Shown here piece by piece: positions 1 through 64,000 of a DNA stretch of 64,000 nucleotides. Below the pieces are notes generated by a model, which made no database searches, was not told where the DNA came from, and worked only from the letters and a program-made list of their open reading frames with translations. Source of the DNA: Thermoanaerobaculia bacterium (lineage in GTDB: Bacteria > Acidobacteriota > Thermoanaerobaculia > UBA5066). Location of the stretch: contig JBBRRY010000020.1 in assembly GCA_038245905.1 (NCBI GenBank), positions 9,006 to 73,005 of the forward strand, in the 5' to 3' direction. The position numbers and the translations under genes were made by a program. Position 1 is the stretch's first letter. Each line of letters starts with the position of its first letter.

Positions 1-2
1 CG

Positions 3-1853
3 CCCCTGCCCGCGCGGCACGTTCTCGACCGCTGCCTCGAGCGGGACCTCGGCAAGCGGCTTTCGGAGATCGGGAAGGCGAAGCAGGAGCTGGAACGGGC
101 GAGCGCGCAGGCCGGCGCGAAGCAATTGCGCCGGCGCTCCGCAGGGGCCGTACTCGCCGTGGTCCTCGCCGCCGCCGCGGCCGTCGTTCTTTTTGCGGCT
201 CGTGGACCGTGGCGGTGGACCCGGCGGCAGAAGATGCCTGCGGCTCCGGCCGAAACCAGACACACTCAACTGACTTTCACGGGAGACGTGGAAAACGTTG
301 CGCTCTCGCCCGACGGCCGGACGATCGCCTACGCGGCGGGCGACCAGGATAGGAAGGTGCGGGTGTTGGTCCGTGATCTTGGCGCCGGACAGCCGGTGCA
401 GGTCTGGGAGGGCGCGTCCGTTTGGGACATGAGGTGGACACCGGATGGACTCTACGTGCTGGTGTCCGGGAGACAGTTCGCGGGGCAGGACCCGTCTATT
501 CAGCTCGTGCCGCGCCTTGGTGGCGCCACCCGACTGGTGCCCGCGACGCCGTCGTCCATCGGGTCCCTTGCGGTCTCCCCGGACGGTACGCGCGTAGCGA
601 CAGCCAACGCGATATCCGGCGGCGTGGAGATCGTGAGTATCGAGTCGGGAAAGCGGGAGCACATACCGCTCCCCGACGCCCAGTACACCTGGGCGCTCGA
701 CTGGAGTCCAGTTAGCAACAGGTTGTCTGTCTTCTCCTATGACAAGAACAACCACCCAAACGTTTCTGTCGTCCTGCCAGACGGGAAGGGCTTGCGAAGC
801 GTCTACACCGGGCTGGAGAGGCTGACGGGTGGGTGCTGGTCTCAGAGCGAGGATGTCCTATACCTCGAGCGCCTTCGCGACGAGTCCATCGATCTCCTGC
901 GTCTTTCAACAGCAGACGGCGACGCCGCGCTTCCGGTCGTGCTCTTGAGTGCACTGCCGTCGGCTTACCGCTGCCAGATCTCAGCGGATGGACAGCGCCT
1001 AATTCACACCCGGGTGAACAGCGAGGCGAACCTGTCCCACGTCGACCTCGAGGCGCGCGGAGGCGCGCCGGTCGGCCTCACGCACGGAACGTGGAAGCTC
1101 GAGATCCCGCGCGTCTCGCCGGACGGGCGCTGGATATCGGCCACACGAGGCAAGGAGATCGTCAGGTTCCCGATCGGCGGCGGCGAGCCGGTCGTCCTAA
1201 CGAGCGGACACTACGCCAGCTGGTCGCCCGACGGGCGAAGGCTCGCATTCGCATCCGACCGTGGCGGCAAATGGCGTCCATGGGTCGCCGGTGCCGATGG
1301 TCAGCAGGCGCGAGAGATTCCGGGGGCGGACGCCCTCGCCGACCAGGACGTGAGGTGGTTTTCCGACGAACGGCTCGCCTGGCACACGCCGGATGACCGT
1401 GATTACAGGATCCGTGATCTGAAGAGCGGCGTCGAAGAATCCCTGGTAAAGGACCCTTCGGCTGGATTCGTCTTCTTCCCCTGTCTCTCGCCGAAAGGCG
1501 ATCAGATAGCGGTCTTCTGGAATCGCACGCCTGGTTTCAAGGCTGGGCTCTGGGTGATCTCCTGGCCCGCGCGTGCCGAGCGCCTCGTGGCGCCTGACCT
1601 GATGCCGTTCGGCTGGTCGGCGGATGGAAAGTGGATTTACGCGTTCAATCAGAAAGACGACGCGATCGTGCGTGCCGCCTCCGAAAGCGGAAAGGTTGAA
1701 ACGATCGCGCGCAGAGCCCCGGGAGCGCCGAGTTTCACCTCGTGCGGTCTGACGCCAGACACGCGATCTGCAGTCTGCGCGGAGACAACCTACAAGACGG
1801 ACGTCTGGATGATCGAGCACTTCGATCCGCTCGTCGCGCGGCCGAAACGCTGA
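3..1853 (+). CDS. Ser/Thr kinase C-terminus + TM + PD40/TolB-like beta-propeller (5' truncated by window edge)
   Basis: The frame is open from position 3 (PLPARHVLDRCLERDLGKRL, resembling the end of a Hanks kinase domain), followed by a hydrophobic helix and repeated SPDG/WSPDG propeller blades. Confidence 0.8.
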   Translation, partial: PLPARHVLDRCLERDLGKRLSEIGKAKQELERASAQAGAKQLRRRSAGAVLAVVLAAAAAVVLFAARGPWRWTRRQKMPAAPAETRHTQLTFTGDVENVALSPDGRTIAYAAGDQDRKVRVLVRDLGAGQPVQVWEGASVWDMRWTPDGLYVLVSGRQFAGQDPSIQLVPRLGGATRLVPATPSSIGSLAVSPDGTRVATANAISGGVEIVSIESGKREHIPLPDAQYTWALDWSPVSNRLSVFSYDKNNHPNVSVVLPDGKGLRSVYTGLERLTGGCWSQSEDVLYLERLRDESIDLLRLSTADGDAALPVVLLSALPSAYRCQISADGQRLIHTRVNSEANLSHVDLEARGGAPVGLTHGTWKLEIPRVSPDGRWISATRGKEIVRFPIGGGEPVVLTSGHYASWSPDGRRLAFASDRGGKWRPWVAGADGQQAREIPGADALADQDVRWFSDERLAWHTPDDRDYRIRDLKSGVEESLVKDPSAGFVFFPCLSPKGDQIAVFWNRTPGFKAGLWVISWPARAERLVAPDLMPFGWSADGKWIYAFNQKDDAIVRAASESGKVETIARRAPGAPSFTSCGLTPDTRSAVCAETTYKTDVWMIEHFDPLVARPKR

Positions 1854-1950
1854 CTTCTGGAAGGTCCGGAACGTGTAGGTCTGCAACGGGCTTTGCGAGG
1901 CCGTGGTCGATGTGATGTTGGGCCAGCCCTGTATCCTTTGCCGGACTTCC

Positions 1951-2655
1951 ATGCGCCTCGACGCCGTCCGCCGTCTCTGGCAACGTCTCGTAGACCGGGG
2001 ACCGGGTGCCCTCGAGGAGCCTGGTTCGTTTACGGACAGCGAACGCGAGGCCGGGCGCATGGTTCTCCCTCTCATACGGGACCTGAGCGCGGCTCGCCAA
2101 GCCATCGACGAGGTGGCACGCCGCACGCAAGCACTCGAGACCGCACTCGACCACCTGCCGGTCGCCGCGATCGCCGTCGACGAGGAATCCCGCTACCTCA
2201 CTGGAAACGCCGCAGCCAATCGCCTTTTTGGCGGGCCGGCAGTGCCCGAAGTCGTCCTCGACGCAGCGGCACGCGCCGTCGGAGCCGAAGAGCCGCCCAA
2301 GGCGAGAGTCGGAGGACGCATCGTCCGCCTCGTCACGGGTGTCGCCTCGCGGCCGAGCCCCGACGGCCGGCCAGAAAGCGTCGTTTCGCGCGTGATCTTC
2401 CTCGTGCCGGCCGACGGCACCTTCGAACTCGACACCCAGGACCTCCAGACCCGCTTCGGCCTCACGCGGATGCAGGGTCGCGTCGTCGGGCTGACCGCCC
2501 AGGGCCTCACGAACAAGGAGATCGCTGCCCGCCTCTCGATCTCGGCCGAGACCGTCCACAAGCACCTCGTATCGACGTTCCAGAAGAGCGGGGCCTCCAC
2601 GCGCGCCGGCCTCGTCGCCATGGCGTTCGGCTCACGGTTCGGAATCGATATCTGA
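1951..2655 (+). CDS. LuxR-type HTH transcriptional regulator (PAS-like middle region)
   Basis: C-terminal GLT..QGRVVGLTAQGLTNKEIAARLSISAETVHKHL..FQKSG motif. Start is ATG 1951 or GTG 1903. Confidence 0.85.
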   Translation: MRLDAVRRLWQRLVDRGPGALEEPGSFTDSEREAGRMVLPLIRDLSAARQAIDEVARRTQALETALDHLPVAAIAVDEESRYLTGNAAANRLFGGPAVPEVVLDAAARAVGAEEPPKARVGGRIVRLVTGVASRPSPDGRPESVVSRVIFLVPADGTFELDTQDLQTRFGLTRMQGRVVGLTAQGLTNKEIAARLSISAETVHKHLVSTFQKSGASTRAGLVAMAFGSRFGIDI

Positions 2656-2666
2656 ATCCGCCTCCA

Positions 2667-2686
2667 CATACCCCATTCGGGTGATG
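2667..2686. promoter_or_regulatory. Imperfect palindrome, candidate LuxR/NarL-type activator box
   Basis: CATACCCCATTCGGGTGATG lies just after the LuxR gene and upstream of a TACCTT -10-like hexamer (2707-2712) of the hydrolase gene. Confidence 0.4.
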
Positions 2687-2755
2687 CGCCCGAGGCCCCT
2701 CTTTCCTACCTTGTCTCGCAATCCGGGACTTCAGCCGACCGGATCGGAGGCAACG

Positions 2756-5476
2756 ATGAGAAACTTTTCGACTGGAATCGGGCGTCGTCCGGGTTTGCTT
2801 CTGGCAGCCGCGTTTCTCGCGGCCGCCTTCGCGCTGCCGGCTGAGGCGCGCGTCGGCCGCGTCGTGATCAGTTTGAAGGAGTCTCCGACGTTCGGGGGAA
2901 TGACTTTCGGCAGCGTTGGCGCCTACGAGAAGCTCCGCGGCGTCCTCTACGGCGAGGTCGACCCGAACGACCCGAAAAACGCCCCGATTGCCGACCTCGC
3001 GCTCGCGCCGCGAAACGCGCGCGGACACGTCGAGTACTCGGCGGACGTCCTCATTCTCCGGCCGGTGGACCCGGCAAAGGCGAACGGACGCCTCTTCTAC
3101 GAAGCCAACAACCGCGGAGTCCTCTACTCGCTCGGCATGCTGAACGACGCGGTGACGGGCGGCAGTGACCCGAGCGCGGCCTTGGACGCCGGCAACGGCT
3201 TTCTCATGCGGCTGGGCTACACGATCGTCCTCAGCGGCTGGGACTTCACGGCCCCGGCCGGCGCCGGGCGACTCACGTTCACGCCGCCCGCGGCCGTGAA
3301 TCCCGACGGATCTCCCATCGTCGGCCTCTCGCTTGAGGAGCTCGTCGTCGACAACACGACGACGACGAGCGGCACCCTGACGTACGCCGCCGCCGACCTC
3401 GACAAGTCGAAGGCGAGTCTGACCGTACGCAACCACTACGCCGACCCGCCGGCCGGCGTCTCGGCGACTGGGTGGGAATACGTGAACGACCATACAATCC
3501 GCCTGCTCCCGGCCGGCACGAGCTTCGCCAGCGGATCACTCTACGAATTCGTCTACCCCGCCAAGAACCCTGTGGTGGCGGGCCTGTCATTCGCGGGCAT
3601 CCGGGACTTCCTCGCGTTTCTCCGCACGGGTTCGGCCGACGACTCCGGGACTCCCAACCCCGTCGCGGGGCGCGTCGACAAGGTCTACTCCTTTTGTTTC
3701 TCGCAACCATGCCGCCTGCTCCGCGACTTCGTCAGGCTCGGCTTCAATCAGGACGAGTCGGGCCGGCAGGTGCTGGACGGAGTCCTGAACTGGGTGGGCG
3801 GCGCGAGTAGCGGCTCCTTCAACCATCGGTTTGCGCAGCCGTTCCGGACGCATCGCCAGCACATCAGCCGCTGGTACCCGGAGGCCATCTTCCCATTCGC
3901 CGACGTCACGCTCTTCGATCCCGTCACCGGAAAGACCGGCGGGCTCCTGGCAACCTGCGGTCTGAGCGGGACGTGCCCGAAGATGTTTGAGGCGAACTCG
4001 GCAAACGAGTACTGGGCGAAGACGGGCTCGCTCCTTCACACCGACCCGCTCGGGACCGTCGACCTCGCGAACCACCCGAACGTCCGCCTCTACTTCGTCG
4101 CGGGTCTTCCGCACAACGCGGGCGTTCCGAGCGCCACGGCTCCCGGAATCTGCGCGCAGACGAGGAACCCGCTCGTCGCGAACCGGACGATGCGAGCGCT
4201 CCTCGTCCGGCTGGACGAATGGATCTCGAAGGGCCAGGAGCCGCTAGCGAGCCTCGTCCCGCGCCTCGACCAGGGCACCCTCGTGCCGCCCCTCCCGCAG
4301 GCGGGCGAAGGATTTCCGTCCATTCCCGGCGTGACATACACCGGCCTCACTCACACAGGAGATCTTCTCGACTTCGGCCCCAGTTTCGACGCGCAGGGGA
4401 TCTGGTCGAAGGTGCCACCGGTCCTGCTGGGCTCGCCGTACGCCATCCTGGTTCCCAAGACCGACAAGGACGGCAACGATCTCGCAGGACTGCGCATGGT
4501 CGAGATCGCGGTGCCAACCGCGACGTACACCGGATGGAACATGCGGTCCGGTCCAGCCTCTCCGGACGGCTGCGACGCCTCCGGCATGATGCTCGCCTTT
4601 CCGAAGACGAAGGCCGAGCGCCTCGCGAGCGACGACCCCCGTCTGTCGCTCGAGGAGCGCTACCCTCAGCACGCACAGTACGTCGACGCCGTCAACGCGG
4701 CCGCATGGAAGCTGCGCACGTCCGGCCTCCTGCTCGACGAGGACGCGGCCCGCTACACGGCCGAGGCGCAACGAAGCGCTGTCGGGCTCTCGACCTGGCT
4801 GCTGCCGTCGTCCGCCCACACGGCGGGAGCGAGCGGAGTCCCGTACACGACGGACATCACGGTCGCGAATACCGGCAACGCGGACGCCGCCTTCACGCTG
4901 AAGTTCCTGGGCCACGGCATCGACGGGCGTCCCGGCCCCGAAAAGAGCTTCACCTTGGCGGCGGGAAAGTCAGTTTCTTATCGCGACGTGCTAGGCGCAG
5001 CCTTCGGCGTGTCATCCGACTGGGGCGCGATCCGGCTCTCCTCGACGACGGCGACGCTCTCCCTCGCGTCTCAGACCTGGACCCCGTCGCCCTCGGGCGG
5101 CACGGTCGGCCAGGCGGTTCCGGCTTTCTCGGATGCCGAGCAGATCCATAACGGAACGACCCGCTCCATCCTTGCAATTAGTGAAGACGATTCCGTGCGG
5201 ACGGACCTGTTCCTCGCGAACGCCACCGAGTCCCCCATGGACGTGGACGTGGCTCTCGTGGGCGAGTCCGGCGCCGCCCTCGGCACGCAGCGGGTCTCGC
5301 TCTCTCCGCTCGGCATGGCGCAGCTGACCCGGGTGGTGAGGGCCTTGGGCGTCTCGGCCAACGTCGGGGGGGCGCGACTCATACTCTCGACTCCCACCTC
5401 TACCGGTGCATTCGCTGCATACGCCTCCGTCATCGACAACGCGTCGAACGACCCACGGACGCTCCTGCCAGAATAG
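2756..5476 (+). CDS. Secreted alpha/beta-hydrolase-domain protein with C-terminal repeated module
   Basis: GGAGG RBS at 2746-2750 before ATG 2756; signal peptide (ALPAEA); motifs FGSVGAYE, YEANNRG, DPRLSLEERY; C-terminal module ending YASVIDNASNDP. Confidence 0.8.
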   Translation: MRNFSTGIGRRPGLLLAAAFLAAAFALPAEARVGRVVISLKESPTFGGMTFGSVGAYEKLRGVLYGEVDPNDPKNAPIADLALAPRNARGHVEYSADVLILRPVDPAKANGRLFYEANNRGVLYSLGMLNDAVTGGSDPSAALDAGNGFLMRLGYTIVLSGWDFTAPAGAGRLTFTPPAAVNPDGSPIVGLSLEELVVDNTTTTSGTLTYAAADLDKSKASLTVRNHYADPPAGVSATGWEYVNDHTIRLLPAGTSFASGSLYEFVYPAKNPVVAGLSFAGIRDFLAFLRTGSADDSGTPNPVAGRVDKVYSFCFSQPCRLLRDFVRLGFNQDESGRQVLDGVLNWVGGASSGSFNHRFAQPFRTHRQHISRWYPEAIFPFADVTLFDPVTGKTGGLLATCGLSGTCPKMFEANSANEYWAKTGSLLHTDPLGTVDLANHPNVRLYFVAGLPHNAGVPSATAPGICAQTRNPLVANRTMRALLVRLDEWISKGQEPLASLVPRLDQGTLVPPLPQAGEGFPSIPGVTYTGLTHTGDLLDFGPSFDAQGIWSKVPPVLLGSPYAILVPKTDKDGNDLAGLRMVEIAVPTATYTGWNMRSGPASPDGCDASGMMLAFPKTKAERLASDDPRLSLEERYPQHAQYVDAVNAAAWKLRTSGLLLDEDAARYTAEAQRSAVGLSTWLLPSSAHTAGASGVPYTTDITVANTGNADAAFTLKFLGHGIDGRPGPEKSFTLAAGKSVSYRDVLGAAFGVSSDWGAIRLSSTTATLSLASQTWTPSPSGGTVGQAVPAFSDAEQIHNGTTRSILAISEDDSVRTDLFLANATESPMDVDVALVGESGAALGTQRVSLSPLGMAQLTRVVRALGVSANVGGARLILSTPTSTGAFAAYASVIDNASNDPRTLLPE

Positions 5477-5568
5477 GGTCTGGCTCTCAGGGTCTTCAGT
5501 TCGCACAGTGGATCGACTGCCGAGCCAGACTTTCCTCCCGCGAACTTCAAGCAGGTTCGTGGTTAACA

Positions 5569-5598
5569 GAAACCCCGCGAGGCCTCTCGCGGAGTTTC
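5569..5598. terminator. Hairpin between convergent genes, probable terminator
   Basis: GAAACCCCGCGAG-GCCT-CTCGCGGAGTTTC stem-loop with one mismatch. Confidence 0.5.
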
Positions 5599-5625
5599 GT
5601 GTCTAAAGCTCGTGCGCCTCGCCGT

Positions 5626-6219
5626 TCATTTCCAGATATTGAACTTGAGTGCGAATCTCTTCTTCTGAATCAACGTGCGCCAGTCCACGAACACGAATAC
5701 GAACACGAGCAGCAGCCCTGCGATCAGTCCGGCGATGGATTTCCAGGACACCATCCCGTGAACGAGGTCGCTCGTGTTCTCTGCCGCATACTTGCCGGTG
5801 AGCACCGCGATCGTGTCGCTAGTCAGTTTGCCGACGATGAAACCCGGGAGGATGTGGTGGGGCTCGAGCTTCGCCATTCCGGCGGCCACGAACAAGGGTG
5901 TGGTGGGTAGCGGCAGCAGAGAATAGATCAGCACCAAGGCGTGGCTCTTCCACCCCTTCTCCTCCAGTTTCTTTCCCAGGAACTCGGCTTCGTCGTTCTT
6001 CGCCCTCTTGAAGAATTTCCCGGACAGCTTGGGAATGTAGAGAGTGAGGACATACCTGCCCAAGATGGAGCCACCCACCCCGATAATGATTACAAGCCAA
6101 ATTTGAAGATCGAATTTTACCTGCAAGAAAACCATCACCGTGAATGCCGGCGGCAAGGGGAACGGTGAAATGTCCACGAGCAGGGCCCCGACGAAGACAA
6201 GCAGATATTGCCACCACAT
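5626..6219 (-). CDS. DedA/VTT-like integral membrane protein
   Basis: 197-aa hydrophobic protein with PFPLPPA, LYSLLPLPT and LFVAAGM segments typical of DedA-like proteins. Confidence 0.65.
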   Translation of the reverse strand: MWWQYLLVFVGALLVDISPFPLPPAFTVMVFLQVKFDLQIWLVIIIGVGGSILGRYVLTLYIPKLSGKFFKRAKNDEAEFLGKKLEEKGWKSHALVLIYSLLPLPTTPLFVAAGMAKLEPHHILPGFIVGKLTSDTIAVLTGKYAAENTSDLVHGMVSWKSIAGLIAGLLLVFVFVFVDWRTLIQKKRFALKFNIWK

Positions 6220-6225
6220 GATGTA

Positions 6226-6420
6226 TCACCGTAGTCTTCGAGTCGCGCCCAAGTCAATGACGAGGACGATTCCCACGATGAGCTCGACGGCCCCATGTAC
6301 GGGAAACGGGATCACCTTGACGATGCCCAGCGGAAAGCGCGTGAGAAGCGTCATCAGCAAATGCAAGACCGCGAGGCCCCACGCGACGGTGTCTGGAGCA
6401 TGCGCGAGCCTTAGCTCCGA
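6226..6420 (-). pseudogene. Fragment of an SPW-repeat-like small membrane protein
   Basis: LAVLHLLMTLLTRFPLGIVKVIPFPVHGAVELIVGIVL resembles the middle of SPW-type proteins; both ends look missing. Confidence 0.4.
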
Positions 6421-6536
6421 CCCGCGAGGGCCGTTCCTCGCACCATCGCGGGCCACATCAATGGATGGTCTGCGACCTTCACCCTGTATCTCTGAGGAAT
6501 CGACAAACCGAGCCTGCGTATCGAGAATAGCTCTCT

Positions 6537-7772
6537 ATGTCGGCGCCCGAGAAGCACCCCCTGTCGCAGATCCTCAGCGTGACCGTCTTCGTGGCGGCCC
6601 TCGGGTACTTCGTGGACATGTTCGACCTGCTCCTCTTCCCCATCGTGCGGCAGCCGAGTCTGATGGACCTGGGCATCCCACAGGGGGACGCGCAGGTCTC
6701 CGCCACGTTCTTGCTGCTCAACTCCCAGATGGTGGGAATGCTGCTGGGCGGGATCTTCTGGGGCATCCTCGGCGATAAGAAGGGCCGCCTCTCGACGCTC
6801 TTCGGGAGCATCGCGCTCTACTCCGTGGCGAACATCGCCAACGCCTTCGTGCACGGGCTCCCGTCCTACGCCGTCTGGCGCTTTCTGGCGGGGCTCGGCC
6901 TCGCGGGCGAGCTGGGCGCGGCGGTGACGCTGGTGAGTGAGATCCTCCCCAGGAACCTCCGGGCATACGGCACCGCCATCGTCGCGGGGGTGGGCATCTT
7001 CGGGACGGTGACCGCGAGCCTCGTCGGCAAGTACCTCCCCTGGCGCACCGCCTACCTCGTCGGGGGCGGGCTGGGCCTCATCCTCTTGGCCACCCGCTTC
7101 AGCCTCCGCGAGAGCGGCATGTTCCGGAACCTCGGCCACCAGGCCGACGTGAAGCGTGGCGACTTTCTGAGCCTCTTCACGAGCGGTGAGCGCTTCCTCC
7201 GCTACCTCCGCTGCATCCTCATCGGCCTGCCGACCTGGTTCGTTGTGGCGATCCTCATCACTTCCGCGCCCGAGTTCGCGCCGAAGGTTGGCGTGACAGG
7301 ACCCGTGGCCGCCGGAACCGCCGTGGCCTTTTGCTATAGCGGCATCACGCTGGGGAGCTTCGCTTCCGGCATCCTCAGCCAGGCTTGGAGAAGCCGTAAG
7401 AAGGTCGTTCTTCTCTTCATCCTCGGCACGCTCGCCGGCGTCGCCACCTACCTCACGGTGCGCGGGCTCACCCCGATGCAGTTCTATCTCCTGACGGGGT
7501 ACCTCGGGCTCATGGCGGGCTACTGGGCCGTCTTCGTCACCATCGCCGCGGAGCAATTCGGCACGAACCTCCGTGCCACGGTGGCCACCACGGTACCGAA
7601 CTTCGTCCGGGGGGCCGTCCCGCTGATCACAGGCAGCTTCTCCCTGCTCCGGGGCCCTCTGGGCTACGTCGGGAGCGCCTGGACGGTGGGCCTCGTCTGC
7701 ATCACGCTCGCCCTGGTTGCCCTCGTGGGAATGGCCGAGACGGCGGGGCGAGACCTGGACTTCCTGGAGTAA
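6537..7772 (+). CDS. MFS transporter
   Basis: About 12 TM helices; motif A GILGDKKGRL; RFLAGLGLAGE; EQFGTNLRAT. Confidence 0.92.
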   Translation: MSAPEKHPLSQILSVTVFVAALGYFVDMFDLLLFPIVRQPSLMDLGIPQGDAQVSATFLLLNSQMVGMLLGGIFWGILGDKKGRLSTLFGSIALYSVANIANAFVHGLPSYAVWRFLAGLGLAGELGAAVTLVSEILPRNLRAYGTAIVAGVGIFGTVTASLVGKYLPWRTAYLVGGGLGLILLATRFSLRESGMFRNLGHQADVKRGDFLSLFTSGERFLRYLRCILIGLPTWFVVAILITSAPEFAPKVGVTGPVAAGTAVAFCYSGITLGSFASGILSQAWRSRKKVVLLFILGTLAGVATYLTVRGLTPMQFYLLTGYLGLMAGYWAVFVTIAAEQFGTNLRATVATTVPNFVRGAVPLITGSFSLLRGPLGYVGSAWTVGLVCITLALVALVGMAETAGRDLDFLE

Positions 7773-7869
7773 CCCCCTTCCACGGCCCCCCGGCAATTCC
7801 CAATGCGCCCCTACAAGTAAATGCGAAACGTCCTTTTCTCTCAGCTTCCTCGTTGCGGGAAGACTCCTT

Positions 7870-8397
7870 CTACTTGCGCAGAAGCACGTAAACCGCGCCC
7901 GAGCCGCCGTCCGACGGAGGCGCGTCAGCGTAGGCAAGTACCGACCGATTCGATCTGAGACAGGCCCGCACGCGAGCCTTCAGGATCGACGTCTTCCGTT
8001 CGGAGTGGAGGCCACGACCGTGCACGATGCATACGCAGCGACGCTGATCGTAACGGCTGTTTTCGATGAACCGCCCTGCGGTCGCACAGGCGTCCGCAAC
8101 CGTCAGGCCATGCAGGTCGCAGCGGTCTCCGGCGGCGTACTCACCCCGTTGTAACTTCCTGATCTCTCGGCGGTCAACGCCAGGCGCGGTAAAGCCTTCG
8201 TCTGGCCCAAAGAAGTCGTCGTCTGGCAAAGCTGTCGCAGGTGGCTTACGGACGGGTGGAGCCAGGCGGACGCGCCCATGCGGATCCGGCCCAAGACGGG
8301 CGACGTCCGCCATTTCGAGCTCGAATGCTCCGGCGTCGGACGTGTCATCGCGATGCGACGCGGCGGCAGAAGGATTCTTCCCTCTGGCCTTCTTCAT
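7870..8397 (-). CDS. Stand-alone Smr/MutS2-domain protein
   Basis: DLHGLT, IVHGRGLHS and GGSGAVYVLL Smr motifs. Confidence 0.9.
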   Translation of the reverse strand: MKKARGKNPSAAASHRDDTSDAGAFELEMADVARLGPDPHGRVRLAPPVRKPPATALPDDDFFGPDEGFTAPGVDRREIRKLQRGEYAAGDRCDLHGLTVADACATAGRFIENSRYDQRRCVCIVHGRGLHSERKTSILKARVRACLRSNRSVLAYADAPPSDGGSGAVYVLLRK

Positions 8398-8406
8398 CGG
8401 ACCATC

Positions 8407-10322
8407 TTACCGAGCGAAGGGTCTCGCTTTGTGGCGAGACTCTCGGGGCGCCGGCTTGACGACGATGACGAGGAGAGCGAGTCCAAGCAACCCGAGGAGA
8501 AAGCTGTAGCGTACCCCGGGGGGGCGATACGTGAAGACGACTCGATGCGTACCCCCGGCGAGCCGGACCCCGCGAAAGCAGACGTCGGCGCGGAGCACGC
8601 GATCCCTCGCTCCGTCGACTGTGACCCCCCATCCCCCCCGAATACGCGTCAAAGAAGAGGAGGACGGATTCGGACGGCGCGCGGGTCAGAAACGTGATCC
8701 GCGAGGGCCGCCTTTCAACGAGCGTCACGGAACTCGTGTCGGGAGCGGCCGGGGCGGTCCACGCTGATCCTTCTTCGAGGATCGCGGTTCGCGACGGATC
8801 AAAGGAAGGATCCAGAAGGACGCCGAGGGCACGCTCCGGAGGGACGACGACCGCCTCGTGGACGAGGATCGCCCGGGGAAACGGTTCCTGTGTCCGGACG
8901 ACGCTGGCTCCGGGGAGCGGCGGGGCCTCCTTGTCCTCGGCGGAGCCCCCGGCTCCCCAAAGGACGATCCGGGATGTCCCGGAGAGCTGAGCGAATCGAC
9001 GACTGTGGCTCCCGATCGCCTCCTGTGTGCGCGCGAGCGGCGCCGAGGTCCACCGCGAGGAGCGCCACGGCACCGAGAGCGAGAGCGCGGCCCCGCCGGA
9101 GCGTGGACTCGAGAGCCGAGAGCGCGAGCGCGGACCCGAATGCAAGCGCGAGGCCGAAGCAGGCGAGAAACCGCACGGGCGCGCGGAACCCTCGAAGCAG
9201 AGGCCACGAGGAGACGAAACGGTAGGGACCCGCATCGCCGAAGGCGAACACGAAGCCGACCAGAGCCGCTGCGGAAAGGGCGAGGAAGAGGACGCGCGGA
9301 AACCCCGGCGTGCGGCGAAAGAGAAGGGCAACGCCCGCGAGAAAGAGCACGGCCGTGGCGACGCCTGGGTAGCTCGCAGGCTCGGGCCAGCGCGAGAGAC
9401 CGTCGACGGGTAGAAAAACCTGGTCGAGCTCGGCGACCTGCAGGGCTCCCACGTTGCGCTCGTCGACCGAGAGGCCGCTGAATCGGGACGTCTCGGGAAA
9501 GACGAGGGCGGAAGGGAGCAGGGACGGAGCGCCAAGAGCGGCTGCGAGAACGGCCGCGAGCCCGAGCTCGACGAGGAATCGACGCCGATTCCGCGCCCCC
9601 CAGAACTGTGCGGCGGCGAACGCGAGAAGAGTTGGGGCCGCTCCGAGAAGGCTGTGAGGGCGCGCTGCGAGGAGAGCAAGACCGCCGGACGCGGCGGTGA
9701 GCAGAAGCCCCGCGCGGCGCCGCTCCGCGGCGATGAAGCCGATGCCGAGGAGGAGGAACGGGAGAAGCGCCGCCACGGCCACGGCGTTCAGCCACGTCAC
9801 GCTTTGAAGCGTCCGTGCCGAGAGCATGTACGCGAGCCCGCCAAAGAGCGGGGCGATGCGCGCGTTCGTAAGAAATCGGACGAGGAGGAAGCCTCCGATC
9901 CCCGCGAGCCAGAGATGCACGAGGGAGAACGCATCTGCGAGACGGTGGACGGGGGCGCCCGTCAGGAGCAGCGGCACGGTGAGCGGATAGAACACCGGGG
10001 CCTCCTGATGGAATGCGAGAGGGTGCCCCATGTAGAAACCGTTCAGCCAAAACGGCGAGCTGCCGGCGCGCACGTCGCGCTGGACCTCGCTCCAGATCGG
10101 GAGATGCTCGTAGAAGAGGTCGCACGAGAAGAAGGAACGTGAGCCCGTGATCACCGGGAAAAGCGTCGCCGCGAGGACGGCCGCGAAGAGCACGGACGCG
10201 AGAAGGGCCTCTCCGGATGGTCGTGTCGCGGCGTGCGTCACAAAGCCTGGCGGTTCTTGGCGTTTTCGGAGGCCACCTGGGGGGACCCCCGCTGCCTCGA
10301 ACTTGTCTGGCGCGTCGATCAT
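8407..10322 (-). pseudogene. YfhO-like membrane protein split over three frames
   Basis: The N-terminal polytopic part (PFWLNGFYMGHPL..YPL) is in one frame; the frame shifts near 9045 (PFPRA...DAYSGG) and again in the G-tract at 8633-8639 (GW.VTVDG...FRGVRLAGGTHRVVFTYRP). Confidence 0.7.
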
Positions 10323-10348
10323 AGCGAGAGGTCAGGATCTTCGGCCGG

Positions 10349-10741
10349 TCAGGGAACGACCTTGATCTCCGGGTCGATGAAGATGACCTTCTTCGTTTTC
10401 TTGTCGGTGATCTTGACCCCGTATTCGTGAGACTTGTGGTCGGCGTCGGGCCTTACGTGCGGGGAGACGACGTGGTGGCCGTGCATCTGGAACGGCCCGT
10501 CGAACGGACCCTTCGAGCCGTCCTTGAAGACGATCTCGACGTTGACGTCCAGCCACGGCGGGCTGATGACCCAGTGCGCATAGTGCTTGGCCGACTTGCT
10601 GAGGACGAGGACTTTACCTTTGGATTCGGCATGGTCCGTGACGGGCTCGCGGGCGCCCGTGACCCTGCCGTTCTCGTCGTGATCGACGTGGATGGTTGCC
10701 AGCCGTGCCTTGGAATGGTCGTGTGCCATGGTGCTGCTCAT
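10349..10741 (-). CDS. Small His-rich protein with C-terminal IDPEIKV motif
   Basis: 130 aa, 13 His; ATGA overlap with the upstream kinase stop; similar to the protein at 24127-24462. Confidence 0.75.
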   Translation of the reverse strand: MSSTMAHDHSKARLATIHVDHDENGRVTGAREPVTDHAESKGKVLVLSKSAKHYAHWVISPPWLDVNVEIVFKDGSKGPFDGPFQMHGHHVVSPHVRPDADHKSHEYGVKITDKKTKKVIFIDPEIKVVP

Positions 10742-13350
10742 GTTGGTTCTTTTCCTTTCCGGTGCTTGCTGATGATCTCCCGATATCGGGGGTTTGCGCG
10801 GAGCGAGGTGAATTCCGGTTCGGTCTCGATCTCGTTCGGTCCAAGGCCGTGACCGAGCGCACGCTCGAGGGCGTCGAGCGCGCGGCTCGTCTTGCCGGCC
10901 CGGGCGAAGACGATTGCCGACGATTGAAGGACGAGGATGTTTTCGGGCTCGAGAGCGAGAGCCTTCTGAATGGCCGCGAGACCGGACTCCGCTTTCGAGG
11001 TCCTCGCGAGGGCGACGCCGATGACGGCCTGGGCCTCGCCGTTCCGCGGATTGACGCGAAGAGCTTCCGTGGCGAGGCGGACCGCCTCGTCGTATTCGTG
11101 CGTTGCGTGGTCCAATTCGCCGGGAATTCGCGAGAGGACGTCGGCGAAAGCCTTGTGGTTCCAGAAGTCGAGAGGGTCGATCTCGGCGGCGCGTGAGAGC
11201 TCCCGCGCCGATTCTGGGTACCGCCCCTGCATGTAGTAGAGCGTGCCGAGATTCGAGAACGCCAGCGCCTGCGGAGCGATTTCGGCCGAACGCATGAGCG
11301 CGGTTTCGGCCTGCGGATAGTCCTCCATCCGGAGATACGCCGCGCCGAGGTTGGAGTAAAGGCGCGCGACGCCAGGATTCAGCTCGATTCCCTTCCGATA
11401 GGCGTGCGCCGCCTCCGAATAGCGATGCGTGCCGAAGTAGAAGTACCCGAGCCCGCTATATGCGCTCCACGCTCGAGGCCGGAGCTGGACAACGCGCTGA
11501 AACGCCTTTTCGGCCTCGCCGTGCCGGCCGGATTTCATGAGCGAGAGTGCGAGGACACGCAGCGTGTCGGCGTCGTCAGGCCTCTGCAGGAGGACCTTTT
11601 GGAAGACCTTGATTCCGGCCTCGGTCTCGCCGGTCGCGGTCAGGACCCGGCCCAGTGTGACCTGCGCCTCGGGGAGATTCGCGTCGAGAGCTATGGCGCG
11701 CTCCGCCGCCTTCCTCGCGAGCTCGGCCAGCGTGACGTCCTTCGAGAGGTCGTACGACGCAAGGTAGGCGCGCCCGAGCGCAGCCTCGACGAGCGCTGAT
11801 TTCTCCGCGTCCGTGAGCTTCGTGAGGAGAGCGACCGCCTTCTCGACCGAATCCTTGTCGTCATAACGCTCGAGATATCCGAGCGCGACCGTGTAATCGG
11901 TCTGCGCGGGGCCGGGCGCGAGGGCGGGACGTGCGGGCGCGGGGAGGGAGGTACCGCTCGCGAGATGGACGCGCAGCGCTGCGACGAGCTTCTGTGTCAG
12001 CTCGTCCTCGAGCCGGAAGTGTTCGGTCGCGGGACCGGTCACCTCGCCGGCGGCCATCTGGACGGGGGAGCCGGCGAGGAGCAAGGAGTACGACAGCTGC
12101 CTGGTGTCGCCCAGCTGCCGGACGGCAGGCTGGACGAGGAGGTTGGCTCCCGTATCGCGCGCCCATTTGGCAAGGTCGGTCTCGTGCATCATGGCTGGAC
12201 CGGAGGAATGCATGACGGCGAGGCCCGGAACGCTCTGGAGCTTCACGCTGAGGCTGACGGACACGCCATCGCATAGCTGCCGGCCGTCCGGCCGTCCGGT
12301 GAGGTCGATAGCCGGGAGAATGGCGAGGAGCTTCGAGGCCGGGAGCGCGGTGGTGTCCCTCCCGCGAAACGAGACGTAGCCGAGGACGGCGATCACAGCG
12401 GCGAGGAGAACCCCGGCGCCCACCCAGACGCGCGGCGCGCGCGGGATCCGGACCGTCACGGCCCCAAGGCTTCGTGAGGCGACGTTGCTCGTTCCCCCGG
12501 CGACGAGGTCCAGCTGCTGCTTCACGTACGTCATGTCGGGGGCGCGCCTGTCGATGTCCTTACTCAGGCACTCCTCGAGAAGAGAGCGGATCGGACGCGG
12601 CGTTTCCTTCGGGAGCGCCTTCCATTCGGGCGTGTGCTTGAGGATGGCGACGAGGATGTCGGTCTGGGACTCGCCCGAGAACGTCTTGCTCCCTGCGAGC
12701 ATCTCGTAGAAAAGACAGCCGAACGACCAGATATCGCTCCGGCGGTCGAGGCTCTGGCCGCGCGCCTGCTCGGGGCTCATGTAGGAGACCGTGCCGAGCA
12801 CCGTTCCCTCCCGCGTGGCGTCGGCGCCGAGCGTGGGGGACCTGGAATCGTCAGAGGCGTTGTTTCCGGAAGCGAAAATCTTGGCGAGGCCGAAATCGAG
12901 GAGCTTCACCTGTCCGTCGGGCGTGACCTTCACGTTCGCGGGCTTGAGGTCGCGGTGGAGAATTCCCTTCGCGTGGGCCACGTCGAGGGCCTCGGCGACC
13001 TGCCGGGCGATCGCGAGAGCTCGCGGAAACGGAAGCGGCCTTTCGACGAGAAGCTCCTTGATGGTGTCGCCCGGCACCATCTCCATGACGAGAAGCTGAA
13101 CGTCATCGACTCTCTCGAAGCTGTGGATCGCCGCGATATTCGTATGGTTCAAGGCAGCAAGAAGCTGGGCCTCGCGCTGGAAACGGACGATCACTTCGCG
13201 ATCGCCGGCGACGGTTTCCGGCAGGACCTTCAGGGCGACTTCGCGCCCGAGCCGCGTGTCGCGCGCCCGCCAGACCTCGCCCATGCCGCCGACGCCGAGC
13301 GGCGCGAGAATCTCGTACGGGCCGAGCATCGTGCCGGGTGCGAGGGTCAT
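10738..13350 (-). CDS. Hanks-type Ser/Thr kinase - TM - TolB-N-like - TPR protein
   Basis: [27 protein letters not shown] and YMSPEQ motifs; one TM helix; multiple TPRs. Confidence 0.93.
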   Translation of the reverse strand: MTLAPGTMLGPYEILAPLGVGGMGEVWRARDTRLGREVALKVLPETVAGDREVIVRFQREAQLLAALNHTNIAAIHSFERVDDVQLLVMEMVPGDTIKELLVERPLPFPRALAIARQVAEALDVAHAKGILHRDLKPANVKVTPDGQVKLLDFGLAKIFASGNNASDDSRSPTLGADATREGTVLGTVSYMSPEQARGQSLDRRSDIWSFGCLFYEMLAGSKTFSGESQTDILVAILKHTPEWKALPKETPRPIRSLLEECLSKDIDRRAPDMTYVKQQLDLVAGGTSNVASRSLGAVTVRIPRAPRVWVGAGVLLAAVIAVLGYVSFRGRDTTALPASKLLAILPAIDLTGRPDGRQLCDGVSVSLSVKLQSVPGLAVMHSSGPAMMHETDLAKWARDTGANLLVQPAVRQLGDTRQLSYSLLLAGSPVQMAAGEVTGPATEHFRLEDELTQKLVAALRVHLASGTSLPAPARPALAPGPAQTDYTVALGYLERYDDKDSVEKAVALLTKLTDAEKSALVEAALGRAYLASYDLSKDVTLAELARKAAERAIALDANLPEAQVTLGRVLTATGETEAGIKVFQKVLLQRPDDADTLRVLALSLMKSGRHGEAEKAFQRVVQLRPRAWSAYSGLGYFYFGTHRYSEAAHAYRKGIELNPGVARLYSNLGAAYLRMEDYPQAETALMRSAEIAPQALAFSNLGTLYYMQGRYPESARELSRAAEIDPLDFWNHKAFADVLSRIPGELDHATHEYDEAVRLATEALRVNPRNGEAQAVIGVALARTSKAESGLAAIQKALALEPENILVLQSSAIVFARAGKTSRALDALERALGHGLGPNEIETEPEFTSLRANPRYREIISKHRKGKEPT

Positions 13351-13564
13351 GAGTTGTCGACCGCGATTATGGCCGACCGGGCTTTGCGTCGGCGGGAAAC
13401 AGAACGGCCATCGCGGGCCGCAGAGGTCAGAACACGAACATTCCCACCGCCGCGCCGGCCATCAGGAGGGTCGCGATTTTCATGTCCGACGAGCGCGAGT
13501 GGAGCCCGGTCTGGGTCTTCAATCCAGCGGCTTCCGGGGAACCGTCCCGCTCACGGGCGCCTTG

Positions 13565-13843
13565 TCACCTCCGCCGGGAGAGAAGGTGAATGATCGCCAC
13601 GAAGAGGGCAGCACCGATGATGGACCAGAGAACGGGGAACGGATGCCCGCCAATGGTGACCATGAGGGGTTCCGGCAGCTTGAGAGCCCGAGCGACCCAC
13701 GGCCCGAGAAGAGCACCGATGAAACCAAGAGCGGTCGAGACGATCAGCCCGCCGGGAGCGCTCCCCGCGATGGCCTTTCCGATGGCGCCGCAAACGGCCG
13801 CGATCACGATGAGGATCAGAAGGGCAGGTAGTGAAATTGTCAT
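13565..13843 (-). CDS. GlsB/YeaQ/YmgE (transglycosylase-associated) family membrane protein
   Basis: 92-aa Gly-rich hydrophobic protein (LGFIGALLG...SIIGAALFV); AAAGGA RBS before ATG 13843. Confidence 0.8.
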   Translation of the reverse strand: MTISLPALLILIVIAAVCGAIGKAIAGSAPGGLIVSTALGFIGALLGPWVARALKLPEPLMVTIGGHPFPVLWSIIGAALFVAIIHLLSRRR

Positions 13844-13877
13844 GGCGGATTCCTTTCGCGTGCGCGTCGAGGAAGGC

Positions 13878-13894
13878 CGCAAGCCCTGTGCCAG
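13878..13894 (-). promoter_or_regulatory. Sigma-54 (-24/-12) promoter
   Basis: CTGGCACAGGGCTTGCG on the minus strand: GG-N10-GC matching TGGCAC-N5-TTGC, 35 nt upstream of the ATG. Confidence 0.7.
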
Positions 13895-14138
13895 CGTGAC
13901 GCCACCGTCGCTTGGGGCCGAGGGAACGCCTTTCCGTTGGGAACGGGCCCCGGCACGACCCCGTTTTGCAACCCGCTGAAATCCTTACCGCATGGACGAA
14001 TCGTCGAACGTTCAGGCATAGACTGACCGCAGCATCAATGAGAATGAGAAGCTCCCACGGGACCAACTCCCGAAACACCGGTCATGGGCCGCTCCTCTGA
14101 AGCTCGCTGCTTGGATCGTCGCCCGCACGCCCCTCGCC

Positions 14139-14969
14139 GTGGCGGCGGGAGTCTCGACAGGGGCCGCATGGCTCTGGTGGCTCCTCGTCCCGATCCGGCG
14201 GCGCCTCGCCATCCTCAACTTCCGTGGCGCCTTCCCGGGCGTCCCGCCGGGCGTCCCGCTCCGCCGGATGATGGCTGGCCTCGTCCTCGGCTATTTCGAG
14301 CTGCTGCACGAGGAGAGGGTTCCCGGGAGCGTCGACCTCTCGATCGAGGGAGCCGGGCCGATTGCCGAGCGCGGGAAGGCGGGAAAGGGGACCCTCGTTT
14401 TCGCCGGCCACCTTGGCTCCTGGGACCTCGTCGGACCGCTCCTGGCGCGCCGAACCGGGATCAAGGCGACGGTGGTCGTGAAGATCCCGCGGTCGAAATC
14501 AGTTGCCGCTCTCATCGAACGCGTCCGGGCCGCATACGGGCTCAGCCTCCTTCCGAACAAGACCGGTTCGATGCCGCGCGTTTTCGAGCTTCTCGAGGAG
14601 GGGCACCTCGTCGTCTTCGTCATCGACCAGAGGCTCGCGCGCGGCGTCGCCGTCCCCTTCTTCGGCCGTCCCGCCCTGACGGCCCCGGCGATCGCCGTCG
14701 CAGCGGCGAGAACCTCCATCCCCGTCCATTTCCTCGAGTACTGGCGGGAAGGGACCGGGAGGCACCAGGCGGTCTTCTCCGCGCCTCTCCCGGTGACGGG
14801 GAGAGCGGAGGATGACGTCGCCGCCTTCACCGCGAGGATCGAGGAGGCCGTGAGACGGCGGCCGCACAATTGGCTCTGGCTCCACGACCGCTGGAAAGGA
14901 GCGCCCGCAGCCGCAACTCCCTTACAGCCAGAGGAACGCCATCGCAACGATCATGTAGACGACGAGTAG
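14139..14969 (+). CDS. Lipid A late-acyltransferase (LpxL/HtrB-like) family protein
   Basis: HLGSWD (HX4D), IDQ, VPFFG and PHNWLWLHDRWK motifs. The start is uncertain because the frame is open further upstream; the 3' end overlaps the convergent antiporter gene. Confidence 0.85.
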   Translation: MAAGVSTGAAWLWWLLVPIRRRLAILNFRGAFPGVPPGVPLRRMMAGLVLGYFELLHEERVPGSVDLSIEGAGPIAERGKAGKGTLVFAGHLGSWDLVGPLLARRTGIKATVVVKIPRSKSVAALIERVRAAYGLSLLPNKTGSMPRVFELLEEGHLVVFVIDQRLARGVAVPFFGRPALTAPAIAVAAARTSIPVHFLEYWREGTGRHQAVFSAPLPVTGRAEDDVAAFTARIEEAVRRRPHNWLWLHDRWKGAPAAATPLQPEERHRNDHVDDE

Positions 14970-16004
14970 CTGCGCGCCTTCGAGCCAGTTCGACTCGCCG
15001 TCGGCGGCGATCTGGCCCGCGATGAGCACCGAGACTCCGAGAACGGCGACCTCGAACGGGTTGAAAAAAAGCGTCATCTTCCGCCCGAAGAGCAGCGACA
15101 CGAACACGAGAAGCGGCGCGACGAAGAGCGCGATCTGCTGGCTGGAGCCGAGCGAAATCGCGAGAGACAGCTCCATCCGGTTTCGCGCGGCGGCCGAGAC
15201 GGAGACGAGGTGCTCGGCTACGTTGCCGACGAGCGGGATGAGGACGATGCCGAGGAAGACCTCCGAGACGCCCGTGCGCCGAACGACGGGTTCGATCGCG
15301 CCGACGAGAAGCTCGGAGAGGACGACGGTCGCGAGCGTCGACCCGACGAGGACGCCCACCGCCTTGCGAATGCTCCACGCGCCTTCGGGCGCCTCTCCAT
15401 ACGTCACGCCGACCTCGGGCGCGATCCCGCGCGAGGGCGTCGTCAGAGAGAAGACGAGCGAGAGGACGTAGACGACGATTAGCACACCGGCGATCCCGAG
15501 AGACAGTTTGTCGAGGAGCGGGTCGGGCGACTCGGACAGGAGCGGCAGATGGTGCTGCAGCTTGTGGACGATCTCGAAGAGGGTCGGGATGAGGAGGCCG
15601 ATGACGGAGAGCAGCATCATCGTCGAGGCCGTTCCCGCGGCCCGCGGGTCGAAGCGCTGGAGCCCGTTCTTCAGGCCGCCGACGAGAAGCGACAGGCCGA
15701 GAATGAGAAGGAGGTTCCCGAGGATCGAGCCCACGATCGACGCCTTCACGAGCTCGATCCTCCCGGCCCGGAGAGCGACGATCGTGATGATGAGCTCGGC
15801 CGCGTTGCCGAGCGTCGCGTTCAGGAGGCCGCCCACGCGCTCGCCCGTGCGATGCGCGAGCTGCTCCGTCGCCTCGCCCATCGCGCCCGCGAGAGGGAGG
15901 AGGCCGAGGCACGCGAACACGAAGACGAGAGCGGGCTCGTGGAAGAGCCACTCGGCGGCGAGCGCGAGCGGGACGAACACGAGGAAAAAACGGAGGATCC
16001 TCAC
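14922..16004 (-). CDS. cax: Ca2+/H+ antiporter (CaCA/CAX family)
   Basis: [29 protein letters not shown] and DGESNWLEG signatures. Confidence 0.93.
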
Positions 16005-16131
16005 GTCCGGCGATTCTAAAGGGACGGCCGGAACGCGGCGGATTCACTCCCGCGGGCGCTTTGCCTGCTGCCGACGGTTTCCCCTATCATCCGCCCTCGC
16101 TTGCGCGGGCAAGCGAGAAAGCGGGGCCTTC

Positions 16132-16539
16132 ATGCTCAAGGAGTTCAAGGAATTTATCAGCAAGGGCAACGTGCTCGATCTGGCCGTCGGCGTCATCATC
16201 GGCGCGGCGTTTGGGAAGATCGTCGCGTCGTTCACGAGCGACATCCTGATGCCGCCGATCGGCCTCCTGATGGGGAAGGTCGACTTCTCGAGCCTTTTCA
16301 TCAACCTGTCCGGAAAGCCGGCCGAGACACTCGCGGCCGCGAAGGCGGCGGGAATCCCGACGATCAATTACGGCCTTTTCTTCAACACGATCATCGACTT
16401 TCTGATCGTGGGCTTCGTGATCTTCCTCGTCGTGAAGCAGGCGAACCGCATGAAGAAGGAAGTGCCCGCCCCGGCCCCCGCCGGACCGACGAAAGACCAG
16501 CAGCTTCTCACCGAGATCCGGGACCTTCTCCGGAAGTGA
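16132..16539 (+). CDS. mscL: Large-conductance mechanosensitive channel
   Basis: [31 protein letters not shown]...LLTEIRDLL; true start is ATG 16132. Confidence 0.97.
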
Positions 16540-17330
16540 TGCAGGAATCCCCGATGACCCGAAAATCCCTCGCCACTTTCGCGCTTGTTCTCCTCGTCGC
16601 AGCCGTGCCGGTGTTCGCCCAGGACGCCGCGCCGGCGAGGCCGATGTGCCCGTGCCCTCCGCCGGACCCGCCACCGCCGGCGCTCCAGGGATCGCTCAGC
16701 GCCGGCCTCGCGCTCACGACCGGCAACACAGACACGAGCAGCTTCAACCTCGGGTTCAACATGGTGTACGACCCGAAAACGCACAGCCTTTTCAAGGCCG
16801 ACCTGTTCTACCTGCGTTCCGCGAGTGACGGCGTCGCCACGACGGACAAGGCAGGCGCGAACCTTCGCTACGAGTACAAGCTCACAGAGCGCTTCTACGC
16901 CTTCGCCCAGGTCGGCTACCAGCGAGACCGGTTCAAGAACATCACCTACCTCGTCACTCCGATGCTGGGCGGCGGGTACTACGTGGTGAAGGAGAAGACC
17001 CTCGAGCTGACCGTCGATGCCTCCATCGGCGGGGCGTTCGAGAAAGACAGCGGCTTCGACGCCACATCGAGTGGGGCGTTCGCCGTGGGCCAGGGCTTCG
17101 TCTGGAAGATCTCGCCGGCCGCGACCTTCACCGAGAAGGCGACGGGCCTCTGGAAGATGAACGACACCTCCGACTCGTTCTACCATTTCGAGGTGGGGCT
17201 CTCGGCGTCGCTCGTCAAGAATTTCGAGCTGAAGGTCGCGTACCTCGTCGACTACAAGAATCTGCCCAACCCGCCCACGCTCAGGAAGACCGACACGGCG
17301 CTCATCGCGTCGATCGTTTACAAGTTCTAG
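16539..17330 (+). CDS. DUF481-like outer-membrane beta-barrel protein
   Basis: Signal peptide; GLALTTGNTDT; alternating beta-strand pattern; C-terminal YKF; TGATG coupling to mscL. Confidence 0.8.
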   Translation: MQESPMTRKSLATFALVLLVAAVPVFAQDAAPARPMCPCPPPDPPPPALQGSLSAGLALTTGNTDTSSFNLGFNMVYDPKTHSLFKADLFYLRSASDGVATTDKAGANLRYEYKLTERFYAFAQVGYQRDRFKNITYLVTPMLGGGYYVVKEKTLELTVDASIGGAFEKDSGFDATSSGAFAVGQGFVWKISPAATFTEKATGLWKMNDTSDSFYHFEVGLSASLVKNFELKVAYLVDYKNLPNPPTLRKTDTALIASIVYKF

Positions 17331-17407
17331 CATCCCCTCCCGTCATCCTGCCTGAAAGGGGTGAGGGAACGACCCCCGGGCGTTAGAATCGTGGAAAAGG
17401 TGGGGTC

Positions 17408-18283
17408 ATGTCGCTTTTCGTGAAGTTCAACCTGATACTGATTCTCGTTTTCGCCGTGGCCCTGGTGCCAGCCGGCTATATTTCGAACAGCCTGCTCCAG
17501 AAGAACGCGCGCACGCAGATCGTGCAGATCGCGAGGATCATGATGCAGAGCGCGCTCGCGACGCGGGGCTATACGAACAAGCAGATCAAGCCCCTCCTCG
17601 CGCCGCGGCTCGCCGACGAGTTCCTCCCGCAGTCGGTTCCGTCCTATTCGGCGACCGAGATCTTCAACAACCTCCGTGAGAGCAACCCCGATTACACCTA
17701 TAAGGAGGCGGCTCTCAACCCGACGAACCCCCGCGACCGGACGGTCGAGTGGGAGGCGGACATCGTGAACGCGTTCCGCTCGAACGAAAAGCTCCCCGAG
17801 ATCATCGGCGAGCGCAACGCGCCCCTCGGACGCGCGCTCTATCTCGCGCGGCCCATCAAGATCACCGACGCGGGCTGCCTCTCGTGCCACACGACTCCCG
17901 AGATCGCGCCGGCCTCCGTCGTGAAGGCCTACGGAACGAGCGGCGGCTTCGGCTGGAAGCTGAACGAGATCATCGGCGCGCAGATCGTCTCCGTGCCGAT
18001 GGCCGTTCCGATCGGCCTCGCGAACACCGCTTTCAAGACGCTCATGGGGTCGCTGATCGCCGTCTTCGTGAGCATTCTCGTCGTCCTGAACGTCCTCCTC
18101 ATGCTCGTCGTCATCCGGCCCATCAAGCGCCTGTCCGAAATGGCCGACCAGGTGTCGACCGGAAACCTCGACGTGCCCGACGTGACGGTGAAGGGCACGG
18201 ACGAGGTCGCCGTGCTCTCTGGCTCGTTCAATCGGATGCGCATCAGTCTGACGAAGGCCCTGAAGATGCTCGAGTCCGAGTAA
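17408..18283 (+). CDS. DUF3365 c-type heme sensor domain + HAMP membrane protein
   Basis: YKEAALNPTNPRDR, CLSCH heme-binding motif, GFGWKLNEIIGAQIVSVP; two TM helices; HAMP (RPIKRL...DEVAVLSGSFNRM); no output domain. Confidence 0.88.
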   Translation: MSLFVKFNLILILVFAVALVPAGYISNSLLQKNARTQIVQIARIMMQSALATRGYTNKQIKPLLAPRLADEFLPQSVPSYSATEIFNNLRESNPDYTYKEAALNPTNPRDRTVEWEADIVNAFRSNEKLPEIIGERNAPLGRALYLARPIKITDAGCLSCHTTPEIAPASVVKAYGTSGGFGWKLNEIIGAQIVSVPMAVPIGLANTAFKTLMGSLIAVFVSILVVLNVLLMLVVIRPIKRLSEMADQVSTGNLDVPDVTVKGTDEVAVLSGSFNRMRISLTKALKMLESE

Positions 18284-18299
18284 GGCGGGACCCGGTCGG

Positions 18300-19748
18300 A
18301 TGGCGGACTCAATTCCTCCCGGAACCCGCTTCGGCGACTACGAGATCCTCGAGGAGCTCGGCGCCGGCGGAATGGGAAAGGTCTATCGCGCGCGGGACCT
18401 CACGCTCGAGCGTGTCGTCGCCCTGAAGACGCTCGCCCACCAGTTCTCGTCAGACGCGAATTTCGTGCAGCGTTTCCTCAAGGAAGCCCGGGCGGCGGCC
18501 CGGCTGAACCAGCCGAATATCGTCCAGATCTACGACTTCGGCTGCGTCGACTCGGTCTACTACCTCGCGATGGAGTTCGTGGACGGGCACTCGCTGGGAA
18601 CCTACCTGAAGCGCGGCCATTTCAGCGAGGCGGAGTCGATCCAGATCATCCGGCACGCGTGTCGTGCGCTCTCGGTCGCGCACGCCGACGGCATCGTCCA
18701 CCGCGACATCAAACCCGACAACATGATGCTCACGAGCCGTGGCGACGTGAAGCTCGTGGACCTCGGGATTGCCAAGCGTATCGACGAGGATCAGTCCTTG
18801 ACGCAGACGGGCCAGGCGATCGGCACGCCGCACTACATATCGCCGGAGCAGATCCGCGGGCAAAAGGATGTGGATGCGCGGGCGGACGTCTATTCGCTGG
18901 GCGCGACGCTCTACCACCTCGTGACCGGGCACACGCCTTACTCGGGAGCGTCCGGCCCCATCGTCATGTCGATGCACCTCGTCGAGCCTCTGCCTGACCC
19001 CCGCCGCTTCGAGGCGGGGCTTTCGGAGGGCATCTGCCGCGTCATCCGCAAGATGATGGCGAAGGATCGCGACCAGAGGTACGGCGACGTTTACGTGCTC
19101 GACCTCGACCTATACCGCCTGCAGTGCGGCGACATGCCGCAGCCCGACGAACAGCAAGGCACGGCGATGGAAGGGCCCGGCGTGATGCCCGCCTCCCCCG
19201 GATACGTTCCGGTGCCGGGCGGGACTTTCGACTCGGGAATCCTGAACCGCATCGAGGAGAACCTGGCGTCCGCCGTGGGACCGATGGCGAAGGTCCTTGT
19301 CCGGAAGGCCGCGCGGACGGCCCCGACACTCGAGGCGCTCTGCGGCACGCTTGCCGAGCAAGTCGCCGACACCGTCACGCGGGACAGGTTTCTCTCGAAG
19401 TGCCTTCTGGCCGCGCGGACGCCGACCGGTGCGAACCGGCCCGGCCGTACGACGCCGGCGCGCGCGAGCGAGGCGCGCACTGAGCTGCGGAGCGGGGACG
19501 GGCCGGTCGCCGGCTCTTCCCGGATGCCCGATTCGGCCGGCCGGACGCTCTTGATCTCCGAGGAGGACCTGCGCGCCGCCGAGACCGAGCTCGCGAAGCA
19601 GATCGGGCCGCTCGCGCGCGTCGTCGTGAAGCGTGCGGCGAAGGGTGCGGGAACGCTCGCCGATCTCATTGCAAAGCTGGAGCTCGACATCCCGACCGAC
19701 GAGAGCCGCCGCGCGTTCCGCGAGGCAATGCGAAAACGCCTGCGCTGA
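18300..19748 (+). CDS. Cytoplasmic Ser/Thr kinase with duplicated C-terminal helical domain
   Basis: GAGGMGKVY, HRDIKPDN, DLGIAK and YISPEQ motifs; two copies of LA..(V/I)GP(M/L)A(K/R)V.V..AA. Confidence 0.92.
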   Translation: MADSIPPGTRFGDYEILEELGAGGMGKVYRARDLTLERVVALKTLAHQFSSDANFVQRFLKEARAAARLNQPNIVQIYDFGCVDSVYYLAMEFVDGHSLGTYLKRGHFSEAESIQIIRHACRALSVAHADGIVHRDIKPDNMMLTSRGDVKLVDLGIAKRIDEDQSLTQTGQAIGTPHYISPEQIRGQKDVDARADVYSLGATLYHLVTGHTPYSGASGPIVMSMHLVEPLPDPRRFEAGLSEGICRVIRKMMAKDRDQRYGDVYVLDLDLYRLQCGDMPQPDEQQGTAMEGPGVMPASPGYVPVPGGTFDSGILNRIEENLASAVGPMAKVLVRKAARTAPTLEALCGTLAEQVADTVTRDRFLSKCLLAARTPTGANRPGRTTPARASEARTELRSGDGPVAGSSRMPDSAGRTLLISEEDLRAAETELAKQIGPLARVVVKRAAKGAGTLADLIAKLELDIPTDESRRAFREAMRKRLR

Positions 19749-19788
19749 GCAGCTTGCGGCGGCCGGCGGATTCTTCTTGTACAAGGCT

Positions 19789-20676
19789 TCAGTCTTGCCG
19801 CGTCTTGCGTGGCAGATGGATGGTAGCGGTCGTGCCGCGGCCGGGCGCGCTCTTGATCCACAGGTAACCGCGGCTGTTCTTGACGATCCCGTAGGCGGTC
19901 GACAGCCCAAGACCGGTGCCTTCCCCGACGGGTTTCGTCGTGAAGAAGGGCTCGAAGGCCCTCGCGAGCGTCGCCGTGTCCATTCCCTGGCCCGTGTCCG
20001 AGACCGTGATCTCGGCATAGGGCCCCGGAGCCACCGGAACGCCCGAGATCCTCTCGCCGGCCTCCACGATGCGCGCGGCCGTGCAGAGAGAGAGGGTGCC
20101 CCCGGCGGGCATGGCGTCCGAAGCGTTCACGACGAGATTCAGGATCACTTGCCCGAGCTGGGCGTCGTCGGCAGCGACGAGCAAGGGCTCCTCGGCGAAT
20201 TGCACGCGTACGGCGACCCGATCCTTCACGAGCCGGCGAATGAGCGGCTCGAGGTCGCCGAGGAACGCGTGGAGGTCGAGCGCCCGTGGATTCACGACGG
20301 CGCTGCGGCCGAACGCGAGCAGGCGCGCGCTGAGGACCGCGGCTCTCTCCGCCGCCTTGACGATCTCCGCCGCGTCCGAGCGCGTGTCGGGATCGCGCGC
20401 CTTCTCCAGAACGAGCGTCGCGAAGCCGAGGATCGCCGTGAGCATGTTGCGAAGGTCGTGCGCCACCTCGGCGGCGTGGCGCCCGACCGCCTCCATCTTG
20501 CGTCCTTCCGCGGCGGACACCTCCAGCTCCCCGACCCTCCGGTTGGCTGCGGCCAGGGATCGCTCGATCGCATGGCGGAGGCGAACCCCTCTCAGGAAGA
20601 GGAGGAACGGAGCGAGGCCCGCCGCCGCGCACGCAATCGAGACGAGAATGACGAGGTCGAGGACTCGAAGAGTCAG
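19789..20676 (-). CDS. Membrane-anchored histidine kinase (HisKA + HATPase, no sensor domain)
   Basis: AHDLRNMLTAILG H-box, QVILNLVVNASDAM, DTGQGM, FEPFFTTK and GTGLGLS. Probable CTG start at 20676 behind GGAAAGGA; the ORF-track start 20868 overlaps the peptide gene. Confidence 0.8.
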   Translation of the reverse strand: MTLRVLDLVILVSIACAAAGLAPFLLFLRGVRLRHAIERSLAAANRRVGELEVSAAEGRKMEAVGRHAAEVAHDLRNMLTAILGFATLVLEKARDPDTRSDAAEIVKAAERAAVLSARLLAFGRSAVVNPRALDLHAFLGDLEPLIRRLVKDRVAVRVQFAEEPLLVAADDAQLGQVILNLVVNASDAMPAGGTLSLCTAARIVEAGERISGVPVAPGPYAEITVSDTGQGMDTATLARAFEPFFTTKPVGEGTGLGLSTAYGIVKNSRGYLWIKSAPGRGTTATIHLPRKTRQD

Positions 20677-20696
20677 GAAACCGTCCTTTCCGGCAT

Positions 20697-20816
20697 TCAG
20701 CCGCCGAGGGGCCGGGTCGACCGGCTGGGGTCCGTCCCGTCGCCGGGAGCGGGTTCGTCGAGAGTGGTCAGTCCGAGAAGAGACAAAACGAGATCGATGA
20801 AGGTCGAAGCGTCCAC
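20697..20816 (-). CDS. Unannotated 39-aa peptide MDASTFIDLVLSLLGLTTLDEPAPGDGTDPSRSTRPLGG
   Basis: GTG start 4 nt after AGGAGGA; hydrophobic N-terminus and polar C-terminus; fills the space between the anti-sigma and kinase genes. Confidence 0.65.
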   Translation of the reverse strand: MDASTFIDLVLSLLGLTTLDEPAPGDGTDPSRSTRPLGG

Positions 20817-20959
20817 GAGTTCCTCCTGTTGCCGCCCTTTCCGGGGCGGCTCGGGAGGCGGAACTCACGAGCGCTCGGTCATCACCGCCTTACATGGATA
20901 GAGACGGTTTTCAGGGGCGGTTTTCAACCACCCTCGAAAGAAAATTCAGAAATTTCGGA

Positions 20960-22336
20960 TCAGGCCCGGCGGCGCTCGTGTCTGGCTGGGAGACCGAGAC
21001 CTCCCGAGAGGACTCCGAGGCACGCCCGCACTCGATCGAGGAGACCCTTCTCGATGTCCCCCCGGTCGAGACACGACGCGAGCTCTTCCCAGGCCGGCAC
21101 GCCCGCGAGAGTCTCGACCGTCACGAAGGACCGCAGCTCCTCGAGGCGCCGGAGGAGCTCATGCGTTCGGGAGAGCCGGCCGAGGCACTCGGCGGCATAG
21201 AGGCGTGTGAAGACCCGGTCCTCCTCGAGATTCATCCGATCCGCCTCGGCTGCCAGCGTGTCGAACGCCGCGAGCGCCCGGGTCGTCTCACCTCGCAGGA
21301 GGTCCAGTTCGGCGAGGCCGATCCGGACCGCGAAGACGAGATTCCCCAGGTCGTGGCGGCGTGCGTCCGCGAGCGCCTGGGCGAAGACGGCCCTCGACCG
21401 GTCGTAAGCACCGACGAGGGCCAACGCCCTGCCGAGGTTGATCTCGGCCGCGGTTCGGACATGGGCGTCATCCGGTCCGTGGAGCCCCTCTATCGTGCTC
21501 TCGAGGAAAGGAATGGCGCGGGCGGGGTTCCCGCGCTGGATGTAGACCCCCGCGAGCGCCCCTTGGGCGCGGGCGGTCCAAGTCTCCTGTTCGTACGACG
21601 CGAAGATCCGCGCGGCGAGCTTGAGCTCGCGCTCCGCGAACGCGAAGTCGGCCTGGAACCCGGCCGCGGATCCCTCGAAGTACGCGCAGACCGCCCGGTC
21701 GAACGGCTCGTCTCCGCAGGAGGCGAACGCGACGCGGGCGGCGTGGGCGGCCGCGCGCGCTTCGGCGAGCCGGCCGATGTTGAGGAGTGCCTGCGACGCG
21801 AGAATCGAGGCCTCCGCCGCGAGGCGATTCGCGGGGACGAAGCCGGACGCGGGCAGGGTTTCCGCGCGCGCCGCGAGGGCGCGTGCGAGCGCAAGGGCGC
21901 GATGGGGCTCGGCCGCCGCCAGGCGCGCGGCGGTCTGCGCGGCGTACAGAAGGCCGAGCCGCCCGGCGTCGGAGTCGCCCGTCTCGGCCAACCGCGCGGC
22001 GAGGGCGTCGTCCGAAGCACGGGCGGATTCCACGATCCGTCGCGCCGTTTGATCCGCTGCCTCCGCAGCCACCGACAGGGTTTGAAGACGGTCGGTTCGC
22101 GCGGACGTCCCTCCAGGCCGCTCGTCCGTCGCGGAGGAGGAGAGGAAGTCGTCGAGGGCGGACGCGGTCTCGATTCCGCCGACGAGGCGTGCGAGCGCCG
22201 CCTGTCGGCGCGTGCAGACGCGGCAGACCGCCACGTGAAGGGCAGCCGCGGCGGCACCCAGCTCGTTCCGGCCCATCTCGAGGCCGAGAAGGTCCGCTTC
22301 GGCAGGGTGCGGGGTCGGACCGTTCAACCGAGACAT
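20960..22336 (-). CDS. Zinc-finger (ZAS) anti-sigma factor fused to a TPR-like solenoid
   Basis: H10-x23-H34xxxC38xxC41 motif; Ala-rich TPR-like helices; no TM segment; start overlaps the sigma gene by 13 nt. Confidence 0.75.
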   Translation of the reverse strand: MSRLNGPTPHPAEADLLGLEMGRNELGAAAAALHVAVCRVCTRRQAALARLVGGIETASALDDFLSSSATDERPGGTSARTDRLQTLSVAAEAADQTARRIVESARASDDALAARLAETGDSDAGRLGLLYAAQTAARLAAAEPHRALALARALAARAETLPASGFVPANRLAAEASILASQALLNIGRLAEARAAAHAARVAFASCGDEPFDRAVCAYFEGSAAGFQADFAFAERELKLAARIFASYEQETWTARAQGALAGVYIQRGNPARAIPFLESTIEGLHGPDDAHVRTAAEINLGRALALVGAYDRSRAVFAQALADARRHDLGNLVFAVRIGLAELDLLRGETTRALAAFDTLAAEADRMNLEEDRVFTRLYAAECLGRLSRTHELLRRLEELRSFVTVETLAGVPAWEELASCLDRGDIEKGLLDRVRACLGVLSGGLGLPARHERRRA

Positions 22337-22902
22337 CCGCGCATCCTTTTCATGCACTGATTGAGACGCTTCCAGACCGCCGGAACGGTGCACCCCGCGT
22401 CGGCCGCGGTCTCCGCGAGTGTCTGGCGCAAAACGCAGTAGGCGCGGATCAGTTGGCGACAGCCGGGTGTCAGGAGACGGAACGCCGAACGCACGTGCAC
22501 GCCGTCGACGATCCGCCGGGCGGTGACCGCGTCGGGAAGATTCGGGTCGAGAGGCCCCTCGTTCCGGCGCTGGCCTTCTCGCTTCTCTAGCCGGTCGACG
22601 CATCGGTTGAAGAAGGCCCCGACGAGATAGCCCTCCATGTTGCGCACGCGCGGCCGCTTCGTGAAGACGGACTCGAACGTGTCCTGCAGGAGATCTTCGG
22701 CCTCGTCGCGGGTCATGCCGAATCGAGTGACTCCCGCGTGGAGAAGGCGCGGCCTGAGGTGACTGTCGAGAGACTCCCAGTCCCAGGTCTCGAGCAGGGG
22801 CGTGGGCGCGGCCGGAGAATCCGCGGGCACGGGTGCAACGCTCCGACTCACGTCCTCACCGAAGGATTCCGTTTCGGCCGATGAGGATCGTCCGCCGCTC
22901 AT
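22324..22902 (-). CDS. ECF-type sigma-70 family sigma factor
   Basis: Region 2 EAEDLLQDTF...YLVGAFFNRCVD; region 4 LTPGCRQLI...TLAETA...VPAVWKRL. Confidence 0.88.
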   Translation of the reverse strand: MSGGRSSSAETESFGEDVSRSVAPVPADSPAAPTPLLETWDWESLDSHLRPRLLHAGVTRFGMTRDEAEDLLQDTFESVFTKRPRVRNMEGYLVGAFFNRCVDRLEKREGQRRNEGPLDPNLPDAVTARRIVDGVHVRSAFRLLTPGCRQLIRAYCVLRQTLAETAADAGCTVPAVWKRLNQCMKRMRGCLG

Positions 22903-22969
22903 CTATTCTCTTCCTTTGGAACGAAGCGTACTCCAAGGGACGGGCACTCGGCCACGAGAGAGCTTCCGG

Positions 22970-24079
22970 CTACGCCGGCGTCACGATGCGCTGGACGAAC
23001 CAGAAGAGGCCGACCGCCGCGATCAGGAGGGAACCGGGGACGACGACGCGGCGGCGGTACCAGGGCCGATCCCGGAACGGCAGCGCGAGGACGGCGAATG
23101 CCGCGAGAATCACCACGAGCTGGCCGCCTTCGACGCCGGCATTGAACGAAAGGAGGGCGGCCGGGATCTCGGGGCGTGGAAGACCGGCCTGCCGCAGCGC
23201 TCCCGCGAAGCCCAGCCCGTGGAGGAGGCCGAACGCGAACACCACGGCCGGCCGCCACGGCGTGAGCCGCCGCGTCGCGACGTTCTCCACGGCGACGTAC
23301 ACGATCGAGAGCGCGATGAGCGGCTCGACGATGCGCGGGGAGAGAGAGACGAAGCCGAGCGCCGCGAGCGCGAGCGCAAGCGTGTGGGCGGCGGTGAACG
23401 AAGTCACCTGCACGAGAAGGGGCTTCAGCCGCGGCGACAGGAGGAAGAGGCCGAGCACGAAGAGAATGTGGTCGGTCCCGTCAGGAAGGATGTGCCGGAA
23501 GCCCATGACGAAGTAGCCGCGCACGACGGCGGCCCGGCTCTCCGGCACGACGCGTGCCCCGAGCGGGAACGGGCGGCTCGTCTCGCCGCCCTTCAGCCAC
23601 TGCCGCATCGGCTCGTCCATCCCTGGCGCCGCGAGGCGGAGAACGACCGTGCCCACGTCGAGCCCGCTCGAGAACGTGAAGGTCTTGGAACCGGTCGGGA
23701 CCGTGCCGGCCAGACGCAGGGTGGGCGCGGAATCGGCGTCTCCTTCGGCCACGAGCGTCGCGGACTCGGGCCGGACGCGGCGGCCATCGAACGACAGAGA
23801 GGACCGCTCGAGGAACGCGCGGACGAAAGGGCCGAAACGCGTCTCGAGGCCAGGCGTCAATCCCATGACGCGCGCCCCCTCCAGGGAAGCGGCCGCCGGA
23901 GCGGGTGGCAGGTGCTCGGCGTCGAGGATCACGTCCAGCCGGAACGTCGCGTCGCTACCGAACGTGATGCCGGCCGCGACCATGACTTCCTGATGCGCGG
24001 ACGCCCGCTGCGCGGCGGCAACTGCCACCGCGAGGAAAAGAACCCGCAGGATCGCCCCGCTCGCCGACCGCGCACCCAT
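22970..24079 (-). CDS. HupE/UreJ family membrane protein with N-terminal exported domain
   Basis: GFRHIL..GTDHILF, FTAAHTL, FGLLHGLGFA and FNAGVEGGQL motifs. Confidence 0.9.
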   Translation of the reverse strand: MGARSASGAILRVLFLAVAVAAAQRASAHQEVMVAAGITFGSDATFRLDVILDAEHLPPAPAAASLEGARVMGLTPGLETRFGPFVRAFLERSSLSFDGRRVRPESATLVAEGDADSAPTLRLAGTVPTGSKTFTFSSGLDVGTVVLRLAAPGMDEPMRQWLKGGETSRPFPLGARVVPESRAAVVRGYFVMGFRHILPDGTDHILFVLGLFLLSPRLKPLLVQVTSFTAAHTLALALAALGFVSLSPRIVEPLIALSIVYVAVENVATRRLTPWRPAVVFAFGLLHGLGFAGALRQAGLPRPEIPAALLSFNAGVEGGQLVVILAAFAVLALPFRDRPWYRRRVVVPGSLLIAAVGLFWFVQRIVTPA

Positions 24080-24126
24080 CTGTCGAGTCTACGAGCGCTG
24101 GGGCGCCGCCGGACGCGCGCGGAGAG

Positions 24127-24462
24127 CTAACGTTCGATTTCGACGTCGGGGTCGACCTTGATCTCGTGTCTCCCGATCGCGAGAAGGACGCTGTACAAGA
24201 ACTTCTTGCCGACCGGGACGTCGGCGCGCACGGCGGTCGAGAGCGCCTGCCCGTGGGCCAGTGTGGAAACGCGCTCGTTCGTGAACGGAGAGCCGGTCTT
24301 CCTCTTGAAATCGATCGCGACCTTCGCGTCCCTCACGATCGTGATCCACCGCACGAGATGGCCCCGTTTGACCTTGATCGACTCGGGCTCGACCCGAAGC
24401 GATCCGTCCGGCCGGAGAGAGATGCAGACGATCCGTTCTTTTTTCGGTCTTCTCTTCGCCAT
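24127..24462 (-). CDS. Small basic protein with C-terminal VDPDVEI motif
   Basis: 111 aa; AAGGAGG RBS; 25 nt downstream of the kinase-TPR stop; similar to the protein at 10349-10741. Confidence 0.75.
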   Translation of the reverse strand: MAKRRPKKERIVCISLRPDGSLRVEPESIKVKRGHLVRWITIVRDAKVAIDFKRKTGSPFTNERVSTLAHGQALSTAVRADVPVGKKFLYSVLLAIGRHEIKVDPDVEIER

Positions 24463-24487
24463 GGTGGCCTCCTTTTGCCGTGTCGCG

Positions 24488-27064
24488 TCACCTCGTCGCA
24501 GGCGTCGGCGCGATCAGTGACTGGAATTCGGAATTGTCCTTCAAGTCCGCGAATTCCGGATCGCGGGCGATCTGCGTCGTGCCCATGCCCCTCGCGACGG
24601 CCTTCCGGAGGAGGGCAAGCGCTTCCGCCTTTCTTCCGAGGACGTTCTCGACGATCGCGGCGCGGAAGAGAACGGTGTGGTTTTCGGGTTGCAGCGCGAG
24701 GGCCTTCTCGACCGAGCTCCGGGCCGCCTCCCGGCGATCCGTCCGGACCTCCGCCTTCGCGACGAGCGCCAGCGTCGCAGCGTCGAGCGGATGGACGGTG
24801 CGCTCGGTGTCGGCGAGCTCGAGGGCCTTGTCGTACGACGCGCGCGCCTTCTCCTCGAGGCGGGGTGCGAGGCGATAGGCGTCTCCCGCGCTGACGCGGT
24901 AGCGGAGATCGCGCGGCACGAGGGCGATCGCCTGTTCGAAGGCGAGCGCCGCCTCCGGAAACCGGCCGAGCAGGTACTCGCACGTGCCGAGGTTCGACCA
25001 GGCGCCCGCGGTGGGAGAAAGAGCGAGCGAATGGCGGAGCGCCGAGCCGGCCTCCTCGAGCCGTCCGAGCCGGAGCAGCGTTCCTCCCATGTTGCTGAGG
25101 ACGCGCGGGACTCCGGGGTTCTTCAGGTCGGCCTGTCGAAACTCCTCGAGAGCGCTGGCGAGATCCCCGCGCCCGAAGAACAACGCCCCTAGCTTGTTGT
25201 ATCCGGCCCAGTAGCCCGCATTGAGCGTCACGGCCCGACGGTAGGTCGCTTCGGCCTCGGCGGCGTCGCCCGCGTCGAGAAGCGCGTCGCCAAGCGCGAG
25301 GAGGCCGTCGGCGGACGGGGCCTGCCTCTCGATCGCGCGCCGGATCTCGACGACAGCCTCCTTCGGCTTGCCCATCATCGCGAGGAGCTGTCCCGACGCG
25401 AGATGGGCCTCGGGCGATCCGTCATCCAGAGTGATCGCGCGTTGGACCGCCGCACGGGCTGCTTCCGCGGCCGCGGGATCCTTCGTGGAACGGTAGCGCT
25501 CGATCCATGCCCGCCCGAGAGCGGCCTGCACGAGCGGCGAACGTTCACCCCCGCCGATGCTATTCAAGAGGTCGATCGCCGCGAGCAGCGAGCGCGGGTC
25601 GTCGTATCTGCGGAGGAGCCCGAGCGCCTTGTAGTACGGCTCGCTCTCGGCGGGCCGTTGCTTCGCGGTCGCGCCCTTTCCTTCGCCCTCGAGGTGAACG
25701 CGGAGGGAGGCGACGACGCTGTCGACGAGGCGGTCCTCGAGTCCGAACTGATCCGTCGCGTTCCCCGCGATCTCGTCGGCTGCGAGGATTCCGGGAGAGC
25801 CCGCCGCGAGCACGTTGTAGGTGAGGCGAGTCTGACTCTCCTGGCGGCGAAGGGCGCCCGTGAGCACGAGGTTCGCGCCGTGGTCCTGGGCGAAGTGCGC
25901 GGGGTCGTCGCCAGCGGCCCCTCCGGCCGCCGCCATCACCATGAGCCCAGGCACCCGGAGCTTCGTGAGCCGCGCGCGGAAACTCTCGGTGAGGCCGTCG
26001 ACGACGAGCTGCCCGTCGGGCCGCCCCGAGAGGTCCTTGAACGGCATGATCGCGAGGTACTTCTCTTTCGGCAGGGCGCCGTCGCCCGAGCGGGTGCGCA
26101 GCAGGAACGCCACGACGAGCGCCGCGATCACAGCGCCGCCGACGGCCGCCCAGCGGAGCGGACGGCGAGTCGCGGGGACGCGCGCAAGCGTCTGCATCGT
26201 CGAATGGCTTGCGAACGCGCCGTCGAGCGCCGACGTCATGTCGCGCACGTCGCGCCACCTCCTGTCGACGCTCTTTTCGAGAAGTCCGCGCAGGAGGTCG
26301 CGGACGGGCGGCGGGGTCGTAGCGGGCAGGGCGTCCCAGTTCGGGTCACGGTCGAGAATCGCCACGAGGATGTCGGACAGCGTCTCGCCGTCGAAGGCCT
26401 TTCGGCCCGCGAGCATCTCGTAGAGAAGACAGCCGAACGACCAGAGGTCGCTCCGTGCGTCGAGCGGCAGCCCGCGCGCCTGCTCGGGGCTCATGTAGCT
26501 CGCCGTCCCGAGGATGAGACCCTGCCGCGTTCCGTCTGCCGCGGCCGTGGGTGACTGGGAGATTCCGGGCGAAGCGCGCTGGGCGGAGATGGCCTTCGCG
26601 AGGCCGAAGTCGAGGAGCTTGACCCGCCCATCCGGCGTCACCTTCACGTTCGCCGGCTTGAGGTCGCGGTGCAGGATGCCCTTCCCGTGCGCGGCCTCGA
26701 GCGCCTCCGCGACCTGGCGGGCGATCCCGAGCGCCTCGTTGACCGGAATCGGGCCGCGGGCGATGCGCTGCTTCAGCGTCTCGCCGGGGACGAGCTCGAG
26801 GCCGAGGAAGTGCGTGCCGCCGATCTCTTCGAAGCTGTAGATCGCCCCGATCCCGGGGTGATTGAGCGACGCGAGAACGTGGGCCTCCCGCGTGAACCGC
26901 GAGAGGCGTTCGGCGTCCGCTGCGAAGGCTTCCGGGAGAACCTTCAGCGCGACTTCGCGCTGGAGGCGCGTATCGCGCGCCCGCCAGACCTCGCCCATGC
27001 CTCCCGCCCCGAGAGGACCGAGAATCTCGTACGCTCCGAGGCGCGAACCGGGTTCGACGGACAT
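24488..27064 (-). CDS. Hanks-type Ser/Thr kinase - TM - TolB-N-like - TPR protein
   Basis: [23 protein letters not shown] and YMSPEQ motifs; clear paralog of 10738-13350. Confidence 0.93.
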
Positions 27065-27098
27065 GGCGCTGTCCCCGATTATCTACAATTGCGACCTC

Positions 27099-28553
27099 AT
27101 GCACATTTGCTGGACGCGCGCCGCTCTTTCCAGGCTCTTCGCTCTCGCTGCCCCCCTTTTCCTCGCGGCTCCTTGTCCGCACCCGGCACGGGGCGCCGGC
27201 GCGAGCGTGAATTCGTCTGCTCTCTGGGATGCCTGGCCGCACACGGTCGCCGTCTCGCCCTTCGCACTCAAGAACGAGGGAGTGCGCGCGGAGCTCGCCG
27301 CGCTCCTCGCGCGGCACGCGGGACTCTTCACGATCGCCGAGGAAGGCGTCTCGACGGAAGGCAGGAAGATTCCCCTCGTCATGGTCGGCAGCGGGCCTAC
27401 GACGGTTCTCCTCTGGTCCCAGATGCACGGCGACGAGCCGACGGCGACGAGCGCGCTCCTCGACGTCCTCGAGCACCTGGGGCGGACGCGAAAGACGCCG
27501 GAGACGGAACGTCTCCTGTCGCGCCTCACGCTCGCGATCATCCCGATGCTCAATCCGGACGGAGCGGAGAGGACGCGCCGCACGAACGCGCAGGGCATCG
27601 ACATCAACCGCGACGCCCTGCGCCTCGTGACTCCGGAAGGCCGCTTTCTCAAGTCCGTCCGCGACCGGCTGAAGCCGTCGATCGGGTACAACCTCCACAA
27701 CCACAGCCCGAGCGTCACGGCGGGAAAGCAGGGACCGCAGGTCGCGATCTCGGTCCTCGCCGTCCCGTATGACGAGGCCTTCACGGAGAACGAGGGCCGC
27801 ATTGCGACGAAAAGGCTCGCGGTCCTCGTCCAGCGCCTCCTCGAGCCGTACGCGAAGGGCCGCGTCGCGCGCTACGACATGGACTACACGGCGCGCGCCT
27901 TCGGCGATTCGATGACGCGCTGGGGCACCGCGACGCTCCTCATCGAGTCGGGCGGTTTCTTCGGGTCCGACGAGGCGAATACGCTCGTGCGTCTGAATTT
28001 CGTGGCTCTTCTGGGGACGCTGCACGCGCTCGCGGACGGCTCCCTCGCGGCGGTGGACGCGAAGGCGTACGACGCGATCCCGCTCAACACGCGCGACCGG
28101 CTGTTCGACCTCCTCCTCCGGAACGCGCGCGTCATCTCGGGGGCGGGCCTTCCGCCGTATCTCGCGGATGTCGGCATGAACCTCCCGCCCGCGCGCGCGA
28201 GTTTCGCGGGGTCGTCGGGACGCGAGAGTCGCGGCGGCGTGTTCGAGGTGGGCGACCTGTCGGACTTCCTCGGGAAAAGAGAGATCGATCTGACGGGCCG
28301 GCTGCTCGCCGTGGCACCGCCGGGTGGCGAGGAGGGCTGGAAGCGGACGCTCGCCGGGCTCGTGTCCCGGGGACGCGCCACGGCCGCGGGCGTGCTCACT
28401 CTTTCCGAGGCCGACCTCGCTGCGGAGGCGAAGGCCTGGATCGGGAACGCCCCCTCGCTCGCGCCCGGCTACGGCGGGGACTTCCTCGTCCTTCAGCCCG
28501 AGGGCGAAGGCCGCTTTCGTCTCGAGCGCCGGATCTCGCCGGTCGAGCCCTGA
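27099..28553 (+). CDS. M14 family zinc carboxypeptidase, exported
   Basis: MHGDE, NPDG, DINRD, NLHN and IESGG motifs; signal-like N-terminus from ATG 27099. Confidence 0.88.
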   Translation: MHICWTRAALSRLFALAAPLFLAAPCPHPARGAGASVNSSALWDAWPHTVAVSPFALKNEGVRAELAALLARHAGLFTIAEEGVSTEGRKIPLVMVGSGPTTVLLWSQMHGDEPTATSALLDVLEHLGRTRKTPETERLLSRLTLAIIPMLNPDGAERTRRTNAQGIDINRDALRLVTPEGRFLKSVRDRLKPSIGYNLHNHSPSVTAGKQGPQVAISVLAVPYDEAFTENEGRIATKRLAVLVQRLLEPYAKGRVARYDMDYTARAFGDSMTRWGTATLLIESGGFFGSDEANTLVRLNFVALLGTLHALADGSLAAVDAKAYDAIPLNTRDRLFDLLLRNARVISGAGLPPYLADVGMNLPPARASFAGSSGRESRGGVFEVGDLSDFLGKREIDLTGRLLAVAPPGGEEGWKRTLAGLVSRGRATAAGVLTLSEADLAAEAKAWIGNAPSLAPGYGGDFLVLQPEGEGRFRLERRISPVEP

Positions 28554-28557
28554 GGCC

Positions 28558-29658
28558 TCAGGCGAACGCGCCGAGGACGTCGCGCACGTACGCGGGACGC
28601 CGCATCCCGACGAGGGCGACGTCGACGCCCGGGGTCGCGAGGAGCGCGCGAAGCGTGCGCTGGGTGAGCGTGGCGCCGGCGTTCGCCTCCGCGCCCGCGT
28701 CGCCCTCGAACTCCGCCTCGAGATACGACGTGAGGGGCCTCATCCGCTCCGCGTCCCAATCCGCGGCGTGTCCGATCTCGCGAAGAACGTCGGGTGCGAG
28801 CGCCGCGAACCGCGTCAGGCCGCGCTCGGAGAACGCATTCAGAGGGCGGTTCACGAGGACGCCGAGGCCCGCGCTCTTCGCCACGTCGAGGACGCTTCGG
28901 CCGTCTGCAGTGTGAAGGGGCTGCTTCGCCCCGATTTCGAGCGGGTTGAAGGGGAGTTGAACGACCGCGAAGCCGGGTCCGGCCGAAGAGAGGACGCGGT
29001 CGAGCGAGACGGCGTCCTCCTTTTCGTGAGGCACGACAAAAGTATTAGAGGACACGCCGTACGCGCCGATGCGACCGTCGACCATTTCGGACTCGAGGTG
29101 ACGGAAGGCCCGGGCCAGCCTGTCGTAGAACGCCTCTCGCGCTTCGCCTGGCGGCACGCCCCGGTGGGCCGCGTCCATCAGAAAGTACTCGGGGTTATGG
29201 AGCAGGAGCACATCGACCTTTAGCATGGCAAGGCGTTCGAGGGAGGCCGTGAGCTGGTCGCGGAGGAAGTCGGGCGAGATGCAGTGCCAGCAATCGGGCG
29301 CGTACTCGGTCATCTCGCTCCACGGAGTGCCGGCGCGGGCTCGTCGCAAGGCCTCACGCTGGTTCGAGCCCTGGACGTAGCCCGCTTTCGTCACGAGGAC
29401 GAGGTCCTCGCGCCGCGCGGATCCGCGCGCGACGACGTCGCGCACGACTTCGCCGACGAGGATCTCGCTGTGGCCGTCCGCGTAGTTCGTGGAGGTGTCG
29501 ACGAGCGAGACCCCCGCGACGAGCGCCTCGCGGAGGGCCTCGCGGTGGACGTCGATCCGGTCGTCCACACGGTACGCGCCGAAGCCCACTCTCGAGACGC
29601 GGGAGTGGATCCTGCCGAGCGGCCCGTAGGCGGAGGCGGGAAGGCGGCGAACGGTCAT
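28558..29658 (-). CDS. Aldo/keto reductase
   Basis: VSRVGFG, DTSTNY..GHSE, TKAG, LLHNPE and YGVSSN motifs. Confidence 0.88.
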   Translation of the reverse strand: MTVRRLPASAYGPLGRIHSRVSRVGFGAYRVDDRIDVHREALREALVAGVSLVDTSTNYADGHSEILVGEVVRDVVARGSARREDLVLVTKAGYVQGSNQREALRRARAGTPWSEMTEYAPDCWHCISPDFLRDQLTASLERLAMLKVDVLLLHNPEYFLMDAAHRGVPPGEAREAFYDRLARAFRHLESEMVDGRIGAYGVSSNTFVVPHEKEDAVSLDRVLSSAGPGFAVVQLPFNPLEIGAKQPLHTADGRSVLDVAKSAGLGVLVNRPLNAFSERGLTRFAALAPDVLREIGHAADWDAERMRPLTSYLEAEFEGDAGAEANAGATLTQRTLRALLATPGVDVALVGMRRPAYVRDVLGAFA

Positions 29659-29663
29659 GTGCG

Positions 29664-30818
29664 ATGTTAGGCTCGTCCGTGTCCCGTCGCGCTGGGCTTT
29701 CTCCGCCGGAGCGAATCCGCTACGCGCGGCATCTCGCGCTGCCCGAGGTCGGGGAGGAAGGCCAGGAGAGGCTCAAGGCCGCGCGGGTTCTCGTCGTGGG
29801 TGCGGGTGGCCTCGGCTCTCCCGTCGCGCTGTATCTCGCGGCCGCGGGGGTGGGCACGCTCGGCCTCGTCGATTTCGACGCGGTCGACGTCACGAACCTT
29901 CAGCGCCAGATCCTGTACGGCACCGGAGACGTGGGGCGGCCGAAGCTCGAGGCGGCGGCCGCGCGTCTTTCGGACCTGAATCCCGCGGTCCGGATAGTCC
30001 CACACGCTCTTTGGCTCTCCCCGGAGAACGCGCTGGACGTTCTCGCCGGGTACGACGTCGTGGCGGACGGGACGGACAATTTTCCGGCGCGCTATCTCGT
30101 GAACGACGCCTGCGTCCTCCTCGGCAAGCCGAACGTCTACGCCTCGGTGTCCCGCTTCGACGGGCAGGCCTCCGTATTCTGGGCGGCGAGGGGCCCGTGC
30201 TACCGGTGCCTCTTCGAGGAGCCTCCGCCCGCGGATCTCGTGCCGTCCTGCGCCGAAGGCGGCGTTCTCGGCGTGCTCCCCGGCCTGCTCGGGACGATCC
30301 AGGCGACGGAAGTCCTCAAGCTCCTCCTCGGGGTCGGCGAACCGCTGGTCGGCCGCCTCCTCCTCGTGGACGCGCTTCGCATGGAGATGCGGACGATCTC
30401 GACCGAGAAGAATCCCGCATGCGCGATCTGCGGCCTGCGACCGACTCTGACGCACCTCGTCGACACGGAAGCATTCTGTGCCGGGCGCCCCGCTGCGGCC
30501 ATCGCGGAAACCTTGCCGGCGGCGCTCGCGGAGCGGCTCGCCTCGGGTAATGCGCCGTTTCTCCTCGACGTCCGAGAGCCGTTCGAGGTCCCGGCGCGCT
30601 CGCTCGCGGCGGCCGTGAACATTCCGCTCGCGGGACTGCCCTCCCGCCTCGACGAGGTCCCGCGCGGCCGCGACGTCCTCGTCTACTGCGAATCCGGAAT
30701 CCGGAGCGCCCGCGCGCTCGTGATTCTCGCGGCGGCGGGCCGTGGGCGTGTCTCGCACCTCACGGGTGGAATCGCGCGCTGGATACGCGAGGGGCGCCCC
30801 GTGGTCAGCTCCTGGTGA
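29664..30818 (+). CDS. moeB: MoeB/MoeZ-type adenylyltransferase with C-terminal rhodanese domain
   Basis: RYARHL, GAGGLG, NLQRQ, CYRC and CAIC zinc motifs; rhodanese YCESGIRS. Confidence 0.92.
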   Translation: MLGSSVSRRAGLSPPERIRYARHLALPEVGEEGQERLKAARVLVVGAGGLGSPVALYLAAAGVGTLGLVDFDAVDVTNLQRQILYGTGDVGRPKLEAAAARLSDLNPAVRIVPHALWLSPENALDVLAGYDVVADGTDNFPARYLVNDACVLLGKPNVYASVSRFDGQASVFWAARGPCYRCLFEEPPPADLVPSCAEGGVLGVLPGLLGTIQATEVLKLLLGVGEPLVGRLLLVDALRMEMRTISTEKNPACAICGLRPTLTHLVDTEAFCAGRPAAAIAETLPAALAERLASGNAPFLLDVREPFEVPARSLAAAVNIPLAGLPSRLDEVPRGRDVLVYCESGIRSARALVILAAAGRGRVSHLTGGIARWIREGRPVVSSW

Positions 30819-31293
30819 TCGGCGGGGCCGCCGCGGCCCGCGCGCTGGCCTTCGCCGGAGCGCGGTCACAGTAGCGGGCCCAGATCGTCGCCGCAGCGAG
30901 GAGGAGGACACCCACCGTCGTCACGACGAAGACGGCGACCGGGCGCGCCTTGCGGACGGGCGGAATGGACAGGGACGAGATGAGGCGCTCCGCGCTCGTC
31001 GTCTCCTTCACCTCGACCTCGAAGAGAGCCTCGACTTCGCCGAAGCGCAGGGCTGCGCCGGGCGGCAGCGAAACCTCGGTGATACGCGCTCCGCCGAGAA
31101 ACGTGCCGTTCGCGCTGCCGAGGTCGCGAAGGGACCAGCCGTTCTCCGTCTTCTCGAGGAGCGCGTGGCGGCGCGAGACCGACCGGCTCTCGAGGGGCAC
31201 GTCACAGTCGGCATCGCGCCCCACGACCGCCTGCTGCTCGAACACAAGACGCCGCGCTTCGCCTTCCGCGCGGATGGTCAGCACACCCGGCAT
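30805..31293 (-). CDS. FHA-domain membrane-anchored protein
   Basis: VGR..CDV...SVSRRHA...DLGSANGTF FHA core; C-terminal TM helix. Confidence 0.88.
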   Translation of the reverse strand: MPGVLTIRAEGEARRLVFEQQAVVGRDADCDVPLESRSVSRRHALLEKTENGWSLRDLGSANGTFLGGARITEVSLPPGAALRFGEVEALFEVEVKETTSAERLISSLSIPPVRKARPVAVFVVTTVGVLLLAAATIWARYCDRAPAKASARAAAAPPITRS

Positions 31294-31317
31294 GTTTCCT
31301 CTTCTCCCGGGCGAATC

Positions 31318-32691
31318 TTATGCCGGTTGGAGGACGCCAGGCGAATCGTCTTCGGACACGGGAGGTCCGAGCACGAACGCGACGTCGCCCACGTTCGTTC
31401 CAGTAGGCCCGGGAGCGAAGGCGTCGCCGAGGGCGTGAAAGAACGGGGCCGTGTCGTTCTCCACGAGCGCGCGCGCCGAATCGAGTCCGAGCGTCTCGGC
31501 GCGCGCCATGGTGCCGCCGTCGACGAACGCTCCCGCGGCATCCGGTTCGTGGTCGATGCCGTCGGTTCCGGCGCAGAGCATCGTGATGCCCGGAACTTCC
31601 GCGATTTCGCGCGCCGCCGAGAGCGCGACTTCGCGGTTACGTCCGCCGCGTCCAGAGCCCTTCACCGTCACGGTCGTCTCGCCTCCGAGAATCGTGACGT
31701 GGCGCCTTGGGGCGAACGTGGAACGGCGACGACGGAGATCTCCGGCGATCGCCCCGGCGAACGCGAGGCGCCGGCCGGCGGTCCGCGCCTCGCCCGAAAG
31801 GAGCTCGGGAACGACACGCGGCTCGATCCCGAGGCGCAGGGCCTCGACGCGCGCGCCGTCGAGGGCCGTGTGCACGTCCGCGAGAAGCACGCTCCAGCGC
31901 GGTCCGCCCGATCGGAGCTGGGCCGGCTCATGCCCGTAAGACAGATGGGCCCGGACGGAAGCCGGCGCGAGCGGCCCGATCCGGTAGCGCTCGAGGATGC
32001 CGCGCGCGTCGGCCGGCCGCGTCGGAGAACCGAGCGTCGGGCCGGAAGCGACGAGATGCCACCCGTCGTCTCCGAGATCCGAAAGGACGAGGGTCACGAC
32101 GTCGGCCGCGCCCGCGGCGGCGGCGAGACGCCCCCCCTTCACGCGCGACAGCGCCGCGCGCACGGCGTTCACGTCTGTGATCGGAGCCCCCGCGGCCATG
32201 AGGAGCCGCGAGGTCTTTGACTTGTCGTCGAGCGAGATCCCCGCAGCGGGCGCGCACAGGAGGCTCGATCCGCCTCCCGACAGAAGCACGACGAAGAGAT
32301 CGCCTTTGCCGAGCGAGCCCGCAAGCGACAGCGCCGCGTCTCCGGCGGCGAGGCTGCTCTCGTCCGGATCGGGATGGCGCGCCCCGATCGTGCGCACGGA
32401 GGGGGGCAGGACGCGGAACGGCGCGTCCTCGGGCGCCACGACGAGCAGGTCGTCGATGCGCGACCCGAGGTTCGCGTGCGCGGCCGCGGCCATCGGCACG
32501 GCCGCTTTCCCGACCGCGAGCACGACGACGCGCGAGGGGGCGAAGACGAACTCGCGCTGCGCGCGCGCCGACACGGAGCGGACGAAGACGCCGGCTCCCC
32601 GGCGTCCGAGGGCCTCGGCGACGAGAGCCGCCGGATCGATGGCCGCCACCGCGGCGCGATAGAGCCGCGTGAGAATATCGCGCTCGTCCAC
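31318..32691 (-). CDS. Glycerate kinase type 2 (DUF4147/MOFRL family)
   Basis: GKAA..MA, HPDPD, SGGGSSL, VKGGRL, GGETTV, GGRNRE and TGTNVGD motifs. Confidence 0.92.
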   Translation of the reverse strand: MDERDILTRLYRAAVAAIDPAALVAEALGRRGAGVFVRSVSARAQREFVFAPSRVVVLAVGKAAVPMAAAAHANLGSRIDDLLVVAPEDAPFRVLPPSVRTIGARHPDPDESSLAAGDAALSLAGSLGKGDLFVVLLSGGGSSLLCAPAAGISLDDKSKTSRLLMAAGAPITDVNAVRAALSRVKGGRLAAAAGAADVVTLVLSDLGDDGWHLVASGPTLGSPTRPADARGILERYRIGPLAPASVRAHLSYGHEPAQLRSGGPRWSVLLADVHTALDGARVEALRLGIEPRVVPELLSGEARTAGRRLAFAGAIAGDLRRRRSTFAPRRHVTILGGETTVTVKGSGRGGRNREVALSAAREIAEVPGITMLCAGTDGIDHEPDAAGAFVDGGTMARAETLGLDSARALVENDTAPFFHALGDAFAPGPTGTNVGDVAFVLGPPVSEDDSPGVLQPA

Positions 32692-32770
32692 GAGCCCTAC
32701 AGTCTAACGGAGGCCGTTCGCCGGAGTAAGATCGTGAGAAGCCGCACCCCGCGGCGCAGGGAGGTTCAAC

Positions 32771-33046
32771 ATGGCACGCTCACGGGTTGACGACATCCTC
32801 GGGTCGATGCGCGAAGGCTTCTCGGAGGCCGGCGAAAAAGGTCAGGATCTCGCGAAGGAAGTGGCCGGACGCGTCGAAGACGTTCTCGACGATGCGGGCA
32901 TACAGGGAAAGCGCATTCGCAAGGAGCTCGCCCGCCGCTGGAAGACGGTCGACCGGGCCGGACGCGACAACGCGTTCGTGATGGCGGTCGCCGCCCTCGG
33001 AATCGGCGTCGTCGTCGGATACCTGCTTTCACGCGACGACGACTGA
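32771..33046 (+). CDS. ElaB/YqjD (DUF883)-like tail-anchored protein
   Basis: Charged helical N-terminus and C-terminal AALGIGVVVGYLLSR; GGAGG RBS. Confidence 0.7.
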   Translation: MARSRVDDILGSMREGFSEAGEKGQDLAKEVAGRVEDVLDDAGIQGKRIRKELARRWKTVDRAGRDNAFVMAVAALGIGVVVGYLLSRDDD

Positions 33047-33081
33047 GCCCGGCCTCGCCCCCGCGAATCGCGGGTCCGCGC

Positions 33082-33342
33082 TCACGCGAAATGGTCGGCG
33101 TTGATCTGCTGGTAGTGCTTCCACTTCTCGGGGATGGTCTCCTCCGTGAAAATCGCCTTCACGGGGCACGCCGGTTCGCAGTTTCCGCACTGAATGCACG
33201 TATTGGGGTCGATGTAGAGCATCGTCGCTTCGCCGAACCCGTCTTCGTCCTTCTTCGGGTGGATGCAATCGACGGGGCAGACCTCGACGCAGGCGGTGTC
33301 CTTCGTTCCGATGCACGGCTCGGCGATGATGTACATGCCCAT
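33082..33342 (-). CDS. Dicluster ferredoxin (7Fe FdxA-like)
   Basis: CIGTKDTACVEVCPVDC and CIQCGNCEPACP. Confidence 0.93.
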   Translation of the reverse strand: MGMYIIAEPCIGTKDTACVEVCPVDCIHPKKDEDGFGEATMLYIDPNTCIQCGNCEPACPVKAIFTEETIPEKWKHYQQINADHFA

Positions 33343-33410
33343 CGAAGTTCCCTCCCCGGCGACCGGGAAAAAGTCTAGCAGGCTCGGACCCGGGGGTTAG
33401 ACTTCGGCCC

Positions 33411-34706
33411 GTGAAAACCGAAATTGCGGGGCATCCCCGGGGGCTCGCGGCCCTCTTCCTGACCGAGATGTGGGAGAGGTTCAGCTATTACGGGATGCGG
33501 GCGATGCTCGTTCTCTATCTCGTTCAGGGTCTCGCGTGGACGCCGTCAAGGGCCTCCGTTCTGTACGGGTTCTACACGGGACTGGTCTGGCTCACGCCGA
33601 TTTTCGGGGGCTACATCGCGGACCGTTTCTGGGGAGCCCAGAAGTCCCTCCTCGTGGGCGGTCTCGTCATCGCTTCCGGCCACTTCGTTCTCGCGATCGA
33701 GGCGATGCCGGCGTTCTACATCGGCCTCCTCCTCGTGGCGCTCGGAACGGGGCTCTTCAAGCCGAACGTGAGCGCGTGCGTCGGCGAGCTGTACGCCGAG
33801 GGCGATCCGCGGCGCGACAGCGGATTCACGATCTTCTACATGGGAATCAACCTCGGTGCGTTCATCGGGCCGATCGTCACCGGGTGGTTGCGCGTTCATT
33901 ACGGATGGCCATACGGCTTCGCGGCGGCGGGCGTGGGAATGCTTCTCGCGGTCCTCACGCTCATGGCGACGCGGAAGAAGTTTCTCGGCACGGCGGGCCT
34001 CCTTCCAAGCGCGAAACGGCGAGCGGCCGAAGGCGCGCCGCCGTCCGGCCCGCTCACGAAAGACGAGTGGGAGCGCGTGACGGCGCTCTTCGTCATCTCG
34101 TTCTTCGTCATCTTCTTCTGGGCCGCATACGAGCAGGCCGGGAACTCGATGAACGTCTTCGCCGCCCAGAGCACGCGCCTCTCGCTCGGCTCCTGGAAGC
34201 TCATCCCGGAGTGGTTTCAGTCGATCGACGCCGTGTTCGTCCTCGCCTCGGCGCCGCTCCTCGCCCTCCTGTGGCCCTGGCTCTCGAGGAGAAACCTCGA
34301 GCCCTCGACGACGCGCAAGATGGCGATCGGCCTCGTCGTCATGGGCCTTGGTTTCATTTTTATGATCGCCGCTGCCGAGGACGTGAAAGCGGGTCATCTC
34401 GCGAGCCCCTGGTACCTGGTCCTCGCATACGGATTCCACACGTGGGGTGAGTTGTGCCTGTCCCCGATCGGGCTCTCCCTCGTCACGAAGGTCGCGCCGG
34501 TGAAGATCGTCTCGCTCATGATGGGCGTCTGGTTCCTGTCCAACTTCGCGGGCAACGTCGTTGGCGGGTTCCTCGGCGCTCTGACCGGAACGATTCACGA
34601 CCCCGTGACCTTCTGGGCCATCTTCCTTGCGTTTCCGGTCGTGGCGGGTGTCGTGCTCTTCATGATTGCCCCGAAGCTTCAGCGCCTCATGCACGGCCGC
34701 AGCTGA
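33411..34706 (+). CDS. POT-family proton-dependent oligopeptide transporter
   Basis: EMWERFSYYGM, GLFKPN, FYMGINLG and GELCLSPIGLS motifs. Confidence 0.95.
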   Translation: MKTEIAGHPRGLAALFLTEMWERFSYYGMRAMLVLYLVQGLAWTPSRASVLYGFYTGLVWLTPIFGGYIADRFWGAQKSLLVGGLVIASGHFVLAIEAMPAFYIGLLLVALGTGLFKPNVSACVGELYAEGDPRRDSGFTIFYMGINLGAFIGPIVTGWLRVHYGWPYGFAAAGVGMLLAVLTLMATRKKFLGTAGLLPSAKRRAAEGAPPSGPLTKDEWERVTALFVISFFVIFFWAAYEQAGNSMNVFAAQSTRLSLGSWKLIPEWFQSIDAVFVLASAPLLALLWPWLSRRNLEPSTTRKMAIGLVVMGLGFIFMIAAAEDVKAGHLASPWYLVLAYGFHTWGELCLSPIGLSLVTKVAPVKIVSLMMGVWFLSNFAGNVVGGFLGALTGTIHDPVTFWAIFLAFPVVAGVVLFMIAPKLQRLMHGRS

Positions 34707-34712
34707 GGTTCC

Positions 34713-37337
34713 GTGTTTTCCTTCTTTGCACTCCTGGTCGCGGGCGCGGCTCTCGTGATCGCCGCGTTGCTGCGAGAGCGCGTCGCGCGGCTGGAAGAGG
34801 AGGTCAGAAGGCTCTCGTCGCCGGTTGTGCAGGCGCAGGTCGAGACAGTGGATTTGAAAGCCCCGCCGATCGCATTTCCCGCGCCGCCAATCGCATTTGC
34901 GACTGCGACGCCCGTCACTCACCCTTCTAAGCAAAGCGCCGATGCCGGTGCTCTGCCGCCGGGTATCGACTGGGAGAGCTTCGTCGGCGTCAAGCTCTTT
35001 TCATGGACCGCCGGCATCTTCCTCACGCTCGGCGCGATCTTCTTCCTGCGTTACTCCATCGAGCGCGGCTGGCTCTCGCCTCCCATTCGGATGGCCATCG
35101 GGCTCGCCGTGGGTCTCGGGGTCCTGATCCTGTGCGAGCTTCGAGCCGCGCGGCGCTATGCGGTGACGGCAAGCGCGCTCGCGGCCGCCGGGCTCGCCAT
35201 TCTCTTCGCCACGTTCTACGCCGCGTACGCGCGGTGGGAGATCCTCGGCCTCTTCCCCGCGTTCGCCGCGCTCGCGCTCGTGGCGGCGCTTGCCGTCGCG
35301 CTTGCGGTTCGCCACGACTCAGCGTTCATCGCCGGGCTGGGTCTCCTGGGCGGCTTCGCGACGCCCGCGCTCCTCGCCGTGGGCGAGGACCGGCCGGGGA
35401 CTTTCCTCTCGTACCTCCTTCTCCTCGACGTGGGTCTCGTGTGGGCCGCCGCGAAGAAGCGCTGGCTGTTCCTTCCGTTCGTGAGCGTTCCCGTCACGAC
35501 CCTTTACGCACTCTCCCTCGCGACGTCACCGGATGACGGCAGCCTCTGGCCGATCCTCTTCGGTTTTCTTCTCGTCCTCGACCTTGGCCTCCTGGCCTTC
35601 GCTGCGGTTCAGGACGCGCCGGCCCTCCACGTCATGGCCGGCCTCGCGACGCTCGCCGTCGTCGGCGCGTGGTTCGTGCGTTCGGCGACTCCGGAGCTTC
35701 TGGCGCCCGGCCTCGCCGCCGCCGCGGCATTCGGAATTCTCTACTTCGTCGCGCCCGCGCTCGCGGCGCGCGTGCACCCGCCGGGCGCGATTCCCGACGA
35801 CGCCGCGCACCTCGGGCTCCTGGGGCCATTCCTGATCCTCTTCGTCGCCTCCCAGCGCAGCCTCTCGTCGCCTCCCGACCCGCGCGCGGCCATCGCGCTC
35901 GGACTTCTCGTCGTCGCCGCCGCCTGGGTCGCGGCACGGCGCGGACCCGCACGATTGCAGGTCGCGTCGCTCACGCTCGCATCGCTCGCACCCCTCGTGC
36001 TGTCTGTCGTGGCGACACGCGCATCCGGGCCTGTCGCCGCGCTCGGTGCGGCCGCGACCCTCGCGCTCTTCAGCGTCGGCGCCTGGGTGTGGAGGGAGGG
36101 CCGGGCGTTCGCGGCCGGGGCGGCGGTCGCGCTTTTTCTGGCCGAAGCGGTGGCGATTTCCGTGTCGTTCGCCCACGGCGCGCCGCCCCTCCGCGCTCTT
36201 CTCGCGGCGCACGTCGTGTTTCTCCTCGCGCTCCTCTCTCTCGCGGAGGGTTCGGGCGCGGGGGGGCTCGCGGTCCTCGCGGTCCTGCCCGCCGCGGCGG
36301 CCGCGTATGCTTGGGAGATCGCGCACCGGGGCGGTTCCGCCCTCTGGAAGGACGAGCTGCTTCTGGGCGGTGCGTTCTGGATCATCTTTCTCGCATACCC
36401 GCTCGTCCTCGGGAAGCGCGCGGAGCGGGCGAAGGAGCCGTATCTCGCGGCCGTTCTCGCGAGCGCGATCTTTTTTCCGCTCTTTCGCACCGCGCTCCTC
36501 GAGGGCGGATACCGGGGCGTGATGGGTCTCCTGCCGCTCGCGCTCGCACTCGGCCTCGCGCTGCTCCTCGCGCGGCTGCTGACGCTCGGTGTTCCCGAGG
36601 GAGAGGACCGCGCACGCCTCGCGCTCGTCGCGGGAGCGGTTCTGGCGTTCGTCACGGTCGCGATCCCGCTCCAGTTCGAGAGAGAGTGGCTGACGCTCGG
36701 CTGGGCGCTTCTCGGCGCCTCCCTCTCGTGGCTCTTCGGGCGCATTCCGCACCGCGGTCTTGTCTGGTGGGCGGGGGGCCTCTTCGCGGCCGCGTTCCTG
36801 CGCCTCGCGATGAACCCGGCCGTTCTCACCTATCACCCGCGCGCCGCGGCGCCGCTCTTCAACTGGTATGTCGCGGTTTACGGCGTGGCGGCGGCCGCGT
36901 TCTTCCTTGGTGCCCGGCTCCTCCGCTCGACGGGCGACGCGAGGGCGCGGAGGCTCGCGGACCTTCTTCCGGCGGGCGGCGTTGCTTTGCTCTTCGTCCT
37001 CGTGAACCTCGAGATCGCGAATATTTTCGCGGTGGGCGCTGTGCCGGCGTTCAACGTCCTGTCATCGTCCCTCGCCGAGGGCCTCGCCTACACGCTCTCG
37101 TGGGCGGGGTTCGCGATCGTGCTCCTCGTCGTCTCGATCGCAGCCGGAAACCGCCGCGGCCGCATCGCGGCGGTCGTGCTTCTCGTCGTCACGATCCTGA
37201 AGTGCTTCCTCTTCGACCTCGCGCGTCTCGGCGGCCTCTATCGCGTCGCGTCGTTCGTCGGCCTCGCGATCAGCCTCGCGGCGGTCGCGGTGCTCCTCCA
37301 GCGCTTCGTGCTGCCCCGGAAAGACTCGCGAACCTAG
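34713..37337 (+). CDS. DUF2339-like polytopic membrane protein
   Basis: WESFVGVK, GWLSPPIR, GGFATP and KCFLFDLARLGGLYRVASF segments; many TM helices. Confidence 0.85.
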   Translation: MFSFFALLVAGAALVIAALLRERVARLEEEVRRLSSPVVQAQVETVDLKAPPIAFPAPPIAFATATPVTHPSKQSADAGALPPGIDWESFVGVKLFSWTAGIFLTLGAIFFLRYSIERGWLSPPIRMAIGLAVGLGVLILCELRAARRYAVTASALAAAGLAILFATFYAAYARWEILGLFPAFAALALVAALAVALAVRHDSAFIAGLGLLGGFATPALLAVGEDRPGTFLSYLLLLDVGLVWAAAKKRWLFLPFVSVPVTTLYALSLATSPDDGSLWPILFGFLLVLDLGLLAFAAVQDAPALHVMAGLATLAVVGAWFVRSATPELLAPGLAAAAAFGILYFVAPALAARVHPPGAIPDDAAHLGLLGPFLILFVASQRSLSSPPDPRAAIALGLLVVAAAWVAARRGPARLQVASLTLASLAPLVLSVVATRASGPVAALGAAATLALFSVGAWVWREGRAFAAGAAVALFLAEAVAISVSFAHGAPPLRALLAAHVVFLLALLSLAEGSGAGGLAVLAVLPAAAAAYAWEIAHRGGSALWKDELLLGGAFWIIFLAYPLVLGKRAERAKEPYLAAVLASAIFFPLFRTALLEGGYRGVMGLLPLALALGLALLLARLLTLGVPEGEDRARLALVAGAVLAFVTVAIPLQFEREWLTLGWALLGASLSWLFGRIPHRGLVWWAGGLFAAAFLRLAMNPAVLTYHPRAAAPLFNWYVAVYGVAAAAFFLGARLLRSTGDARARRLADLLPAGGVALLFVLVNLEIANIFAVGAVPAFNVLSSSLAEGLAYTLSWAGFAIVLLVVSIAAGNRRGRIAAVVLLVVTILKCFLFDLARLGGLYRVASFVGLAISLAAVAVLLQRFVLPRKDSRT

Positions 37338-37347
37338 TATTTCGTCT

Positions 37348-40185
37348 TCAGTTTTTCGCCGCGAGCATGGGGGGCGCGTAGAGCGGGTCGTTCGTCGCGT
37401 TGTCGATGACGCTCGCATAGGCCGCGACGAGACCGCCGGCGGGCGAGACGCGGATGACTCCCGCGCGGGGTCCGTCGCCGAGACCGCGGCCGTGGAAGAG
37501 GTCGTCGATCTGGATTCCTCCGGCGAGCGGGACGGGCGTCTCGAAGACGTCCCGGCGGACGCCCGACTCGTCGAAGACCTCGACCTTGACGCTGACCGTT
37601 CCGGAGCCGGGAGCCGCGCTGAGGTCGACGAGCGCGAGATTGGTCCGGAAACCGGGGCCTCCCGCCGGAAGGAGAATCTCGAGAGACTCGCCGCCGCCCG
37701 CCGACTGGAAAGCGTTCAGGGCCGGAAGAAGGAGCCCGTACGTGCCGCCGGAGGGGGCGAGGGTGTACGTCCGCGACGTGACGCGCACGCCGCCGGAGTC
37801 GTCGAGCGTTCCCGTCGTCTGGAAGCGCAGGCGGGCGACGCCCGAGAGCCCGAAGGCAGTGGAAAGGACGTCGCGAATCGTCTTCGACTCGCGTGGTAGG
37901 AGCGGAAGCGTGAGGAGCCGCTCGGACGTGTTCACGCTCCACGGCTTGATCGCGAGCGTGACGGACTGCGTCCGTTCGGAGGGGTTGAAAAGAAAGAGGT
38001 CGGTCCGATACCGCGCGCCGTTCGCACCGTCGGCGTGGACCACCGCGGGAATCGAGCGTGGGACGAGCGACGGGACATCGGGCGGAAACCACGTGGGGTC
38101 GTTCGTCGCATTGTCGATCGCCATGAGGCCCGCGATGCTCTCCCCGCTCCGCGGCGTGAAGAGGAGCGAGGCCGTCCTCCAGGCCGGCGCGCCGAGCGCG
38201 GCGCCGAGATCGGACACCTGGCGCTGCCTTGACGCCGAGGTGGCGATCGTGCCCTCGAGCGGCCCGGGCGCGCTCGAGTCCGCGGCGAGACTGAGGTCGG
38301 CGCTCGCGCCGCGGCCGCTCACGTCGGTCGCGACGAGATTCGTCCGGAACCCGTCACCGAGGAGGCCCGCCGAGAAGCTGACCGCGAAGTTCGCGCCGAG
38401 CGCGGCGAAGACGTCGACGGCGCCGACGGACATCCCGTACGTGCCGCCGCCGGCTGCCGCCGTGTACGTGCGGCTCGTCGCCTCGATCGACCGCGTGCCC
38501 TCGGGCACGAGGAGGATCGCGCCTGAGCCGGTCTCGAGTCCGAAGAAGGACGCGAGAGCGTCGGAATACGTCGCGACGGACGACGCGGGGATGAGGACGC
38601 TCTGGTCCGCGGCCGCCGGGGGCGCGTCGATGTTCGGGAGGAACCGCACGACGACCGACACGGGCTCGGGATCAGGATTGCGGAGCACGAGGTCCGTCCG
38701 CCAGCGGCTTCCGTTGATTCCGTTCGAACGCGCGGCCGCCGGGATGACGAGGCGCTGGCGAAGCGAGGCGCGCACGACGCCCCACTCCTGAACGACGTCG
38801 CCGCCGCCTCCGGAGCCGGAGGGTCCACCCGTGGGAGCACCCGTGAACCAGCCGTAGGAAGACCCGGAATTGAACAGGAACGGGGCCCCCGCGGCGGCCG
38901 CGTCGACGTCGAGATGGACGAAGCCCTTGTAGATCGTCTCCTGAAGGAAGAGCTCGTCGTACGACGCCGGGGCGGGCGCGCCTACGCTCCAGATCGCGAG
39001 CGCCGGGTCCTTGAAGATGCGCTGGTCGACCTGCGGCCGCGGGCGGTGGACCTGCACGAGGAGGCGCGTTCCGGAGGGCGCGGCGTGAAGCGCCTCGACT
39101 TCCGGCCGCGTCACGTCGCGCCACGCCTCGACGAGGCCGCCCGCGGGAGTGTGCGAAGAGAGGATCGTCGGCCCGGCTCCGCGCTGCAGGATCCACGCGC
39201 CACCGAAGCCGGCCGTGGGGACGGCGAAGAGGTCGGTCGCGTTCGTGCTCGAGGAGGTGGCGATCTCGGCGAAGGTTCCCGTCGCGCCGCCGAAGGCCCG
39301 CACGACGGACCGGCGCGCGGTGAAGCCCAGGCCGACGACCCCGTAGCCCCAGTCGACGTTCGCGTAGGCGGATCCGTCCGGCGCGATCCAGCCGTCCGTT
39401 ACGACGTCGGAGAGGAATGAGGTGACGAGGGTGCGGCGGCCGCCGGCGTCCGCGGTCCAGAGGCCGAGCCCCGGGAGCGGCGGGCCCGAAGGCTGGCCGG
39501 CGAAGAGGACGAGCGTGCCCTCGCGGTTCGTGCCGAGAAGGCGGAGGGGGCTCGGGCTCTGGGCGACGAGACGGCCAGCGCCGTCGGCCCCGATCGCCCA
39601 GATCTCGGAGCCGGAGCCCGTCCAGGCTTCGACGAAGAAGGGCGCGTCGGCAGAGCCAGGAAGAACCTGAGCTCCGCGCCCGCTCACGAGCGGCCCGCCG
39701 ACGTCGATCTGGGTCCCGCTGCCGATCCCGACGCGGGGAAGCGCGGCCACTTCGGTCCACACCGTCCCGCCGTCCCGGCTGAAGAGGTTTCGGATCGTGG
39801 CATTCGGAGGGTCGGAGACCGGGTACCCGTTCGCGTAGAGAAAGAGAGGGCCGTTTTCCGCCTCGAAGGCGGCAACGGAAAAGAACATCGCGGGCGCGCC
39901 GCGGGGCGTGACGTCGCGGGGCTCCTCGAGGCCCTGCGTGTCGTACACGACGAGCCGCGACAGCGTTTGAAAGCAGGAGAGGCAGCTCGGCCCCAGGTTC
40001 GGGTACGCGACGGACACCTGCTCGACGAGGAGCGTGTGGCGATTCGTCCTCCTCTGGACGGCGGGAGTCGCCTGCCGGCTCGTGATCGGGGCATAGGAGA
40101 TGACCCGCGCCTCCGCGACGGCTCCGCATGCGAAGAGGATGAACGACGCAAGGGCCGCGGCGGGGCGAGGCTGGATCTTCGTCAC
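37348..40185 (-). CDS. Large secreted protein with two copies of the C-terminal module
   Basis: Signal peptide (AVAEA); modules ending AIDNATNDP and YASVIDNATNDP. Confidence 0.8.
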   Translation of the reverse strand: MTKIQPRPAAALASFILFACGAVAEARVISYAPITSRQATPAVQRRTNRHTLLVEQVSVAYPNLGPSCLSCFQTLSRLVVYDTQGLEEPRDVTPRGAPAMFFSVAAFEAENGPLFLYANGYPVSDPPNATIRNLFSRDGGTVWTEVAALPRVGIGSGTQIDVGGPLVSGRGAQVLPGSADAPFFVEAWTGSGSEIWAIGADGAGRLVAQSPSPLRLLGTNREGTLVLFAGQPSGPPLPGLGLWTADAGGRRTLVTSFLSDVVTDGWIAPDGSAYANVDWGYGVVGLGFTARRSVVRAFGGATGTFAEIATSSSTNATDLFAVPTAGFGGAWILQRGAGPTILSSHTPAGGLVEAWRDVTRPEVEALHAAPSGTRLLVQVHRPRPQVDQRIFKDPALAIWSVGAPAPASYDELFLQETIYKGFVHLDVDAAAAGAPFLFNSGSSYGWFTGAPTGGPSGSGGGGDVVQEWGVVRASLRQRLVIPAAARSNGINGSRWRTDLVLRNPDPEPVSVVVRFLPNIDAPPAAADQSVLIPASSVATYSDALASFFGLETGSGAILLVPEGTRSIEATSRTYTAAAGGGTYGMSVGAVDVFAALGANFAVSFSAGLLGDGFRTNLVATDVSGRGASADLSLAADSSAPGPLEGTIATSASRQRQVSDLGAALGAPAWRTASLLFTPRSGESIAGLMAIDNATNDPTWFPPDVPSLVPRSIPAVVHADGANGARYRTDLFLFNPSERTQSVTLAIKPWSVNTSERLLTLPLLPRESKTIRDVLSTAFGLSGVARLRFQTTGTLDDSGGVRVTSRTYTLAPSGGTYGLLLPALNAFQSAGGGESLEILLPAGGPGFRTNLALVDLSAAPGSGTVSVKVEVFDESGVRRDVFETPVPLAGGIQIDDLFHGRGLGDGPRAGVIRVSPAGGLVAAYASVIDNATNDPLYAPPMLAAKN

Positions 40186-40270
40186 CTGGCGCTCCTTCGA
40201 GAGCCGCTCCGTCCGAGAAGGCGCGGTTCACCTGGAAGTGTCGTCCCGCGAGGCGACCTTTCCCTGCCGA

Positions 40271-43200
40271 TCAGTATTCGGCGCTGGGAAACATCCGGAG
40301 GACGCTGCCATCCGACGTTTTCGCGTCGTTCAGGACGCCGTACGCGAGCCACGTGTCGTCGCCCGCGAGGCGCGTGATGACCGCGTACGCCGCCGTCGTT
40401 CCCGCCGGAACGCCCGCCGTGTCGAAGACACCGGACCACTGCGTCCAGTCGCCCGGCTGCAGCGTGACCGTGATCGGACTTCCCACGGCCTGAGAGGTGG
40501 CCGCGTCGTAAAGGCGCACGGACAGGGAAAGCGCGATTTCCGAACCGCCTCCGAGGTGGACGACGGCGAGGTTCGAGCGCAGGGAGGCATCACGCGTGAG
40601 GCCCGGCACGAGAGCCGACGCGCGCGCGCCACCCCCCTTCGCGGCGGCGGGGTACGCGACACCGAACGAGCCGCCCGTCGCCGTATCGGTGTTGGGCGTC
40701 GTCGTGCGCGCGATCGCGACCGTCTTCGGCGAGTCGATCGTGCCGAGGTTTCGGAAGTCCACCGAGAGGGACCCGGCCTGCGCGCCCGAAGACGCGTCCG
40801 GGATGTTGACGCCCTTCGACCTGAGATACGCGAGGATGTTTGGAATCGTCGTCTGCTGATGCGCGGCGAGCGGCAGCGTGACCACCGCGACGCCGCTCGA
40901 AGATCCGAATCCTGGCGCGGGCCGGTAGACGAGGTCCGCTGGTGTTGCGAAGTTGCCGTCGTTCGCGAGAGTCAGCTCGGTCGTGTAATGGGAGCCCGCC
41001 GCACCGAGCACGTCGAGGACGACCGGGACGACGAGTTTGCGAGCGGCCGCGAGGCCGCCCGGCCTGTAGAGCGGCAGGATCGAACCGTCCGACGTGACGG
41101 CATCGTTCACGACGCCGTAGGCCGTCCACGATCCGATCCCCCCGGTCCGGGTGATCTTTGCGTAGCCGTACGCATCGTCGGGGAGACCCGCGCGGGCGAG
41201 AATCGCGTTGAACTGCCGCCACTCGCCGGGACCGAGGGTCGTCGTGATCGGGGCTCCCGCAACCGCGCCGCTTTGGTCGTAAACCTGGATCGAGAGAGAG
41301 AGCGCCTGAGCGCCGCGGCCCGGGATGTGTCCCACGGCAAGATTCGAGCGTGACGTGCCGGAGATGCTTCGAAGCCCGTAGACCGCGCCTTCGGATTCGG
41401 CGGCGTCGAGGTCGGACGGCGCATCGAGGAACGTGCCGAAGCTGCCGGTGGCGCCGGCGGTGTAGGCGCGGGAAAACGCGTAGACGGAGTCCGTCGCGTC
41501 CGAGGGAAGCGTCTGCGGGTCGCCTGCGATGGAGATCGAGCCCGCGGTGCCCGAGGGGCTGGGCGTGATCGCAAGGCCGCGATCGCGGAAGAACTGGAGC
41601 GCGTCCGGCGCACGCAGCTCCGAGAGCGGCGCGAGGGTGACGGAGACCGAGCCGTCGCTGGACGCGAGGGGAAAGTCCGGGGCGTGGATGAATCCGACAT
41701 GGACCGTCACGGGCGCGGTCGAGCGGTTTCCGAGCGTGAGGTCGGAGCGGAAGCGCGCGCCGGTGGCGCCCGTCAAGTCGAGGACCACAGGAATGTACTT
41801 CGAGGACGCGGTCGTCGACGCGAGAAAGAGCCCATGACCCGCTGTGCCCGCGTACAGGTTACCGGCGTCGCCGCTCCGGCGCACCACGCGTACGTCCGCG
41901 CCCGCCGGGAGCCCCGCGTTCTCCGGCTGCCAGCCGCCGCCGATCCTTCGGAGGACTCCCGCTTTGCCCGCGCCCGCGACGGCGAACCGGCCATCGGCCG
42001 CGAACGACGAGACGAACTCGGTGCTCGCACCGAAGTCGTCCTCGCGCCACGAGCCCGCGGACGAGGAGATCCCGCCGGAGACGGACGCCGCGAAAAGCAC
42101 GCTCGCGTCACCGCCGAGCGCCTGGACGAACGAGGGTGCGCCGAGGACCGCCTGCCAGGCGCTCTGCTGACGGACGAAAAGACTCGATCCCACGGAGGCG
42201 TAGAGCTTCCCCCCCACGTCTCGAGCCGTCAGCACGCTTCCGTTCGTGGGCAGGCCCGCGTTGTCGGACGACCACGTGCTTGCCACGAGCCGCCACATTC
42301 CCGCGTTCTGCGTGCCGCCGGCGACCGTGCCGTCGGAAACCGCCGCGAGCGAGCTGATGGCGACGCCCGTAGGCAATCCGTCCTCCAGGACCGAGATCGG
42401 ATTGAAGATGCTCGGTCCGAGCGCCCAGGTGTAAAGGTGACAATTCGTCGCGGCAAAAACCCTCAGAGAGTTCACCGCCATCGAGCTCACGTCTCCGCAG
42501 CCTTCTGGCGCGAAATTGGCTCCGGGGACCACGGCAATGCCAGCCCCGTGAGCGGCGACGAACGTCTCGCCGATGATGGTCTTCACTTCGGTGATCGACG
42601 CCGCGTAAAGCCCTGTTCCCGCCGCGCTCCACGAGATTCCGGAAAGCCGGTAGATGGGCGCGCCGGCCGTGCCGACGTAGAGATCGCCTCCCAGCGTTCC
42701 GAAGCTCTTCGCCGACGCGACGAGGAGGCCCGAGTTCGTGGCCTGCCAGCTTCCGACGCCGGAGAGAACTCCCGCGTCGGCGGTCGCCACGCGCACGATG
42801 CCGCCCGCATCCGTGATGGCGCGCACGTCGTGCGAGCCGAAGCCCGGGACCGCGGCCCATGCGCCCGAGAACGTGTAGAGAGTCGGGCTCGGCGTCTTGT
42901 CGGTGCCGGCGTAGAGGACGCCGTTCGCGACCGCCAGCGCCTGAACCGTGGACGTGACCGGGAGCCCGGTCGAGATCGGGGTGACCGTGGAGCCCGCATA
43001 GCGCGCCGCGCCCCCGCGCAATCCCACGACGAGATCAGCGGAGTAAACGCACGCCGCCGTTACGCCGCCGCCGGGGTTCGTCAGCGCCGTCCAGGTTCCG
43101 GAGGAGCGCCTGGCGACTCCGACTCCGGCCGCCCACACCACCGTCCCGTCCGTGGCGAGAACCGAGGGGAACGTCAGGGCCGCGGGGAGCGTTTCAGCCG

Positions 43201-43525
43201 TCCACGTTCCGTCGACCCCACGCTTCCAGACCTTTTCGCCATCCGCCGCGTAGACGGCGTCGGCGACGACGATCGACGCGATCGTCCGCGCCGACAGGCC
43301 GTCGAGCGTCCACGCGCCGGCCTCGAGCCGCCAGACGCCGCGAGGCGTCGCCGCCCAGAGGGTCGCACCGCTTCCGGCCAGCGCGGTCGCGTTCGCGCCC
43401 GGGAGCGTTTCGACGGGAGAGAAGATGAGGCCCGCCTGCAGTGGCGCGGCTGCGAGAAGTGCCGTGAGCAGCGTCACGGGAAGGACGTGGGAGAGCCAAC
43501 CGGCGGCATCGATTCGTCGTCTCAT
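40271..43525 (-). CDS. Large secreted beta-propeller protein with two C-terminal modules
   Basis: Signal peptide (APLQA); LYAGT/GL repeats; two modules ending YGV(V/L)ND...SDG. Confidence 0.8.
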   Translation of the reverse strand: MRRRIDAAGWLSHVLPVTLLTALLAAAPLQAGLIFSPVETLPGANATALAGSGATLWAATPRGVWRLEAGAWTLDGLSARTIASIVVADAVYAADGEKVWKRGVDGTWTAETLPAALTFPSVLATDGTVVWAAGVGVARRSSGTWTALTNPGGGVTAACVYSADLVVGLRGGAARYAGSTVTPISTGLPVTSTVQALAVANGVLYAGTDKTPSPTLYTFSGAWAAVPGFGSHDVRAITDAGGIVRVATADAGVLSGVGSWQATNSGLLVASAKSFGTLGGDLYVGTAGAPIYRLSGISWSAAGTGLYAASITEVKTIIGETFVAAHGAGIAVVPGANFAPEGCGDVSSMAVNSLRVFAATNCHLYTWALGPSIFNPISVLEDGLPTGVAISSLAAVSDGTVAGGTQNAGMWRLVASTWSSDNAGLPTNGSVLTARDVGGKLYASVGSSLFVRQQSAWQAVLGAPSFVQALGGDASVLFAASVSGGISSSAGSWREDDFGASTEFVSSFAADGRFAVAGAGKAGVLRRIGGGWQPENAGLPAGADVRVVRRSGDAGNLYAGTAGHGLFLASTTASSKYIPVVLDLTGATGARFRSDLTLGNRSTAPVTVHVGFIHAPDFPLASSDGSVSVTLAPLSELRAPDALQFFRDRGLAITPSPSGTAGSISIAGDPQTLPSDATDSVYAFSRAYTAGATGSFGTFLDAPSDLDAAESEGAVYGLRSISGTSRSNLAVGHIPGRGAQALSLSIQVYDQSGAVAGAPITTTLGPGEWRQFNAILARAGLPDDAYGYAKITRTGGIGSWTAYGVVNDAVTSDGSILPLYRPGGLAAARKLVVPVVLDVLGAAGSHYTTELTLANDGNFATPADLVYRPAPGFGSSSGVAVVTLPLAAHQQTTIPNILAYLRSKGVNIPDASSGAQAGSLSVDFRNLGTIDSPKTVAIARTTTPNTDTATGGSFGVAYPAAAKGGGARASALVPGLTRDASLRSNLAVVHLGGGSEIALSLSVRLYDAATSQAVGSPITVTLQPGDWTQWSGVFDTAGVPAGTTAAYAVITRLAGDDTWLAYGVLNDAKTSDGSVLRMFPSAEY

Positions 43526-43568
43526 GGGCGTGCCTTTCGCTCCCGCGGCGCCGGGATCCAAGTGTACA

Positions 43569-43584
43569 TGGCACGGTCTGTGCG
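43569..43584 (+). promoter_or_regulatory. Sigma-54 (-24/-12) promoter
   Basis: TGGCACGGTCTGTGCG (GG-N10-GC), about 40 nt upstream of ATG 43625. Confidence 0.6.
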
Positions 43585-43624
43585 AAGTTCATGCCGGTCG
43601 ACGGTGGTCTATAAGGAGACGAGA

Positions 43625-43948
43625 ATGAATCCAAAGTACTTCCCTGGGATGAAACTGGCGGCGGCCGCCCTCTTCACGGGGTCGATTCTGACGGCATGTG
43701 TCACGGCCCCTCCGCGCGGCACCGTCTACGTTCGGACGCGGCCGCCTGTGGCCATCGTCGAGGTGCGCGGAAGCGCGCCAGACGCGAATCACGTATGGAT
43801 CCCGGGCTATCACGCGTGGCGCGGGAGCGAGTACGTATGGGTCCCGGGCCGCTGGGACCGCGGTCCTCATTCGCGGGCGACGTGGGTGAATGGCCAGTGG
43901 AAGCAGCACCGCGACGGCTGGTACTGGGTCGACGGCCACTGGAAGTAA
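43625..43948 (+). CDS. YXWGXW-repeat lipoprotein
   Basis: TAAGGAG RBS; lipobox LTAC; repeats HVWIPGYH, YVWVPGRW, TWVNGQW and YWVDGHW. Confidence 0.88.
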   Translation: MNPKYFPGMKLAAAALFTGSILTACVTAPPRGTVYVRTRPPVAIVEVRGSAPDANHVWIPGYHAWRGSEYVWVPGRWDRGPHSRATWVNGQWKQHRDGWYWVDGHWK

Positions 43949-44021
43949 TCTCCCGGTATTCTCTTCAATCCCGAGGCCTTTTTTACCGGCCGGGAGTCCC
44001 TAGACCAGGATTCCACGGCGG

Positions 44022-45044
44022 TCACCTCTTCCCGAAGAGCCGGCTGGCCGCGGCCCGCGCGCGGGCCTCGAGGACGCGGGCGCGCGGCAGGACGGGCGGA
44101 ACGTGCAGGGCTCTGCGGGTCAACCCTTCGAGGGTTGCGAGGCGGGTGAGGGCGCGATCGGATCTCTCGAAAGACGCGACGAGAGGCGCGAGCGCCTTCC
44201 GGTCGCGGATCGTCGCGAGCGCCGCGCGGAGCTCCTCGGGAGTCGCGCTTCCGGAGAGGTGCGCGTCGCTGTCCGGGGCCGTGAAGGGCAGAGGACCACG
44301 CGCCACCGCATACGCTGCGCCGAAGACGACGCGAAAGAGCGCACCGAGAAGGATGTTCTCGTACGCGCCTGCGGCAAAGTCGGGCTCTTCCACGAGGAGC
44401 GTATCGAAGCGCGGGCCAAGGACGGCGCCATACACCTCGCGCGCGGTCCGGATCGCGGTGGCGCCGCTGAAATCCACAAGGCGTGCCGCCGTTGCCGCGA
44501 GAGGGACATCGACGATTCTCTTGCCGCGCGCGCGCAGCGCGAGCGCGGCGCGGTCTCCCGCCTGGCGCTTCGTCGAACGCGGCCAGCGTTCGAGCCCCTC
44601 GAACGCTGGTGCGAGCACGGGTGCCTGAAGCGCCCGGTAGGCGGCGCGACGCGCCATGAGGGCGAACACACCTGGCAAGGTCCCGCGCCGGAGGAGCGAA
44701 ACTCCCGCCACCGTAGCATCCTCGAAATGTCCGAGGAGCGAGGCGACCCACTCGCCATCGAGCACGAAAACGTCCGCGTCGAGAAGAAAAAGGATGTCGC
44801 CAGGCCGCTCGAGCGCCTTCTCGCGGAATTCGACGACGTCGAGGGCTTCGAAAGAGCGCGTGAGAAGCGTAGCCCCGGGAAAATGTCTCTGCTCGAAGCC
44901 CTCGGGCGTCGCGTCGCGGAACAGAAGGACCTCGACTTTCGCGCCGGTTCGGCGCAGCGCGGGCAGAAGGTCGCGCCCCAAGAGCCGGAACCAGAGCCGC
45001 GCGTGGTCCGGGAACCGGTGCGCGGAGGCAATGACGACCTTCAC
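44022..45044 (-). CDS. Putative GT-A-fold glycosyltransferase-like protein
   Basis: VKVVIASAH first strand and LFLLDADVFV DxD motif; GTGA coupling to the upstream gene. Confidence 0.55.
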   Translation of the reverse strand: MKVVIASAHRFPDHARLWFRLLGRDLLPALRRTGAKVEVLLFRDATPEGFEQRHFPGATLLTRSFEALDVVEFREKALERPGDILFLLDADVFVLDGEWVASLLGHFEDATVAGVSLLRRGTLPGVFALMARRAAYRALQAPVLAPAFEGLERWPRSTKRQAGDRAALALRARGKRIVDVPLAATAARLVDFSGATAIRTAREVYGAVLGPRFDTLLVEEPDFAAGAYENILLGALFRVVFGAAYAVARGPLPFTAPDSDAHLSGSATPEELRAALATIRDRKALAPLVASFERSDRALTRLATLEGLTRRALHVPPVLPRARVLEARARAAASRLFGKR

Positions 45045-45322
45045 GGATGCACGGTGCGGGGGTGGTATCGCCCGTCCGGCCCGAAGCCGTTTTCCCAGTC
45101 GCCGATGCTCCATGTGCCGCCCATCCATACGCCGCCCCAGAACACGCCGCCACGGAACGTTCCGGAACGGAAGAGCCCGCCCACCATGACACCGGACTCG
45201 AAAATCCCGCCTTCCCAGGTGCATTCGAAAAGGACGGCGCCGCGATTCACAGTGTGAGGGCCGAATGTCTCGTGGCGGCGGAGCTCGCCCTCGGCGAGGA
45301 CGAGAACGGGCGCATCGATCAT
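45041..45322 (-). CDS. Small protein with nine x-[WFM]-x-x-G pentapeptide repeats
   Basis: TWEGG IFESG VMVGG LFRSG TFRGG VFWGG VWMGG TWSIG DWENG; tightly packed within the operon. Confidence 0.7.
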   Translation of the reverse strand: MIDAPVLVLAEGELRRHETFGPHTVNRGAVLFECTWEGGIFESGVMVGGLFRSGTFRGGVFWGGVWMGGTWSIGDWENGFGPDGRYHPRTVHP

Positions 45323-45323
45323 C

Positions 45324-46412
45324 TCACTCGATGATACGGCGGAGATCCTTCACGAGACGGAAGGCGAGGAGCGCGGCAGCGGCGAGCGGGGTGGCCACCC
45401 GCTTTGGAACGCCGCCGACGCTGAGGGCGAGGGATGGAACGCCCGCCGCCTCGAAGAGCCCTGCGTGCCGTTCGTCGGCGAGGACGGGCTGCCCGCCGAC
45501 GAGCACGAGGGCCACGTCGCGAGGCAGCGCCTCGAGGAGCGGCGCGGAGAGCGCGACGACGTCCGCGGGAGCCCCCGCGTCGAGTGACGGCCGGGGCAGA
45601 CCCAGCCGGCGCGCCGCGGTGACCGTGACGGCCGAGGAGAGCCGCGCGTCGGGCATGAAGCCGAGGGCGCGCGCCGCGCGGATCTCATGGAGGAGCGTGC
45701 CCGCGCCGCTCACGAGGGCGTCGGTCCCGAGGAGGACGTCGAGGTCCGCTTCGAAAAGGGCGCGCGGGGCCGTTGCGCCGTACAGGAAGAAGTTCGAAGT
45801 GGGGCACCAGACGGCGGCGCAGCCGGCTGCCGCGAGCCGGGCGATTCCCGAAGGCTCCGCGGCCACGAGATGCACGGCGAGGAGGCGCGGAGAGAGAAGC
45901 CCGCGAAGGAAGGCCTCGTCGATCTCCTCGGCGGAAGTGGAGGAGGTCCCCTCGGCGAGGTGCATTGCAAAAGGCCCGGCCGCGGGCGGCGCTTTGGCAT
46001 CGCGGAGGTCGTGGAGCCCGTCGAGGGTGTGAACTCTCACGACGTTCACGGGAAAGCCGGCCTCGAAGTCTGGCTCCCAGCGGTCGTGGTGGACGACCGA
46101 GGTGACGCCTCCGAGGATGTTCTTGAACGCGCCGAACAGGAGGGCGTCGCGCTTGGGCAGCATATGGCGCCGCGCGAGATCGTCGGCGAAGCGTGCATGA
46201 AGGTCGGCGCCCCAGACGGCGGCGCTCGTGTAGGGCGGCTCGCCGATCCTGGGGAGGTGATTCCGGTGAAGATGGTCGTGGGCGTTCACGAGGCCCGGCA
46301 TCAGGGTGGTCTCCCCGAGGTCGAGCGTGAAGGCCGCCACGCCCTCCGGCGTCGAGAGCCTCCCGCCCTCGACGTCGCGCGTCGCGTTTCCCGCCTCGAG
46401 GCGGAACCTCAT
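45324..46412 (-). CDS. Amidohydrolase family protein
   Basis: MPGLVNAHDHL, HLAEG, AVH, WCPTSN and LGTD motifs; true start is ATG 46412. Confidence 0.88.
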   Translation of the reverse strand: MRFRLEAGNATRDVEGGRLSTPEGVAAFTLDLGETTLMPGLVNAHDHLHRNHLPRIGEPPYTSAAVWGADLHARFADDLARRHMLPKRDALLFGAFKNILGGVTSVVHHDRWEPDFEAGFPVNVVRVHTLDGLHDLRDAKAPPAAGPFAMHLAEGTSSTSAEEIDEAFLRGLLSPRLLAVHLVAAEPSGIARLAAAGCAAVWCPTSNFFLYGATAPRALFEADLDVLLGTDALVSGAGTLLHEIRAARALGFMPDARLSSAVTVTAARRLGLPRPSLDAGAPADVVALSAPLLEALPRDVALVLVGGQPVLADERHAGLFEAAGVPSLALSVGGVPKRVATPLAAAALLAFRLVKDLRRIIE

Positions 46413-47167
46413 TTCGAGAAGCGCAGGGCGAGGAGCAGAGGGAGGCCGAGGTCCGCCGCGTACCGGTCGAGCTTCTTCGCGCGCTCGTAGAAGGGCCGAA
46501 CCTCGGAACCAACGCCGAGCGAGCCCGAGGCGTCGAAGGTGAAGCCCGCCTCGCGCGCGGCGGCCTCGTGGGCCGGGCCGTCGTGCACGACGTGCTCGAC
46601 GACGTGCGCCGCGCCTGAGACGTCGCGAAACGCGCGCGCGTGGCCCCGCCGGATGGCCTCCGGATGAAAATCGGTGACGACGGCGTATCCGCCTTTGCGG
46701 AGAACGCGCGCGAATTCCCGGTAGAGCGGGGCGATCCGGAGGAGATGGCCGGCCGCGAGCCGGCACCACACGACGTCGAAGGCTCCCGCTCCGAAAGGCA
46801 GCGCGCGGAGGTCCCCGCTGGCCGTCGTGCGAGGCCGGGCGGGATCGCGGCGGCCTGCGGCCAACATCTCGAAGACGAGATCCACGCCGCAGGAGATCCG
46901 CGGCCCGTGCCGCTCCGGGAAAACGAGCCGGCGGGCCGTGCCGCAGGCCGCGTCGAGCAGGTCTTTCCCCTCGATGTCGTGCGAGAAAAGGTGCACGGCG
47001 AGCGAGTCCATCGTCGTGAGCGGGTTCTCGACGTCGTACGTCGCGGCCCACAGGCGATAGGCGGGACGCGTCCCGAGGGGCGGCTCGGCGCTCACGCGGG
47101 CGAGTATAGCGACGAGGCCGCCCGTCGCCGACGCGCGCGCGACCTCCGAGAGCGTCCTCGGCCGCAC
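46409..47167 (-). CDS. Class I SAM-dependent methyltransferase (BioC-like)
   Basis: AYRLWAATYD, LLDAACGT, LPF..GAFDVV and TDFHP motifs. Confidence 0.88.
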   Translation of the reverse strand: MRPRTLSEVARASATGGLVAILARVSAEPPLGTRPAYRLWAATYDVENPLTTMDSLAVHLFSHDIEGKDLLDAACGTARRLVFPERHGPRISCGVDLVFEMLAAGRRDPARPRTTASGDLRALPFGAGAFDVVWCRLAAGHLLRIAPLYREFARVLRKGGYAVVTDFHPEAIRRGHARAFRDVSGAAHVVEHVVHDGPAHEAAAREAGFTFDASGSLGVGSEVRPFYERAKKLDRYAADLGLPLLLALRFSK

Positions 47168-47182
47168 TTTGACACGGCCCTG

Positions 47183-47208
47183 TGTAACCTATTCGCGTTT
47201 CAAACGTC
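47183..47208 (+). promoter_or_regulatory. ECF-type promoter
   Basis: TGTAAC-N16-CGTC upstream of the large secreted protein gene. Confidence 0.55.
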
Positions 47209-47321
47209 TTGTGCTGAATGATCCGTTCGTCATCCGGCGAGGGCCGCGGAATATGGCCCCGGAGTTGCTCGCCCATTCCCAATCGGCCCGTGAGGGGTCA
47301 AAACGGCTTGGAGGATCTCCC

Positions 47322-50300
47322 GTGGTCAAGTCCCCAGCGACGTTCGTGAGTCGAATCGTCCCGCTCGTCGCGTTTCTCGTCTTGTCCGCTCCCGCGGGCG
47401 CGGGCGAAATCCGCGGCCGCATCCTCGTCTCCGACCGCGCCGACAGGCCCGCCCCGGGTGTCACGATCTCCACGGTTCCCTGGGAGACGCCCGGAGACGA
47501 GGCCCGGCGCGAGATGAAGGGGGGCGAGCCGCCGAAGCCCGTCGCCTCGGCGACGAGCGGAGCGGACGGGTCCTTCGTTCTCACGATACCGCCGGCCGAG
47601 GCGGGCCAGGAGAAGTTGTTCCGGGTTCGGGCCGAGGGGGCGGGCATCGTGCCGGTGCTCTTCGAGGGCGTCTACGACGCCTCGGAGATCGAGGATCTCG
47701 GGGAACATACGCTGCCGCGCGGGGAGAGGCTTTCGGGAATCGCGGTCGACGCCTCGGGCAAGGCGATTGCGGGCGCGGCGGTCTCGCTCGAGCCGGGCGT
47801 CGCCGGCGGCGACGACCTCGCGTATCGCGTCGTGACGCGCAAGGCCGTCACTGGCGAGGACGGAAAGTTCCAGTTCGACGAGGCGAGCGCCACGGGGAAC
47901 CGCGTCACGATCGAGAAGGCCGGGTTGGCGCCGGCCCGGGAGACGGGCCTCCGGGCGGGCGCGGTTCCGCGTCCGATCACGGTCAAGGCGGGCGATCCGG
48001 TGACGGGCGTCGTCCTGGGCGCTAGCCGGAAACCCGCCGCGGGCGCCCTCGTGAGGCTCGAGAGCTCCCGCGCGACGACGCGCTGGGTCGAGACGGACGC
48101 CGAGGGACGGTTCACGATCCCGCACGCGCCGGACGGACGCGGCGCGATCGTCGTCGACGCCGGAGAAGCCGGGTGGGGAAGCCAGCCGGACGTCAGGCTG
48201 CCCCTCGGCGAGGGCAAGTCGATCACGATTGCGCTCGCGCGGCCCGCGGCGCTCGACGGCAAGGTCGTCGACGACAAGACGGGTCGCGTCGTGCCGCGCG
48301 CGAAGGTCTTCGTCAAGGCGAACGGATTCGCGCGCCTCGCGCGCACGGGGCCGGACGGCCTCTACCACCTGAAGGGCGTTCCGCCGCAGACGTACCGGCT
48401 CTCGGTCGACGAGGCGCGCTACGTGCCCTGGGTGAAGCCGGATCTCGCTCTCGCGCCCGGTGAGACGAGGCGACTCGACGTCGCGGTCACGCTGGGAGCG
48501 ACGATGACCGGCAAGGCCGTCGACGAAAACGGCGCTCCGGTGGGCGCGGCCCGGGGCACTCTCACCCGCGGGGGCGAGAACGCGATCGCGGGCATCCGCC
48601 GGATGCTGCGCGTCGGCGGAGAGACGACGGCGTTTCGGACGCGCGCGGACGGCACGTTCAAGGCGACGCGCCTGGCGCCGGGAGACAACCAACGCCTCTT
48701 CGTGAGCCACGCCGACTTCGAGCGCGCGACGGTGGCCGGACTCTCGCTGCCGTCGGGCGGGACGAAGGGCGATGTGACGATCGTGATGCGGCGCGGCGCC
48801 ACGATCTCGGGCGTCGTGAGGGACGCGAGCGATCAGCCAATCGCGGACGTCGAGGTGCAGGTCGACCCGTCCGTGAACTTCCGCGGAGGCGCCGGAGGCA
48901 TGGTCGCGAATTTCGCGCGCATCGGCGGCGCGAGCGTGCGTCCGAAGACGAAGACGGCGGCCGACGGCACGTTCCACGTCACGGGCATGTCCGTGGGCGA
49001 GTACGCGCTTCAGATCCGGAAGCCCGGCTTCGCGAACGAGCGGGTCGACCCCGTCAAGGTGACGGAGAAGGGCGCGGAACCCGTTGTCGTGACGCTCGGC
49101 CCCGAGGCCTCGATCGCCGGCATCGTCCGCAAGAAGAACGGCGAGGGCGCCGAGGGATACATCGTGCGCGTCGGGACCGGGGGCCGGGGCGCGGGCGGCG
49201 GCGGGAGCCCCTTCGCCGGGACGGGCACCGACCTCGCGACGGGTCCCGACGGCCTCTTCGTCATCGACGGATTGAAGCCGGGTCAGGTCTACGACCTGTC
49301 CGTCTTCGGCGGCGTCGGCCTCGGCCCGCAGAAGCGCGGTGTCGTGGCGCCGGCCGCGAACGTCGACCTCCTCGTGGCTGGCACCGGCCGTATCACGGGA
49401 ACGGCGCTGGACGCGCGGAGCGGGCAGCCGCTGAAGAGCTTCTCGGTCTCTTACGAGCCCGATCGCGGCGGCGGGGGCGGCATCATCCGGATGGTCGCAC
49501 GCGGCGCGGGCGTTCAGACGGGCATCGGCCAGAAACGCGAGTTCAATACCGAAGACGGCTCGTTTGCGCTCGAGGACGTGCCCGCAGGAACTTGGACGGT
49601 CGTCGTCGAGGCCAAGGGATATCAGCAGGCGCGCGTCGCGAACCTCGTCGTCGAGGAGAACGGCTCGAAGGACCAGGTCGAGGTGAAGGCGACGCCGGGC
49701 GTCGTTCTCAAGGGCCGTGTCACGGACGCCCGCAACGGGCGTCCGGTCGCGAACGCGAGCATCACGCATGAGGCGGCGGGGAGCGGGAGCCCCGGCGGTT
49801 TCGGCGGCGTCGGCGGCCGGGGCGGTCCTTTGGCCGGATTGGACGGCTCGGGCGACCTCACCACGGACGCGGAGGGGAACTTCGAAATCGAGGGCATCGG
49901 CGTCGGGCGCCTGAAAATCACCGCGAAGAATCCCGACTACACGGACGGCAGCGAGGTCGCGGACGTCAAGGAGACGGGCGGCACCGTCGAGATCAAGCTC
50001 GCCTCGGGCGGTTCCGCGAGCGGCGTCGTCGTGGCCGGGAATCAGCCCCTCCCGAACGCGGAGGTTTCGATCTCGGCCGCCGGCGAGACGGGATTCGGCC
50101 GCATTCTCGGGGGCGGCCAGACGACCACTTCCGACGCGACGGGACGCTTCCACTTCGATCACCTCGGGGCGGGCCGCTACTCGGTGTCGGCCGGAATGAA
50201 CGGCAAGTCGAGCAACCTCGCGGAGTTCGTCCTACAGACCGGCGACTCGAAGAGCGATCTCGTGCTCTCGCTCTCTTCGGGCTCGACGATCCAGGGCACG

Positions 50301-51596
50301 GTGTCCGGGTTGACCGACGCGATGCGGAGCGGGGCGACCGTCATGGTGACGGGCGTCCAGGCCTTCTTCGCGAACACGAAGGTCGGCGCCGACGGGAGCT
50401 TCTCGGTCACGGGCGTGCCGGCGGGCCCGGTGACTCTCCGGGCGCAGGCGGGCGACGGCCTTGGCACGTCCCGGAGCGCGACCAAGCAGGTCACGGCGAG
50501 CGACGACCTGCCCGTTCTCCAGACGGAGATCGTCTTCGACGTCGGCTTCACGCTGAGCGGACACGTCACGCGCGCGAGCCAGCCCGTCTCGAACGCAATG
50601 GTCGTCGCGAACCTGCAGGGCGGCGGCGGCCGGCAGGCGACGACGCGCAGCGACGACGGCGGCAGCTACACGCTCTCCGGCCTGCAGGAAGGCTCGTACA
50701 GCGTCACCGCCATGGGCGATCCGCTCGCCGGCGGAGGGTCGCAGGTGCGGCAGACCGTCTCCCTGACGAGCGATCAGAGCCTCGATCTTACGTTTCCGAC
50801 CGCGAAGGTCGCGGGCGTCGTCACGGACGCCGACACGAAACAGCCGTTGGCCGACGCCACCGTGTCTCTTTCTGCCACGGCTGGCACGGGCACGGTCGCG
50901 CTGCAGCGCATGGCCACCACCGACAGCAACGGTCACTTCCTGTTCACGGACATCGTGCCGCAGGCTTACACGCTCAATTCCCAGAAGACGGACTACCAGT
51001 TCGACAAGCGCAGCCTCACGGCCGCCGAGGACGGCACCAGCGAGAACGTCTCGATCGAGCTCGCGCGTGGACAGGGAATCAGCGTGCTGGTGCGGGACGG
51101 ACTCTATGGCGTGCCGATGCGCAGCGTCATCGCACGCGTCTTCGACGGAAACAAGTCCGCCGTCTTCACGGGCACGATCGCCCTCGACACGAAAGGGGCC
51201 GGCGAGATCCCGTCGCTCAAGCCGGGCAGCTACCAGGTCTTCGTGAACGCGAGCGGCTACGCGACTGTCTATCTCCAGAGCGTTTCGGCGCCCTCGCAGC
51301 AGCCCGTGCCGATCACGCTCACGCCCGGCGGCTCGGCGGACATCGCCGTCGGGCCCAAGTCCTTCGTCAAGGGCATCCTGCGCGGCACGCTGAAGACGGC
51401 GGCGGGCGTTCCCTACCCGTACACGCTCTTCTCGACGGACGGACGCGTTTCGATCACGGCCGACGCGAGCGGGCAGACCGGCTTCAGGAGGCTCACGAAC
51501 CTCGCGCCGGGCAGCTACGTCCTGACCCTCGACAACGGCGGCGGGACGACGTTCAACATCTCCGAGGGGGGCATCACGCCGGTGCCCCTGCCGTAG
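47322..51596 (+). CDS. Large secreted protein of tandem carboxypeptidase-regulatory-like (prealbumin-fold) domains
   Basis: GGAGG RBS before GTG 47322; signal peptide; many G.V.D..G.P...A.V...T..DG.F...G.Y repeats. Confidence 0.85.
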   Translation: MVKSPATFVSRIVPLVAFLVLSAPAGAGEIRGRILVSDRADRPAPGVTISTVPWETPGDEARREMKGGEPPKPVASATSGADGSFVLTIPPAEAGQEKLFRVRAEGAGIVPVLFEGVYDASEIEDLGEHTLPRGERLSGIAVDASGKAIAGAAVSLEPGVAGGDDLAYRVVTRKAVTGEDGKFQFDEASATGNRVTIEKAGLAPARETGLRAGAVPRPITVKAGDPVTGVVLGASRKPAAGALVRLESSRATTRWVETDAEGRFTIPHAPDGRGAIVVDAGEAGWGSQPDVRLPLGEGKSITIALARPAALDGKVVDDKTGRVVPRAKVFVKANGFARLARTGPDGLYHLKGVPPQTYRLSVDEARYVPWVKPDLALAPGETRRLDVAVTLGATMTGKAVDENGAPVGAARGTLTRGGENAIAGIRRMLRVGGETTAFRTRADGTFKATRLAPGDNQRLFVSHADFERATVAGLSLPSGGTKGDVTIVMRRGATISGVVRDASDQPIADVEVQVDPSVNFRGGAGGMVANFARIGGASVRPKTKTAADGTFHVTGMSVGEYALQIRKPGFANERVDPVKVTEKGAEPVVVTLGPEASIAGIVRKKNGEGAEGYIVRVGTGGRGAGGGGSPFAGTGTDLATGPDGLFVIDGLKPGQVYDLSVFGGVGLGPQKRGVVAPAANVDLLVAGTGRITGTALDARSGQPLKSFSVSYEPDRGGGGGIIRMVARGAGVQTGIGQKREFNTEDGSFALEDVPAGTWTVVVEAKGYQQARVANLVVEENGSKDQVEVKATPGVVLKGRVTDARNGRPVANASITHEAAGSGSPGGFGGVGGRGGPLAGLDGSGDLTTDAEGNFEIEGIGVGRLKITAKNPDYTDGSEVADVKETGGTVEIKLASGGSASGVVVAGNQPLPNAEVSISAAGETGFGRILGGGQTTTSDATGRFHFDHLGAGRYSVSAGMNGKSSNLAEFVLQTGDSKSDLVLSLSSGSTIQGTVSGLTDAMRSGATVMVTGVQAFFANTKVGADGSFSVTGVPAGPVTLRAQAGDGLGTSRSATKQVTASDDLPVLQTEIVFDVGFTLSGHVTRASQPVSNAMVVANLQGGGGRQATTRSDDGGSYTLSGLQEGSYSVTAMGDPLAGGGSQVRQTVSLTSDQSLDLTFPTAKVAGVVTDADTKQPLADATVSLSATAGTGTVALQRMATTDSNGHFLFTDIVPQAYTLNSQKTDYQFDKRSLTAAEDGTSENVSIELARGQGISVLVRDGLYGVPMRSVIARVFDGNKSAVFTGTIALDTKGAGEIPSLKPGSYQVFVNASGYATVYLQSVSAPSQQPVPITLTPGGSADIAVGPKSFVKGILRGTLKTAAGVPYPYTLFSTDGRVSITADASGQTGFRRLTNLAPGSYVLTLDNGGGTTFNISEGGITPVPLP

Positions 51597-51643
51597 GAGA
51601 CAGAAAGAGGATTTCTTTAGTGCGAGAAGAGAAGAAATACAGA

Positions 51644-51698
51644 TTTTCTTAGAAAGGCGGAATAGGCGAGGGCCGCGTTTCCTCCCCTTCTAAGAAAA
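51644..51698. repeat. AT-rich inverted repeat / long hairpin
   Basis: TTTTCTTAGAA (51644-51654) and TTCTAAGAAAA (51688-51698) form a perfect 11-bp inverted repeat with further imperfect inner pairing. Confidence 0.6.
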
Positions 51699-51742
51699 GC
51701 GCCATAAACCGCTGCTGGGAGATCAGCCATTAAGATCTCCTC

Positions 51743-53752
51743 ATGGAAAAGCACGGGAGCAAAAAACTTCTCTTTCTCTCTCCTGTCCTCCTCGGGCTCC
51801 TGATGTTCGCCGCCGTGGCCCAGACCACCGACGCCCGGGGGAGAAAGCAGGCCCAGGCCCTCTGGCGGCCGGCCGACGGCGACGCCGCCGCCTTCGAGGC
51901 GTTCGCGCGCGTGAACACGGCGGCCGGTGCCGCGAACCGTGACGCGCTTTTCGCGCGGCTGTCGGGCGCGCTCGTCTCCCTCGACGGGCACATGCGCGAG
52001 GCGGGTCGCGAGCTGCGCATGTACGTGGACCTCGACAGCGGGCCGATTCTCGCGTTCGACGAGGTTCTCGCGGGCTACGAGCCGGGCGCGCACCTCACGG
52101 ACGACCTCTTCGACAACAAGCTCGCATTCACGACGCTTCTGAACTTCCCCGTGTACACGCTCGAGGAGAAGCTGCGCCTCGGTTCGTCCTGGACGCGGCG
52201 TGAGTGGGCCGAGGCGCGCCTCGCCGACCGGTTCGCGACGCGCGTGCCCGCGAACGTGAATCTCGCGATCGCGAAGGCCCAATCGGATGCGGCCCAGTAC
52301 ATCGCCTCGTACAACATCTGGATGCACCACCTCGTGGACGAGAAGGGTGTCCGCCTCTTCCCGGCGAAGATGCGCCTCCTCTCTCACTGGAACCTCCGCG
52401 ACGAGATCAAGTCCGACTACGAAGGCGGCGCGACGGGTGCCGCGAAGCAGCGGGTGATCCGGCGTGTCATGGAGCGCATCGTCGACCAGACGATCCCGCG
52501 CTCCGTCCTCGACAACCCGGGAGTCGACTGGAACCCGTTCACGAACGAGGTCCGTCCGGCGGCGGTCAAGGATGCGGATGTTCCCGCGAAGGAATCGGGC
52601 GCGGCGTCCTCCGGCCCCGAGCCCGACACGCGGTACGCGACGCTTCTCGCGTGCTTCCGCGCGGTCTGCCAGGCGGACGCCTTCTCTCCAACAGCCCCAA
52701 CGTTCATCGCGCGAAAGTTCGAGGAGGACCGGCAGATTCCCGAGCCGCGCGTGAAGAAGATGCTGGAAGACGTCCTCTCGTCGCCGCTCGTCCCGAAGGT
52801 CGCGGCGCTCATCGAAAAGCGTCTGGGACGGAAGCTCGTGCCCATCGACGTCTGGTATCCGGGGTTCCGTCCACAGTCCCCGAGATCCGCTGCCGAGCTC
52901 GACGCCCTCGTTCGCGCGAAGTACCCCACGCCCGAGGCCTACGCGAAGGACATTCCGAACCTCCTCGTGAAACTCGGCTTCCCGAAGGACCGCGCCGACC
53001 TCATTGCCTCGCGCATCGACGTCCATCCCGCGCGCGGCTCCGGTCATGCCGCGGGCGCCGGCCTCAAGGGCTACAAGTCGTACCTGAGGACGCGCGTCGA
53101 GAAGGAAGGCATGAACTACAAGGGCTACAACATCGCCGTCCACGAGATGGGCCACAACGTCGAGCAGACGATTTCGCTCTACGACATCGACGAGCCGCTC
53201 CTTCAGGGCGTGCCGAACACGGCGTTCACGGAAGCCCTCGCGTTCGTATTCCAGGGCCGCGACCTCGAGCTGCTCGGGCTCGCGAAGCCGTCCCCAGAGG
53301 CCCGCGCGCTGGCGGCGCTCGATGCGTTCTGGGGCGCCTACGAGATCGGCGGCGTCGCCCTCGTCGACATGGGCGTCTGGCATTTCATGTACGACCACCC
53401 CGATGCCACGCCCGCGGAGCTAAAGGCCGCGACGATGAAGCTCGCGCGCGACGTTTGGAACCGCTACTACGGACCGGTCCTCGGCGAGAAGGACGTGACA
53501 CTTCTGGCGGTCTACTCGCACATGATCGACGCGTTCCTGTACCTGCCCGACTATCCGATGGGCCACATGATCGCGTTCCAGATCGAGCGCCAGATGGAAA
53601 AGGCGGGAACCGTCGGCCCCGAATTCGAGCGCATGGCAAAGCTCGGCAACATTGCACCGGATCTCTGGATGAAAGCGGCCACGGGCGCGCCGGTGGGGCC
53701 CGAGGCGCTTCTCGCCGAAACGGAGAAGGCGCTTTCGGCCGTTTCCCGCTGA
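51743..53752 (+). CDS. Exported gluzincin-type metallopeptidase-like protein
   Basis: Signal peptide; HEMGH followed by AFTEALA third-ligand Glu; YLPDY. Confidence 0.7.
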   Translation: MEKHGSKKLLFLSPVLLGLLMFAAVAQTTDARGRKQAQALWRPADGDAAAFEAFARVNTAAGAANRDALFARLSGALVSLDGHMREAGRELRMYVDLDSGPILAFDEVLAGYEPGAHLTDDLFDNKLAFTTLLNFPVYTLEEKLRLGSSWTRREWAEARLADRFATRVPANVNLAIAKAQSDAAQYIASYNIWMHHLVDEKGVRLFPAKMRLLSHWNLRDEIKSDYEGGATGAAKQRVIRRVMERIVDQTIPRSVLDNPGVDWNPFTNEVRPAAVKDADVPAKESGAASSGPEPDTRYATLLACFRAVCQADAFSPTAPTFIARKFEEDRQIPEPRVKKMLEDVLSSPLVPKVAALIEKRLGRKLVPIDVWYPGFRPQSPRSAAELDALVRAKYPTPEAYAKDIPNLLVKLGFPKDRADLIASRIDVHPARGSGHAAGAGLKGYKSYLRTRVEKEGMNYKGYNIAVHEMGHNVEQTISLYDIDEPLLQGVPNTAFTEALAFVFQGRDLELLGLAKPSPEARALAALDAFWGAYEIGGVALVDMGVWHFMYDHPDATPAELKAATMKLARDVWNRYYGPVLGEKDVTLLAVYSHMIDAFLYLPDYPMGHMIAFQIERQMEKAGTVGPEFERMAKLGNIAPDLWMKAATGAPVGPEALLAETEKALSAVSR

Positions 53753-53775
53753 GGGAATCCCGGAGGAAACCCGAA

Positions 53776-53801
53776 GGAAACTCGAAGCCCGTGGCGCCGT
53801 A
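53776..53801 (+). promoter_or_regulatory. ECF-type promoter, probably giving a near-leaderless transcript
   Basis: GGAAAC-N16-CGTA ends 10 nt before ATG 53812; no Shine-Dalgarno sequence. Confidence 0.55.
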
Positions 53802-53811
53802 TAGTTCCGGC

Positions 53812-55155
53812 ATGAGAAAGACTTCCTCGGCGGCGATCGTCACGGCGCTTCTCGCGGCTTCTGCGGCCGCTTTTGGCTCATCTCCCGCCTCCACGGCGAA
53901 AGAGGTTCTCCCGTTCATCGCGGACGACTACCCGAAGGCGCTCGCGGCCGCACGCGCCGAGAAGAAGCCGATCTTCCTGGAGACCTGGGCGCCCTGGTGA
54001 CACACGTGCCGCTCCATGAGGGCCTTCGTCTTCACGGACAAGGCGCTCGGGCGGCAGGCCGGACGGTTCGTCTGGCTCTCCATCAACACCGAAAAGCGCG
54101 AGAACGCCGCCGTGCTCGCGAAATACCCGATTCAGGCCTCGCCGACTCTGTTCGTCATCGATCCCGTGGCCGAGAAGGTCGTCCTCAAGTACGTGGGCGG
54201 CGCCACTGTGACGCAGCTCCAGCGAATCCTCGACGACGGCGCGCGCGCCGCGAGCCGCTCCAACCGCGCCATCAAGCCCGACGAGCTCCTCGCGAAAGCC
54301 GACGCGCTCAACTCGGCGGGTAAGGACAAGGAAGCGGCCGAGGCCTACCGCGCCGTGCTCGCGAAAATGTCGGTGACGTCGCCGTCGTACGCGCGCACGG
54401 TCGAGTCGCTCCTCTTCGCCCTCTCGTCGAGCAAGCAGCCCGAAGTCTGCGCGGCCGTCGCCAAGGACGCGTTCCCGCACCTGCGCACCTCGCCCTCCGC
54501 CGCGAATGTCGCGGGCTCGGGCCTCGACTGCGCGCTCGCGATGGAGAAGACCATCCCGTCGAGGGCCGCGCTTGTCTCGGTCCTTGCGGAAGACGCGAGA
54601 GAGGTTCTCCGGGGGCCGCGCACGGGCCTCGCGGTCGACGACGTCTCGGGCCTTTACCTGACGGTCGCGGAAGAGCGGGATTCGGCCAGCGACGCGGCCG
54701 GCAAGAAAAGGGTCCTCGAGGATTTGGCCGCGTATCTCGAGGGTGAAGCTGCGAAGGGCAAGACCCCCGAAGCCCGGGCGGCGTTCGACCCGCACCGCAT
54801 CACGGCGTATCTCGCGCTGGGCCAGCCCGAGCGCGGGATCCCGATGCTCGAGGCCTCCGAGCGGGATTTTCCCGACGACTACAACCCGCCCGCGCGCCTC
54901 GCGCTCGCCTACCGCGGCATGAAGAGATACGACGAGGCCCTCGCCGCCTCCGACCGCGCGCTCCTTCTGGCATACGGTCCCCGGAAGCTCGTGATCCTGA
55001 ATGTGCGCGCCGACATCTACGACAAGAAGGGCGACGCGGCGGGCGCGAAGAAGACGCGTGAGGACGCGCTGGCCTGGGCCGAATCCCTTCCGAAGGAACA
55101 GGTTTCCGAGCGCCAGATCGCGGCCCTCAAGAAGAGGCTCGAAACGCCCAAGTAG
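53812..55155 (+). CDS. Exported thioredoxin-like + TPR protein with in-frame UGA (probable selenoprotein, UxxC)
   Basis: One continuous frame: signal peptide...DYPKALAAARAEKKPIFLETWAPW-TGA(53998-54000)-HTCRSMRAFVF...PTLFVID, then TPR-like helices; 447 aa with readthrough. Confidence 0.82.
54007..54056 (+). promoter_or_regulatory. Candidate SECIS-like hairpin
   Basis: Stems UGCCGCUC/GGGCGGCA, GAG/CUC, GCCUU/AAGGC and GUC/GAC with loop UUCACG, starting at the 7th nt after the UGA. Confidence 0.55.
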
Positions 55156-55181
55156 AATCGTCCTGCCTCGGGAGGACTCTC

Positions 55182-56519
55182 ATGCGGCGCATCTTCATCG
55201 CGATGATCCTCTGTGCGGCGCCGGTGGCGCTAGCGCCCGTCGCCTCCGCCCAGGATTCCCTCCTCGGCGCGGACGCCCTCGCCACGGATGCGGGCCGCTT
55301 CCGGTTGAAGGTGGAGATGAAGGTGAACGCGCGCACCTCGAGCTCGGTCGAGTTTCCCGTTGCGAACACGGGCGCGCCGTTTCCGGTCGTCATGCAGACC
55401 GTTTCGGCGCACACTTCGGCGGAAATCTCGAACATCGCTCTCACCGCCGAGGGCGATCTCACGTCCGACATCCTCGCCCGCGTCGTCGTACACGTCCTCG
55501 ACCTCTACAACCGCAATCCCACGTCGAGCGCGGACCGGGTCTTCGTGCGCGAGGCGTTCGTGCGCTTCGGAAAGAAGTGGGAATCGCTGAAGGAAATGCC
55601 GGGCACGACGGCCTACCTCACGCTCGGCAAGGCCCCGCGCTTCTCGAAGCGGACCGCGCGGAAGCTCGAGAGCTACGGGCTCTGGGGCACGGCCGTCGGC
55701 CGCTTTGAGGAGACGGGGGCGGAGGCGGGCGGCTCGTTCGGGCCTCACGTCTACTGGCGCGCGAGCGCGACGGGAGGAACCCCGCTCTTCTTTCGGGACG
55801 TGAACGCCGTGGCCGGCGACAACGGCACCCCCGAGCGCACGATCGGCTCGACGACGCCCGTCGTCTACGGGTCCGGGTTTCCGATCCTCTACGACACGAT
55901 GGCGACTGACACAGGCCTCTCGGGCCGCTTTCAGCTCGGCGGCGGCATGGGCCTGCGGTTCAACTGGGGCGAGAACCACCGGGATGGCATCGACCTTCTC
56001 GGCTGGTACTTCCGGCGCGACCTGGCCGATCGCGTGTCGCTGAGCGGCACCTTCTATTCCGGGGACATCAGGCTCCTGCGCGGCTTTCTCGTCCCGCTGC
56101 CGGTAAGCGGCACCGAGAAACGCGAATACGGCGTCAACCTCGAGGCGCGCTTCGGGCCCGTGCATCTCTTCGCGCAGGGCGTGAAGCAGTCGATCGCGGG
56201 CCTCGAGCGCGAGGGTTACGAGGCGGAGCTTTCGGCGCGCATCCCGCTCCCGGGCCTCTTCGCTTCGGGGGATCAGTCCATCCTCAACTGGATCGAGCCC
56301 GCCGTCCGCGTTTCGTACATCGACAACCTGTTCGACGCGCCGCCCGGATTCGTCGCGCCGTCCGTCGGATGGGACTGGCGCAAGTTCGACCTCGGGTTTC
56401 GCCTCGGCATCGTGCGCGGTCTCGACCTCACGGTCGAGTACTCGCGCAACGAGGCCGCGTCGAAGAAGGGCGTGATCAGCCCGGACGAAGGCCTTCTCAC
56501 GCTCCGCGCGGCGTTCTAG
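55182..56519 (+). CDS. Putative outer-membrane beta-barrel protein
   Basis: GGAGG RBS; signal peptide; amphipathic strands (VREAFVRFG, LDLTVEY); C-terminal Phe. Confidence 0.65.
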   Translation: MRRIFIAMILCAAPVALAPVASAQDSLLGADALATDAGRFRLKVEMKVNARTSSSVEFPVANTGAPFPVVMQTVSAHTSAEISNIALTAEGDLTSDILARVVVHVLDLYNRNPTSSADRVFVREAFVRFGKKWESLKEMPGTTAYLTLGKAPRFSKRTARKLESYGLWGTAVGRFEETGAEAGGSFGPHVYWRASATGGTPLFFRDVNAVAGDNGTPERTIGSTTPVVYGSGFPILYDTMATDTGLSGRFQLGGGMGLRFNWGENHRDGIDLLGWYFRRDLADRVSLSGTFYSGDIRLLRGFLVPLPVSGTEKREYGVNLEARFGPVHLFAQGVKQSIAGLEREGYEAELSARIPLPGLFASGDQSILNWIEPAVRVSYIDNLFDAPPGFVAPSVGWDWRKFDLGFRLGIVRGLDLTVEYSRNEAASKKGVISPDEGLLTLRAAF

Positions 56520-56552
56520 GGCGCCGCGCGGAGCGGAAGAGCGGCTTTCCGG

Positions 56553-57518
56553 TTACTTGCGTGCGGGGGCGGTTGTGGCCGACGGCAGGCACCGGCCTTC
56601 GAGGAAGTAGCGGACCTGGAACGCGTTATCCCCCTCGTTCGTCTCCGCGACGCTTCCGTCCGCGTCGAGGACGAGCTTCAGGCCGTGGCCGCCGTTGTCG
56701 AGGTACGGCTGCGTCGTGACGGACTTCGTCTCGGAGGCCGCAAGCGAATCGGGGCCGTTGATGGCGCGCTCGGCGCCGTCCGAATAGATCTTGTTCTTGA
56801 AGGGACCCGTCGCGACGCCGTTCGTCTCCTTCATGTAGTACTCGACGTTGAACGCACACGCACCGCTGCCGAGCTTCGGGTTGATCGACTCGGCGGCCGT
56901 GAGCTTCGCGGTGCCGTTCCAGTTGATCCAATGCTTCTTCGCCGGATCGCTGCCCCAGATGTACAGGCCCGGCCGCACCGAGGTGATGTTGGGTTTCTTG
57001 TCGCCATTCGGCGGATGCGTCGGCTGCGTTCCGGGGTTGCCTCCGGGGACGAGGGGGTTCGCCGGGCACTTGAAGGTGTACTTCACGGGCACGATCTGGG
57101 AGGCCAGCGTCGAGGCTCCTCCTGGGCCGGAGGTCATGAGCGCGACCTTGACGTTCGAGATGTCGCAGCCCGGCGTCGTGCCGTCACACGCGATCGAAAA
57201 GCGCTTCGTGCCTTTCCCCTGGCCCTTGTGGGCGATCATGAGGATGGTTTCGAGGCCGGTGTGCGAGGGATTCGGGGGAACGCCGAGCGTGTACACGCCG
57301 ACGTATCCCGTGGCCGCGGACACGAGATCCCAGTGGACGGCGACTTCCACCGAGTGCGCCGCGTCCCATGGAGCCGCGGCCGTCTTGCCGAGCAGCGTGG
57401 CGGGGGAGGCCGGGCTCATCACGTCCACGGTGATCGAGTCGACCGCGGCCCAGGCCGAACCGGCCCCGAGGGCCAGGCCGAGGACGGCCGAGAAGAGGAA
57501 TCGCTTGGATCGGTTCAT
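56553..57518 (-). CDS. Secreted protein with C-terminal CARDB-like Ig domain
   Basis: AAGGAG RBS, ATG 57518; signal peptide (SAWA); LDADGSVAETNEGDN motif. Confidence 0.75.
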   Translation of the reverse strand: MNRSKRFLFSAVLGLALGAGSAWAAVDSITVDVMSPASPATLLGKTAAAPWDAAHSVEVAVHWDLVSAATGYVGVYTLGVPPNPSHTGLETILMIAHKGQGKGTKRFSIACDGTTPGCDISNVKVALMTSGPGGASTLASQIVPVKYTFKCPANPLVPGGNPGTQPTHPPNGDKKPNITSVRPGLYIWGSDPAKKHWINWNGTAKLTAAESINPKLGSGACAFNVEYYMKETNGVATGPFKNKIYSDGAERAINGPDSLAASETKSVTTQPYLDNGGHGLKLVLDADGSVAETNEGDNAFQVRYFLEGRCLPSATTAPARK

Positions 57519-57683
57519 GTTTCGTTCTCCTTGTGCCTGACAAGTTGCGTCCGGGAGTCTTCGGGCGCAAGGCTGCCGCGTGGTCTGTCCGCGCAGAAAG
57601 GTCGTCTCGCGGCGCCAAACGGCTCGATTGGCCTCAGGTCGCCAGGGCGGGCGCGCGCAGCCGCTCGCCACCTGTGCGCGGCG

Positions 57684-57977
57684 TCACTCCTCAATCCGCG
57701 CGGGGGCGGGCTTCGCGGACGCCGTGGGCGTGGGCACGACTTTCCGATACCCTGCGTGAAGGAACAGCGCGATGCCGGCGAAGGGGAGGAACATCACGAG
57801 GGTCGCGCCGATGACGGGAGCCCCGAGCAGCATCAGGAGCACCGGGATCTTCAGATGGAGGTCCCGTGCCGTGCCGGGCAGGACTCCGTGCTTCCCGCTC
57901 ACCGTCACGAGATCCCAGCTCTGTTGGTTGAAGTAGAACCCGCCCTTGACTTTGCTGCCGCCTTCGAACCGTTTCAT
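57684..57977 (-). CDS. Small membrane protein, tandem paralog 2
   Basis: GCAAGGAG RBS; GGFYFNQQSWDLVTVSGKHGVLP...KIP...GATLVMFLPF. Confidence 0.78.
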   Translation of the reverse strand: MKRFEGGSKVKGGFYFNQQSWDLVTVSGKHGVLPGTARDLHLKIPVLLMLLGAPVIGATLVMFLPFAGIALFLHAGYRKVVPTPTASAKPAPARIEE

Positions 57978-58027
57978 GATGTGCTCCTTGCTCTTTCTTT
58001 CTTTTCGTTCCAACGACTCGGGGATGC

Positions 58028-58333
58028 TCAGCGCGTTTCGTGGGCTTCGGCGGCCTTGGCGGCCTTCTCGAGCCCCATCACCTTCCGGAGGCCGGCCGCC
58101 GCGAAGAGAGCGATGCCGACGAACGGAAGGAAGACGACCAGGGTCGCGCCGAGCACCGGGCCGGCCGCCAGCATCGCCAGCGCCGGGATCTTCACGTAGA
58201 CGTCGTTCGTGGGAAGGACGCCCTTCTTGCCGTTCACGGTCACGAGGTCCCAGGTCTTCCGGTTCAGGTAGAAGCCGCCGATGACCATCTTTCCGTTCCG
58301 AGCTTCGTTGGTTTCGTTCGTGTGTTTTCTCAT
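58028..58333 (-). CDS. Small membrane protein, tandem paralog 1
   Basis: GCAAGGAG RBS; GGFYLNRKTWDLVTVNGKKGVLP...KIP...GATLVVFLPF. Confidence 0.78.
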   Translation of the reverse strand: MRKHTNETNEARNGKMVIGGFYLNRKTWDLVTVNGKKGVLPTNDVYVKIPALAMLAAGPVLGATLVVFLPFVGIALFAAAGLRKVMGLEKAAKAAEAHETR

Positions 58334-58521
58334 GGCGTTCTCCTTGCTGCTCACGGTGACAATGTGGGCCCTCCGCAAGGGTTCGCCAATCGGGACGATC
58401 CCGGTCATTCGAGGGAAAAACGCCTGAGATCTCTCGGGTGTTTTCCTGAGATGGGACAGGAACGCCCCGGAAACCCGGCTCCTGGCGAAACGAGGCAAAA
58501 TGGGCGGCTTCCGGAGGTTCC

Positions 58522-59448
58522 ATGAAGCACGCCCTCGCCAGTCTCGTTCTCCTCGCGTCCACGTTGCGGGTGTCCGCGGCGGACATGCTCGTGACGCCGG
58601 GCTGGCTCGTCGAGCACCGCGGCGAAAGGAACCTCGTCCTCCTGCACGTGGGCGTGCCGGCCGACTTCGAAAAGGAGCACATCCCCGGCGCGGTCCCCGT
58701 GAATCCGCAGGACCTGGCGATTCCGAGGACCGAGGGCGCGCTCATCCTCCAGCTTCTGCCGCCCGACCAGCTGCGCGCGAAGCTCGAAGGCCTCGGCATC
58801 GGCGACGACTCGCGCGTTATCGTCTACTTCGCGAAGGAATGGGTCTCGCCCTCGACGCGCGTCTACTTCGGCCTCGACGCGGCTGGCCTCGGCGACAGGA
58901 CGTCTATCCTCGACGGCGGCATGCCGGCTTGGAAGGCCGTGGGCGGCGCCGTCGTCTCCTCGGCGGCCGACCCCTCGTCGGCAATCCAGCGCAAGCCCGG
59001 GAAGATCACGGCGAAGCCGCACCCCGAGCTCGTCGCCGATCTCGACTTCGTGAAGGCGAATTTCAACGTGCCTGGCGTCGCGATCGTCGACTCGCGCAAC
59101 ACGAAGTTTTTCGACGGCACGGACCCGGGCACGATGCCCCGCGCCGGCCACATCCCCGGTGCCCACAGCCTGCCCTTCGACACGCTCGTTACCGACGACA
59201 ACCGGATGAAGAGCCGCGACGAGACGGCGAAGATTCTCGAGGCGGCGGGCATAAAGCCCGGCGACACCGTGGTGAGCTATTGCCACATCGGCCAGCAGGC
59301 CACGGTCCTGTACTTCGCGGCGAAGCGCCTCGGTTACAAGGCGCTCCTGTACGACGGCTCATGGGACGAATGGAGCAGGAAGAGCGAGCTCCCGGTCGAG
59401 AAGAGCCCGGCGAAGGCGGAGAAGGCGGAGAAGGCGGAGAAGCCATAG
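58522..59448 (+). CDS. Two-domain rhodanese/sulfurtransferase with signal peptide
   Basis: HIPGAV, LDGG..AW, GHIPGA, active site YCHIGQQA, YDGSWDEW. Confidence 0.92.
   Translation: MKHALASLVLLASTLRVSAADMLVTPGWLVEHRGERNLVLLHVGVPADFEKEHIPGAVPVNPQDLAIPRTEGALILQLLPPDQLRAKLEGLGIGDDSRVIVYFAKEWVSPSTRVYFGLDAAGLGDRTSILDGGMPAWKAVGGAVVSSAADPSSAIQRKPGKITAKPHPELVADLDFVKANFNVPGVAIVDSRNTKFFDGTDPGTMPRAGHIPGAHSLPFDTLVTDDNRMKSRDETAKILEAAGIKPGDTVVSYCHIGQQATVLYFAAKRLGYKALLYDGSWDEWSRKSELPVEKSPAKAEKAEKAEKP
59412..59442 (+). repeat. 9-bp tandem repeat (GAAGGCGGA)x3 encoding a KAE tail
   Basis: Directly visible at the 3' end of the sulfurtransferase gene. Confidence 0.8.
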
Positions 59449-59491
59449 GACCTCGCGAATCTTGCGGAGGCCAGGCCGCTCTCCCAGGCTG

Positions 59492-60586
59492 TCAAGCGGC
59501 GAGACGGCCGCCCGTCTCCGGATCGAAGAGCAGAAGCGCGGCGACATCGGCGTGAAGCGCGAGCGGCGCACCGGACTCGAGCGAATGCGCCGGCGCGACG
59601 CGGGCCGTGACGGCCGTGCCGGGGGCGGCGCCGACGCGTCCGTGGACGATGACCTCGTGGCCGAGCGGCTCGACCATGGCGACACGCACCTCGAGCGGCA
59701 CGCGCCCGGGGCCGGGCTCCTCGTGAAGATGCTCGGGCCGGATGCCCACCACCACGGAGAGGCCGTCGCGTCGGGCCGTGATCGCGCGCAGGGCGGGTGG
59801 GATCGGAAGAACGAATCCGTTGCCGGAAAACACCGTCCCTCCCGGCGCCACGCGAGCCTGCAGCAGGTTGATCGGAGGCGTGCCGAGGAAGCCCGCCACG
59901 AAGAGGTTCCCGGGGTTTCGGTAGACGTCGAGCGGCGCGCCGATTTGTTGGAGAATCCCGTCCCTCAGGATCGCGATCCGGTGGCCCAGGGTCATCGCCT
60001 CGACCTGGTCATGGGTGACGTAGATCGACGTCGTCCGGTACCGCTCCTGGAGCCTCGCGAGCTCGGCCCGCATCTGAACGCGGAGCGCCGCGTCGAGGTT
60101 CGAGAGCGGCTCGTCGAAAAGGAAGAGCGCGGGCCGTCGCACGAGGGCGCGACCGAGCGCGACGCGCTGGCGCTGTCCGCCGGAGAGCTGGCGCGGCGTG
60201 CGGTCGAGATACGGCGAGAGTCCGAGGAACTCCGCCGCGTCGCGGAGCCGGGCATCCGCCTCCTCGCGCGGCACCTTGCGCATCTCGAGGCCGAACGAGA
60301 GATTCTCGCGGACTGTCATGTGTGGGTACAGCGCATAGCTCTGAAAGACCATCGCGATATCCCGGTCGCGTGGGGGGACGCCGTTCACGACGCGGCCGCC
60401 GATCGAGATCGTGCCCTCGGTGGGTTCGTCGAGGCCCGCGATGAGGCGCAGGGCGGTCGACTTTCCGCATCCTGAGGGTCCCACGAGGACGAGGAACTCG
60501 CCGTCCTCGACGTCGAGGTCGAGTCCCGCGAGGACGCGCGTCTCTCCGTACACCTTGCCGACTTTCTCGAGAAGAACCCCGGCCAC
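59492..60586 (-). CDS. Carbohydrate ABC transporter ATPase (MalK/UgpC family)
   Basis: GPSGCGKST, FQSYALYPHM, LSGGQRQRVALGR, DEPLSNLDA and YVTHDQ motifs; TOBE tail. Confidence 0.95.
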   Translation of the reverse strand: MAGVLLEKVGKVYGETRVLAGLDLDVEDGEFLVLVGPSGCGKSTALRLIAGLDEPTEGTISIGGRVVNGVPPRDRDIAMVFQSYALYPHMTVRENLSFGLEMRKVPREEADARLRDAAEFLGLSPYLDRTPRQLSGGQRQRVALGRALVRRPALFLFDEPLSNLDAALRVQMRAELARLQERYRTTSIYVTHDQVEAMTLGHRIAILRDGILQQIGAPLDVYRNPGNLFVAGFLGTPPINLLQARVAPGGTVFSGNGFVLPIPPALRAITARRDGLSVVVGIRPEHLHEEPGPGRVPLEVRVAMVEPLGHEVIVHGRVGAAPGTAVTARVAPAHSLESGAPLALHADVAALLLFDPETGGRLAA

Positions 60587-60692
60587 TCATCCTCCCGCGC
60601 CCGATGTTAGGCCTCTGCCTGTCGCGTTAACGCCGGCCATCCCTCGAGGGCCTCACGATCGCGCTTGACATGGTGACACCGGTCTTTACAGA

Positions 60693-60708
60693 ATGTAAAC
60701 GTTTACAT
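60693..60708. promoter_or_regulatory. LacI-family operator at a sigma-70 promoter
   Basis: Perfect 16-bp palindrome ATGTAAACGTTTACAT with central CG; TTGACA at 60665-60670. Confidence 0.85.
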
Positions 60709-60786
60709 CTGCGAATGCGAGACTCGCGCACGTCCCCAAAGACCCGGCGCCAGGGACCCCGAAAGGGCCGTCAGGAAGCCGGTGCC

Positions 60787-61842
60787 GTGAGCGCGACCAT
60801 TCGCGAGGTCGCGCGGGACGCACGCGTTTCGGTCGCGACGGTCTCCCGCGTCCTCAACGGCAAGGGCCCGGTACGGGAAGTCACGAGCCGCCGCGTCCGT
60901 GCGGCCGTCGACCGGTTGCGCTACGTTCCCCACAGCGGCGCCCGGAGCCTCATCACGAGGCGAACGAACGCGATCGGCGTTCTCCTGCCGGACCTCTTCG
61001 GCGAGTTTTTCTCCGAGGCGATTCGCGGAATCGATCGCGCGGCGCGCGGGGCCGGATATCAGCTTCTCGTGTCGGGCTCTCACGGCGACCGCGCCCAGGC
61101 CGAGACGGCGCTCCGCTCGATGCGGGGCCGCGTGGACGGGCTCGTCGTCATGTCGCCGAACGTCGACGGGCCGACGCTGAGCGCGAATCTCCCCGAGGGC
61201 TGGCCCGTCATACTCCTGAATTGCGCCGTGGACGGGGCGGCGTTCGATTCGATCAACATCGACAACGAGGGCGGCGCCACCGCGATGGTGAAGCATCTCG
61301 CCGGGCTTGGCCATCGTCGCATCGCCCATGTCACCGGCCCGGCCGACAACTGGGACGCGCGCGAACGCTGCCGAGGCTACCGGCGCGCCGTCCTCGCCGG
61401 AGGCGGGGGGGACGCGCGCGAGCTCGAGGTGCCAGGCGACTTCACCGAGGAGTCGGGTTACCGGGCGGCCCGCGTCGTGATCGGGATGCGGCCTCGGCCC
61501 ACGGCGATCTTCGCCGCAAACGATTCCATGGCGATCGGCCTCCTGAGCGCCTTCCAGGAGCAGGGTGTCCGGGTCCCCGGCGATATCGCGGTTGGCGGCT
61601 TCGACGACATCCCGATCGCGCGCTTCATGACGCCGCCCCTGTCCTCTGTCGCTGTCTCGATCGCGGACCTCGGCGCGCGGGCGATGCAGCGGCTGCTTGC
61701 GGCCCTCCGGGATGGGCGCCGCCACGTCCCATGCCATGAAACCCTGCCGACCCGCCTCGTCGCGCGGCGCTCGTCCGGCAGCCGTACCCTGAAACCAACA
61801 CCATCGACTCGTCACTCTCGTACAAGGAGGAAGGATCCATGA
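60787..61842 (+). CDS. LacI-family transcriptional regulator
   Basis: TIREVARDARVSVATVSRVLN HTH; IFAANDSMA; GFDDI; GTG start 60787. Confidence 0.95.
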   Translation: MSATIREVARDARVSVATVSRVLNGKGPVREVTSRRVRAAVDRLRYVPHSGARSLITRRTNAIGVLLPDLFGEFFSEAIRGIDRAARGAGYQLLVSGSHGDRAQAETALRSMRGRVDGLVVMSPNVDGPTLSANLPEGWPVILLNCAVDGAAFDSINIDNEGGATAMVKHLAGLGHRRIAHVTGPADNWDARERCRGYRRAVLAGGGGDARELEVPGDFTEESGYRAARVVIGMRPRPTAIFAANDSMAIGLLSAFQEQGVRVPGDIAVGGFDDIPIARFMTPPLSSVAVSIADLGARAMQRLLAALRDGRRHVPCHETLPTRLVARRSSGSRTLKPTPSTRHSRTRRKDP

Positions 61843-64000
61843 GACATTCCTGGCAACGTCTTCTTTTTCTCGGCGCGCTCTTCGCGTGTCTTCCCGCTCT
61901 CGCACAGAACACGACGGCTCGCCTTCAAGGCGTCACCCGGGATGCGTCGGGGGCGCTGCCCGGCGTGACGGTCACGGCCGTCAACACCGAGAACGGGCTG
62001 CAGCGCTCCACGGTCACGGGAACGGACGGGACTTATGTCCTCATCGTCCCCCCGGGGCCGTACACGGTGACGGCCGGCGGGACGACAGCCTTCGAGGAGC
62101 AGAAGACGACGCTTCGCCTTCAGGTCGGCCAGGTGATCGAGTTCAACTTCGACCTGAAGCCCGGGAAAGTGTCGGCGGCCGTTTCCGTGACCGCCGAGGC
62201 GGTGCCGCAGGTCGAGCTCCGCTCGTCGGAAGTCGCGACGAACGTGTCGCTCGACCAGATCCAGAACCTTCCCCAGTCCACGCGCAACTTCCTGAATTTC
62301 GCGGCCCTCGCCCCCGGCGTGAGGCTCTCGCACGACGAGCTCAGGCAGGAGATCAGCTACGGCGCCCAGGGCGCGACGAACACGAACGTCTTCATCGACG
62401 GGGCCTCCTACAAGAATGACATCCTCCTGGGCGGCGTCGCCGGTGGAGACTCGAGTCGCGGCAACCCATTCCCGCAGAACGCGGTCCAGGAGTTCCGCGT
62501 CATCACGCAGAACTACAAGGCCGAGTACCAGAAGGCCTCGAGCGTCATCATCTCTGCGGTCACGAAGTCGGGCACGAACGACTTCCACGGCGACGCCTTC
62601 GTCTACTACCAGAACAAGAACCTCGTCAGTCAGGACGCGTTCTCCGAGGGGCGCGGCTCGCCGAAGCCCGAATACACGCGCTGGCAGCCCGGCCTGTCGT
62701 TCGGCGGCCCGATCGCGAAGGACAAGGTTTTCTTTTTCGGATCGTACGAGGGCAACTACCAGAACCGCGAATCCGAGGTCTTCCTCGGCTCTAACCAGAA
62801 CTGGCCGACCGCCGTCCGGAACCAGTTCACGTCGTACACCGGGCTCTTCACGAGTCCGTTCCGCGCCACCCTCGGCTTCGGCAAGCTCTCGTTCCTCATG
62901 GGGACGGGCTCGACCCTCGACGTGTCGGGCGATCTGCGGCACGAGACCGACATCCGGGACTTCGGCGGACAAACGAGCTACCAGGCCGCCAACAACATCC
63001 AGAACGACGTCGGAACGATCCGCGCCAAGCACACCGCGCTCCTGGGCGGCCTCCTGAATGAAGCGACCCTCAGCTTTCAGCGCTACAAGTGGAATCCGGT
63101 CCCGCAGGACAACTCCATCATCGGTCAGAATTTCGAAGGACTGATGCAGATTGGGAACTCCAGTTCGACCCAGGAGTTCACCCAGGATCGCTTCGCCGTG
63201 AGGGACGACGTGACGCTGTCGAGCTTTCAGGTTGCGGGCGAGCACGTCCTCAAGGGAGGCGTCACGTTCGATTACCTGAAGTATCACGTGATCAAGAGCC
63301 AGAACGGCAACCCGATTTTCAACTTCCGGGACAGTACGTTCCTCTCCACGCCGGGCGACATGCCGTACAAGGCGTCCATCGGCTCCGGCGATCCCGACCT
63401 GTCGACGAACAACAGGCAGTTCGGCGTCTACATCCAGGACGACTGGCGGATCAACTCCCGCCTGACGGCGAACGTCGGCCTCCGCTGGGATTTCGAAACC
63501 GACGAGCTCAACAACAGCTACGTCACGCCGGCGGCCGTGCGTGCCGGCTTCAGCAATGTCTACTCGTCGGACTACTTCACGGACGGCACGAACCGCCCGG
63601 TCTTCTACGGAGCCGTTCAGCCGCGCGTGGGCCTCTCCTATGACATCACGGGCGACGGCAGGACCGTCGCATACGCAGGTTACGGGAAGTACTACGACCG
63701 GACTCTCTACAACGACACCCTCGACGAGAAGTACCGGCTTCAGTACAGGGTCTCGACGATCTGGTTCTCCAAGGACGGAAGCCCGCAGGACGGGCGCCCC
63801 GCCACCAAGTGGAATCCGAGCTACCTGAGCCTCGCGGGCCTGCAGGCGCTCATCGCCTCCGGCACGACCGATCCGCCCGAGACGTATCTTCTCAACAACA
63901 ACACGAGGCCGCCGTCCTCGGATCAGTGGAGCGCGGGCGTCCGGCACAACTTCGGCGCCTTCACGGCAAGCGTCGGCTACGCTGGCGTCAAGAGCAAGGA
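61839..64000 (+). CDS. TonB-dependent receptor with N-terminal carboxypeptidase-regulatory-like domain (3' truncated; absent from ORF track)
   Basis: ATGA-coupled to lacI; MRHSWQRLLFLGALFACLPALAQ signal; NLPQSTRNFLNFAALAPGV plug; TKSGTNDFHG; YIQDDWRINSRLTANVGLRWD. Confidence 0.92.
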   Translation, partial: MRHSWQRLLFLGALFACLPALAQNTTARLQGVTRDASGALPGVTVTAVNTENGLQRSTVTGTDGTYVLIVPPGPYTVTAGGTTAFEEQKTTLRLQVGQVIEFNFDLKPGKVSAAVSVTAEAVPQVELRSSEVATNVSLDQIQNLPQSTRNFLNFAALAPGVRLSHDELRQEISYGAQGATNTNVFIDGASYKNDILLGGVAGGDSSRGNPFPQNAVQEFRVITQNYKAEYQKASSVIISAVTKSGTNDFHGDAFVYYQNKNLVSQDAFSEGRGSPKPEYTRWQPGLSFGGPIAKDKVFFFGSYEGNYQNRESEVFLGSNQNWPTAVRNQFTSYTGLFTSPFRATLGFGKLSFLMGTGSTLDVSGDLRHETDIRDFGGQTSYQAANNIQNDVGTIRAKHTALLGGLLNEATLSFQRYKWNPVPQDNSIIGQNFEGLMQIGNSSSTQEFTQDRFAVRDDVTLSSFQVAGEHVLKGGVTFDYLKYHVIKSQNGNPIFNFRDSTFLSTPGDMPYKASIGSGDPDLSTNNRQFGVYIQDDWRINSRLTANVGLRWDFETDELNNSYVTPAAVRAGFSNVYSSDYFTDGTNRPVFYGAVQPRVGLSYDITGDGRTVAYAGYGKYYDRTLYNDTLDEKYRLQYRVSTIWFSKDGSPQDGRPATKWNPSYLSLAGLQALIASGTTDPPETYLLNNNTRPPSSDQWSAGVRHNFGAFTASVGYAGVKSK

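Follow-up and report, generated by a model that had tools for sequence, protein, structure and literature searches.

Do the ECF-type sigma factor, the soluble anti-sigma factor and the 39-codon open reading frame (ORF) that lie side by side in a genome of the Thermoanaerobaculia (Acidobacteriota) form a circuit in which a small peptide is sensed? The first-pass annotation had reported three co-oriented minus-strand genes, the last of them a hidden ORF of 39 aa. Coordinates and conservation show that these genes are real. In the 64-kb window (the whole stretch of DNA analysed), the order on the minus strand is sigma, anti-sigma, 39-codon ORF and then histidine kinase. The elements of the locus are listed below.

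22324 to 22902, minus strand: divergent ECF-type sigma factor, 192 aa (TIGR02937, Pfam sigma domains, synteny)
20960 to 22336, minus strand: whole soluble anti-sigma factor, 458 aa, ATG at 22336
22136 to 22336, minus strand: ZAS-like three-helix domain, anti-sigma residues 1–67 (ligands, AF2 model, Foldseek, PDB profile)
21002 to 22108, minus strand: TPR solenoid, anti-sigma residues 77–445, presumed sensor (AF2, TPR_12, Foldseek)
20900 to 20929, minus strand: ECF-like promoter motif (GGTTGAAAAC, 13 nt, CGTCT), at fixed spacing upstream of the small ORF
20817 to 20895, minus strand: structured 5' leader with Shine-Dalgarno (SD) sequence, conserved in orthologues
20697 to 20816, minus strand: small ORF, 39 codons (19/19 orthologous loci, 89 database relatives)
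19789 to 20676, minus strand: histidine kinase, 295 aa if translated from the conserved CTG; one transmembrane (TM) helix, HisKA, HATPase_c (Pfam)

The sigma gene had been described as overlapping the gene of a 458-aa protein; the overlap measures 13 nt, as the anti-sigma frame (20960–22336) opens ahead of the sigma stop. The small ORF, placed by the same annotation about 140 nt further on behind AGGAGGA-N4-GTG, starts 143 nt past the anti-sigma stop and is preceded by exactly that signal (AGGAGGA at 20827–20821, 4 nt, GTG at 20816); its stop ends at 20697. No terminator was found between anti-sigma and small ORF in the scan of the window, and no sigma-70 promoter in the scan of 19600–23100. 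Genes for an exporter, a peptidase or a modifying enzyme do not adjoin the small ORF. The cassette belongs to a family of many paralogues, up to five per genome, and the hosts are uncultured soil and sediment bacteria. We favour, with a probability of about 0.45 for the explanation as a whole, the reading that the locus is one copy of a signalling cassette specific to this lineage, in which the sigma factor would drive the peptide gene and the C-terminal unit of the peptide would be the ligand of the TPR solenoid, a loop of RRNPP type whose output would be an anti-sigma domain.

The sigma factor is divergent. It matches TIGR02937 with an E-value of 2.5e-9 at 37.0 bits (cut-off 42.9), and the Pfam models Sigma70_r2 and r4_2 at 20.5 bits (cut-off 24) and 15.8 bits (cut-off 25.7), and thus misses all curated cut-offs; a paralogue on contig C33 passes the r2 cut-off with 30 bits. 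ECF (group 4) sigma factors have sigma-2 and sigma-4 domains only, and a cognate anti-sigma that is co-transcribed. The overlapping genes of the window agree with the latter trait, and a sigma homologue adjoins the anti-sigma gene in L001–L030.

A ZAS domain had been proposed for the N-terminus of the 458-aa protein, and the comparative data fit the proposal. The candidate ligands His10, His34, Cys38 and Cys41 make up an H-x23-HxxxCxxC motif. In 21 sequences, sharing 29–85% identity, H34, C38 and C41 never vary, and at least 90% keep H10; three paralogues in the alignment carry one additional residue ahead of the first Cys. The AF2 model of the domain (pLDDT 84) finds ChrR, RsiW, RslA and DdvA-Nt as top Foldseek matches. 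ChrR, RsiW and RslA occupy ranks 1–7 and 9, with rmsd values of 1.7–2.6 Å over about 50 residues, and the best match has an E-value of 0.35, a probability of 0.99 and an rmsd of 1.9 Å over 51 residues. In a PDB profile search with the 21 sequences, RsiW (E 0.13) and ChrR (E 0.85) are both within the top five. By sequence, the likeness is visible only with this profile: the first 69 residues of a single anti-sigma retrieved chance matches only from PDB. The Pfam zf-HC2 family is absent at E ≤ 1 for the window protein, and for the 21 members it is absent among the best 25 of 35 families listed. Ligands and fold fit a ZAS-type domain, at E-values that are non-significant by sequence (0.13–0.85) and by fold (0.35).

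The remainder of the protein is a TPR solenoid. Helix pairs run throughout the AF2 model (pLDDT 85.9), and Pfam TPR_12 matches 21 of 21 family members. TM segments are missing from the anti-sigma, the highest 19-residue Kyte-Doolittle mean being 1.2, and the sensor is therefore cytoplasmic; both points had been anticipated from the sequence, as TPR-like helices and lack of a TM segment. In Foldseek, the TPR part matches LGN/Pins (E 2.7e-6) and Rap-pheromone complexes (1e-5 to 2e-4), and in the PDB profile search RapJ (8e-6) and NprR (3e-4). Eukaryotic LGN/Pins and designed TPRs outscore Rap, and the likeness to peptide-binding TPRs, Rap included, is only generic. Co-folding of the anti-sigma with the small protein from paired alignments gave a score of 0.01 in a run without controls, which is counted neither way.

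The small ORF has the features of a coding sequence. Its codon-position GC values are 0.69/0.56/0.77, and the pattern of the neighbouring genes is matched only in its own frame. A search for RNA sequencing runs that contain the region listed none. Homologous loci were scanned for a downstream small ORF with a conserved C-terminus, a check suggested by the first-pass annotation. The ORF is found in 19 of 19 orthologous loci, 142–158 nt past the anti-sigma stop, all changes of length are in whole codons, and the C-terminus is conserved. The product features a hydrophobic N-terminus, a variable middle rich in acidic residues and Thr, and a C-terminus made of basic residues followed by Pro-Ile/Val/Leu-Gly-Gly. 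Databases hold 89 relatives, all annotated as hypothetical and devoid of Pfam domains, in which N- and C-terminal residues are conserved; the small protein itself has no match in Pfam and NCBIfam. The ratio pN/pS is about 0.6 over the whole ORF, and second codon positions vary at 12 of 30 and 16 of 31 sites in two subclades. The subfamily is present as a single copy in the genome of origin (E 7.6e-16).

The leader and the kinase gene that flank the ORF raise the question whether the peptide sequence matters at all. The leader is near-invariant across 9 close orthologues. The hairpin found just ahead of the SD sequence is made by different sequences in two subclades, one pair being CG in 9, GC in 8 and GU in 2 sequences, and pairing of the leader with the SD sequence is possible. 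An Rfam scan of 20500–21100 at E ≤ 10 returned two chance-level matches only and no family for the leader. The kinase gene starts about 20 nt past the stop of the small ORF, without a canonical start codon. Its product matches HATPase_c (E 6.5e-21) and HisKA (E 2.6e-7), has a TM helix at residues 8–26 and is devoid of a sensor domain. Two alternative gene models were discarded. A 359-codon ORF starting at GTG 20868, which overlaps the small ORF in a different frame and is not mentioned in the first-pass annotation, was rejected as the genuine kinase gene: in L003 and L005 its first part is out of frame, and where it crosses the small ORF its codon-position GC is wrong. A programmed frameshift or read-through joining small ORF and kinase is at odds with frames that are the same in L005 and different in L001 and L003.

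A translated leader or regulatory RNA acting in cis on the kinase, the peptide sequence being functionless, would fit the structured leader, the possible anti-SD pairing, the unusual start of the kinase gene and the overall pN/pS. We regard it as highly improbable: the ORF is kept where it is followed by no gene, as in L010–L019 and on contig C33, the terminal residues are conserved in the 89 relatives, and paralogues retain the C-terminal motif in unrelated nucleotide sequences. The kinase follows the small ORF in L002–L009 and is divergent from the sigma gene in L010–L019. The small ORF stays with the anti-sigma gene in all 19 loci, including the 10 in which the kinase is elsewhere, and hence belongs with the sigma/anti-sigma pair; as a partner of the kinase it was rejected.

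Linkage of small ORF and receptor extends to the paralogous family. By fixed, strict criteria that include a hydrophobicity cut, a small ORF follows 49 of the family's 69 anti-sigma genes, as against 1 of 1714 long ORFs taken as controls from the same genome. By inspection, 9 further anti-sigmas have a homologous ORF that misses the hydrophobicity cut; anti-sigmas lacking a small ORF are 20 of 69 by the strict criteria and 9 by inspection. A scan of the whole genome picked up 4 such ORFs, 3 adjoining three of the five anti-sigma genes, the fourth looking spurious. The arrangement is beyond chance, given the position of the ORF in 19/19 orthologues, the whole-codon changes and the 49/69 versus 1/1714 counts. 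Most of the peptide-less anti-sigmas of the genus (6 of 8) share their contig with a peptide-bearing module 0.6–8 kb away.

In all clades the N-terminus is hydrophobic and the C-terminus carries a Pro-Ile-Gly(-Gly) unit. The C-terminus had been singled out in the first-pass annotation as the key part, and this unit is indeed the conserved part of the protein. In pairs with anti-sigma identity below 40%, identity is 0.30 over the last 7 residues versus 0.12 at the N-terminus. In many paralogues the unit occurs as 2–4 tandem copies of 7–8 residues each, a pattern that would follow from the unit being the active portion, and it is invariably found at the extreme C-terminus. In a tree of 66 anti-sigmas, the class of peptide follows the clade of the receptor. 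Precursors of two paralogue clades are just 18–21 residues long. The small protein starts with Met-Asp/Asn and has no basic residues ahead of the hydrophobic stretch (about 12–15 residues); a basic N-region being absent, the precursor has no Sec-type signal peptide. The tandem units alone suggest that the precursor may be cleaved.

The same features can be read differently, the small protein being an uncut intracellular adaptor anchored by its hydrophobic N-terminus to the membrane or to a protein, with the C-terminus docked in the TPR solenoid, which would tether or titrate the anti-sigma in a cell-autonomous feedback. TPR domains often clamp free C-termini, the unit is always terminal, neither signal peptide nor processing genes are found, and tandem units could add avidity. 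Yet the hydrophobic stretch is short for a membrane span, exact tandem 7-mer repeats point to release of the units, and the TM helix of the kinase in this clade is no obvious partner, making the adaptor quite unlikely.

The promoter motif has a 13-nt spacer, shorter than in textbook ECF promoters. The 544 kb of loci contain 39 distinct sites, of which 31 precede small ORFs and the other 8 the divergent kinase; in L010–L019 it precedes the kinase in 8 of 10 loci, and in the genome of origin it is unique. It is absent before all sigma genes of the loci, and no autoregulation of the sigma factor is therefore seen. In the clade of contig C33 the small gene stands alone behind the promoter; across clades it may adjoin the kinase, a BsuPI-like protein of 136 aa, or no gene. 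The circuit drawn in the first-pass annotation is supported in part, as to genes, ZAS reading, TPR solenoid and conserved peptide C-terminus; the kinase and the dedicated promoter had been overlooked. Both alter the circuit, so that the small gene looks like the main target of the sigma factor.

Being a target does not make the small protein a ligand. It might merely be the product of the sigma factor, a secreted or membrane-active peptide or the precursor of a modified peptide, the TPR solenoid responding to a different input, for instance a stress signal or a partner protein. The small gene as the sole visible target of the motif, its solitary position in the C33 clade, and the many kinds of partners bound by TPR domains fit this alternative; peptide natural products with several cores, too, typically have them in tandem behind a hydrophobic leader. 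We nonetheless deem it somewhat unlikely, because no immunity gene, exporter or modifying enzyme is conserved beside the small ORF across clades, and because peptide sensing more easily explains why the small gene is linked strictly one-to-one to a cytoplasmic TPR receptor, and why peptide-less receptors lie beside peptide-bearing modules.

According to the favoured reading, the soluble anti-sigma would hold the divergent sigma factor through its N-terminal zinc-type domain, the C-terminal TPR solenoid acting as sensor. From one dedicated promoter, freed sigma would transcribe the small gene, together with the sensor-less kinase in this clade, and the kinase would pass the signal on. The small gene would encode a precursor whose C-terminal 7–8 residues or so, ending in Pro-Ile-Gly(-Gly), fill the TPR groove. 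Rap proteins are a model for a shift of an N-terminal domain driven by binding; here the ligand would shift the N-terminal domain off its target, releasing more sigma in an autoinducing loop. Genes, conservation, synteny, motif, folds and the exclusive association are observed directly; binding of the sigma factor, dependence of the promoter on it, binding of the peptide to the TPR solenoid, and the sign of the effect are inferred. The peptide may be a signal between cells (quorum sensing) or a ligand within the cell. The genome of origin has 3 matches to Opp/Dpp-type binding proteins, a possible route of uptake. A complete peptide quorum language between cells, in which leaderless precursors, often with several copies of a heptapeptide ending in Pro-Ile-Gly, would be cut, exported and re-imported, and read in the cytoplasm by the TPR domains fused to anti-sigma domains, each paralogue set forming a private channel into which peptide-less receptors listen, appears doubtful.

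To our knowledge, the signal is known for only a minority of ECF sigma systems, and peptide signalling by cytoplasmic TPR proteins is known only from Firmicutes and their phages. Little is understood of soluble anti-sigmas that have large sensor domains. If the favoured reading is true, the cassette represents a new class of input for ECF sigma factors and a new output for peptide receptors, in an abundant uncultured phylum; quorum reading of the peptide, if true, would be the first case of peptide quorum sensing known from diderms at phylum level, and no earlier case would have an anti-sigma as its output. The cassette is small, with four parts and one promoter, and exists in many diverged, presumably orthogonal versions. 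It can therefore be tested directly by heterologous expression and, should it function, would supply orthogonal switches under peptide control. The first-pass annotation knew of no described system with an anti-sigma output, and our literature search likewise found no paper on such a sigma/TPR-anti-sigma/peptide system.

Known systems share parts of the cassette. ChrR-sigmaE of Rhodobacter sphaeroides, RsiW, RslA and RsrA have the N-terminal helical His...His-x3-Cys-x2-Cys domain, soluble or cytoplasmic, encoded by a gene that follows and overlaps the ECF sigma gene. ChrR also has a separate C-terminal sensor domain, which is a cupin; in the cassette a TPR solenoid spanning some 370 residues takes its place. 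In contrast to ZAS systems, the cassette has no zf-HC2 match among the Pfam families listed, and its likeness to them has non-significant E-values.

Rgg-SHP and ComR-XIP of streptococci have very short precursors devoid of a classical signal peptide beside the receptor, and the peptide gene is the main target in a positive feedback. There the mature pheromone is formed by the hydrophobic part, at the C-terminus; in the cassette the hydrophobic part is N-terminal, and the unit is polar and rich in Gly and Pro. Their receptors are DNA-binding proteins, that of the cassette an anti-sigma.

Rap-Phr and other RRNPP systems (NprR, PlcR, PrgX, AimR) share with the cassette a small N-terminal effector domain joined to a TPR solenoid, cytoplasmic in both, and a small neighbouring gene whose product has the presumed ligand at its C-terminus; here that gene lies beside the receptor in 19/19 orthologues and 49/69 family members. 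In both, peptides diversify among paralogues. The cassette solenoid resembles RRNPP receptors no better than generic TPR proteins, which score above the Rap matches. The output is a helix-turn-helix (HTH) or a phosphatase/binding domain of Rap type in RRNPP proteins, an anti-sigma-like domain here. RRNPP precursors carry an N-terminal Sec signal peptide, which those of the cassette lack, and are exported and trimmed to a C-terminal peptide that occupies the TPR groove; many cassette precursors have tandem units. Hosts are Firmicutes and their phages in one case, a diderm acidobacterium in the other.

ECF42 sigma factors provide a last comparison, as a C-terminal TPR extension regulates an ECF-type sigma with no membrane anti-sigma (PMC7826278). 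In ECF42 the TPR part is fused to the sigma factor, and the accessible part of that paper describes no anti-sigma or peptide gene; in the cassette, the TPR solenoid belongs to a ZAS-type anti-sigma that is a protein of its own, and a small gene is linked to it.

The window cassette lies entirely on the minus strand. The arrangement described in the first-pass annotation (a sigma gene, an overlapping gene for a 458-aa protein, and a hidden 39-codon ORF opened by AGGAGGA-N4-GTG) was recovered in full by ORF listing and translation:

22324-22902, minus: sigma factor, 192 aa
22336 (ATG) to 20960 (end), minus: anti-sigma protein, 458 aa, starting 13 nt inside the sigma gene
20816 (GTG) to 20697 (stop), minus: small ORF, 39 codons, AGGAGGA and 4 nt ahead of the start
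20676 (CTG, likely start) to 19789 (end), minus: histidine kinase, HisKA and HATPase_c, one TM helix

The gene for a HupE/UreJ membrane protein (22970-24079) resides directly upstream of the sigma gene. Hanks-type Ser/Thr kinases flank the cassette at 18300-19748 (plus) and 24488-27064 (minus), the latter measuring 858 aa with a long, TPR-like C-terminal half. The sigma factor matches ECF models weakly (TIGR02937, E 2.5e-9; Pfam r2 and r4_2 under the cut-offs). Its homologues in the fetched loci L001-L030 all feature Trp-Asp-Trp-Glu/Asp...Leu...Leu-Arg-Pro-Arg-Leu before region 2 (about 22740-22790 in the window), preceded by a variable tail of 20-45 residues. In the ORF listing the kinase opens at GTG 20868, has 359 codons and runs across the small ORF in a different frame; this start was rejected, because the extension is not in the frame of the kinase core in orthologous loci L003 and L005 and has the wrong codon-position GC. 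No ATG, GTG or TTG occurs in the window from the small-ORF stop to the kinase TM-coding segment, and GAAAGGA, 7 nt and an in-frame CTG (20676; span 20674-20690) are conserved in 9/9 close orthologues. CTG 20676 is thus the likely start; the kinase may be translated from it, or by re-initiation after the small ORF.

When homologous pairs were scanned for a downstream small ORF, as the first-pass annotation had proposed, one with a conserved C-terminus was found in all 19 orthologous loci (L001-L019, 41-100% identity). It measures 33-40 codons and starts 142-158 nt past the anti-sigma stop; the window copy uses GTG and the 18 others ATG. The Shine-Dalgarno sequence is kept, and all length changes involve whole codons. 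The kinase follows the small ORF in L002-L009. In L010-L019 it lies upstream of sigma, on the opposite strand and without a TM helix, and the small ORF still follows the anti-sigma gene, so the small gene belongs with the sigma/anti-sigma pair. Two measures speak against strong constraint: the small ORF as a whole has a pN/pS of about 0.6, and in the two subclades 12/30 and 16/31 second codon positions are variable. The middle of the protein varies in length and sequence; the first ~16 and last ~8 residues are conserved. The reading of the small ORF as a purely cis-acting leader is very improbable. A profile of the 19 small proteins retrieved 89 relatives of 29-54 residues from a public protein collection, all 'hypothetical' and none with a Pfam domain, in which a basic-Pro-Ile/Val-Gly-Gly C-terminus is the dominant form. 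Within the own genome this profile matches the window copy only (E 7.6e-16).

The 458-aa protein is present in 39/61 genomes of the same order, including 28/28 of the same genus (tally including the unpublished genome G037), and belongs to a family of paralogues, five in its own genome. Paralogous cassettes were collected by fetching 42 further regions and searching all loci and the genome with the profile of the anti-sigma alignment; loci L031-L049, repeating the same genomes, were excluded. Of 77 ORF matches, 69 were retained after removal of 6 falling short of the profile C-terminal end and 2 with <300 nt downstream. To be accepted, a small ORF had to begin 100-260 nt past the stop behind a Shine-Dalgarno word, measure 15-65 codons, be at least 60% hydrophobic at positions 2-12, and carry Pro-(Ile/Val/Ala/Leu) in its last four residues or one of two minor variants. 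Such ORFs follow 49/69 anti-sigma genes, against 1/1714 long control ORFs with high GC3 from the same genome. Nine of the 20 misses have a clearly homologous ORF failing the hydrophobicity cut alone (window, L002, L004, L007, L008, L009, L026, L062, L066); two more (L086, L087), from a different family of the order, have a conserved ORF of 19 codons at a greater distance downstream, and nine have no small ORF. A position-free scan of the own genome (3.8 Mb) detected 4 such ORFs; three of them each follow a different one of the five anti-sigma genes, whereas the remaining one is Arg-rich and looks spurious.

Peptides vary by clade in a tree of 66 anti-sigmas. All share a hydrophobic, often aromatic N-terminus that opens with Met and then Asn or an acidic residue, and their C-terminal unit closes with Pro-Ile-Gly(-Gly) or a near variant. 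Precursors measure only 18-21 residues in two clades, and several clades carry the last 7-8 residues two to four times over in tandem, exactly or nearly so. Among pairs with anti-sigma identity <40%, the last seven residues are 0.30 identical versus 0.12 for the N-terminus. The C-terminal seven fall to 0.41 already at 60-80% anti-sigma identity, so the unit's variable positions change fast. Six of the 8 peptide-less anti-sigmas of this genus share a contig with a peptide-bearing module, 0.6-8 kb away; two such pairs are convergent, with the peptide gene between both anti-sigma genes. In the own genome, peptide-less paralogues are found on contigs C6 (94543-95820, minus; peptide-bearing paralogue 0.6 kb away, convergent) and C33 (1142-3370, minus; a 742-aa long form, peptide-bearing paralogue at 4.5 kb); both could serve as additional receptors for the peptide encoded nearby. 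A conserved ORF of 136 aa comes after the small ORF in two paralogue clades (C6 94056-94466, plus, corresponding to L090 6057-6467). The C6 protein has no Pfam match and lies near BsuPI intracellular proteinase inhibitor domains in a protein-language search (score 0.92, 19 of 30 matches); a predicted protease inhibitor expressed together with a peptide precursor could be relevant to processing.

Related records carry titles naming Thermoanaerobaculia and Acidobacteriota MAGs. Of 301 genomes sampled from the phylum, 33 match the anti-sigma at E <= 1e-8. Matches that span the TPR together with the N-terminal domain occur only in the own family (4/4 sampled, own genome included) and in one second-family genome of the order (G037); the others are TPR-only pieces of larger proteins. 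Homologues at 28-32% identity reside in L086 and L087 (genomes G057 and G045), where the conserved 19-codon ORF, 210-263 nt downstream, ends in Gly-Pro-Ile/Val-Pro-X. The module may not be limited to the family.

The anti-sigma alignment includes 21 members at 29-85% identity, 9 of 30 loci having been excluded for truncation, a frameshift or an uncertain start. Its columns for His34, Cys38 and Cys41 show no variation, and that for His10 almost none. The claimed absence of a TM segment is borne out by hydropathy (19-residue maximum 1.2, no stretch fit for a membrane span). AlphaFold2 predicts a confident all-helical protein (pLDDT 85.9) in which a disordered link (67-76) connects three N-terminal helices (13-67) to a TPR solenoid (77-445); the N-terminal 80 residues modelled alone reach pLDDT 84. 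Fold searches of the N-terminal domain against the PDB ranked ChrR first, then RsiW and RslA, with DdvA-Nt further down; the first three match with high probability and rmsd 1.7-2.6 A over about 50 residues, at E 0.35 and worse. RsiW (E 0.13) and ChrR (E 0.85) are also within the top five of a sequence-profile search of 177,635 PDB sequences. The domain is read as a predicted diverged ZAS-type anti-sigma domain: ligand residues and the best fold matches would fit the ZAS assignment of the first-pass annotation, but the protein has no zf-HC2 match and the family fails the Pfam model test. Pfam TPR matches of the window protein are weak. The whole model resembles best the TPR domains of LGN/Pins (E 2.7e-6, TM 0.45-0.53), followed by Rap proteins, pheromone-bound or free (1e-5 to 6e-4). 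The sequence search is headed by generic and designed TPRs, with RapJ at 8e-6 and NprR at 3e-4. The proposed likeness to RRNPP receptors thus exists but lacks specificity. In TPR solenoids the groove is lined by the leading helix of every repeat pair; when the invariant alignment columns were set against the model helices, most invariant polar residues fell on these helices, and would line the predicted groove.

Ahead of the small gene lies a conserved ECF-like promoter of its own; in the window's clade it serves the sensor-less kinase as well. The motif, GGT(C/T)(A/G)AAA, a spacer and (C/T)GTC(C/T), keeps a fixed distance to the small ORF that follows it (111-118 nt in the window's clade, 82-88 nt in two further clades). 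Over both strands of the loci, 544 kb, 40 matches mark 39 distinct sites: 31 ahead of small ORFs, 8 ahead of the divergent kinase of L010-L019, and none ahead of any sigma gene. Two of 8 matches in the own genome have such a context (window, contig C6), and none of the three promoter regions has a second copy there at up to 8 mismatches. ECF promoters typically have spacers of 16-17 nt; the AAAC-like and CGTC-like blocks recall such promoters, with a shorter, 13-nt spacer, and the candidate promoter is predicted to be sigma-dependent. Paralogue loci have a canonical terminator between the anti-sigma gene and this promoter; in the window neither a terminator there nor a sigma-70-type promoter was found. 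The 5' leader (20817-20895, minus), about 80 nt, is almost invariant. It features a GGCGG/CCGCC stem around a GAGCGCTC palindrome and, directly before the Shine-Dalgarno, a GC-rich hairpin, different in sequence in two subclades, with pairing kept by compensatory changes. In the consensus fold CCUCC also pairs with the Shine-Dalgarno. The leader matches no Rfam family, and may be a translational switch or, given the GAGCGCTC palindrome, a protein-binding site.

The anti-sigma is cytoplasmic, with a peptide-type TPR as its presumed sensor, and the small gene is its sole constant companion. The C-terminal unit of the small protein, conserved and in many cases repeated, is the obvious ligand candidate. 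In the simplest circuit, free sigma would transcribe precursor and kinase; the unit would bind the TPR and shift the N-terminal domain, as Phr binding does in Rap proteins, and sigma would be released further. We assign a probability of about 0.45 to this ligand model. The 'product only' model is less likely, and that the small protein serves as an uncut intracellular adaptor is improbable. The peptide may leave the cell: the precursor has no signal peptide and no exporter was found near the cassette, but Opp/Dpp-type binding proteins are present in the own genome, and Rgg-SHP systems likewise have short precursors without a leader.

Full-text literature searches on anti-sigma with TPR, ECF sigma and small peptide, on RRNPP with anti-sigma or Acidobacteria, on Thermoanaerobaculia sigma factors with a peptide, and on zinc-binding anti-sigma with tetratricopeptide found nothing joining these parts; for RRNPP with anti-sigma the matches were incidental. 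In the parts of the ECF reclassification consulted (PMC7826278), TPR is named in two settings only, as a C-terminal extension on ECF42 sigmas and in a FecR-like protein of ECF267, and soluble anti-sigma variants are said to be possibly missed; its supplements could list this group. In contrast to ECF42 as described there, where the TPR extends the sigma, the window TPR resides on a separate anti-sigma. The N-terminal domain has its best fold matches in ChrR, RsiW and RslA, at non-significant E-values, and the TPR solenoid resembles Rap and NprR no better than generic TPRs.
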